Assembly: GCA_002269645.1 (NCBI GenBank)
Contig: NIVC01000355.1
Coordinates: 122,956 to 186,955, forward strand
Direction of reading: 5' to 3'
DNA: 64,000 bases
Source: Macrostomum lignano
Taxonomy: Eukaryota
Position numbers and translations under genes: made by a program. Positions within the stretch are counted from its first letter, which is position 1; every line of letters begins with the position of its first letter. Under the pieces are notes generated by a model, which saw only the letters and a list, made by a program, of their open reading frames with translations, ran no database searches and was not told where the DNA came from. This document shows, one piece after another, positions 1 through 64,000 of the stretch.

Positions 1-340
1 TAAAAAGCACACAGAACGGCTTACCTACCTAAGATAGGAAAAGCAACAATATAGAAATTCTGAAACAAATAAAATTAAAAAAAATTGTAATAAAAAAATC
101 TCGCTTCTTTAAACTACTGAGCTAGCAATGGTTAGTAGTAAAAAAAGCAGCGAATGAGTATTATTATTAGAACAGGGCGGGTTATATTATAGAAAAATAA
201 TATTGCAACCGCGTTTAATAGACATAATCAAAAAACTAAATCAAAATAGAATGACAGACACACAGATCTGCTTGTAGAGATTGTCGGCATAGAAAAAATT
301 AAAAGCAACAAAATAAAACCGAAGCAAACAATATTGCAAG

Positions 341-608
341 TCCCGCTAGGAAAACAATTGCAGCGACGACACGGTGACAACAAGTGACGACAGGCTAGAG
401 ACGACAGCCTTGTCGGTTTACTATCGATTTACTAAAATAAGTATGATTTGTTCAAGTCAGTAGTATCGTGCAAGTGCGCGCTTCCAAATCCGCTTTGCTG
501 CCTGCTTTCTATCGGCCTCTTGGTCGACTGCCATGGCGACGACAGAGTGACTTGTTGTCAACTTGTCGTCATTAGCCTGTCGTCGCTGCAATTTTTTTCC
601 CAGCGGGA
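341..608. mobile_element. MITE-like element (~270 bp) with ~33-bp imperfect terminal inverted repeats
   Basis: TCCCGCTAGGAAAACAATTGCAGCGACGACA at 341 is matched by the reverse complement of the sequence ending at 608 (TCCCGCTGGGAAAAAAATTGCAGCGACGACA). No coding capacity; TSD not clear. Confidence 0.6.
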
Positions 609-737
609 GTTGTAGCACACAAGCAAACTAGATTGGTTTGAAATAAACGGCTAATTATACTACTTGTAACGCTCTTCAAAAGAGTAGTATAAAATGGGCA
701 TATATATATTGTATCGGATAGAAGAATCCTATTGAAA

Positions 738-3700
738 TCAAAGCACTGAGCAGGGCAAAACGCGCCATTGAATCTCGGGCTCCTCCAGACTGCAGCAGCT
801 GTCGCCGATGTGACCAACCGCCAAATCGTCGCTGCGATTGCCGCCGCCGACCCCGCCGAGACCGGCGACGCTGCCAAAATCAACTGGACCAGAGCATTCG
901 AATCGATAGCGGCCGCCAATACGCCAGATGTGATAGGCGAACAGGGCCGTCACTGTGTACACTGATAGGCTGAGAAATGAAATCACCTGGTTGGAAATCA
1001 TTGGCTGGGCACATGTAGGACGCATTGTGCAGCCACGGTTTTAAAGATTTTTAAGAAGAAGCTGATGTTAAAAGCAAAATAAGCATCAGTCCTGAAAGCC
1101 TGATATCTAGACTGAGATGTCAGCATCCACTTTGAGCTTTGTCATCAAGGCCTCCTCAACTTGAACCTTCGCATCTGAGCAACTCTCAAGTATTGGCATC
1201 TCCTCTCAGCAACTCCTCCTGTGAACATTGGCATCTCAGCAACCCCCCTGTAGACATTGGCATCTCAGCAACTCCCCATTGAGCCATGGCATCTCAGCAA
1301 CTCCACCCTATGGACATTGGCATCTCAGCAACTCCACCCTATGGACATTGGCATCTCAGCAACTCCACCCTATGGACATTGGCATCTCAGCAACGCCTCC
1401 CTATGGAAATTGGCATCTCAGCAACGCCTCCCTATGGACATTGGCATCTCAGCAACGCCTCCCTATGGACATTGGCATCTCAGCAACGCCTCCCTATGGA
1501 TATTGGCATCTCAGCAACGCCTCCCTATGGACATTGGCATCTCAGCAATTCCAGAAACTCACAGCAACTGGCAGGGCTCGATAGCCCGGAATGCCAGAGT
1601 TGCACGAGGCAACAACAGACGTAATCAGCAGCATCAGCGACAGAACCGCGTAGGATATCATTTCCTGGAAAATTTGTACGGAAAAGTTTCCACTTACAAC
1701 AAGTCAAGATTTCTTTCTCCTAAGAGCTACAATTTACTGCTGCCTTAGCTAGGAGAAAATCTGGCTTCTTGGCTACTTCCCATGTTGCTATTTTTAGAAA
1801 CATTGCCAAGTCAAGAATAATCCAGCAACACCCGATCCGTTTGTCTCGATTATTTGAATAGCACAAGTGGTGCCAGCAGCAGCAGTGTTGAGCATAGCAT
1901 TTCTTTCGCTATAAATAACTTCAACTGTTGCCCGAACAGCATAGCGCGCGCAAAATAAGAAAAGTTCACGACGGCCAGATTATCCGAAATTCTGCTTTTT
2001 TCTTTACATACAGCAAATTTAATAGTCGTCTGCCTCTGGCTGTCTATGTATCTGTCTACTTACGAGTATCTAAGGGAACCGTAGCCCAGTGGCCTGGCGC
2101 GGCGCTCTGATGTGCCAGCGGCCCAGGTTCGATTCCAAGTGCAGTCACATATATTTTGGGATAAATTGGAATCTCGGCTTGGCTCTGCTCGTGCAATTAA
2201 CGGCCTTGAGGGCCAAACCCTAAGGCACAGTGAAGTGTACATGCCTAACGATAAATAAAGTTAGGGCCGCTGTACACTCCTGTGTGAGCGTGTGCCTGCG
2301 TACGTATCCGCACGCTTGTGTGCCTGCTCAGGGGAGCCTGCGGAATGGGCAGGCAATGCCCCTCGCCCGGTTGTGACAATGTCGCTTAAAGTGCGCCCAG
2401 GTGCACACAGCCCTCTGAATCTAATAAGAAATGTATTTATCTATCTATCTATCTATCTGTCTGTCCGTTTGTCTATCTATCTAGATCTACCTATCTTATA
2501 TACCTATTTATCTATCACTATTAACGACGACTCACTATCGCAGGGTCGAGTCGCCTTAATGACAGTGCTCACTTAACAGCAGCCGTCTTGACACCATCTG
2601 AACAAGAATCTATTCTGCAAAACTAAGCCGCTTGTGCCAAGGAATTTGAAGCAGGCCCGGATTATTCTCAAGCACCCTCAGCTATTCGCAGTAATGAGGA
2701 TCGCAAAACTTCATTGAGCAGACTCTGGTCCAAATAATTCCCATGCCATCTACCACTATCGAGGTCTTTAGGTCCTTTCTGCCAGGTCAACAATGGTCAA
2801 CAATCGCGATCGGTTGGCAACAATTAAGAGTCTGACTCGTCCAGGAATGCAAGACTTACACAAGAAATCCGATTTCGAAATTAAGAACAGAAAATCTAAT
2901 CAAGAGTTCACGTGAACAGGCCGAACTTCCTACTGAAATAGTCAATCGTATGCCAAGACAGTTTGAAGGTGTGATCGACAAACAGCTCACAACGATTCTT
3001 AACCATTTCCACAAAGTCTCTCCAAAAGCCAAAGTTTACACACTGGACTTAGTAGTGGACACTTGAGCACCAGAAAACACCAGGAAAGCTGCCAAAAAAG
3101 GTAAACAGCTACCTGACAGGTATCAATCCAGCCAACCATGTGACACTGCTGCCACGTGGCACTGATGTCTGATGAGTCGACTCCGAGGCCTCCCAAACTG
3201 AGCGCAAAAAACTAGACATCAACCTTAATCAGAATGATTTCGTCTTTGACTTTGATAGCAAGCGGCATTTGCAGATTAAGGGCCTTCCTACGCCAACATC
3301 TTTATGTTCGACTGGGAGTCTAAGGCCCTGGTAACCGAAAATTTCGCTCCTTGCCTATATAAACGCAATATTGATGACGTCTTCGTGGTTGTCTTTGGCA
3401 GCAAGGAGCCGCAGCTGAAGGAACTGCACGGACACCTGAATGGTGTCCTACAGCCGTGAAAAAATTTACATTCTTTTAGACTGCTGCGTCTCTTTGATTG
3501 ATGAAGGAACTCTTCGTCAATTACTGCGGACCCAACTTCTTTATAATTATAGTTAGTTGACAAAAATGATTCACAGAATCTGTCAGAAAGTCCGCTGCGA
3601 CTCTCGAAACGATGTCTATGCTATCCTATGCAAAGGCCTAGGATGCAACTCCTCCTAGAGCTCTAAAAGTCAGACTGATGGCCCACTTAAGCGACGCTAG

Positions 3701-4327
3701 ACTCACTTAAAAGACACTCCGTTCTCGAGACACTTCTACTCGTCTAACCAAAACATTCACAATCTCCGCTTCATGGCACTGCAAGTATCTCAGCCTCAGA
3801 ATTTGAGACCAATAAGAAGACACTCAATGCAGGCGACGAGACATGCAGAAGAAGCTCGTCACCTTGCTGAGCACTCGGCTACATTGATTAAATACGCTGC
3901 TTAGACTTTAGAAATTTAGAAATGAGTATCTATACGAATATCGGTACAATAAGTCTTCATGATTAAACTGCTTTGCATTAGATTCTTTGCACAATACAAA
4001 AGTAGGCAGCTAAAATCCGATTAAACTCACAATAACGGACCAATGCAGTCTAACAAATGCGAATGATCCGAACAGGTGAGCGCAAAAGTACATAGCAGTG
4101 ATTAGGAAGCACAGTACAGAGGTGATGAGGCCCCAAACTCCAATGCTAGGATGGGCAGTCGCCGCTACACCAGTAAGAATGATTGACAGGGCTGTGCCAG
4201 TCAGCTGGAAGATGCCCAGAGAGGACAGGCAATGCTCCTTATAGATCACGAAGAAGCGCACATTGCTGCTATTGCCAGCCATGTGTTGCGGCTGCTGACA
4301 ACCAGGAGCTGCAGTTGGTGGCTCCAT
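738..4327 (-). CDS. MARVEL-domain (CMTM/plasmolipin-like) four-TM membrane protein, ~215 aa, 3 coding exons
   Basis: join complement(4031..4327,1563..1664,738..986). All junctions are GT-AG and phase 0. Four hydrophobic segments: LGIFQLTGTALSIILTGVAA, IGVWGLITSVLCFLITAMYFCAHLF, EMISYAVLSLMLLITSVVA, VISFLSLSVYTVTALFAYHIWR. An extra upstream exon is possible because CAG lies directly before the ATG. Confidence 0.75.
1190..1548. repeat. 31-bp minisatellite (GGACATTGGCATCTCAGCAACKCCWCCCTAT), ~11 copies, in intron 2 of the MARVEL gene
   Basis: Directly visible tandem array; accounts for ORFs 1228/1257/1286. Confidence 0.95.
2075..2470 (+). mobile_element. tRNA-derived SINE, family A (full-length copy with TATC tail)
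   Basis: Head has an A-box (TAGCCCAGTGG) and B-box (GGTTCGATTCC). The body is shared with copies at ~22560, ~13570, ~15070 and ~27140. Ends in (TATC)n. Confidence 0.75.
2700..3560 (+). pseudogene. Degenerate Penelope-like reverse transcriptase remnant
   Basis: 3228-3392 reads NQNDFVFDFDSKRHLQIKG / YANIFMFDWESKAL...PCLYKRNIDDVFVV across a deletion, matching the Penelope RT pattern (F.F....Y.Q..G...YANIFM...LY.RYIDD). Boundaries approximate. Confidence 0.6.
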
Positions 4328-5599
4328 CTGGGTATTTTTAAGTGTGCCAACACAATTTATTACTTCCAATTCATTTTATTGAGTGTGAATAATTTATTTT
4401 AGCTGAAAAAGTATGCAAATATTTTTCATCTTAGAAGCCAAAGGGAGAATCTCAATATTAAACATTTTAATATATTATCCTAAAAGTAGTCCTTTTAAAT
4501 TAGATTATAAAATTCAAGCCAGAAATCAGCACCCAAAGAAGGCTACGAAGCGTTGACTAAAATGTTTGAATAATTTACATGTAGCTCCTGACCTCTCAGC
4601 CTTGACACCTAAGCAATCCCCCATAAGCCCTGACATGTCTGGGCAAAGTTAAAGGCAAAAAGGTTTTATCAGGTAGCCAACTTGTAAGGTGGAGAAAACT
4701 TTGGTGGGTATATATTTGCAGCAGCAATAGGCCACTATTGATGATACTATCTAGGCTATCACTGCCACTAGACCAAATACCAAAGGGCATATAGCCTAAT
4801 CTGGTATCAATGTTTTGCTTTATTTTGGGAAGCAGCACATCCCACTTAACCTACATGGCAATATTCCAGATAAGCACAAAAATGAGCTATGCAAGTTCTT
4901 TGCTACTATTGTAAATATGCTTGTAAAATGATTTAAGGCTATTGGCCATTGTAGGGATACCATTGCTGACAAAAGATAGTTTCAATATAGTACTAGGAGC
5001 CTAGTCAACATAGCTGATATTGTGATGCTCATCCTAAGAACTTGAGTAGCAGAGCACTAGGTCTAGTATAGACAAGGTTCCCATCAAGGTTTTACAACTC
5101 AATTTCCAATTTTTCTGAAATTTTTACAAGACACTTGGGGGATGCCCAAAATGATAAAAAAGCAAAAAAATCACCAAAAAACTTCATTCAGTGGTGATGC
5201 AACATTGGTTTATTGATCCCCATTGATATTCATTCTCATTGATTCTTATTCTCATTGATATTTGATCTCAATGATCCATATCATTGAGATTCTCATTGAT
5301 ATGGTGTCAATGAGAATGTTTTGTGAATATTGTGAATTAAGAAATCACAAGTAATATTAACCATTCTCAAATTACAATTTACAGTGAATAAAAATGACCT
5401 TATCAAATTTGATACTGAGTTTTGTTATAATGTAAAAAAATTGCTATGTCACAGTTTCCTCTTTTTTAAATTTGCCATATCCATGATGCACTGCTCGTCT
5501 CCCACATTTTGATTTGTTGCTACTTTTGCCTTTGTGTTCTACATTAACACCTTTCTGAATGATTTAGCAATGTAGTAAGTAATTAAGCATACTATAAAT

Positions 5600-6200
5600 G
5601 TCTATAATATTCAAGTTTGCATTGATAAAATCAACCTTCATGAAGTATAACCTATCCAAAAAAACCTTATCCTATTTGATAATCTGGTTGGTCATTGACC
5701 TTTTTGGTAAGGTCCACCCCTTTTTCCCTAAGTATGAAATTCATCAACACTTTTTTAATAGGTCTCTAGACCTTTATTCAAGTTTATGTCTATAAAATCA
5801 ACCTTTATCAAAGGTCCCCCACCCTAACACCCCCCTATTTCTCATGCTCCAATATTTGGTCATTGACCTTTTGGTAGGCCCTAAGGTCTACCTTTCCCCC
5901 GAAAGTCTGGAATTTATCAACATCATTTTGAATAGGTCTTAATGTCTTTATTAAAGTTTATGTTGATAAAATCAATCCCCATAAAGAATATTCTATCCTA
6001 AAAACCCATCCCATTCCCCTATGCCTACTAAGCCTATTTGGTCATTGACCTTTTGGTAAGGTCCACCCCTACACCATGAGTCCAGAATTTATGAATACCA
6101 TCTTGAATAGGTCTCTATGCCTCTTTTAAAGTTTATGTTATAAAGTGAATCCCTATAAAGAATCTCATCATCTAAAACCCCCTATTCCCTATGCCTTGGT
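5600..6200. repeat. Degenerate ~170-180-bp tandem repeat (core TTGGTCATTGACCTTTTGGTA), about 3.5 copies
   Basis: The core motif recurs at ~5687, ~5857 and ~6038 with similar flanks. Confidence 0.7.
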
Positions 6201-6268
6201 AGTTAGTATTAAGCTATATAGTTAGGTTGAAGCTACCAAAAAATGAAGCTCAAATTTGAAATCAGCAT
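6197..6268. repeat. ~72-bp segment duplicated at ~7655-7726 (probably a DNA-transposon fragment)
   Basis: TTGGTAGTTAGTATTAAGCTAYATAGTTAGGTTGAAGCTACCAAAAAATGAAGCTCAAATTTGAAATCAGCA occurs twice, nearly identical. Confidence 0.8.
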
Positions 6269-7068
6269 TATCAAAAACCTTTCTAGAGACAGAATTATGA
6301 TCCTGTCAAAATTGTAACTTATTAATCAACATAAACTTGAAGAAGTCCCAAGTACCATATATGGCTTAAGGATATGAGGATCAATTATCTGCTTGTAGTC
6401 TTGTACTGCTAAGCTGTTCAACCAAATACTGCTCTTGTGGCTATAGCCTATGCTAGATCCATATTTGAAGCCTAATCAGAATATCTAGATTCTGGCCCCA
6501 TTGTGGCATAGTGGTGCATATCAATTATCATATCATATCCTTAGAAACAGCGGAGCCTACTATTTTAGGGGGGGGGGGGAGGCACCAAGCACAGGACAAG
6601 GCAAGGGGGCACATGTACCTTTTATAAGCTATTAATTAGGGCCTAAACTCAGAAAAAGCACTATAAAAATTACCACATTGACTCATTTTCTGCAAGAGCA
6701 TGTGCCCCCGGTGCCATAAGAGGCAAGATGTGCACGATGCACATCTTGCCTCTTTAATACTGAGTCATTGGGGAAGCATAGACCTGCCAGTCAAAACTGA
6801 TTGCTCTCTTTATTATAATTTAATTTTTTAATCAAAACTAGGCCCCAGCACCATTGATAGATTTCACCATTTATATAGTATAAGCCAACACTTACTAAGG
6901 GCTAAGGCTGACATTACATTAAGCAAATAACAAGCAAATCAGCTCAACAAAAATACTTTTTCAGTTAAACTAGTGTTAGTTTAAGTAAAGCTCACATGTT
7001 TAAGTGTTGTAGATGTAGACTAGTCTGAGACCTGAGTATATTATTTGGTTAGGTTAAGGCCTAAATTT

Positions 7069-7260
7069 CAGGCGCCGCGGAACGAGTTTTTGCCAAGGGG
7101 GGGGGCAGGACCAAGTTTCCGAAACTCAAGCCCAGACCCTGTCTTGGACAATGACCAAAAATTTGAGCAAAATTATGCTGTTGAACGGTATTTGAGGGGG
7201 GGCAATGCCCCCCAACTCAATGTCAGGGGGGCAGCTGCCCCCCCTGTTCCGCGGCGCCTG
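7069..7260. mobile_element. 192-bp MITE with perfect 15-bp TIRs (CAGGCGCCGCGGAAC), hAT-like ends
   Basis: TIRs at 7069-7083 and 7246-7260. The flanks GGCCTAAATTT / GGCCTAATATT form only an imperfect duplication. Confidence 0.75.
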
Positions 7261-8855
7261 GGCCTAATATTAATAATAATTATTTGTAACTTGACAAATT
7301 ATGACATCAAGTTTAAAGTAAAGTATAATATTTAGGTAGTAAATTAGTAAAGTAAAAGGAATAGCAATATAAAGTAATAAATAAATAAAGCATTGTAGTT
7401 AGGTCGGCGCCGGCGCGAGCTGCGTGCAAGCAGATCAACAACCAGTGCTCTGCTGTGAGTTGTAACATTAAAAAACATTACAATATACGAAGGCGAATCG
7501 GTGCGTAGTTTCTTTTGGCTTGTTAAAACAAATCTCTATTATCAAGGGTTGACTTAGTTTGTCTTTTATGCCAAGTTTGGAAAATTTCTAGCCAATCAGT
7601 GTTTGAAAAGTGATAAAAAGGGTAAATAATATTTTTTTACATACGTAATTGGCTTGGTAGTTAGTATTAAGCTACATAGTTAGGTTGAAGCTACCAAAAA
7701 ATGAAGCTCAAATTTGAAATCAGCACTTTTTTAACAACGACTTTTTTAACATGAAACCTAATAAGAGCCATTTTGTTACGGCAATTTATTCCTTTATGTC
7801 ATGTCTCTAGAAAAAGTAAAAATAGAGTACGTCTGTTGTTTCTACAACGAAATCCTTACAAAAATTACTGAAGCAATACGTGTAAGACAGACATGTTTAC
7901 AATTGCAGCTTCGAAAGACGCGAATTCCCGTTCAGATAAAAAGCAGGACAACCAATCTAAGACGGCATGAAAACGCCGACGAAACTCCCCTGAAGATTGA
8001 CACCCAAGCAAGGATGATGCTTTGCAAGAATCTGCCGCCGAGCATCAATCACAGGAGAACAATTCAGACAATTCAAGAACCGGGTTCAAACTTCGACGCC
8101 AAATTAACTGACGCAAGATATAAATTAAGTGCGATAGCGAGTCCGCGGCAGCACAGGCAGCAATCGGTCGGACTCTCGGTCGTTTGTATTGCGATTTCAT
8201 TTACCCAGAATCAGGAAGCTAGAAGAGCTGCTGTCTACATATGTACATGTACACTGTACTGTACGCTTAGAATGAAGCTAACATGTACATACGAGTATGT
8301 ACCTGATCTCAAGCAGACTGCGCACTGCGCTTTGGAATTCAGTGAAAGAAGAGGTCACCCTCAGCCAATTTGCATTGTACGGGGAAGTTATGCCAAAACT
8401 TAACTTTGACAATATCAAAAATACATGTCATGCATACATATAGCTATAATTCCAATTAAAGAAAATTGCGAAAACAAGCAGCGGTAGCTAAAAATAGAAA
8501 TTGCATTTAGCTTTTTATGCACATCTCAATGCGCACTTTTGCGACTGGTAGCTAACTAAAATTTGACCATAGATCCAAGAATTAACAAAGTAGCTACATT
8601 GTGAAATACAAACTTGCAATGAAAGTTTTTTCATTAAAAAACCGCGCGACCTCAGCAGTGATAAAAGTCGAATCTCAAATCAGACTGCACAATGATTCAA
8701 CGATCTTGACGCCTGCTAAATCCTGTTGAATACAACATATACTCACTTTTGCAAGCAGCGACAAAAGCCTTTTACATTCGGCCAAAAATATGCATAATTG
8801 CACTTAGGGCTAGGCTGAAAACCTGCAGCCCAATAATTATTCCAAGGAGGCGCAG

Positions 8856-9566
8856 ATGGACTGCCTCGCAGATCTTCGCCGCATCAAAATCAGACGCAAT
8901 ATCGACCTACTAGACGTTGTCTGCGGCTGCGAGACCAACAGTAAATTTGAGATCTGCAACGAGATTGGCCTACCGCTGCTTCTAGCAAAAGAAGAGACCG
9001 GCTTCTGGAACCGGGTCCTATGCGAGGCCGACCGTGCCTTCCTCATCAAAGTGACCAGCCTGCAGCAGTCCTACGCGGACAATCCAGACAGCGAAGTGAT
9101 TCGCTACACCAGAGGCTGCGTGTGCAACTGCCAGCTCCAGCTCGGCGGCTGCTGCTTCACCTGCCGTGACAGCCTGACCGTTGAAGCGCCTCCGGGCACC
9201 GTCATCGGCTTTGTCCGCCAGCAGGCCAGCATGTGCACCGTGAGCTACACAGCGCTGACGGGAGATGAACATGAAGCATCATCAAGCACTGTGCACCTAG
9301 TGGGGCCCAGGTACTGCCAATGCACCTGTCCTAGATACGTCCAATCAGTGAGCCTGATGTCGTGCGACATGACCAGAGAGATCGGCCGGCTGCGTCGGAC
9401 AGGACAAATCGGCGACACCGCTAAAGAGCTGCTGAGGAGCGAGTGGGGCAGCTTTATTGAGCTGGACCTGCAGCCAGATGCCGGCTTGTCCGTCCATACA
9501 AAAGCCGTCCTGGTCGGTGCCGCGCTGCTCATTGGAATTCTGTTCTTTGACGATGAACGGCTATAG
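8856..9566 (+). CDS. Phospholipid scramblase family protein (236 aa, single coding exon seen)
   Basis: Scramblase motifs: LLDVVCGCETNSKFEICNEIG, EETGFWNRVLC...R.F, C..C...LTVEAPPGTVIGFVRQ, and C-terminal KAVLVGAALLIGILFF. AATAAA at ~9628. Confidence 0.88.
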   Translation: MDCLADLRRIKIRRNIDLLDVVCGCETNSKFEICNEIGLPLLLAKEETGFWNRVLCEADRAFLIKVTSLQQSYADNPDSEVIRYTRGCVCNCQLQLGGCCFTCRDSLTVEAPPGTVIGFVRQQASMCTVSYTALTGDEHEASSSTVHLVGPRYCQCTCPRYVQSVSLMSCDMTREIGRLRRTGQIGDTAKELLRSEWGSFIELDLQPDAGLSVHTKAVLVGAALLIGILFFDDERL

Positions 9567-9925
9567 CTGACAGCTGTATGCACCGCCAGCCCCGAGTTCA
9601 TCCAGTCATTCGCCTTTTCTATCTATAAATAAACAGAAACACGTGGGTTTTTGTTGATTTTGATTTACCACAGCTCTGTTGCTTTATAATTATTTAAATA
9701 TCAGGAATGTGTAAAAGTACTTTCACCAGATCGAAGTGGTGCTCTTCGTGGAGCATTACTTAAAATATTGCATTGAAGACAATTTTTTACTAGCAATTGT
9801 ATTTAAAAAAATACAGGAAGAAACGCAGTTTCACAATGCATAATTTATCATATCGATAGTCACTTAACACACTACTTCTAGTAGTAAGACAGCGTATTGA
9901 ATATTGCGACACATCAGTGTCAATT

Positions 9926-12900
9926 CTAAACCAGGCTGTCCTCACGAATCCACTCCAGCGCCATCGGGGTAGCGTACGAGATGATTATGTTGGCACCTGA
10001 AGAATTACATGGGTTAAATACAGATAAACATATTCACCTGACATATAAACACACCCATTTGACAAATAAACACACCCATCTGACAAATTAACACAACTAT
10101 CTGACAAATAAACACACCCATTGGACACGGATAAACACACTCACCTGACTGACACGGATAAACACACCCACCTGACACGGATAAACATACCCACCTGACA
10201 CGGATAAACACACCCACCTGACACGGATAAACACACCCACCTGACACGGATAAACACACCCACCTGACACGGATAAACACACCCACCTGACACGGATAAA
10301 CAAACCCATCAGACACGGATAAACACACCCACCTGACACGGATAAACATACCCACCTGACGCGTATAAACACACCCACCTGACACGGATAAACACACCCA
10401 CCTGACACGGATAAACATACCCATCTGACACGGATAAACACACCCACCTGACACGGATAAACACACCCATCAGACACGGATAAACACACCCACCTGACAC
10501 AGATAAACATACCCACCTGACGCGTATAAACACACCCACCTAACACGGATAAACACACCCATCTGACAAATAAACACACCCATCAGACACGGATAAAGAC
10601 ACCCATCAGACACGGATAAACACACCCACCTGACACGGATAAACAGACCCATCAGACACGGATAAACACACCCAACTGACACGGATAAACACATCCATCT
10701 GACACGGATAAACACACCCACCTGACAAATAAACACACCCATCTGACACGGATAAACACACCCATCAGACACGGATAAACACACCCATCTGACACGGATA
10801 AACACACCCATCTGACACGGATAAACACACCCATCAGACACGGATAAACACACCCATCTGACACGGATAAACACACCCATCTGACACGGATAAACACACC
10901 CATCAGACAAATAAACACACCCATCAGACACGGATAAACACACCCACCTGACAAATAAACACACCCATCAGACACGGATAAACACACCCGTCTGACACGG
11001 ATAAACACACCCACCTAACACGGATAAACACACCCATCTGACAAATAAACACACCCATCAGACACGGATAAACATACCCACCTGACACGGATAAACACAC
11101 TTATCTGACACGGATAAAGACACCCATCAGACACGGATAAACACACCCACCTGACAAATAAACACACCCATCTGACACGGATAAACACACCCATCAGACA
11201 CGGATAAACACACCCATCTGACACGGATAAACACACCCACCTGACACGGATAAACATACCCATCAGACGCGTATAAACACACCCACCTAACACGGATAAA
11301 CACACCCATCTGACAAATAAACACACCCATCAGACACAGATAAAGACACCCATCAGACACGGATAAACACACCCACCTGACACGGATAAACAGACCCATC
11401 AGACACGGATAAACACACAAATCAGACACGGATAAACACACCCACCTGACACGGATAAACACACCCAACTGACAAATAAACACACCCATCAGACACGGAT
11501 AAACACATCCATCTGACACAGATAAACACTTGTATCAACACTGACGCACTGATAAACACTCCCGTCAGACACGGATAAACACCTGTATCAACTGATAAAC
11601 ACACCCGTCAGAAGCCAGCGGGAGCTCACCTGCTCGCAGCATAGAACCAAATACCTCAAGCGAGATACGCTTAAAGTCAAAGGCCCCAGCCTTGGCACCG
11701 TGCCAGAGCATGGCGAACTCGCCTGACACGTGATAAATTGCCAGCGGGTGATTCGGGAACTGCAATTTGTAAATTAAGCTGGCTTTACTCAAGTACCATT
11801 CGGATTAAGAAAAAAGCAGCTGAGTAAAATTTTCCAACTCACCTTCTGATGCACTTGGCTCACAATGTCTAAATAAGCTGTGCCAGGCTTCACCATCAAC
11901 ATATCGGCGCCTTCATCAACGTCTCTTTCCTAGAAGCAATTATTTTATTTATTCAATAGTGTTTGCATTGCCATTAAACTCGTGTTTATATTATTCTTAT
12001 TGCAGTTTCGCTTACAGCGGCTCGAATGGCGAGGGCAGCGGACCGCGGCGGCAGTTGGTAGCGGCTGCGATCGCCGAAACTCGGAGCGCTTTGAGCCGCG
12101 TCCCTGCAAAGTTCAAGAAGAACTCGAATTGTAGAAATTTCAGGCGTCACTTCTGCATTCCATCATCCGCCCACGCACACACCATGACCAAAGATCATCC
12201 GCCCACGCACACACCATGACCAAAGAGCACCCGCCCACGCACACACCATGAGAAAGATCATCCGCCCCACGCACACACCATGATCAAAGATAATCCGCCC
12301 ACGCACACACTATGACCAAAGATCATCCGCCCACGCACACATCATGACCAAAGATCACCCGCCCACGCACACACCGTGGCCAAAGATCATCCGCCCACGC
12401 ACACATCATGACCAAATATCATCCGCCCACGCACACACCATGACCAAAGAGTACCCGCCCACGCACATACCATGACCAAAGAGCACCCGCCCACGCACAC
12501 ACCTTGTCCAAAGACCATCTGCCCACTGCCATGCGTACACCATGGCCAAAGATTATCCGCCCACGCATTCACACATGACCAAAGATCATCCGCCCACGCA
12601 CACACCATGACCAAAGATCATCCGCCCACGCACACACCATGACCAAATATCATCCGCCCACGCAAACACCATGACCAAAGAGCACCCGCCCACGCACACA
12701 CCATGAGAAAGATCATCCGCCCCACGCACACACCATGACCAAAGATCACCCGCCCACGCACACACCATGACCAAAGATCACCCGCCCACTCACACACCAT
12801 GACCAAAGATCAACCGCCCACGCACACACCTTGTCCAAAGACCATCTGCCCACTGCCACGCGTACACCATGGCCAAAGATAATCCACCCACGCATTCACA

Positions 12901-15900
12901 CATGACCAGAGATCATCCGCCCATGCACATACACTGATTAGAGCTGCATCCGTCCACGCACAAACGACTAGAGCTACATCCAACCACGCAAATATGCTCA
13001 TAGAAGATGACCAAAGACAATCCGCCTAAGCACACACATTGTCAGAGTCTTAGCCGCCCACGCACATAACTTGGCTAAATGACAAAGTCCGCCCCAAATC
13101 AAAATTCAATAGCAATCAAACCTAAACGGTCCATAGAAGGCGGACGCGAATTTGCAGGCGTAGCTCAGCACAGCCACTCTGTCTAACAGGCTTCTGTCCT
13201 GCAGCGCCTCTTTGATCTCCCGCACTCGGCCGTCCATCATGTCCGATGGAGCAACAACGTGCGCACCGGCTTTGGCGTAGTAAATCGCTGAATCGGCGAT
13301 TCGTCGAGCGCTAAACGCGCTGTCGATTCGACCGTCGGAGTCGAGCACGCCGCAGTGGCCGTGGCTAGTGTAGGCGCACAGGCAAACGTCGCAAGCGATT
13401 AACAAGTTGGGATGCGCCTGACGCAACAGCTCGATGGCTGGCGGGATCGGGTTGCCAGGCTGGCTAGCCAGAGAACCGATCGAGTCCTTGGCGATGGCGT
13501 GACGGTGTGGGATTTTCAAAGTAGCATGCTAATAGTACAGATATTAGTATTGAGTCATTGACACCAGGGCAGAGCAGCCCAGTGGTTAAACGTGTCTGAA
13601 TCGCGTGCGCCACTTGACGATTAGAATGGCAGGGCCGCTGTACACCCTGCGTGAGCGTGTGCATGAGTGCGTGCCTGCCTACAGTATTGGCGCGGGTTGT
13701 GTGCTCAGAAGTCAGCGGGAATGGACAGAACTCCCGTCAGCAGTGGTTGTGGGACGATGTCGCCAAAGGCGTTGTCTTGCCTTCCTCAAAAAATGTCTAG
13801 ACTCGCATGCCGACTTGAAGTGTTACAAAATAAAAACTCTTTAAAAGTTTCGGTAAGTGATAAATCATCGAGGGAAGAGCTTTGACTGCAAATACCTCCC
13901 TTTACTACTTGTCAGTAATATCACTCTAACTTATCGTTGTTTTAACACTACTTAAGACTAAAACTTTATTATCAGTGAATAGCTAAGACTTAAAACGAAC
14001 AGATATCGATGGAATAATCAATAAATTCTATAATAGCATTGCAAATAAATCTATATTAGCAATAAATTAGCTGTAGTTGACAACAAGATTTAAGCCACTA
14101 GCTTTCGTGACAATTGGGATACGACCGTATTGAACAATTCACTCGGATTAAGTAAAAAGTCCCATTTTCTATGTTTTAGTAGTAAAAATCTAATATTTTG
14201 AGCTTTTCCAAGATACCTAAAAGTGATAGTAAATTTTTCAAACCTGAAAAACAGTTCTTAAGTGTCTTTGAATAAGTTAGGAGACTTTTAGGCAGTGTCG
14301 CAAATCAGTCGACCCGAAGGCATCACGGAGACAAGCAGTTATTGCCCATTCCGCTGAGCCCTGAGCACTATTGATATCCCGATCCTGGTCCTAGTCCCGA
14401 TCCCGGTTCTGATCTCGATCCTGGTTACCATCCCGATCCCGATCCCAATCCTGGTCTCCCGATCCCGATCCCGATCCCAATCCTGGTCTCCCGATCCCGA
14501 TCCTGCTCTCCCGATCCTGCTCTCCCGATCCTGATCCTGATCCTGGTCCCGATCCTGCTCCTGATCCTGGTCCTGATCCCGATCTTCGTCTCCCAATCCT
14601 GATCCCGATCCTGATCCCGATCCTGCTCTCCCGATCCTGATCCTGATCCTGGTCCCGATCCTGCTCCTGATCCTGGTCCTGATCCCGATCTTCGTCTCCC
14701 AATCCTGATCCCGATCCTGATCCCGATCCTGATCCCGATCCCGATCCCGATCCCGATCTTGGTCCCGATCCCGATCTTGGTCCCGAACTTGGTCCCTATC
14801 CCGATCCTGGTCTCCCGATCCTGGTCCCGATCTGTATCCCGATCCCAATCCCAATCAGTGTTGCTACCCTCATTTTGAAAAAATAAAGCAGCAAAATAAA
14901 AAAACTAAGGATTGCCAATCCCGATCATGAGCCTCGTAAAAATCTTTCCAGATTGGTCCTCATCCCGATCCTGATCCTGATCCCCGAGATTGTATGATCC
15001 CGGCAAAAATTAATAATCCAGAAGATGCCACCCGATACCGGAAAATTTTAATCCTATCTGACCTGTACTCAGCACGCACACGAATACATAGACAGAGACA
15101 CCCCCTGACACGGGGTGTACAGCGGCCCTGACTTTCTAATCGTCAGGCATGTACATTGTAAACTCTCTCTGTGCCTTGGGCTTGGAAGATTTCTGTGCCG
15201 ATTTGCGGATTTGCGCAGAATTGAACCCCAGGGGACACTGAGGCTACACTGGCCCCGAATTTGTCGGTGTAGCTGTACCAACATCCATAGGCGTAGGAAC
15301 GGGGGGGCCAGTGGGGCCATGCCCACCCCCACTTTTTAAAATGGGGGCAGTAATGGTATCTGGCCCCTCCACATTTTAAATGTAAAATATAGAATTCTTG
15401 CTTATTTCTGGTTTTTGATGCTTTGCATGAATGCATTTTGCTGCAGGACGACAAAACATAGCGCCTACGGCGCCAAAATGAGTGCCTGCGGCGCTTAAAT
15501 GAGTGCCTGCGGCGCTAAAATGAGTGCCTGCGGCGCCAAAATGAATGCCTGCGGCGCTAAAATGAGTGCCTGCGGCGCTAAAATGAGTGCCTGCGGCGCC
15601 AAAATGAATGCCTGCGGCGCTAAAATGAGTGCCTGCGGCGCTAAAATGAATGCCTGCGGCGCTAAAATGAGTGCCTGCGGCGCTAAAATGAGTGCCTGCG
15701 GCGCTAAAATGAGCACCTGCGGCGCCAAAATGAGCGCCTGCGGCGCCAAAATGAGTGCCTGCGGCGCTTAAATGAGTGCCTGCGGCGCTAAAATGAGTGC
15801 CTGCGGCGCCAAAATGAGTGCCTGCGGCGCTAAAATGAGTGCCTGCGGCGCTAAAATGAGTGCCTGCGGCGCCAAAATGAGTGCCTACGGCGCCAAAATG

Positions 15901-16618
15901 AGTGCCTGCGGCGCCAAAATGAGTGCCTACGGCGCCAAAATGAGTGCCTGCGGTGCTTTATAAAATGAGTGCTGAGAAGATGGATTCTGAAAATAATCGG
16001 TACATGATAATGTGCATTTTCAATACAAAAAAATCTAACTCGACGGGGGCGTGCGCCCCCCGCCCCCTAAATCCGTCACTGAACCTGCCCCCCCCCCACT
16101 ATTTGAAACGTTCCTACGCCTATGCCAACATCTCTCCATCCTTCTTACTACCTAATAGTAGAATTGTAAATTTTTAAGTCACCTTTTTCTCCGAGCCACT
16201 CAGGACACCGAATAGCAGCACAGATTTGAGCCCCGCTGCAATTGCTGGCGCCAGGTACTCCAGCAGGTGTTGTGTGCCAATGCGACGTTGGCCTGGCAGG
16301 CTAGCAATCTCCTCATTGGCATCCGGGTTGTCACTGGATATGGGGTATGGGATCCTTTTTATTCACTATAAGGGCACAAAGCAGTACTTAGCTGAATAGA
16401 ATAGTTAACTCAATCTGGGGACACTTTATGCCTCTCAATTCTAGCCTATGGTCTTTGGAAGTTATAGTAATTTTAAACCTAAAATGTAGGCACTAGATTT
16501 ACCTGATAAACACAGGATAGACAAAGGTGTAAGTAGAGAAGGCATTGATGTTTGCTGCCCAATGTCTCAGTACAGGATGGCCATATGAAGAATGTAGCTG
16601 ATGAGAAAAGTTGCTCAT
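9926..16618 (-). CDS. ALAD: Delta-aminolevulinic acid dehydratase (porphobilinogen synthase), ~335 aa, 7 coding exons
   Basis: join complement(16503..16618,16183..16333,13122..13486[or 13528],12016..12103,11843..11929,11630..11759,9926..9996), with consistent phases. Motifs: [37 protein letters not shown] (Zn ligands), [65 protein letters not shown]. Confidence 0.95.
10015..11600. repeat. 23-bp minisatellite (ACACGGATAAACACACCCAYCTG), ~1.6 kb, filling the last ALAD intron
   Basis: Visible tandem array; explains the [13 protein letters not shown] ORFs. Confidence 0.97.
12165..12960. repeat. ~32-bp minisatellite (CATGACCAAAGATCATCCGCCCACGCACACAC) in ALAD intron 3
   Basis: Visible tandem array with variant units. 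Confidence 0.95.
13570..13800 (+). mobile_element. Diverged partial SINE related to family A
   Basis: Shares AGGGCCGCTGTACAC...GCGTGTGC...GGAATGG...GGTTGTG..AC.ATGTCGC with the 2075 copy. Confidence 0.55.
14365..14860. repeat. GATCCC/GATCCT-based degenerate micro/minisatellite
   Basis: Visible low-complexity tandem array, with a short outlier at ~14960-14985. Confidence 0.9.
15065..15150 (-). mobile_element. Internal fragment of SINE family A, reverse orientation
   Basis: GGGTGTACAGCGGCCCT is the reverse complement of the family A body motif AGGGCCGCTGTACAC. Confidence 0.5.
15286..16124. mobile_element. Non-autonomous hAT element (839 bp) in ALAD intron 2
   Basis: Perfect 15-bp TIRs CATAGGCGTAGGAAC (15286-15300 / 16110-16124) and a perfect 8-bp TSD CCAACATC on both sides. 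Confidence 0.92.
15465..15970. repeat. 21-bp minisatellite (AAAATGAGTGCCTGCGGCGCY) inside the hAT MITE
   Basis: About 24 tandem units; explains the MSACGAK ORFs. Confidence 0.97.
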
Positions 16619-17589
16619 TGTTCAAAAAATGGTTGGTCAGAAATATGTAAATATAAATTTTAAAATAAAATAGATATAAACTATAGACTTAATAGACATA
16701 AATTAATATACTAATGTATAATATCAACTTTATACTATTGTCATTCTATGTAGTTTATATTAGAAATCTCTAGTGTACTGTAAGTCTATCTTGAATCAGC
16801 ATGTCATATGTCTTGGCATAAAAACCAGAGTCTAGCATAAATAGTATCCCTGAGTCATTTATATTTCCCAGAATTTTTGTATGTAACATGGATAACAAAT
16901 GACTTTAAATAACTAAATTTACCTAAAATAATGAGATATCATAGTATATAAGTCATAAAAGTCATTAAACTAACCTAAGAGTCAATTTGTGGTATTTCAA
17001 TATACTAAATCTCTTAGGTTTGTTTGTTTGTTTGTTTGTTTGACTGGTATTCCAGTCTACAGCCTGAATGCCTAAACCAATTTTTTTTAAACTTGCTTTA
17101 TTCAATTGCAAATTCTTGTGAGATTGTGTGGGTATAATTGCATTGTAAAATTTGAATGGGAGATGGTTAAATACTTGAAAAACTGTATTTTCCCTATCAA
17201 ATTATTGTATTTTTCTCGCAGTGAGATCTCGATATGTCTATGGCCATAGACTACTTTTCAACTTCTTGAGCTAATGCTACAAGCTATAAATAATTAAATA
17301 CACATATTAAAAACATGATTTTTGGCATAAGGGAGAGATATCAGCCAGTGCACTTTAAAAGTATTGAAGTATTGTGCAACTGTGTATAGGCCTCACTGCT
17401 ATATATCACTCACTGTGTATATCACTGCTATGTATTTGACTGCAGTGCTAAAGCATATATGGCTGATGCTAAAAATGGTCTGTCGGTGTGTGCTTCGGGT
17501 CTCGGGTACTTGCTACAATGTTGGATGCTTGCTGACTGGCGCCACTATATAGTATATGCAAGGGATAGAAAAATGCTCAGCGGCTGCGT

Positions 17590-17905
17590 GCTGTTTGGGG
17601 AATGCTTGCTATCTAGAGGATGCTTGCTTTCTGGGGGATGCTTGCTGTTTGGGGATGCTTGCTGTCTGGGGATGCTTGCTGTCTGGGAGATGCTTGCTGT
17701 CTGGAGGATGCTTGCTGTCTGGGGGATGCTTGCTGTCTAGGGATGCTTGCTGTCTGGGGATGCTTGCTGTCTAGGGGACGCTTGCTGTCTGAGGAATGCT
17801 TGCTGTCTGGGGGATGCTTGCTGTCTGAGGAATGCTTGTTGTCTGAGGGATGCTTGCTATCTGAGGAATGCTTGCTGTCTGGGGGATGCTTGCTTTCTAG
17901 GGGAT
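17590..17905. repeat. 19-20-bp minisatellite (GGATGCTTGCTGTCTGGGG)
   Basis: Visible tandem array. Confidence 0.93.
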
Positions 17906-19176
17906 TCTTTGAGTTAGGCTAATAAAGAGGGGTCTAAGACTGTGAGCTCCTGCTATAAACCAGAATATGCCCCAGCCAGTGATAATATACACTAAGAGTT
18001 TGTGCTTGAAAGGATAAACACTATTTGCTGATTGAGAAAATGTTTTGGGTTGATGAAGGAAACTTTTTTGGCTGATGAAAGTTTTGATTCATGGCAATTT
18101 GGTGTCATTTTTAAGACCCTAAATGGCTAGTTATTGTCTATAACTTTAAAACAACTATGGGGCAATGCAAGTGAATCTAGGCAAATTTTAGAATGACTCT
18201 AGGGAAGCATAGAGTATATCTAAAATATCCAAAAGGCATGTTCATCCAAAATGCCAAAATCCAAATATAAAAACATTGATTCAAGATATTCAAAACTGAA
18301 TAGACTTCAACTAATATATATAGTATTAGTATAAATTTATATGTACAAGTACATGTAGGACCTAAATCACTAAAATATATGGGATTATAATATATGAGGC
18401 CAACTCCTTCATTGGAAGAGAAAGATAAAGAACTCCTATCACCAGAAATTCCATTGCTTGAACTCTATCAGCTAAATTGCATGACCCAAATCCCATTATC
18501 CCACTTTTCTCTAAATCTATCAAAATCCTTCCCACAAAATAGAAACCCTCTCTGTGAAACTAAAAACCATCGAAATCCTCTTTGTGAAACTGGACTCAAT
18601 CAAAATTTTCTCCATCAAATAAAGTGCAACTCCCAGGATTCAGTGGCTAGGGTTAGGGTTAGAGCTATGTGTTAAAAGGCTGCCAATAAGAAAAAATTTA
18701 ACTAATTGAATCAACTGATTGCGCAATTGATTTCTCTGTCAGTCAGTACTAGTCTTAGTTAAAGTTAACAAAATGATTTCGCAATCTAAATCAACCCTCC
18801 AATATACCTAAATTATCTAAAAAATTATCTAAAGCAAATTATTCAATTTTCAAAGTCTAATCAATGCTTACTTAAACAAATTCTAGAACTTACGCAACAA
18901 ATAATGACAATATCAATAATTGACTTTGCAACATTCAAAAGATGCCAAGGAAGTTGTAAATGTAAGTTTAATCTACTAACATAAAAAAATAAACATAGAC
19001 TAATAGGCATGCTATGAAATTGCATAAAGCTGACTTAGCTGAGTAAATTCAAATAAATTCTGGCCTAATTCAATTATAACCAAATCGATAATTTTAAACA
19101 GACTCTATGTTATAGGCAGAATTTACAAGAATAGCCCTAAATTTTACTAGCTTGAAATGAGAGTTTAAATGCTTAT

Positions 19177-19335
19177 TTATATTTGTAAATCTTGAAATTG
19201 ATTTTCAAGATGCTGGCCAACGCTGGCGCCCCCGACCAAGCCAATGGCCCGGCTTTCCTTCGCTCCCGCACTCTGAGGCGCACCCACGCTCTGTGACGCC
19301 CACCGCTGACTCTGGGGCATAACTTGTTGTTGTTG
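19177..19335 (-). CDS. Possible terminal coding exon of an unidentified gene (QQQQVMPQ...LENQFQDLQI*)
   Basis: A pyrimidine-rich acceptor (TTTTTTCAATGTCAATTTCAG) is followed by a GC-rich 52-codon phase-0 frame ending in TAA. No upstream exon identified. Confidence 0.3.
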   Translation of the reverse strand, partial: QQQQVMPQSQRWASQSVGAPQSAGAKESRAIGLVGGASVGQHLENQFQDLQI

Positions 19336-20874
19336 CTGAAATTGACATTGAAAAAACAAAGACAGGTGCTAGGCCCTAGGGGCCAATACACGATACAGAG
19401 TAAATCTGTGAAAATGGCAGTTGCTTCAATTAGGCCTAGTCAATTTATGGAGGTGGCGATTCTGACAGACCAGACACAGACACATGCAGATTGCAGCTGC
19501 CAGCTTGTCGTTTGTGTTGTGAAGGCTAACTAATTGTGTAAAATGATTAACATTTTTTTGTTCTAGCCAGTATTAAATGTACTATATTTTTCTATTCCGG
19601 TAGTTATTGCGTTAGCCGTTAAGTGAGAATTCCAAGCAACCAAACCACGAGACAAGACCCATCAGTAGTACAGCATTCGAATCGAATCCGCAGATTTTCT
19701 ACAATCTACAATATCTACATCGATCACTGTGGACTTCTAAGAAATTGGCAAATCAAATTGTGGAAAGTATGCACGCTTGATAAAATAACGCTATACCACT
19801 ATTTATAATAATTTTGATAATGCCGTAAAATCATTTAATGATACTTGTTTTTCTCATAGTTGTAATGCGTTGGAAGTAGTATATAAATTCACACATGTCA
19901 GTTAAATTTAGAAATGTACAACTTGGCAGTAGCCCTTGCTTCAGAGATGACAGAGTGTACCTATAGTCGCTAAGTAATACACTTATGTATACGTCCTTAA
20001 GATATCGAGACAAAAAATGGTAAGAAAGTTAGAGAATCATCATTATATTATAGTTCGGAGCTCTACCACCCCTCCTGGCTACGCCACAGATAAATTTTGA
20101 GCATCCCCCCATATAAAGTTATATATTTATTGCATGTGCATGGCCAGAAGGCTGGGTTATATGGAAATGTCTAAGGTAATAATTTTTATAGCAGTGCGCC
20201 AGTACATTTAATGTGAGTCATCTTCAGCAGGTCAAATGAATTCTTCACAGGTCAAGTTGCTCCGGAGTAAAAAAACTGCATTGCATGCTTTCGTTCTCAA
20301 GAGAATCTAATTCCTTTACACTTAAGCATTCTAGGCTGCTTATTATAAGACCAACAAAATAAAAAATGCTCGCTATCTAATTCCATGTACATTTGCGAAG
20401 TATGATTTCTTCGAAATACATGCTGACAGACAGGCAAGAAGACAGACACATGGACGAGTCATGTCCAAATCATTGCATACAGCGTGCCCGCGCGCAGTTA
20501 CATGTACGCTGTACGGTCGCGCATTGTGCACTGCACGGCCAATATGGTGTATATATTGTATGCTCTAGCCGTTTCTCTGGCTAATGGACAAAGGCGTACT
20601 CTCTCTCTTGCATTTCAGACAGCGCTGAAAAGTTGCATGAAGTGTCAAAGCCTGATAAGAGTCTCGCAACCTTATAACTTTCCACGCAGTGCACACGCAG
20701 ATCTCTATATAGCTAAACACCATGGTTCTATATTGTCTGCATATACTATAGCTGCCATAATTAGTCGATCAGTTCTCTACAAATTGGAATTAGTGAACAA
20801 AACAACTTTTAATTTACCTTTTTTGGTGAGTTATATAAATAATAACTACATGTATTTGCATATAGCTTTACAAC

Positions 20875-21810
20875 CGTTGTGATTCAGATGCTGACATTGC
20901 TGTGATTCAGATGCTGACATTGCTGTGATGCAGATGCTGACATTGCTGTGATTCAGATGCTGACATTGCTGTGATTCAGATGCTGACATTGCTGTGATTC
21001 AGATGCTGACATTGCTGTGATTCAGATGCTGACATTGCTGTGATTCAGATGCTGACATTGCTGTGATGCAGATGCTGACATTGCTGTGATTCAGATGCTG
21101 ACATTGCTGTGATTCAGATGCTGACATATTGCTGTGATGCAGATGCTGACATTGCTGTGATTCAGATGCTGACATTGCTGTGATTCAGATGCTGACATTG
21201 CTGTGATGCAGATGCTGACATTGCTGTGATTCAGATGCTGACATTGCTGTGATTCAGATGCTGACATTGCTGTGATGCAGATGCTGACATTGCTGTGATT
21301 CAGATGCTGACATTGCTGTGATTCAGATGCTGACATTGCTGTGATTCAGATGCTGACATTGCTGTGATTCAGATGCTGACATTGCTGTGATGCAGATGCT
21401 GACATTGATGTGATTCAGATGCTGACATTGCTGTGATTCAGATGCTGACATTGCTGTGATTCAGATGCTGACATTGCTGTGATTCAGATGCTGACATTGC
21501 TGTGATTCAGATGCTGACATTGCTGTGATTCAGATGCTGACATATTGCTGTGATGCAGATGCTGACATTGCTGTGATTCAGATGCTGACATTGCTGTGAT
21601 TCAGATGCTGACATTGCTGTGATTCAGATGCTGACATTGCTGTGATTCAGATGCTGACATTGCTGTGATGCAGATGCTGACATTGCTGTGATTCAGATGC
21701 TGACATTGCTGTGATTCAGATGCTGACATTGCTGTGATGCAGATGCTGACATTGCTGTGATTCAGATGCTGACATTGCTGTGATTCAGATGCTGACATTG
21801 CTGTGAGCAT
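20875..21810. repeat. 23-bp minisatellite (GATTCAGATGCTGACATTGCTGT), ~40 copies
   Basis: Highly homogeneous tandem array. Confidence 0.97.
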
Positions 21811-22059
21811 CTGCATCATATATACAGTATTTGTGCGCTTGTACATGTACATGTCAGGAGCGTTCAGGAGCCAATGGAACGAGCAGAACTGCCGCAGCGC
21901 TGGTTGATTGTGGGACGATTTTGCTAGGGCCCACAGCCCTTCTGCAACTATTGATATTTTTATATTTTTATAACTGTAACTTGGTCCAATGCAACATATT
22001 TGCGAAATAAGAACTAACATTTCCCTACTGTGCCAGTTTCCGGCGTTACACCAGCCAGA

Positions 22060-23653
22060 ATGTCTTCAAAGGACGAAGCCTGCTGTCGACAGGGCACCCC
22101 TGTGGATCACCCGCCAGTCGGAGCCACCGTTGGCACCGTCCAGAAGCTGCAGTCGTCCAGTGCTGACTCGCAGTTGCCAATTTACAAAACCGGTTCCGGC
22201 CGTCGGGTTGGCATCGTCGCGGCCTACGACATCTTTGGCTTCGAGGTTGAACAGACGCGACTGTTCTGCGACGAGCTGGCCGCGGCCGTCGACGGCACTG
22301 TGGTGATGCCGGACTACTTTCGCGGTCGAGCTTGGAAGCAGTTCCCTATTGAGGATCAGGTAGTGATAGTGTGGATTCGGGCAGCTATATATACCGTTGG
22401 ATAATTCAATATCAGCAAATGCCTGGTCGTCAGAGGCCCTTGATTATCTTTGTGCAGAGCAGAGTTCACGCGTAGCATGCGTGAGGATGAGGATGGCGGC
22501 ACACCCGGTGTCAGGGGGTGTGCCCGCTTGATATAAGTACTCGTACGTATACCTTTACGGGGGGTGACCCCGTAGCCCAGTGCCTGGCGCGGCGCTCTCT
22601 GAAGTGCAGTCACATTTTGGGGCTAAATTGGAATCTCGGCTTGGCTCCGCTCGTGCAATTAACGTTCTTGAGGGTCAACCCTTCATGGCACCGTGAATTA
22701 AGTGTGCTGACTGACGATAAATAAATTTAGGGCCTGTATGTACACCCCCGTGTGTGTCACGTATCCGCGCGCTTGTATACCTGCTCACGGCCGAGTGGGC
22801 GGAATGGGCATGTAATGCACATGCCTCTTGCCGGTTGTATGACAATGTCGCTTAAAGTGCACCATGGTTGGTGCATACATGCACACCTGCCTCTATCTAC
22901 ATTTAGGCTACTAACTGTTTGTCGTCCCGCTGTCTAAGTGCAGGTCGACTGACGCCCTAAGCTGCGGTGTACTGTCCAGAGACCCGACCAAGCAAAGCCG
23001 CATTAGCCTTTCACTCACTTACTGAAATCTCATTTCGTTAATCGCCAAAACTACATGTTAGCTCGTAGTTCCCTTTTTTCAACAACATAAATTATCAGTC
23101 AAACGAGTTAAAAATCTAATCCGATGATTGAAGTGAGTACATGCTCTTTACCACAAAATAACTGCACTATTTTCATCAGGCTGAATTCTTCAAATGGATC
23201 GGCGAAGTAGCCGACGCTGGCAAAGCGATACGCGACACGTTCGACACGGTAATTCCGTACATGCGCCAGCAGCTCGGCGATGACTGCCCGGTGGCCATCA
23301 TTGGCTTCTGCTGGGGCGGCTGGGTGGTGGCCCTCACCTTGGCCGACTCCTCCAACCCGTTCGCATGCGGCGTCGGCCTGCACCCATCTCGCCAGTCGGC
23401 CGAAGACATCGCCAAGATTCGGGCACCGATTGCGCTATTCCCAGCCGAGAACGATCCGGAGATGGCCGAATTTTTGGACGGCATTCCTGACAAGGAGCTG
23501 GCGGCCAGGTGTCTGCACAAAAGATTCATTGGGGTACAGCACGGGTTCTGCACCAAGCGATCCGATCGGGAGAAGCCGGACACTCTGGCTAAGGTCCAGG
23601 AGGCCAATCGGGACACGGCTGAGTTCATTCTGGAGAGAACACGCCGTAATTAA
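22060..23653 (+). CDS. CMBL: Dienelactone hydrolase family / carboxymethylenebutenolidase-like protein, 257 aa, 2 exons
   Basis: join(22060..22359,23180..23653), GT-AG, phase 0. Motifs: YDIFGF, VVMPDYFRG, nucleophile GFCWGG, AENDP (Asp), GVQHGF (His). Confidence 0.88.
22560..22900 (+). mobile_element. tRNA-derived SINE family A copy in the CMBL intron
   Basis: Colinear with the 2075 copy (CCGTAGCCCAGTG.CCTGGCGCGGCGCTCT...AAATTGGAATCTCGGCTTGGCTC.GCTCGTGCAATTAACG...ACAATGTCGCTTAAAGTGC), with an internal deletion removing the B-box. Confidence 0.8.
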
Positions 23654-24156
23654 TGCCGTATCTGAGACTGACAGCTCAAACAATTTTTAATTGAACTAAC
23701 TTAATTGCACTTGATCATTTCCGATTTTAACGACGTGCTCAAACAGCAGAGCTATGAGCCAATTGTGCCCCTATTTAAGCCAATAAATTTAGCCGATGAT
23801 GCTACAAGTTTTTATCTTAAGGCATATAATTTTGCAAGAAATTATATTAGAAGGGACATACACGTAGGAGCAATTAACCTAGCTGTCCACATACATCTAA
23901 AATAAAAAATCAAGTCTGACGTAGAATAAATGCATGCATGACACGTATACTTTTACTTAGATTTATGTGTATGGGGCTTTAAAAATCAAATTATGAAGCA
24001 TATACTGTACATATAACATACATGTATCACTATAGATATTTCGAGTGATAACAACTTAATTTTATTCTCGATGTCGCTTGAAATCCAGGTTAGCTATACT
24101 TAATTAAAAGCTAAGTATGGGGGTTGTATCCTACTACATGTACATGTATCTACATG

Positions 24157-24480
24157 ACAGTGCATGGGTTAGAGCGTCGAACTGAAGGTCCGCCGGGGAT
24201 CGATTCCCGATCCCACTGGAACACCGTTTTTGTCCTTGAGCAAGACACTTAACTCTGCATTAGTTCAGTTCACCTAGCTGTAAAATGGGCAAACCAGCAT
24301 TTAGCTGGGGTATAAGGCTGTGTGCAGCAGCTTAGTGCATGGCGACGGAACCTGCAATCCTGCATGGCGAGAGAACAGCCGTTGCCTTCAGATGCACCGC
24401 GCAATAGCTGCGGCTGAGCTGTCGGTTGCACGTCTGGTCCAATTTGGGCCAGGTGTAATCACTTATTAGTATTAAATATT
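24157..24480 (+). mobile_element. tRNA-derived SINE family B with CORE-like central domain
   Basis: A tRNA-like head (GGGTTAGAGCG...GGATCGATTCCC) is followed by TGTCCTTGAGCAAGACACTTAACTC...CTGTAAAATGGG, which resembles the MIR/CORE-SINE core. Confidence 0.65.
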
Positions 24481-27139
24481 GTATTAAAAGCAGAACATAT
24501 TATACGTTAACGCTATGTATGTACATGTACTGTTTGTGTGTTAGAATGAATATTTAGATATTATAACGGTATAACAATTTTCATAAAAAGTCGAAGCTCT
24601 TAGATTTGACATTTATGGTTCAAAGTTCCTATTTGGTTTAAAAATTCTTTCCTGTCCTAGATAAAAAATCCTAGCAACGCTACAATAGTAACCGTCGTTT
24701 CGTGTGAATTTAAATTTCTCTTACTTTGACTGGCCTCGCTGACACCTACCACGTGTTTGATACAGAAAGTGGTAGTGCCAGAAAGTGATATTAATAGTCA
24801 CGCACTAAATAAGATTTGCAAATCGAATCTAGAAGAAAAAATCGTTTAGTGATTGAATAAAGTCATGTCTTTATTAAATTCCGTTTTTGCAATACTTATG
24901 CAGTAGTCTAGTAATCAAGCTGTCAACCATAACAATACTTATACATAATATTGTGAATGTGATAAAGAGTGAATGATTTAAGTTTAGGTAAGCATTTTAA
25001 CAGTTTTGTTTGTGTTTATTTCAAATTTTAGTACTTATGATCTTTAAAGTATCTTTAAGTAAATTCAATTTTTGTTCAATAACATTTTTGTTTTCTTTCT
25101 AATAAAGGGGGCAAAGCCAAATAAAACTATATGTTAAATAATAAATATTATATTTTTGTAGTATTGTTTTTTTGTAATATTACTTAATATTTATTTATTA
25201 AATATTATTAATATTATTATACTTAATTAGTTATTATTTAACACAATATTTTTGTTATATTTTTTGTCTTTAGAGACAAAAATACTTTGTAATTAGTCAT
25301 CATAGAATTTGTATTAAATTAATTATTATTGTGTTTTAAAAAAACTTCTGGCCAGACTCTGGTGAATTAAATTGAATTGCAGCTAGTCCAGTACGATTAG
25401 GAAGAATTCAACAAGATGAATATACCTGGTATATCTGATTACATAGAATAAAAATTGGTGTTTAAGCATATTGCTACAAGCATATTTGTAGAATTTTCTT
25501 TAAAAACTGGAATGCAGTTCATGCATAAATGGTAATTGTATAAAGAATTTTACAAAAATAATTTGTCTATTCTTCTATATTTAAAATCCTTTCCAGTGGT
25601 ACATCAATTATTTTCAAAACAAAACTGAATGATAAGAATTGTAATAGTAGTATATACCCAATATGAATTGTTTTTCTTAAATTATCCACTTGCTAATTAT
25701 AGATCGTGACCAAAGATTTATAATATACACTTTTCTATGCTTGAAGATATTGCATATATTGCATAATGCCAGAAAGAAAATTCAGATGCTAGACAAGGCA
25801 TTGAAAAAAATTATAGAAAATATTGTCAACTTCTTTCTGCAGATTAGGTTTTCTTATAGGTGTGCAGTCTTTTGAGATCCCTAGAATTCAGCCTGGCTAT
25901 GGTGGGATTAGACTAATGTTAACAGATCTACTCCATCCCGACTCTGCAATATCACTAGGGATAATTAGCTGGGCTTTGTGTGCTTCCTTGAGTGGATCTG
26001 GGAGATGTCTCTGTCACTCTATCCCTCCCTCCTCCCAATCTTTTTGAAGGACAGAGAAAGGATCTGGCGAGGCATCTATTTATAGTACAGACTTGAGCAC
26101 TGTTCGCCATTCTCATTTCCTCTGATGCTCACTCTCTCTCTCTCTCTTTCACCCACGCACGCATGAATTGTACTATCGTGTTCAACATTTTTCTCGTGAC
26201 ATTTAGATTTTAAGGGTTTTTAAGAAGTACTTAGATTTAGTACCACTTAGTGGCTACATATGCCCAGCCTGTGATGGCATGTCGCCGACGCGTGTCCTTT
26301 GAAGCAGACCAGATGGAAACTGACGCCAATTTCAGCTGCTTCACCCTGCGGGAAATCCCCAATCTCTGAGCTCCGCCCCTCTTTTAATCCCAGCTCCATC
26401 CTCCGCTTCGCCTCTCCCCCCCCCCCCCTAGGGGAAGATGGAATTAAAGCCGAGAAAAGGGGGAGAACTGCAGGGCGAGACGAGAGAAAGAAGGAGAACC
26501 ACGAAATCGGATACAAGAAGACTTGGCAGGGAGCCAAAAATCGAGCCGCAGTTCAAACACGAGTGCTCCGAGCGCGTGTGGAAAAAGAACTTTCCTCATG
26601 TAGGACTCGTGGCTGTTCGAGTATGGCCATGAAAGTTTGAGCCGCAGCAGCAGTCAATGAAGTTTAGGCTGACAATTCGTGACTTTCAGTTTGCCAGCCA
26701 CTTCAGTGTGCAGAGGGGCAGGGAGAACACTATCAGCTGTGTTGATAAACGGATATTAAACCTCTAACGGATAGTGCGCAAGTCCAGCGTTTATTTAGAA
26801 TTTATAAAAAGAACTAAAAGGTGGCACTTTCCACGTTTAACCTTTTTAACACCCTGTTGAAGGTCCCGATTCGATTCATTGGACCACCGGAGAAAATCGG
26901 AGTTCAATTTTCACCTATATTTTGGTAACTCTAAATGAACAGCCCCTGATTTGAATTGAAATCTGGAGTTTGAAATTAGACAACATCAGTTTTTAATGAG
27001 CTCGCCGAGCTCTGCTGCGAATCCGGGACACGATATACTACACTGCATGGTTGTATGAGCGCGACATCGACCCTGATTTTACGATCATCAGGCATGTACA
27101 CATTCCGCCAAGGAGGATTATCTTTCGTGGGAGCTCAAA

Positions 27140-27270
27140 GACCCCGTAGCCCAGTGCTTAGCGCGGCGCACTGAAGTGCCAGCGGCCCAGGCTCGATTCC
27201 AACTACAGTCGCATTATTTTGGGGCTCAGGACGCCTTACCACTGAGCTATCCGACCTGAAAAGGGGGTTA
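27140..27270. mobile_element. SINE family A 5' head fragment joined to an oppositely oriented tRNA-like head
   Basis: GACCCCGTAGCCCAGTGC...GGCTCGATTCC on the + strand, then the reverse complement of GGTCGGATAGCTCAGTGGTAAGGCGTC. Confidence 0.55.
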
Positions 27271-28309
27271 TATTCTTAATTATGAGTACAAAGCAATCAG
27301 TTACACGCGAAGCAGTATTGGAGATTGATCATAAAGTAGGAAGAACTCAACCATCAACTATAACTTCAATCATTGAGATAACCTCAACCATCATTACATT
27401 GTAATCGGATAGTCTGGACATTCGACGCAACCAATACATTGTCAGCGTCCATCCAATGAAAATCAGTTTGGCATCGTTTCCAAATATCACGACAGCTCGT
27501 ATAGCCAATGGTTGTCTAGAAATTAAAGCTTTTATATTTGGCTAGTTGCCAACTTTTCAACGTGTAGAACTGTCTTGAGTAATTGTGAGTTCTCAAACTT
27601 TGCAAAGTATATAGATTGCTATTGCGTGTTCGTTTGCTTTTATAGTCTTGCTTACCTGAGGTCCTGTAGGATTTAAAGCATTTTAACTACTTCCTTGCAG
27701 AACAGTCGCACCTTTTGCAAAATCGCTCCCGAGAATCGACCCCATAATTGCTGCTGAAAGTTTCCCTACCTCTAGAACCAATTGAATGAGAATCTTCCAG
27801 TTTTACTCGTAGAATCTCTTCAGAGAATCGCCCACTTCCATACAGACAAGTCGTCCCGCTTCCCGACAACTGGTAAGCTTTCAAAATCGCCCAAGGAAAA
27901 TCTCTTGCAAAGATAGCTAGAATATTCCCCAATAAATGGCCTAATCACCGGGATTCCTCCCGAGAGGTTTTCCACCGCCAGTTTTTCCTACGACATTTCG
28001 CTGTCAAGATTTGGTAATATGCACATCAGGGATTCTAAGTCTGAGTTCTAGGGCCCAGGGCCAAAACTCCGTAGTTGTTACACTACTACAGCTTCTAGGA
28101 TTTTTTTATACGCGAAGATAAGTTATAGATACTAGCACTTACGAGAATGTATGTACATGTACATTAAAATCTCATTATGATTCTCGGCCACGAAGCAAGA
28201 GAAAACTTGAAGGGCACCAATGGACTCAAAGGCGCTAGATTTACTTGTGGGCAACCCTCCTGCAATATATCATGCGATACTCTCTCCTCTTTCCAGAAAC
28301 CCTCTTTTG

Positions 28310-29615
28310 GGAAACCCTCCTGCGGGACACCCTCCTGCGGTAAATACTCCTGCGGGAAACCCTCCTGCGGGACACCCTCCTGCGGTAAATACTCCTGTGG
28401 GAAACCCTCCTGCGGCACACCCTCCTGCGGTAAATACTCCTGCGGGAAACCCTCCTGCGGGAAACCCTCCTGTGGTAAATACTCCTGCGGGAAACCCTCC
28501 TGCGGCACACCCTCCTGCGGTAAATACTCCTGTGGGAAACCCTCCTGCGGGAAACCCTCCTGCGGTAAATACTCCTGTGGGAAACCCTCCTGCGGGAAAC
28601 CCTCCTGCGGTAAATACTCCTGTGGGAAACCCTCCTGCGGCACACCCTCCTGCGGTAAATACTCCTGCGGGAAACCCTCCTGCGGTAAATACTCCTGTGG
28701 GAAACCCTCCTGCGGTAAATACTCCTGCGGGAAACCCTCCTGCGGGAAACCCTCCTGCGTGAAACTCTCCTGCGGGAAACTCTCCTGCGGGACACCCTCC
28801 TGCGGTAAATACTCCTGTGGGAAACCCTCCTGCGGCACACCCTCCTGCGGTAAATACTCCTGTGGGAAACCCTCCTGCAGTAAATACTCCTGCGGGAAAC
28901 CCTCCTGCGGGAAACCCTCCTGCGGGAAACCCTCCTGCGTTAAATACTCCTCCAGGAAACCCTCCTGCGGTAAATACTCCTGCGGGAAACCCTCCTGCGG
29001 GAAACCCTCCTGTGGTAAATACTCCTGCGGTAAATACTCCTGTGGGAAACCCTCCTGCGGAAAACCCTCCTGTGGTAAATACTCCTGCGGTAAATACTCC
29101 TGCGGGAAACCCTCCTGCGGGAAACCATCCTGCGGAAAACCCTCCTGTGGTAAATACTCCTGTGGTAAGTACTCCTGCGGTAAATACTCCTGCGGGAAAC
29201 CCTCCTGCGGAAAACCCTCCTGTGGTAAATACTCCTGCGGAAAACCCTCCTGTGGTAAATACTCCTGCGGGAAACCCTCCTGCGGTAAATACTCCAGTGG
29301 GAAACCCTCCTGCGGGAAACCCTCCTGCGGAAAACCCTCCTGTGGTAAATACTCCTGCGGTAAATACTCCTGCGGGAAACCCTCCTGCGGTAAATACTCC
29401 TGCGGGAAACCCTCCTGCGGGAAACCCTCCTGTGGTAAATACTCCTGTGGTAAATACTCCTGTGGTAAATACTCCTGCGGTAAATACTCCTGCGGTAAAT
29501 ACTCCTGTGGTAAATACTCCTGTGGTAAATACTCCTGTGGTAAATACTCCTGCGGTAAATACTCCTGCGGTAAATACTCCTGCGGTAAATACTCCTGCGG
29601 GAAACCCTCCTGTGG
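28310..29615. repeat. 15-bp minisatellite (CCTCCTGCGGGAAAC / ACTCCTGYGGTAAAT), ~1.3 kb
   Basis: Stop-free 15-mer units generate long repetitive ORFs on both strands. Confidence 0.97.
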
Positions 29616-30351
29616 GAATCGCACCGAGTGTAATTAGGCCCCTAATAATCTGATATTTAAACTTGAATGAAAGCAATTTCGATACTTAAATTGTAAATTG
29701 TACTAATCATTGGCCGAAAATGTCTATTGAATAGTAAAACCAGTATAGACTCATGAACCTACTGTTAGTAGCACGTTATGTTAAGAAAGACTTTTTTATC
29801 CCAAATATTGTCCGAATTTCCGCAATAAAAAAGTACTTGTACAAAAAACCATGACTGTAGCAATGTACGAAGTCCCTGGGCAAGTTGTATTAGAGAAAGA
29901 AACAAATCAAATCTCAGCATTGCGAAGACAGAATTATTGCGCTGTGGCCCATTCTTTCCCTCCAACAGTATCGTAGTCGCTTTGACGGCTCGTCCATTAC
30001 CTTTACGCCTTGTCGGAGCTTTCACAGTAAAAGTAGCGGCTTTGTAGTAATTGTAACAATTCGATGTGCAGTTTAGCTAAATAGTAAGTAAAGTTACTAA
30101 CATTATTAATAAAATATATGCCCTATATCAAGGAACTGGGTCTGTCTACAAGGGCCTTCTAGACAAGAAAGGTGACCTGACTTCTTTGCGGGTCATTTTT
30201 CCTTTTCCCACCGTCTGCATCAACAGCCACTCTAGTGGTCACAGCGCATTCACTGTGCTTCCATTATTAAAGGTCTCCTTTTGGGAGGCTTCCAGTTTCT
30301 TCCTGAGTCGCTTTCGATAAATGGTACTGCTTTTCTTTATCTAACCAATCC

Positions 30352-30512
<161 letters not shown>

Positions 30513-30849
30513 ACCACATATTGCGTACTTTTTCGTTATTGTACTATTATACGTTAGTTGCTGCGCTATACATCTTGTTGTATATAGGAATTAAATTTAT
30601 GCTTCACTCAGAGCCATATCTATTCAATAGATTTTCTCTGGTTTCTATAGATTCTACTATTAGAAAGTGACGATGCGCCATATGTGAGTCTTGTTATCTT
30701 TCGTTTATCTAGCCATTTTCATCACAAATCTGTCTCTCTGATCTCTGTCTTTCTGAGCCGCGCCGTTGATGCTTTAATTTAACAGCATACTGTCTGCCTT
30801 TGCACTGAATGCTGAATGATCAGGACAAAGTGGGACTGCGGCGGTCTAC

Positions 30850-31435
30850 TGTAGTAGCAAAGGACAGTTGAGGACACCCTGAAGTAGCAAAAGACTGTTG
30901 AGGACACCCTGAAGTAGCAAAGGACAGTTGAGGACACCCTGAAGTAGCAAAGGACAGTTGAGGACACCCTGAAGTAGCAGAGGACAGTTGAGGACACCCT
31001 GAAGTAGCAGAGGACAGTTGAGGACACCCTGAAGTAGCAGAGGACAGGTGAGGACACCCTGAAGTAGCAGAGGACAGTTGAGGACACCCTGAAGTATCAG
31101 AGGACAGTTGAGGACACCCTGAAGTATCAGAGGACAGTTGAGGACACCCTGAAGTAGCAGAGGACAGTTGAGGACACCCTGAAGTATCAGAGGACAGTTG
31201 AGGACACCCTGAAGTAGCAGAGGACAGTTGAGGACACCCCGAAGTAGCAGAGGACAGGTGAGGACACCCTGAAGTAGCAAAGGACTGTTGAGGACACCCT
31301 GAAGTATCAGAGGACAGTTGAGGACACCCTGAAGTATCAGAGGACAGTTGAGGACATACTGATGTAGCAAAGGAGTGTTGAGAACACACAGAGGTAGCAA
31401 AGGACAATTGAGGACACACTAAAGTAGCGAAGGGT
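30850..31435. repeat. 30-bp minisatellite (GAGGACACCCTGAAGTAGCAGAGGACAGTT)
   Basis: About 19 tandem units. Confidence 0.96.
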
Positions 31436-32228
31436 AGTTCATACATAGCTCGTATATTCGTACATACATAAATACATATACTGATAATTCAAATGCAGAA
31501 ATTAATAAACAACTATATAGCATAATCGACAATGCATCGAAGCTACATACAGAAATACACTAGTATACATATCGTTCTCCGATAGATACAGTGTATATTT
31601 ATACATGAATCCGACAATAGATACGTTGTAGATGCATCGACACCCAAATACAATGGTACAGGCATAAAAATTTAAGCTAGGCACAATATATATACTCAGC
31701 AGCATTGAAACCGCCACCCTAGACCACTGACAGAGCAGCAGTTGACTTCAGCTCACTACACTGCAATTATGCAAGATTTTCCAACTCTCGCTCAGGCGCA
31801 CTGGGTCTTGGGATGGCAGTTCTCAATGTTGCTGAGTATACCGGTAGATGTCGTAGAGCATATAAATGACTTTATGAGTTGAGGTCAGTATTTTTATTTC
31901 TTTAGGCAGGGTTGAACTGCATAAAAGAACTGCTCACAGGGAAGTGAGTAAAGGCAGTGAAGAGTAGATTATGAAGAGTTCAGATCCGAGAATGCAGAGA
32001 GGCAAAGCGAATGCAGACAGTCAGTGGGAGGATGTGGTTAGAGCGTTCGAGTATAAAGTTCGCTAGGCAGAGAATTATATTGTAAAATTCGGTGGCTGCA
32101 CTACTGCGTCTGTTTTGCAAGTTTTATACTATTATTGCCAAGATCTGGCCTTGCAGTAGTCCAGCCCAGTTGGCAATTAGAAATTCTCTATCTAGTCTTA
32201 TTTATAGATAGCCCTGCCTGGCCTCCAT

Positions 32229-35200
32229 CAGTGTTTTTTTTTTCGCTGTTGATTAGTACCCGAATTGGGGTATCAAGCCTCTGAGTAGTACCCCATTTTG
32301 GAGGAGTAATACCCCATGAAATTTCTAATTTTGCCTCTGTAGTTTACTTGAATTCTTAGAAAAATTGATTCTGGCGCAGTCAAATAACTTAATCAAGACT
32401 ATATTCAGAGTTAAAACACAGCTGCTAATGTTTGACTGCATTCTTGTGTCTTTCGTTGAAGGCTGAACAAGCTAGATTTCGAAATTTCAAGTAAATTAGA
32501 TGGCGTTGCAGTATCGCATTGACAAGGGAAAAGTTACGTGTAGTTTACTGTTGAAAAATGAATAAATAGAAAGTAACGCATTGGCATTGTCATCGATGCA
32601 TAATTGAAAAATGAGTAAATAATAAAGCAGCGCATTGGCATTTTCACAGATGCATAATTGAAAATTGTACCATGACCTTTGTGCCCGCTGGGCACTTATT
32701 CTTGCCTTTTAATGCCATAGACTACATTTAAGCCCGCTTGCTGGAGTCAAACTTACTAATGCAAATTAGCGGGCAGTTAATGACATTAAACGCCCGATTG
32801 TCTATGCCAAACTTACTTTAATGCAAATTAGGACACAAATGTCTATGGCACAATAATAGTAATACCCATGCCTTTAAAGCATGGGTATTAATGTACTAAT
32901 GAGTAAATAATAAAGCAGCGCATTGCATTTTCATAGATGAATAATTAAAAAATTAGTAAATAGAGTAGTGCATTGGCATTGTCATTTTGATCAGCAAAAT
33001 CACTCATCACCGCCATCGCCGATCCACCAACCACACCGTTCGTCATCAGAACTATCCAAGTCCACGTCACTTTTGTCAAGCTGTTGCTCATCATCCATGG
33101 CGCCTGAAGTTTGTTTAGTTTCAGCTGCTGTTAAGACGGTGACTTCTGCAGCCGCGCCTGCAGAAGAATGGCCAGATGTTTTCGTGTGCCCTGCAACTGA
33201 AAACTTAGCGTAGCGGCCTCGCTTAAGCAGTGGTGAATTATCGACACTGTTCTGGCGGCGGGTCTCAGGTGCCTTGTACGTTGACCAGATCATGAGAGCC
33301 TTCTCGTAATCGAAATTCTCAAGAGGCGTATCATCGAGCACAATGCGCATCTGCTCATCCAGCTTGTAAGTAGTCCATCGATTACGCAGCTTGGTTTTGA
33401 TGTTGTTGTGCACACTGAAGCCGCGCTCAACTTCACCATTTGAAGAGTCAAAAGAGAGCAGCACCTCTGCGAGCTTGCACAAATTGGGAAATAATTCTCG
33501 ATCTGTGGCGATGTCGTACAAAGAGTCCGACCAGCTACTCTTCATTCGCATTTGCCTCTTCGCCGTTAAGAACTCGTCAACCGCCTCATTCTCATCGATA
33601 TCTAGCAAGCTGCTAAAATGACTTAGAAGTAGCCTCAGCTGCTCATCACCATATGCGGGCAGATCCTTCGGCATCATGTCGCGGTAGATTTCGGGTTTGA
33701 AAATTCCAGTAGCGCGAATAACATTGTTATTTGCATCAGATCTGTCTCGTAGACTCTGACAGATCTTTGAGACAAGCTGAACAACATCTTCCTGCACAAC
33801 AGCGCTGACTGCACCAAAAGCATTTAGCGCGTCGTCATCTTGAATGAGAATGCTCCGTTCCTCCAAGTCTCCCTTCGCAAACTCCGAGACAATCTGTTGA
33901 TAGTTTTTTCCTCCGATGACGCCATCGCACAGGTACATCTCGGTAAGCGTGGCTATGCAGCTCTTAATCCATGAGAATGCGTCCAGTGGATGAACATTCC
34001 GTACCTGCAACTGCTTGCAAAGAACCTCAAGAGGCACGAGTACATCCATCAGATGATGCAGCATGAGCAAAAACTCAGTGGACGTCACTCGCTTAAAAAG
34101 ACCAATGGCTGAATCTTCGTTGGTTGCTGCATCCTTTAGGAACAACTGAATTGCTTTTAGATTTCGAACCAGCGAGCGAATAACACTTACTCGCGATAGC
34201 CAACGAATCTCGAAAATCCTAGAAATACTTGTGACAGTCTCACCGATGACTTCTCCAACCTTTTTCAGCTGTTTCGTGTGCTTTGCAGTATGGAGATAAC
34301 GGATGAGGTCACGAATGCGGCTCTCAAACTCGACAAACTTAACTATGCTGTCGAATGCATCATTGATTGATAGTGCCTGGCGGTGTGCGAGACAATGGAA
34401 TTCAACGATGTGAGGAACTATTCGCTTCAGCCGAGCTACGACGCCGTTACGTGCACCCAGCATGACACTGGCTCCATCCGATACGCACATGACACATTTA
34501 GAAATGTCAACGTTTTCCTGCTGAAAAGCGCTCACCACAGCACTTGATATTGAGTCAGCGTCTGTCGCCCCAAGCTCGATCAGCTTGAAAAATTTATGAA
34601 GAAGCTTGCGCTGCTCAATATCCGGGTATTGCACATAAATGAGCAACTTCTTGGTTGATGTAATGTCTGTGCTTTCATCAATATGGATGGTGAAACAAGC
34701 CGCGCTGCGCAGCTGCTCAAGATCCTTTAGAAGCACAGTCTTTGCAAGTGCAAAAGCAAACTGTCGGGTCGACCAATTCGAAGCGTGATCAGCAGTTAGC
34801 AATGCCACATCTACGCCAGTACGAGCACAAATGAATTTGACTTCATTTGAAATCAGTTGATGCACCTGTGTAGTTCTGTGCTGAGAGATGAGGTTCTTTG
34901 CTGTAAAGTGTACAGCATGTAATTTCGACAAAAGCGCAGTGCTTTGCTGGTCCGTCATCTGTACAATCTTCTTAGTAATCACCTCCTTTGGTCGCTGATA
35001 CTGCGCCTCTTTAGCTCTTACATGCGTGTCGCTTTCTTCGTGTTGTTGCAGCTGCTTTCTTGTCCATCCTTCTTTCCAAGCTGTTAGAACACTCTTCGTT
35101 GACTTCCAGTGGCCACATGCATGCTCAACACAATATTTGCAGGTAACAGTGTTACTAGCTGCATCGAATCTTGCCCATTTGAAATCTGCTAGCCACTTCG

Positions 35201-36054
35201 TTAAAAACTTTCGTCGAGTTTGCTGTTGACCTTGCATCTCTTCCGTTAATTGTGCATTCCGCTGCTCTCCTGTCGACTGCGCAACTTGTAGTTCTCCGGC
35301 TGCAGCAGTTTCTACCGCATCTGACTCATCTTCGCGTATGCGCTTTTGTGGCCTTATAAGCCACTTATCCATAAGTAATACTGTTACTTACTAACTCACT
35401 TACTTAGTTACTTACTAGCTTAGTAATTTGGTAAAAGTAAATCGATAAAAATTGTAGTTGAAAGTTTAAGATTGGATTCAGAAGTTTGTCTCTGTGATTG
35501 CGATCTTACCAAGCATTCCCCTTTGTTACATTTATACGAGTAGGATCGAAAAAACTGTTCGCATCTGTCCTCCGTACATTCAATTCTCTCTACAATACCC
35601 AAAACGTACTAAGTACTAACCCATCCCCCTGCCCACTGACGCACAAAGTATAAATCCTTGTTCTTGGTCTGTCTGTCTCTTTGTCTCTTTTGCTCTGCGG
35701 GCCGTGTGGGACATGCGCCCACCCCAAGGCCGAGCCAGTCCGAGGAGCTGAGAGTTGGGTTGAGCAAGACTGAAAAATCTAATTCCAAGTTTCCAATTCC
35801 AACCCTCTCTCACTTTTAGCCTGACAGTCTGACTCACCACACGAGTGGATATACCTTAGTACAAAGACCCATACCAGCCCAGTCAGAATTTTAATTGAAC
35901 AGCTAATTTTAGAAAAAAAAAGATTAACTTGTTTGAATTGAATTGAAGTCGAAAAAATAGTACCCCATTCTGGGGTATTAATGGGCAAAATATTACCCCA
36001 AATCAGTTGACTAATACCCCATGGGGTACTAATTGGGGTAAAAAAAAAACCCTG
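32229..36054 (-). mobile_element. Full-length hAT DNA transposon, 3826 bp
   Basis: TIRs CAG(T/G)GTTTTTTTTT at both ends, perfect 8-bp TSD GCCTCCAT (32221-32228 and 36055-36062), subterminal TACCCCAT motifs, and an intact transposase ORF. Confidence 0.93.
33000..35372 (-). CDS. hAT transposase (ZNF862/KIAA1586-like), 790 aa, uninterrupted
   Basis: N-terminal Zn finger (W...D...VTCKYC...HEESDTH); DDE triad in IHIDESTD, VSDGASVM and SNGEVERGFS; CxxH motif (HCLAHRQAL); IRWLSR; C-terminal dimerisation region. Confidence 0.92.
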   Translation of the reverse strand: MDKWLIRPQKRIREDESDAVETAAAGELQVAQSTGEQRNAQLTEEMQGQQQTRRKFLTKWLADFKWARFDAASNTVTCKYCVEHACGHWKSTKSVLTAWKEGWTRKQLQQHEESDTHVRAKEAQYQRPKEVITKKIVQMTDQQSTALLSKLHAVHFTAKNLISQHRTTQVHQLISNEVKFICARTGVDVALLTADHASNWSTRQFAFALAKTVLLKDLEQLRSAACFTIHIDESTDITSTKKLLIYVQYPDIEQRKLLHKFFKLIELGATDADSISSAVVSAFQQENVDISKCVMCVSDGASVMLGARNGVVARLKRIVPHIVEFHCLAHRQALSINDAFDSIVKFVEFESRIRDLIRYLHTAKHTKQLKKVGEVIGETVTSISRIFEIRWLSRVSVIRSLVRNLKAIQLFLKDAATNEDSAIGLFKRVTSTEFLLMLHHLMDVLVPLEVLCKQLQVRNVHPLDAFSWIKSCIATLTEMYLCDGVIGGKNYQQIVSEFAKGDLEERSILIQDDDALNAFGAVSAVVQEDVVQLVSKICQSLRDRSDANNNVIRATGIFKPEIYRDMMPKDLPAYGDEQLRLLLSHFSSLLDIDENEAVDEFLTAKRQMRMKSSWSDSLYDIATDRELFPNLCKLAEVLLSFDSSNGEVERGFSVHNNIKTKLRNRWTTYKLDEQMRIVLDDTPLENFDYEKALMIWSTYKAPETRRQNSVDNSPLLKRGRYAKFSVAGHTKTSGHSSAGAAAEVTVLTAAETKQTSGAMDDEQQLDKSDVDLDSSDDERCGWWIGDGGDE

Positions 36055-36654
36055 GCCTCCATTGGCGTGCACATGCATGCATGCATATGTAGATCTAGGC
36101 GGCGTCTGCCTGTGCTGGCCTATATAGAGGCCATGCCATGTGCAAAGACGAACCGTATAATTTCAACGATGCGCGCAAATTGCACTGCATATGCTTTGGG
36201 CGGTTGCCGCTATAAAACTCCCGCCTATGTTATATGGTCTGGTGTGCGTCCGACATTGCCGTCTCTCTCCCTCTCTCTCCTTCTCTGTCTGAACTGCAGT
36301 ATTAAGGCCTGCTGCACCAGCTATAGTGAAGGATTTCAAGCATCCTCCCTCATTCCCGAGGGCGAAAAAATGGTAGCTATCTAGGCTCTATAGCTATCTA
36401 GACGGGACTGGGCTGGACTATCACTATATACCGAGTTGCAATTATGCTGCTTGTGTTCGTATAGTATTGGCGCCCAGTGCAAAAAAGAACAATCAATATT
36501 CAGCTGTTTGTGGGATGGGGGAGAGGCTGCGTGCACAGTTTCCAGCTGACTGATGATGTAGCTATGGATTGCTTTTTGTTATTGAATAGCTATAACGGCG
36601 CTTGAATGAACTGTATGCAAAATTTCATGCTAAGGGTAGGGGAAGTTGGAGGGG

Positions 36655-36852
36655 TAGAGAATTGGAGTAGAATCATTAGGTAGAGAATTGGAGTAGAATC
36701 ATTAGGTAGAGAATTGGAGTAGAATCATTAGATAGAGAATTGGAGTAGAATCATTAGCTGTAGAGAATTGGAGTAGAATCATTAGGTAGAGAATTGGAGT
36801 AGAATCATTGGAGTGAGTCCGACGCTCTAAGCACTAGGCTACAACCCAAAGC

Positions 36853-36893
<41 letters not shown>
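36655..36893. repeat. ~26-bp repeat (TAGAGAATTGGAGTAGAATCATTAGG) followed by a tRNA-like SINE head fragment and (CAA)n
   Basis: Tandem units at 36655-36810; (CAA)n at ~36850-36893. Confidence 0.85.
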
Positions 36894-36964
36894 ATCTCAA
36901 TAGCATACTATATTACCATGCCGGCGTATGACATAGGAAAAGAAGAGCATGAGATGTGTAGATT

Positions 36965-37330
36965 TATGTCTTCTTCTTTTGCCATAGCCGTCATGGCCGC
37001 GGGTGCACCGATTCATGCAGCAGCTTCCGCCACCACTGCCTATCATTCACTGCTCTTTTTAACCTATCCCATTGTCCATCGGGTCTATTCGTTCAAGTCA
37101 TCTTCCCACTGGCTTTTCGGTCTTCCTCTTCTTTTTTCTCTTTGAATACAGACATTTGCCATGGCTCCCTTCCTCGTATGATGTCCGTAATTGAGCTTCC
37201 TCCGCTTGATGATCTCCTCCGCAGATTCTGGTTCCTTTCCCAATACCTCCTTCATGTTTTTCCAAACGCAGACATTTGTCTTCTTTTCTCTTTCCATGAA
37301 ATCCTTAGCATTCTTATGTAACATTTCATT
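36965..37330 (-). mobile_element. 3' remnant of an RTE-clade LINE
   Basis: IIKRRKLNYGHHTRKG...EKRRGRPKSQWEDDLNE, then RAVNDRQWWRKLL in another frame, which is the typical RTE RT C-terminus. Short (GAA)-rich tail. Confidence 0.7.
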
Positions 37331-37391
37331 TCAAAAGCTTTAAGTGTCTCCATAGTTTTCTTCCCCAGAGTCCAGATCTCGCACCCATTGA

Positions 37392-38692
37392 GGGTCGGGG
37401 GAGGGTTCACAAACTCGAAATTTCACAAGGTCGAAATTTCACAACATCGAAAACTCGAAAAGCAGCCATTTTCACAAGGTCGAAACTTCACAACATCGAA
37501 AGCTTTAGCAAGAGACTTCATAAGGTCGAAATTTCACAAGGTCGGAATTTCACAACATCGAAACTCAAATAGCAGCCACTTTCACAAGGTCGAAACTTCA
37601 CAACATCGAAAGCTTTAGCAAGAGACTTCATAAGGTCGAAATTTCACAACATCGAAACTCAAATAGCAGCCACTTTCACGGGGGGTTTCACAAACTCGAA
37701 ATTTCACAACGTCGAAAGCACCCTCCTTCATAAGGTCGAAATTTCACAAGGTCGAAATTTCACAATATCGAAAACTCGAAAAGCAGCCACTTTCATAAGG
37801 TCGAAATTTCACAAGGTCGAAACTTCACAACATCGAAAACTTTAGCAAGAGACTTCATAAGGTCGAAATTTCACAAGGTCGAAATTTCACAGCATCGAAA
37901 ACTCAGAAAGCAGCCACTTTCATAAGGTCGAAATTTCACAAGGTCGGAATTTCACAACATCGAAAACTCAAATAGCAGCCACTTTCACAAGGTCGAAACT
38001 TCACAACATCGAAAGCTTTAGCAAGAGACTTCATAAGGTCGAAATTTCACAACATCGAAACTCAAATAGCAGCCACTTTCACAAGGTTGAAACTTCACAA
38101 GTTCGAAATTTCACAACATCGAAAACTTTAGCAAGAGACTTCATAAGGTCGAAATTTCACAACATCGAAAACTTTAGCAAGAGACTTCATAAGGTCGAAA
38201 TTTCACAACATCGAAAACTTTAGCAAGAGACTTCATAAGGTCGAAATTTCACAACATCGAAACTCAAATAGCAGCCACTTTCATAAGATCGAAATTTTAC
38301 AATATGAAAACTGAGAATTTAGCAGCCTCAAGTATGACAAGGTCAAAATTTCACAATGTAGAAAACTAAAGTTTTTATTGTGTCAATGTTTGTTATGATT
38401 ATCCTCTACAAGGAATTTGAAAAAGATAAGACTCTTACTTTTTGAAAGTGGCTGCGAAGTATTTGAGTTTTCGATGTTATGAAATTTCGACCTTGTGAAA
38501 TTTCGACCTTATGAAAGTGGCTGCTATTTGAGTTTCGATGTTATGAAATTTCGACCTTGTGAAATTTCGACCTTATGAAAGTGGCTGCTTTTCGAGTTTT
38601 CGATGTTGTGAAATTTCGACCTTGTGAAATTTCGACCTTGTGCAATAATTTGCTTTTCGACGTTGTGAAATTTCGACCTTGTGAAAGCACCC
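37392..38692. mobile_element. Foldback-like non-autonomous transposon built of long modular inverted repeats
   Basis: TTTCACAAGGTCGAAA/TTTCACAACATCGAAA modules run forward over 37392-~38360 and inverted over ~38440-38692. G-rich/C-rich ends; flanked by the direct repeat CCCATTGA(G) (37384-37391, 38693-38700). Confidence 0.8.
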
Positions 38693-39639
38693 CCCATTGA
38701 GCAGTGTCACCCATGTAACCGCCTTTGTGATCTTGAGGCGATTCTTCAAGCCGACTTCTTTTTCAGAAAGATTTATTTCAGAAAACCGAACTAACGATCA
38801 TAATTGATCTATTTCTGGCTCTGTGTATTAGCTGATATTAAGCGCCTAAATTTTCCAACATTGAGTAGTGCATACAGGATTTGATGTACCTGCTTTTGTT
38901 ACAGTAGCAGCTTAAACTAGTAAACCTTAAACTAAATTTGTTTATATCAATGCTTATTTCCAGTCTCTGACTCTGCTAGGCATTGAGCGCGATCTCGCCC
39001 AACTCATCATACGAAGAATGCGAAGAACGACAGAGAGTCTGGCGACAGTTATAAAATGAATTTCCAGTCGGCGCGGCAGCAGCAAGTGTCTACGCAGCAG
39101 AAGCAGCAAATTCCAAGCGCCAATAGGGCTTCACAATCGGCATCCTCCGCCAGTCTGATCCCCGAGCCCCAATTTCGGACTTGTTTGTTATAGACGGTTC
39201 GCAACGCCCAATCCCCAATTGCTGCCCTCCGTGTTACAGTGTTAGTCCTCTGCGTTTATTCACCCCCTTTAGCGCGTTCGGGGAAGGCCTGGCCTCCCCT
39301 ACCTCCCCTTCTCCCCCTCTCCAATAATTTTCTACGCCCAACTTTTCTCTACTTGACTTGCCGTTGCAGACAAATGCTTTTATTCGCCGCGACTATTCGC
39401 TTAGTAGTTTAGTGTAGTTTTTGACCAACTCTGTGCAGTGTAGATGCACCGCAACAGTCGACAGCGTCTGGCTAAAACTAGAACTGAAACAGTCAATGGA
39501 ATTCAATAGTTTATCATTAGATTCAGAATCCCCCGCCTAAACTAGCCATATTTTACAAACGCTTCAAGTCCACCGTAAGTTTTGAACTCGCTCATAGAAA
39601 TTCCTGGAGCCAATTGGAAGAGAAGGCCAAAAAAACGTT

Positions 39640-52900
<13,261 letters not shown>

Positions 52901-54602
52901 CGCGCGCCGATGATGGATGAGGCTGCGCCGCCTCCGCCCCCTCCAGCTTCCTCAATGCTCCTGCATATACATTTATACATACAATAGGCCTCTGTGCTCC
53001 CATGCTAGCCACGGCCGGTGGGAAGACATATTTCATTGTGTCTCTGTGTATTAAAAAATTACCACACTAAGTTTTGTGTTCTACATATAGAACCTACTGC
53101 GGTTAAACCAACCATTAATTTGAACGCTGTTTGTACAGAATGTCTGACCCCAACCTGGCCCTCGCTGTTTTGTATTTAATATTTGCGTGTTTAGCTATTG
53201 ACAAACAGAACCCGTGCAGCGAATGTTGCTGCTTATGAAGTTATAAATTTATTTTTAAAACACACCTTTTCTTAAATTGTACAGCTGTGGTGTACTCAGA
53301 GCTATGAGGTGGTACTGGTAGAAGCTGTTTGCTTTATTTAAAAAGCAAGTCTATTATTATTTTAATTCCAGCTTTATTTTATGATTGTCGTTTTAGTTGT
53401 CCGTCTGTCCGCAGGCTGGTGGGCGTGAGAGTTGATGAAATAAAGAGTTCGCATTGGTTATGACAGGAATATTTTATGGTACTCTTATTAAGGGCTTCGC
53501 TGGATTTGAGTGAGTTAAGAAGATGGCTGACCTTATTTATTTTTTACTGTTCGAAAATCTGTTTTCAAAGTCTGCAGCATACTTATATTGTACAATAATC
53601 TGTATGGATTAATTCAATTGTCTCGCTCTTGTTCGTGTCGTATTAGCCCATTAGTGATTGTATAATTCGAACACGGTTTTTATTTTTGCTAATACAAAAG
53701 CATATTACAGATTAATTATAATTATAATTTAAATGGCCTGGATCCTTTGAGCCCCCATCCCAAACTCAAACTGTGAGCTCATATCTAACTGCATACTCGT
53801 CAGTTTAGACAATATTTTTTGCCTCTACGGATGTGTTCTGTGCGCTCTATTGGTGTATTAGAACCTGCATAGTAAATAAAATGCTCACATATTCATATTA
53901 TAAATATTCCCCTCTCTCTTTCGCTCCCAGATTCGTCCTTTTGTTTTGTGAATTGTTTGTTTGCTTGTGTAACCCTATATCTGGGATCGTTTTCTGTTTC
54001 TTTTGCCTAATGCATTCTTCCAATCAATCTAAATATTCACACCTTTTTCCACACTTCTAACCTGATGTCTCCGCCTTCTCTGTAGATCTTCCTGTGCAAA
54101 TTTCCTAAATTAGGATAACTTTCCATTCACAGCTACCAGCTGCTCTTCAAACGTCTGTCTACACCCCTATTGTCTGTTTCCCACACCCGAGATAGCAGTA
54201 ACTATGGAACCCCCCTTTCCCCTACACGCAGATATTCGTCGGTCTATAGTAATTTCGAATGCCGAACACATTTTATTGAATGCAAAGTTCTCTACTGAAC
54301 TTGACAAGCGCTTGTTATTATCTGTTCGCTCTCAATATGCATACGGTTTTTTTTTAATTCGGCGAATATTTGGCATTTGCATATAAAACGCATATTTACA
54401 TACGATTTATATAATGTGTTTAAATGCATAAATATACATAAATTTATGTGTAATTATTATTACCATATTTCCCAATCCAGTTGAATGTTTTGAATGATAC
54501 ATAGAAAAAGTTATTGAATAGCTTTTCATTTTGGCTTTGTTTTTTGTGTGGGTAAACGTTGCGAGAATCTTAAAAAAATGCAGGTTTCCGATTTCAGATA
54601 TA

Positions 54603-54830
54603 GGTGGGTTCCAGGTTGCGTAGGCTTTCAGTTTAGTGGGTTTCAGGTTGCGTAGGTTTTCAGTTTGGTGGGTTTCAGGTTGCGTAGGTTTTCAGTTTAG
54701 TGGGTTTTAGGTTGCGTAGGCTTTCAGTTTAGTGGGTTTTAGGTTGCGTAGGTTTTCAGTTTAGTGGCTTCCAGGTTGTGTAGGTTTTCAGTTTAGTGGG
54801 TTCTAGGAATCTAGGTTGCATAGGTTTTCC
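54603..54830. repeat. 32-bp tandem repeat (GGTTGCGTAGGTTTTCAGTTTAGTGGGTTTCA), ~7 copies
   Basis: Visible array near the presumed left end of the Maverick element. Confidence 0.9.
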
Positions 54831-55751
54831 GTCAGGTGTGTTGTAGATTGCGTCAGTAAGGTTTGTAGTTGGTAGTTGGCATATTTGGCTAGGTTTCAAT
54901 TCCTGCTTAGATGGGTTCTAGCTCTTTCGTTTTAAGAGCTTTAAAACTTTTTTCTCTTGTCTGAAACGCTTGAGCTCCATATAGGCTTCACGATCACAGG
55001 ACTACTAAGGGCCGGCAGATCCGTTGATTTTGCGAAGGTCCGTCGGGCTGATGTCGGCCTCTAGCACCGCGGCAAGGTGCTCCCTCGGGGTGTACACCCG
55101 GGGTGTACCTCCAGCGGGGTGGGCGTCCAGCGAGTGTACCTCCAGCGGGGTGGGCCTCCTGCGAGTGTACATCCGGCAGGGTGGGCGTCCAGCGAGTGTA
55201 CCTTCAGCGCATGGGCCTCCCTCGGGGTGTACATCCGGCGGGGGGATTCCCGCCCCTCCCACCAATGTCGTGTGCACGCGGTTAGTGTAGGAAGGAAACC
55301 CCCGATGCTGACGCAGCCCTGTACACTGAGCAACCGGCCCCCATGCGGGGGACAGAGAGCAGCCCTGTAGCTGGGGACAGAGAGCAGCCCCTGTAGCAGG
55401 AGGGGTAGTGCGTGGAGAGCCGCCATCCCCCTGTAGCAAGGGACAGATAACAGGCGGCCCCCTGTAGCAGTATGAGGTGGGGTACAAAGAGACACGGGGT
55501 GCTGGGACAGAGAGTGCGTGGAGGCACCCTGCGCTGCCCTGGCATGTCGCAGCACGCGGCGTGGACAGAGAGGCAGTATGAATCACACCCCCCGCGGAGA
55601 GAGCGGCCCAGTCTGGAGGCGTGGGACAGACCGGCGGTGAGTGATAGAGAGCTCCCCAGGCTGCAGAGGACTTGAAAAGAAAAAAACACGTATTTTAGTT
55701 GTTTCAGGTTCAGGCCATCCGGCAAACAGAGCAAAGCTCTCCAACAGTGTT

Positions 55752-56381
55752 TTATTTAGCATAGACTACGGGGTAGCGCCCCAACACATTAGCATAGTAG
55801 CGAACAGATGCGTTCTGCAAGCAATTAACAATCAAGTAGGAGTAGGGCTCCCTAGTGGCGTCTTCGTACATTTGAACAAAACTTTTTGGGTTAGCGGGGA
55901 CAAGCTGCTTTGCAATATGGGCGACTGTACTAACGTCCCGTACATTGCGGAACAATACAAGGTAGTTTGCGTTAAGGGATTGAGTGCGGTGCTCCTTGCC
56001 CTTGGCAAACAGGTTTTGTACAAGGTACCAAAGCCGGAATCCCACATGGCTGACTTTGCGAGTGAAAAATGCGGTAAAAGCAGCGTTTTTTTCCATGGCT
56101 TGCATTTGATCATCGACAACGAGTAGAATATTCGGAGCGGGAACATAGGTTTCAGGGTTAAATGTAGACGAGCGAAAATTGACAGGGTACGGTAATTCAA
56201 ACAGTTCCGGGTCTGGATAGTGCCCAAACCAATCAACGCGAACAGGCTTAGGGTCCTGAAAAAACTCGTTTCGCAGCAATTCTTTAACAAGAGTTGTTTT
56301 TCCGCTCTGGTTAACACCAGCAAAAATCGCCGAAGTATTTGGAGCAAACTTTAGAGCGTCAGGATCAATTGTTTGGTACAT
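55752..56381 (-). CDS. Genome-packaging ATPase (FtsK/A32-like)
   Basis: Walker A GVNQSGKT, Walker B LLVVDD, and FT..VSH...LVQNLF.KG...RTQSLNANYLVLFRN.RD. The first ATG is at 56381 (the ORF track starts at TTG 56405). Confidence 0.93.
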   Translation of the reverse strand: MYQTIDPDALKFAPNTSAIFAGVNQSGKTTLVKELLRNEFFQDPKPVRVDWFGHYPDPELFELPYPVNFRSSTFNPETYVPAPNILLVVDDQMQAMEKNAAFTAFFTRKVSHVGFRLWYLVQNLFAKGKEHRTQSLNANYLVLFRNVRDVSTVAHIAKQLVPANPKSFVQMYEDATREPYSYLIVNCLQNASVRYYANVLGRYPVVYAK

Positions 56382-56415
56382 TTTCAGGGCGAGTTGACAC
56401 TCCAAATATTAAAAA

Positions 56416-56853
56416 CTATTTTATTTGTAGAACATGTTTTCGAACCATCAAATCATTTTCAAGCAGATTGGTAGAGTAACATTCCCTTAAAATCTTTTCA
56501 ATCGACAACCCCTCTAAAAAGTGCTTTTCGGCCACAAAAATCACATGCGGCCCACACGCTACACTTAGAGGGTGTTGAACAGGGTGGCGATTCATAGCAA
56601 CAGGTGAATGTACATGCATCGAGATCCAAGCCGAGAGCAATTCCGGCACGGGTTCAATACACAGGGGGTCAAAAAATGTCACACTCTTATCATCGTGTAG
56701 GCAAATCAGTCCCCAGTGGGTGCCTGGCAGATTGCCCGTGTCAAAATTAATTACATATGCAGCAGGGTAAACAGGTGCAGGAATTCTGTCAAGAGGGCAA
56801 ACGCGCACTTCCACAGGTAGTTTTAAACGTTCCAAAATTTCCAACGTGTTCAT
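56416..56853 (-). CDS. Adenain-like cysteine protease (Maverick PRO), 145 aa
   Basis: VINFD...PGTHW (His), FFDP (Asp), Q...S.ACG (oxyanion Gln, Cys). The start overlaps the MCP stop (ATGA). Confidence 0.9.
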   Translation of the reverse strand: MNTLEILERLKLPVEVRVCPLDRIPAPVYPAAYVINFDTGNLPGTHWGLICLHDDKSVTFFDPLCIEPVPELLSAWISMHVHSPVAMNRHPVQHPLSVACGPHVIFVAEKHFLEGLSIEKILRECYSTNLLENDLMVRKHVLQIK

Positions 56854-58133
56854 ACGTAGTCCAGAATGGGCTGGCGGCCTCTAGTGATTTGCACCGCGTT
56901 GTCAAAGTAACCAAACACCAAAACGTTAATCCCGGCAGGTAGGGCTGCAGAAAACTTTATCTGTAGGGTAAGATTCCCTCTCTCGCGAGGCATGCTATGT
57001 CCACCCAGTTCCATGTCGGGCATTAGATTCCACGCAAATAAGCAGTAACCAGCGCGATAATCCGAATATGACAGGTCAATGTCCAAATCGCGATTCATTT
57101 TCCCTAGGCTCTTAAACAGCATGGCGTATTCGCGAGCATAGTTTTGGGCAGCGAACCTTGGAGTGAATGGTTGACCGCACAGACTGACCCCGTCCTTGTA
57201 CAGGGCCACACTGTCCGCCCCAAATGGCTCGAAATTGAACGGATTATGGGTGGCCACCCCGTTATATGCGGCACTATTGACCATTCCCATAATGACAAGT
57301 TTAGGCTTCTGCTCCGGGAAAATATTATTGATTGACACGTCGCGAACTCCTACAGCGACAGAGGTGTTGTGTACAACGAGGCGCTCGATGGGGTAGACTG
57401 CATTCTGAGTTGACAGCTGTTCTTCAATCTCCAAGGCCAGTTGGGGGTTAGCCTTTACCCGACGAACGTGTAATTTTGCACTTTGAAGAACCAACTTTGC
57501 ATCAACCCCTTCGGCGTGATTCTCTACAACGAATCCCGAATTTTGCAGAGTGAGCGTAACCACCATATCAGTGTAGGGCAGCAGCATACGATCGTTGGTG
57601 ACAAAAAAGTCGAGACTAAGAGGGCCATACAGATGAAATGTTCGAGAACCGGCAGCCATCGCCTTGCGAGTTACAAAGCCAGGATTTCCAACCGCAGCCA
57701 TTTGACCCCCAGCGTCTTTAGCGTAGCCCATCATCCGCAGTTGGTTAGACTTTGAATCAGACCCATAACTCAAGCATGTACGAATGTACGCCTTGTAGGC
57801 ATGGTTGTTGTTGCTAGACTCGATATGTGTACCATTTATGGAAAGAGACACGTTTTTGAACATGGTCTCCAAGAGGTAATTGATTGGCGCCACGTTTGAA
57901 TCCGCCGCCAAATCGGCTCCATTAGCTCTCTTAATACAACCTTTAATCTCGAGATCAATGTCATTAAGATCGACAAACGTCTCGCCGCCCACAATTCTAA
58001 ACTCGACCACACTCGCATTTTCGACGCTGGCAACCGGGTGGATTTCTTCAGTAGTTGAACCTACAGCGGCAATCTGGTGGGCTCGAGGGGCAAAGAGCTC
58101 AAACTCGGACTTTGTACACAGACACTCGGACAT
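56850..58133 (-). CDS. Major capsid protein (hexon-like double jelly-roll), 427 aa, intact
   Basis: Maverick MCP motifs: C.KSE..LF, HP......VEFRI.G..FVDLNDI.L, PINYLLETMF, AYKAYI, FPEQKPKLVIMGMV...AYNG....NPFNF, G.LTLQIKF...L....VLVFG.F. Confidence 0.92.
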   Translation of the reverse strand: MSECLCTKSEFELFAPRAHQIAAVGSTTEEIHPVASVENASVVEFRIVGGETFVDLNDIDLEIKGCIKRANGADLAADSNVAPINYLLETMFKNVSLSINGTHIESSNNNHAYKAYIRTCLSYGSDSKSNQLRMMGYAKDAGGQMAAVGNPGFVTRKAMAAGSRTFHLYGPLSLDFFVTNDRMLLPYTDMVVTLTLQNSGFVVENHAEGVDAKLVLQSAKLHVRRVKANPQLALEIEEQLSTQNAVYPIERLVVHNTSVAVGVRDVSINNIFPEQKPKLVIMGMVNSAAYNGVATHNPFNFEPFGADSVALYKDGVSLCGQPFTPRFAAQNYAREYAMLFKSLGKMNRDLDIDLSYSDYRAGYCLFAWNLMPDMELGGHSMPRERGNLTLQIKFSAALPAGINVLVFGYFDNAVQITRGRQPILDYV

Positions 58134-58162
58134 GTTTAGTAGACAGACTCGATTCGGCGAAT

Positions 58163-58507
58163 CTAATTGAAGCGGGGCTTTTTATTTATAGTGCTGAAAA
58201 TGTCTGAATTGAGACGCTTCGGAGCCTTTTTTCTTCTTCGTCCGCTACCCCTTTGGGTAACCGTGTCTTTAAAGGCGTCCTTGGCAGCCTGAACAGAATT
58301 GCGCAGGACAGACTCTTTCAAATTGCCTCCTTGCTCGAGGCTATCGTTAACCGTAGTTGCTAGGGCTCTAGTACCATGACGGAGAACGTTTTTACCAAAA
58401 CTCTTTAGAATTGGCAGCGCGAAGCGGGCAATGCTTCCAAACAAACCGTTGCCCCTCTGGGCGCCCGCGAAAACAGGCAAAGCTCCACCAATCAGAATAG
58501 AAGGCAT
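58163..58507 (-). CDS. Conserved Maverick core-like protein (adenovirus pVII-like precursor), 114 aa
   Basis: PVFAGAQRGNGLFGSIARFALPILKSFGK N-terminal motif, basic C-terminus QRGSGRRRKK, and several adenain-type xxGG / QxGxG sites. Confidence 0.75.
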   Translation of the reverse strand: MPSILIGGALPVFAGAQRGNGLFGSIARFALPILKSFGKNVLRHGTRALATTVNDSLEQGGNLKESVLRNSVQAAKDAFKDTVTQRGSGRRRKKAPKRLNSDIFSTINKKPRFN

Positions 58508-58547
58508 GATTAAGCACTAGGATATAGTTTACTGAGGCTGTGCTGTT

Positions 58548-58555
58548 TATTTATA
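58548..58555 (-). promoter_or_regulatory. TATAAATA box (also penton stop and AATAAA), 48 nt upstream of the core-protein ATG
   Basis: One of a set at 63938-63945, 63001-63007, 61860-61867, 60826-60833, 58183-58190 and a degenerate copy at 56422-56429. Confidence 0.55.
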
Positions 58556-59243
58556 GCTTCTTTTCGCGGATGTTAACGCTCAAGACGGTCTTGCCCCTCA
58601 TTACTTTTGTCATATCCCTGCCCATATCATCGTTAATTTGTACTTCAATAGTTTTGAATGGGTGCTTAACCAGTGGTAGATATGCCGGATTGACAAACTC
58701 GTAGTACTCGCGACCGCCCTGAACTTTGGGATCCATCGGTATAGCTCCCAACAGAGGAACTTTAACGTCTCCTACAATAACAGAATCGACTATGCTCGAA
58801 TAGATGTACATTGTTTGTATTCCACCGGTTAATTCCATTGATGCGTTTGCGTAGAAATCCGATATACCGAAAAATGGGGTTGTATAATCATGCTCTGGGA
58901 AACCAAGCACGCTGGTCAAGCGCCCCAGCCCAAACATGTAATCCGTCGAGCCAATGTAATAACACCTATTCGTAACTTCGCTGTATCTGAAAAAGTCCGT
59001 TCTAGGTGCTGGAGCCGCTATGAGATCTTTGATATGTTTCCAAATTATATCGTTGAGTTCCTCCACCAATCTTTTAGGTGTACTATAGTATCCTCCCTGC
59101 ATAAAAAAGACTTGATCAGACGCTGCGTTAGTAACTTGTCTTATTATTGGAGCATGGTCCATTGACTGTACAGTCGGTTTCTCAACAACTGCGGTCCCAG
59201 TGAAAAATGATTCATGGATTCCACGTGGGTTCCACGTGGCCAT
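58551..59243 (-). pseudogene. Minor capsid protein (penton), N-terminally truncated
   Basis: G.YSTPKRLVEELN, MYIYSSIVDSVIVGDVKVPLL, F.NPAYLPL...F.TIEVQINDD.G. The usual N-terminal F..TLPSN..LP..W.VAL segment is absent and AT-rich DNA lies upstream. Confidence 0.75.
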
Positions 59244-59244
59244 G

Positions 59245-60289
59245 TGGAATTTAAATGTTTCCTTAATTTTTGCAAATTAATGACTTAAAGATGACATAAT
59301 GGTATGCAAAGTATTTTTTATGCATTATTTTTTAATTTTTACTGTCCTAATGTTGATGTGGATTTTACAAGGAATTCATGAGAAATAAGCGTATATTGAT
59401 TCAACATGGAATCCACTTCGATAAAAAACTGTGATACACCACATTCAGACGTTTTTATGAAATTACTATAATTAATTATTACATTTATATGCTTTTAAGT
59501 AAAAATTAATATCTTAAAGCTAAATTATAATCAGAAAATAAGATACTGTTTGTTAAATAATAAAATAGAATGACGTTTCGTGCTTTTTAAGATTATTTTA
59601 TATTCGTCATGTCTTGCATGGTTCAAGGCCTTGAAAGATAAATTGCCTTGTTTATGGCTATTTAAGCACCTTAAAAATTTTAGTAGACGTAGCCTATTTA
59701 GGCAATAACTTATTTAAGGCCATGGTCCATGATTAGAAATTAGATAAATCAGTAATCATAATAGGCCTAATACTTTTGCCAGTTTTTAAAATCCATCCAT
59801 GAAAATTTATTTAGGCTTATCCAAGGAACCATGGGTCCATAGATTGGCTACTCATTTTAAACTTAAATACTTTCGAAGTTCAAATCTTAGTCCTACCTAT
59901 AGTCCTAGGCCTAGGCCTTCTATTTATGTATGCTTATTAATATTAGGCCTTTTAAGCTAGCCTATAACTATCAATTCCCCTATTTTATTAGGTTACTAGG
60001 CCTAGCTTGACTTTGTGAATGTGACTTCAATCTAGTTAATTGTTAAAAATCTACATTTTGATTTTCTTCAAGCCTATTAGCATCTTTTGGCTTGTTGCAT
60101 TTTGTAAAAACAAATTATTAAATTATAATAATTCTTTGCAAACACTTGCAACCTGTTTTTGGCAAAGCTAGCCTAGCCAGATCCCTAAGGTTGCTATTAT
60201 AAATAAATAATGATTATTGTAAATTTGATCTGATTTAGGCCAAGTCCAGAATTTAATAGCATAGGGCATAGCTTTTAAGATTAGGCCTA
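59245..60289. other. ~1.05-kb AT-rich non-coding filler replacing the integrase 3' half and the penton 5' end
   Basis: Abrupt composition change; rich in TAGGCCTA motifs like host intergenic DNA in this window; no ORFs. Confidence 0.65.
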
Positions 60290-60691
60290 ATGTTTAGGCG
60301 GTGCAGGGAAATCATTCGCCAACATTGACTCAAACGCTGCGGGGGTATCACTCTTTAGTTTAATTGCCCTACAAAAAGCCTGCTTACTAAGCACATCAAT
60401 AACAACTAGTATATATTTATGTCCGTCATTCCAACGTTTGTATCGCGACATGTCCATCAAATCGGCTTGTAGAGTTTCCATGAATCCTCCCGACATTACT
60501 TTTCCCGTTTTAAATGTCCTGTTGACTCTCCGGTGACGGGTGTAACTCGGTTGGGTTTCTAGCCATTCCCTGGTTTGGCGTCTTGTCAGGTTTGGCGCCA
60601 GACGTTTGGCCTCCTGATAGACACGGGCAGCATTTGAAAAAGCGGCGGCTCCTTGTTCGTAAACTCGACGAAGAGCGGTTAGAGCCCTCAT
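60287..60691 (-). pseudogene. Retroviral-type (Maverick) integrase, C-terminally truncated
   Basis: EWLETQPSYTRHR, TLQADLMDM (first Asp), NDGHKYILVVIDVLSK. It stops at PPKH*, exactly where the LQTD.G.EF motif should follow. Confidence 0.88.
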
Positions 60692-60789
60692 TGACAACAA
60701 GTGTGGATGCACAGCATGAATAGTTGCACGTAATGTCGGCTGGGGAGTTGTCTACACAAAGCTTTGACGCGCGGCTGCTGCTGCGCCAT
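60688..60789 (-). CDS. 33-aa upstream ORF overlapping the integrase start (ATGA)
   Basis: The ATG at 60789 is 44 nt downstream of TATAAATA. Reads MAQQQPRVKALCRQLPSRHYVQLFMLCIHTCCQ*; its TGA overlaps the integrase ATG. Confidence 0.35.
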   Translation of the reverse strand: MAQQQPRVKALCRQLPSRHYVQLFMLCIHTCCQ

Positions 60790-60867
60790 GACCGCCGGGC
60801 GCGCGTTATGTTTGGACTAGGGTTCTATTTATAAAGAGTCACGTATTTTTTCTTTTCTCGGGTGGTC

Positions 60868-61449
60868 TTAGTTGGTAATCGTGATATTTACCCACCCGGT
60901 ACCTTGATCGACAAGTTTGGGCATAGCATTTACACCTTTGTTGCGCGTGGTCGTTAAATCGCGGGTGTCTGTCGCAATTGTGTGCTCATATTCATCGCGG
61001 TAATCGTCGGTACCAACCATATGGTCAACCTTCTTTTCCTCCACAGGGAGCTGTTTCCGACCGAGCATAGACATTGGTATACGGGCCTTGTCTAGCAGAG
61101 CCCAGAAAGCGGTCGAATATTTCGGGTGATTATTAGTGTTGGTGGTGACGGCTTGTAGAAGATCAAAAACGTTGCTGCCACCCCAAGTTTCACCATCAAA
61201 AACGACTTCCCACGATTGGTTGTAATTTAGGCTGGGGTGCTTTTCTGTTAGTATATTCCATATACGTTGTTGCCTATCAGAAAATAGCTGCTTTGTCGTC
61301 TTTTGGGGTTTTACTTTAGCCAATTGGGTCTGTAGCTTTGCATTGTACTCTACAAGTTTTTCGTACTCCGATTTTGGGGCAATTTCTCGCGGAGTACCCT
61401 GTCTAAGCTGATTGAATTCCTCCTCGGGGACCACAACGTACTTGTCCAT
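60868..61449 (-). CDS. Conserved Maverick/adintovirus ORF of unknown function (usually upstream of integrase)
   Basis: M.KYVVVP N-terminus and the W.V.FDGE..GSNVFDLL....HPK...F..LL....IP..LG motif. The ATG lies 2 nt after the upstream stop. Confidence 0.7.
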   Translation of the reverse strand: MDKYVVVPEEEFNQLRQGTPREIAPKSEYEKLVEYNAKLQTQLAKVKPQKTTKQLFSDRQQRIWNILTEKHPSLNYNQSWEVVFDGETWGGSNVFDLLQAVTTNTNNHPKYSTAFWALLDKARIPMSMLGRKQLPVEEKKVDHMVGTDDYRDEYEHTIATDTRDLTTTRNKGVNAMPKLVDQGTGWVNITITN

Positions 61450-61451
61450 TT

Positions 61452-61841
61452 TCAACGTCGTTGTCCTAGCAGACCACCAAACAGTCCAGTGATTAACGGT
61501 GCAGCAATCTTGGCGAGAATTGGTAGGAATCCTCCAACTTGAGGGTCCGATAGTATCATATTCTTCTTCCTATTTATAGACAGTTTTTTGTCGGCCATGT
61601 CATGCAGGGCTTCTCTATAACGTTTCAACCTTGCAAACTGTCTAGGGGATAGATCGATATTGCCCTTGAGTACATTGTGGCTTAACTCGCACAGACACTG
61701 CATCAACTCATTATCGGCTCCCCTAATAATGGCCCTCCTTCGATGTGGTCGCGCGTCACCGAGCTCCTCTAGCTCGCGACGGCAAGAACAAAGACGAGAA
61801 ATTCCGTTTGTCATTATTAAGGTGGTAAGCATTGCGTGCAT
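61452..61841 (-). CDS. Conserved Maverick pX/pVI-like protein with a C-terminal amphipathic peptide (start at 61841 or 61814)
   Basis: L..L....P..R..II..AD.EL...LCEL..NVLKGNI.L...L.RY...L motif and terminal QVGGFLPILAKIAAPLITGLFGG. Confidence 0.75.
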   Translation of the reverse strand: MHAMLTTLIMTNGISRLCSCRRELEELGDARPHRRRAIIRGADNELMQCLCELSHNVLKGNIDLSPRQFARLKRYREALHDMADKKLSINRKKNMILSDPQVGGFLPILAKIAAPLITGLFGGLLGQRR

Positions 61842-61879
61842 ACATGTGCATATTTTGTTTATTTATAAGCAAAGCATAA

Positions 61880-62396
61880 TTAGAGTTGCAGAATAGCAGT
61901 CACGTGGTCGTACATTTTACACAGTTCGTCATAGTTTCGTATTCCTAGGAACACTAACCGACCATTCTTTCCGCACAGGGCACTTGGCCTTGCGGAATGG
62001 GGACTTTATTACAAGCCCATTGAATACCTCACTCTCCCACTCAACCCAGCGCGAGCTCGAGTTGGCAAGGCGGAAAAAGTTTGGCTTAACATTAACTTCT
62101 GCACGATAAGTACCGGTAGTGATAACAACAGAGTTTGGTTTACATTGAGCAAAAAGACGCAGCACATCGTTGGTTGATTGGCAACCAAAAACAATGGCAG
62201 ATAATGAACGTTTGAAAAAGTTTATTGTACACTTTCCGATCCTCAGGTTGTACAATGCCCGGGGTCTATGAAACGTTCTAGCGCGCGCCCAGTCCAAGTT
62301 CGGTAGGTGGTTCCACCTTGCGCAAAACACCCTGTTTACGCACACGACGTTCTGCAAGCGGTTTTTTCGGTTGCTTTTGTTTCCGCTCAGCTCCAC
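61880..62396 (-). CDS. Divergent TATA-binding protein (TBP)-like gene, interrupted by a 1-nt frameshift at ~61984
   Basis: LQNVVC...LRIGKCTINFFKRSLSAIVFGCQS and WESEVFNGLVIKSPFRKA, then in the +1 frame SALCGKNGRLVFLGIRNYDELCKMYDHVTAILQL*. Motif spacing matches both TBP repeats. No in-frame ATG. Confidence 0.65.
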
Positions 62397-62956
62397 CAGC
62401 TCCGCGCTTGCGTCCTACCTTGATTTTTAACGGTGGAATCCAGTAGCAGCGGTCAAACGCCTGCTTGGGAGCTTCTATGAATTGCAGTTGTTGAATTTTT
62501 GGCACCGCGGTTAGAACCGAGTCGTGAATCACCGCCGTGTCTAGGGCGAACAGTACTCTATAGTAGCCCGTCTTGTTCTTGTAGTCGGTGCACAACTTGC
62601 CGCTCTTGTCGTACATTTTAAAGTCGTGAGCCAATCCGAATGCAGCGCTGTCGCAGCCAAAAGTGGGGTTGTACCCAATAGCGCCATTCCTTGGATAGAG
62701 AGCTGGTGACACACGGAATTAACGCTTCTGGTATGCAGCTCTCCAAGTGCTTTTGGGAAAGAATGATGAATTCGCGGCCTTCATTGTCGGTTCTCACACC
62801 CTTGACAATCAGTACGGGCGTCGCATTGGCAAGATAGAGAGGGCCCTGTTCGTCGTACTCAATGTCGTACGTCTCGGTTCCGTTGTAGCTTGGACCTCTC
62901 GACTTGAGAGAGAATAGGTCGATCCTAACACTATTGTAGTCTTGAACGGTATCCAT
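62278..62956 (-). CDS. Putative OB-fold ssDNA-binding protein with a basic tail, split by a frameshift at ~62720
   Basis: ORFs 62618..62956 and 62278..62712 join by removing one A (GCG TTA [A] TTC CGT). YDIEY..PLYL, FKMYDKSGKL and YRVLFALDTAVI...PKIQQLQF resemble T7-gp2.5/NCLDV-type SSBs (by-eye). Confidence 0.4.
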
Positions 62957-63000
62957 GTTGCTGCTGTGCTGAGAGTGGGTCTCGCACCCTGAGCGCCTCC

Positions 63001-63312
63001 TTATATACCCTTGGGCGGAGGGTGGGGTGGCTGGGCGTTTTTGTTATAGTCCTTCTTTAACGACACTTTCCGGTGTTGGAAATCCGGAAAAATAAACCTT
63101 TTGTTTCGATCTTCTGGTCGAGGGGTTTGAGGCGTGTCGTTAATGCAGCTGCAGTGAGGGTTGATAGTCAACTTCGCTAGCACTGGTCTACTGTGTTTAG
63201 GTCGCCAAATCCTTTGGTGTTCCGTCCACGAGGGAGCAATCGGCTGGTGATTCCGGTACCGTATTTTCTCACGATGATCCTCTTGTAATATTGGGGCAAT
63301 TATCTGCTCCAT
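63001..63312 (-). CDS. Hypothetical Maverick protein, 103 aa
   Basis: ATG-started ORF overlapping the upstream ORF by 13 nt and ending in a TATATAA element. Confidence 0.5.
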   Translation of the reverse strand: MEQIIAPILQEDHREKIRYRNHQPIAPSWTEHQRIWRPKHSRPVLAKLTINPHCSCINDTPQTPRPEDRNKRFIFPDFQHRKVSLKKDYNKNAQPPHPPPKGI

Positions 63313-63557
63313 TCTTTGAAGATTGCTTTGAAATGCATCTTGTCTCTAAAGTAGTAGTCAATTCGGGCATCTGTATATTCTTGGGTGCTGTAAGGCCCTT
63401 GCCCAATTTCGTCTACCTCGACATTAAAGGTGACTAATCGTTCGGGAATTGGTTTGCCGTGACAAATGCATAACCAGTCTGTGGACTTTTTCAGGGTCTC
63501 GTACTCTGCCCTTTCTTTGCTCGATAAAAGCGGGTAGTCTCGAGAAATCCAGCTCAT
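63300..63557 (-). CDS. Hypothetical Maverick protein, 85 aa
   Basis: The ATG overlaps the upstream stop (ATGA at 63554-63557); protein-like composition. Confidence 0.55.
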   Translation of the reverse strand: MSWISRDYPLLSSKERAEYETLKKSTDWLCICHGKPIPERLVTFNVEVDEIGQGPYSTQEYTDARIDYYFRDKMHFKAIFKEWSR

Positions 63558-63757
63558 TCCTCTGACTCGTCAGATTCGTCGAGAAAGAAATAGTGGAAGA
63601 AATTGTCGACTCTATTCTTTTCAACTGCACAAAGTATTTTGTCTGACAGGTGAAATTCGCAGTCTCCTTTTACGTACAGGCGCTTCCCGTCGATAACTTT
63701 GATAGATGCGCCGCCTCCGAGATCGTAATCTGTGCAGCTAGTGCCCAGAAATTTCAT
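63554..63757 (-). CDS. Hypothetical Maverick protein, 67 aa (MKFLGTSC...DESDESEE)
   Basis: The ATG at 63757 overlaps the TGA of the upstream ORF (ATGA); acidic tail. Confidence 0.5.
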   Translation of the reverse strand: MKFLGTSCTDYDLGGGASIKVIDGKRLYVKGDCEFHLSDKILCAVEKNRVDNFFHYFFLDESDESEE

Positions 63758-63906
63758 TCGATGCCATTGTGCTCGACTAAACACGGCTCCTGGACAGCTA
63801 CAGTTTTGACAGTGGATGCGGAAACGCGGTTGTTTGGGTCCCAATATCCCACTTCCAGCACTGCGTTGTCAACGTGGGTGTACACTATTTCCGATTGCCA
63901 GTACAT
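63754..63906 (-). CDS. Hypothetical Maverick protein, 50 aa (MYWQSEIVYTHVDNAVLEVGYWD...GIE), not in the ORF track
   Basis: The ATG is 39 nt downstream of TATAAATA (63938-63945) and the stop overlaps the next ATG. Confidence 0.45.
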   Translation of the reverse strand: MYWQSEIVYTHVDNAVLEVGYWDPNNRVSASTVKTVAVQEPCLVEHNGIE

Positions 63907-64000
63907 TTCGATATTGTTGAGAAATACCAATTTTATTTATTTATAGGGCCGTCTGAACAGATTTCCAACCATTCCCTCCACTGTAAGAACGGTTCTCTCA

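Follow-up and report, generated by a model that had tools for sequence, protein, structure and literature searches.

The window, a stretch of 64,000 nucleotides from Macrostomum lignano (contig C355, positions 122956-186955) which runs to the contig end, carries a Maverick element with a gene for a TBP-like protein. On balance, we read this gene as a TBP fold which is predicted to be spliced onto a ssDNA-binding domain and which would be the likely late-gene switch of a Maverick segment lacking a polymerase. Two properties are unusual here: the TBP is probably made as a spliced fusion, and the element is apparently one segment of a bipartite Maverick. The features of the element are listed in Table 1.

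Table 1. Features of the Maverick element in the window (positions of the window; aa, amino acids)
Feature	Position	Strand	Basis or remark
Terminal inverted repeat, only element end in the window	55001..55669	.	First 23 nt identical to ends of polymerase-only elements
Putative packaging ATPase, 209 aa	55752..56381	-	Walker A, weak AAA matches, 32% to ATPase of a pPolB-bearing Maverick
Putative adenain-type cysteine protease, 145 aa	56416..56853	-	Weak Peptidase_C48 match (E=0.12), gene order
Putative major capsid protein, 427 aa	56850..58133	-	Relatives named 'F54H12.2-like', one fused to an rve domain
ORF114, probably basic core-protein-like	58163..58507	-	
TATAAATA box within ORF114, ahead of major capsid gene	58183..58190	-	Kept in family B
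TATAAATA box ahead of ORF114	58548..58555	-	
3' remnant of putative minor capsid gene	58551..59195	-	Label from gene order
About 1.1 kb of unrelated DNA replacing integrase 3' part and minor-capsid 5' part	59196..60295	.	Also in C2210
5' third of retrovirus-type integrase (359 aa in siblings)	60296..60691	-	A sibling matches Pfam rve with E=1.9e-9
TATAAATA box ahead of a small ORF and integrase	60826..60833	-	
ORF193	60868..61449	-	Distantly matches equivalent gene of pPolB-bearing family C
ORF129	61452..61841	-	Conserved in family B
TATAAATA box within ORF129, ahead of ORF193	61571..61578	-	Kept in family B
TATAAATA box ahead of ORF129	61860..61867	-	
Predicted second exon, coding for the TBP fold; 157 codons where the sibling frame is unbroken, frameshift near 61978 here	61880..62351	-	Profile, fold, siblings
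Upstream gene, 226 aa in unbroken siblings, likely ssDNA-binding; frameshifted around 62680-62720 here	62278..62956	-	180 codons (62956-62419) precede the donor
Predicted intron, 67 nt, phase 0 to phase 0; if retained, codes for the start of the Lys/Arg-rich tail of the upstream protein	62352..62418	-	Conserved splice-like sites
TATATAAG box ahead of the ssDNA-binding/TBP gene	63000..63007	-	
ORF171, frameshifted here	63001..63557	-	Conserved in family B
ORF117, family A only, frameshifted here	63554..63906	-	
TATAAATA box ahead of ORF117	63938..63945	-	

The capsid, protease and ATPase genes matched those of a pPolB-bearing family at 28-32%; Pfam matches were weak, and the labels otherwise follow gene order. 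The putative major capsid protein gave no sequence match in Pfam, NCBIfam, PHROG or PDB; we take the label 'F54H12.2-like' of its relatives to mark the Maverick capsid gene. ORF171 retrieved unnamed clusters only from the ESM Atlas (0.90, low recognition).

The reading frames named in a preliminary description of this DNA were found in place. On the minus strand, a stop-to-stop frame extends from 62414 to 61932, and a second frame from 62005 to 61883 carries the TBP-like C-terminal end. A DNA search of the genome, with 40 of 66 candidates scored, yielded 30 loci including the window and hence 29 siblings. An unbroken frame of 178 codons was found in 20 of these. Of the remaining nine, one retains an intact TBP part that continues into the upstream frame, another lacks an internal segment without loss of frame, and seven are broken elsewhere. 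The frameshift of the window had been ascribed to an extra A at 61984/61985; judged against the natural siblings, it is instead a small deletion near 61978, a few bases away, where 28 of the 29 siblings differ from the window. Intact siblings using the tail frame of the window, which had been named beforehand as evidence against a TBP, did not occur (0/29). The break at 61978 may be an assembly error, because gap openings exceed mismatches near the contig end (15 against 13 over 2,740 bases aligned with one sibling) and because the frame is unbroken in contig C5162, which has the same insertion site as the window (flank 96% identical). Speaking against an error, C2210 (flank 99.9%) shows a deletion very close to this position, but not the same one. 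A larger deletion at the break site was observed in sibling L024.

The gene almost certainly encodes a TBP homologue which is divergent in sequence and subject to purifying selection in both element families A and B. A natural unbroken copy of family A matched the Pfam TBP profile (PF00352) with E=9.5e-5 and 22.6 bits, the cut-off being 22.9 bits, and the NCBIfam TBP profile with E=1.3e-4. The relative P0003 scored above the Pfam cut-off (24.6 bits); neither the family B protein nor the two pieces of the window alone matched Pfam TBP. A PDB sequence search at E<=10 gave TBP chains in 18 of 19 matches, the best with E=0.0034; one PDB match bears only the name ECU04_1440 and is presumably a TBP. 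A profile search of 1.84 billion representatives gave five matches. Family B, represented by 21 near-full-length matches, is 75% identical to family A at the nucleotide level. Comparison of both families revealed a dN/dS of 0.076, as against 0.9-2.5 for control frames.

The TBP domain was modelled with AlphaFold2 from an alignment of four rows, namely family A, family B and two outside proteins (62-64%). A two-lobed saddle fold was found in this low-confidence model (pLDDT 63), in which the lobes are mis-set. Foldseek returned TBP-containing entries in 38 of 38 listed rows down to E=0.0037, with a TM of only 0.35-0.43. VIA likewise ranked TBP first (Z 6.6-7.5, all Z below 8), and its first 27 rows were TBP (best row: Z 7.5, rmsd 2.8, 83 aligned). 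The structure search proposed in the preliminary description placed TBP entries first with both programs, and the TBP-like gene it had recognized is real, as profile and fold of the natural unbroken copy match TBP. In a viral structure library, giant-virus TBPs were the best matches.

A profile alignment to cellular TBPs (probability 53%, 122 columns) revealed that two of the four DNA-inserting Phe are kept, one per lobe; both Phe singled out previously align to TBP Phe columns. Of the two that are lost, the second C-lobe column contains Gly or Cys, and the first N-lobe column, at the edge of the alignment, is without Phe. The four columns are those which we take to be the minor-groove-inserting positions of TBP. 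The N-lobe is about 13 residues short, and its basic helix patch for eukaryotic regulators is missing. With only two of the four Phe left and a short N-lobe, DNA binding may be weak or altered. Identity to the host TBP is 16-18%; the gene is a divergent homologue and not a canonical TBP. Both C-lobe glutamates were kept in four of four close homologues and align with those of the host TBP. According to the available sections of Ravarani et al. (PMC7221094), these two glutamates contact TFIIB/TFB, viral TBPs mostly diverge at TFIIB sites, and the basic N-lobe helix patch is also lost in viral TBPs. A complex prediction for the TBP domain and a host TFIIB fragment, made without an alignment, scored 0.01, from which nothing follows for or against binding.

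Neither family A nor family B has a conserved ATG near the head of the TBP frame, and this frame overlaps the end of an upstream ORF of 226 aa in A and 236 aa in B. A donor-like site is located after codon 180 of the upstream ORF in 36 of 36 distinct copies and an acceptor-like site just before NVVC in 34 of 36, both in phase 0. The stretch between them comprises 67 nt in A and about 196 nt in B and is unalignable. A likeness of LQNVVC to TBP had been pointed out; 'LQ' is encoded by the conserved splice-acceptor-like hexamer, so that this part of the likeness may be coincidental. The predicted donor is the best donor-like site common to both families. It is weaker than the donors of the introns in the partner pPolB, and the pyrimidine tract of those introns is missing here. 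Exact matches of 15 and 14 nt are present at the two splice sites, but several runs within the coding parts reach the same length or exceed it. A search of viral and metagenome contigs found no relative of the upstream gene, so that for the upstream protein four outside homologues (46-56%) are available as protein sequences alone. Their conservation ends at the same Ile-Lys-Val, the next residue is Gly, Arg or Cys, each with a codon whose middle G corresponds to the donor +5 base, and the proteins end in a shifted reading of the TBP frame. Judged by these sequence patterns, it is fairly probable that the TBP gene is the second exon of a spliced ssDNA-binding/TBP fusion. Contigs of X1, X2, X3 and X19 cross the predicted intron of one natural copy unspliced, without a joint; they may be DNA and drop minor forms, so they say nothing on the absence of splicing.

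It is unlikely that the TBP saddle is made as a stand-alone protein instead, either from a trans-spliced leader with an AUG at the acceptor, from a TTG start or by a +1 ribosome shift within the overlap. Several observations would suit this route. The acceptor is in phase 0, so that a leader AUG would be in frame, and flatworm leaders end in AUG and can supply a start codon, as stated in the available part of PMC9851317. Furthermore, a TTG before the acceptor is conserved and was called as the start in P0002, most copies in either family have a frame offset of +1, and in two further element families, C and D, the TBP is a stand-alone protein with an ATG of its own. However, both families have a conserved in-phase donor a short way upstream, as do four more homologues when judged by the protein pattern, and the middle of 67-196 nt varies without a slippery site shared in the alignment.

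The upstream gene likely encodes a ssDNA-binding domain of the gp2.5/CP312R type, as indicated by a weak model (pLDDT 48). The top four of 16 VIA rows were ASFV CP312R (Z 6.3, rmsd 5.1, 143 aligned), T7 gp2.5 (Z 3.6), DUF2815 (Z 3.0) and the Enc34 SSB (Z 2.9); this group had been expected ahead of the structure match. Foldseek gave no match for the domain at E<=0.001, Pfam and PHROG none for the protein, and the ESM Atlas no usable one.

The box TATAAATA, which was picked after inspection, occurs seven times on the coding strand and never on the opposite strand in each of families A and B (9,202 and 8,540 nt). In shuffled sequences its mean number was 0.2, and the observed count was reached in 0 of 200 shuffles. 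Most sites lie 26-57 nt ahead of a start codon, and three, kept in both families, are situated within the upstream coding sequence. The box precedes capsid- and packaging-side genes. The polymerase elements described below contain it only three times in 87 kb. A different box, TATATAAG, precedes the ssDNA-binding/TBP gene and is kept in family B; it was also found in nine of nine polymerase elements, and ahead of the PC4-like gene in the three that were inspected. TATAAATA is absent from the family C Maverick, which has another TBP lineage. A TTAAGA-type box, again a pattern chosen after inspection, occurs there 11 times as compared to 3.4 expected (0/200 shuffles; 5/200 and 3/200 in two other copies).

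These features suggest an early-to-late switch. An early TATATAAG promoter would drive one transcript of the ssDNA-binding/TBP gene, and early transcription of pPolB, PC4 and the ssDNA-binding gene would be performed by the host machinery. Unspliced, the transcript would give a ssDNA-binding protein with a basic tail; removal of the weak 67-nt intron would fuse the same domain to the TBP saddle. This early promoter with its alternative products, as predicted, is reasonably likely. The TBP saddle would then bind TATAAATA ahead of the integrase, capsid and packaging genes, the two retained glutamates would recruit host TFIIB and RNA polymerase II, and the ssDNA-binding half would tie late transcription to replicating templates, as in other DNA viruses. 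We lean slightly towards this late part. Finally, both segments would be packaged and integrated, each with the proteins of the other. A role of the TBP in transcription of the element's own genes had already been proposed; this role fits the TATAAATA box which the downstream genes share, and the TBP fold is kept by selection.

It is rather improbable that the protein has a TBP fold but does not activate genes, acting as a replication or packaging aid or as a TFIIB decoy, with the host TBP serving TATAAATA. Loss of two of four Phe and shortening of the N-lobe would fit such a protein, and the predicted ssDNA-binding fusion points to replication. Furthermore, a search of the genome for TFIIB gave 15 matches, none of them at the element loci examined. 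The host TBP could serve TATAAATA, since the box, which we take to fit the ordinary TATA consensus, was picked post hoc and four of the seven family A sites also contain AATAAA. However, families A/B and family C differ both in the box and in the TBP lineage, TATAAATA is nearly absent from the polymerase elements, and the TFIIB-contact glutamates are kept in all four close homologues.

The element of the window appears to be one segment of a Maverick consisting of two segments. Seven elements of its class were covered end to end, five of family A (C181, C633, C110, C2210, C4) and two of family B (C175, C996). They are about 10.5 kb long, have inverted repeats of 655-807 bp and, in six of seven cases (C996 is rearranged), a 6-bp target duplication. 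They encode integrase, putative capsids, protease and ATPase; pPolB and PC4 gave no match in any of the seven. Additionally, 15 further pPolB loci were analyzed: 11 were of one type, one was another complete Maverick, and three were left untyped (C506, C166, C2506). Nine of the 11 polymerase elements had both ends; these measured 9-10 kb, with one rearranged, and all nine showed 6-bp target duplications. Their pPolB matched Pfam with E=7e-15 and 4e-13 and is split by canonical introns at four shared places. A PC4-like gene was recognisable in most polymerase elements; integrase, capsid, protease, ATPase, SSB and TBP gave no match inside the nine with both ends.

Both classes share their ends, which start with ACTACT or ACTACG. 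The terminal 23-mer of the window occurs 23 times in the genome, leading 19 times into polymerase-type and four times into family A capsid-type repeats, and its reversed control does not occur at all. Of eight end variants in family A, three are also present in identical form on polymerase elements, and the distinct first 8 bases of family B are common to a second polymerase family. Beyond about base 31, the repeats are mostly class-specific. By hand counts, which are lower bounds, one class is present on about 66 contigs and the other on about 67; in the match lists, likewise lower bounds, both occur together on just two contigs, at distances of 82 and 460 kb. Since the genome searches score the best candidates only, all element counts are lower bounds; with three pPolB loci left untyped as well, a complete helper element may exist. 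Proteins of families A and B are 75-87% identical and those of the polymerase families R1 and R2 44-71%; co-divergence of the pairs is only rough because R1-R2 proteins are more diverged than A-B proteins. The split-element reading is based on the complementary gene content, the shared ends and the 6-bp duplications of both classes. It is quite likely that the capsid and polymerase classes supply each other in trans; this is the simplest explanation because one class integrates without an integrase and the other multiplies without a polymerase.

It would be improbable, by comparison, for both classes to be independent non-autonomous derivatives relying on a complete Maverick that was not found or on family C. 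Derivatives with the same ends do exist (C56, 18.4 kb without a marker gene; C251, 3.3 kb), the genome is rich in complete Mavericks with a pPolB, and the searches give lower bounds. However, no complete element with pPolB, integrase and capsids was found among the 16 marker-carrying elements examined end to end, and both classes keep intact complementary genes, with purifying selection where tested. Ends and repeats of family C share nothing with these elements, and its pPolB is barely alignable to that of the partner. Moreover, the two classes meet on only two contigs in the match lists, far apart, and two matching pairs of end types exist. C56, C2210 and C4 had been considered as complete elements and were ruled out, as they have no pPolB. 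More tentatively, the mutual supply between the two classes would amount to a bipartite integrating dsDNA polintovirus of an animal. One segment would carry an intron-split pPolB and the PC4-like gene; the other would combine the genes for integrase, capsids and packaging with a ssDNA-binding/TBP fusion which arises by alternative splicing and couples replication to late transcription. Ends would be exchanged between the segments, and two pairs would have co-diverged.

The whole genome was also searched with the Pfam TBP profile. All 330 candidates were scored and gave 150 matches, most of them in repeated elements and several beside pPolB. Family C Mavericks are complete and pPolB-bearing, with AGTAGTAG ends; their TBP, as that of family D, is stand-alone with its own ATG. 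Two further TBP-like lineages were found, L087 and, more weakly, L105. The phylogeny recommended in the preliminary description was calculated as a tree of 14 rows with none dropped, midpoint-rooted and at low identities. Families A and B and the four outside proteins are on one side of a branch with support 100/99, and families C and D form another group (98/99). Neither group nests with the host TBP or the host TRF2-like gene, and a donor cannot be named from this tree. The Maverick TBP described here is not a one-off capture, because polymerase-bearing Mavericks of the same genome carry other TBP lineages, at least two in number and one with a different box; it is a recurring, little-described accessory gene. 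It is therefore this second half of the earlier proposal, a capture peculiar to one lineage, which is not supported; a TBP label also appears in Starrett et al. 2021 (see below). The original view that one lineage captured a host TBP, whose stand-alone ORF was broken by one extra base, was right in the fold assignment and the two Phe but is highly improbable, as the break lies elsewhere, near 61978, the TBP frame has no start codon, identity to the host TBP is 16-18% without nesting in the tree, and other Maverick families carry other TBPs.

How and when Mavericks drive their capsid genes becomes accessible to experiment here, since several natural pairs of TBP lineage and box make an early-to-late switch testable. 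Should the split be confirmed, a Maverick could consist of two segments depending on each other, an arrangement for which the Polinton-derived ssDNA bidnaviruses are the only other description we found. Abundant and intact 'defective' Mavericks lacking polymerase or capsids would then also be explained, and both halves would be overlooked or wrongly labelled in surveys whose definition of a Maverick is pPolB plus integrase. Introns in core genes contradict the intronless view of intact Mavericks, and where annotation relies on ORFs, they conceal genes.

The elements described here have in common with Mavericks/Polintons/adintoviruses the long terminal inverted repeats, the 6-bp duplications, the integrase gene and, as putative genes, those for ATPase, protease and capsids. 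In contrast, pPolB is not inside the element of the window, the ends are ACTACT/ACTACG, the length is about 10.5 kb and the partner pPolB has introns; its class works like half a Maverick rather than like a standard member. Published Mavericks, as far as covered by the available text of Barreat and Katzourakis (2021; PMC8097293), have ends of the AGTAGT, AGAGAG or ACACAC types and lengths of 12.7-24.6 kb, and intact vertebrate Mavericks are intronless. A Polinton-type element with a TBP-like gene is known from the legend to Fig. 5 of Starrett et al. 2021 (PMC8502044), where 'TBP' is a label for MELD elements in the section on non-animal datasets; the available text contains no analysis of that gene. 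The term TBP is absent from the available text of PMC11161782, PMC10748475, PMC8097293, the Widen preprint and one supplement file of PMC8502044. A literature search by title and start of the abstract, with partial coverage excluding most subscription papers and Repbase, found no report on a Maverick TBP or a bipartite Polinton.

According to the available part of Krupovic and Koonin 2014 (PMC4061559) and to PMC8502044, the genome of bidnaviruses is divided into two segments whose termini match, and one segment carries a pPolB derived from Polintons. The segment logic is alike, with shared terminal 23-mers here. However, bidnaviruses have ssDNA, and their pPolB segment also carries a parvovirus-type capsid gene, whereas here Maverick capsid, integrase and pPolB genes are split over two integrating elements. 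Among the ORFs of three polymerase elements, none was recognised as a parvovirus-type capsid or helicase. The likeness to bidnaviruses is an analogy, not membership.

With cellular and archaeal TBPs (PF00352), the predicted protein shares the two-lobe saddle, one inserting Phe per lobe and both C-lobe TFIIB glutamates; it differs by the low identity already given, the two lost Phe, the short N-lobe helix region, the absent start codon and the predicted ssDNA-binding fusion. The TBPs of Nucleocytoviricota, the best viral structure matches, are likewise a virus-encoded TBP fold. Giant viruses bring their own RNA polymerase. They also often encode their own TFIIB, as stated in the available sections of PMC7221094. 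The proposed switch logic resembles late transcription of herpesviruses, in which, according to the available part of PMC12529657, the TBP mimic of beta- and gamma-herpesviruses (ORF24/BcRF1/UL87) guides host Pol II to late promoters. ORF24, a far larger protein, was modelled there as incompatible with TFIIB binding; here, in contrast, the saddle is minimal and the TFIIB glutamates are kept. The upstream domain has T7 gp2.5 and ASFV CP312R as its top structural matches and differs from them in its tail. The tail of gp2.5 is acidic; here it is basic, or would be replaced by the TBP saddle if the transcript is spliced.

Elements that carry pPolB without integrase or capsid genes, the proposed partner segment of the window's capsid-type Maverick family (family A), were found on nine contigs. 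In all of them pPolB is interrupted by introns, the target duplications are of 6 bp and the ends are common to the window's family; the copy on C1263 additionally contains a dUTPase gene. At the outer edge of the terminal repeats (first 30 bases; window 55001-55031), the segment from base 8 to base 26 varies greatly, is mosaic between copies and is sometimes unlike at the two ends of a single element, in contrast to the conserved repeat interior; 21 variants of the repeat start were observed. Additional pPolB lineages are present at C506, C166:111645 and C2506 (L099-L104), where none of the marker genes tested was found.

Two further elements with window-family ends are probably non-autonomous derivatives; the 18.4 kb element contains none of the marker genes. 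In the window itself, 1.1 kb of unrelated DNA (59196-60295) takes the place of portions of the integrase gene and of the putative minor capsid gene, and C2210 holds a stretch 91% similar to this replacement.

In family A, a Fic-domain gene and ORF117 adjoin one terminal repeat, whereas both are absent from the related family B. Family B shows a partial duplication upstream of ORF171 (L046:9548, L047:239) and, because of it, a second copy of the short promoter-like box TATATAAG.

The TBP of family C is a separate lineage of 187-190 aa, and its gene overlaps the end of another ORF, which we take to be exonuclease-like. A TTAAGA-type box precedes most family C genes, including that for TBP. Two further TBP-like lineages were detected, one of which (L105) is weak and gave no Pfam match.

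Host TBP and its TRF2-like paralogue each occur three times, every core lying in a single open frame, a pattern suggestive of duplication of these regions in the assembly. Immediately outside the Maverick element lies a host gene, presumably for a DYRK-type kinase, with Gln/Ala-rich stretches.

Features in the window, on other contigs (C) and in fetched loci (L, own coordinates) of the M. lignano genome
Feature	Location	Remark
Element with window-family ends, 18.4 kb	C56:643541-661960 (L142-L143)	
Element with window-family ends, 3.3 kb	C251:23499-26861	
Polymerase-only element	C491:285031-295129 (L111-L112)	
Polymerase-only elements, further contigs	C173, C1263, C1131, C41, C558, C2757, C307, C1158	
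Fic-domain gene, family A	L039:922-1698	Pfam E=6.6e-14
Family C TBP gene	L070:8328-8897, plus many other loci	complete pPolB-bearing Mavericks
Further TBP-like lineage	L087:4389-4982	adjoins Maverick-type genes
Further TBP-like lineage, weak	L105:1101-1715	adjoins Maverick-type genes
Host TBP and TRF2-like paralogue	L058 and L064	contigs C70, C713, C1301; C350, C3090, C3513
Host DYRK-type kinase gene (presumed)	window 46457-52900	label from sequence motifs
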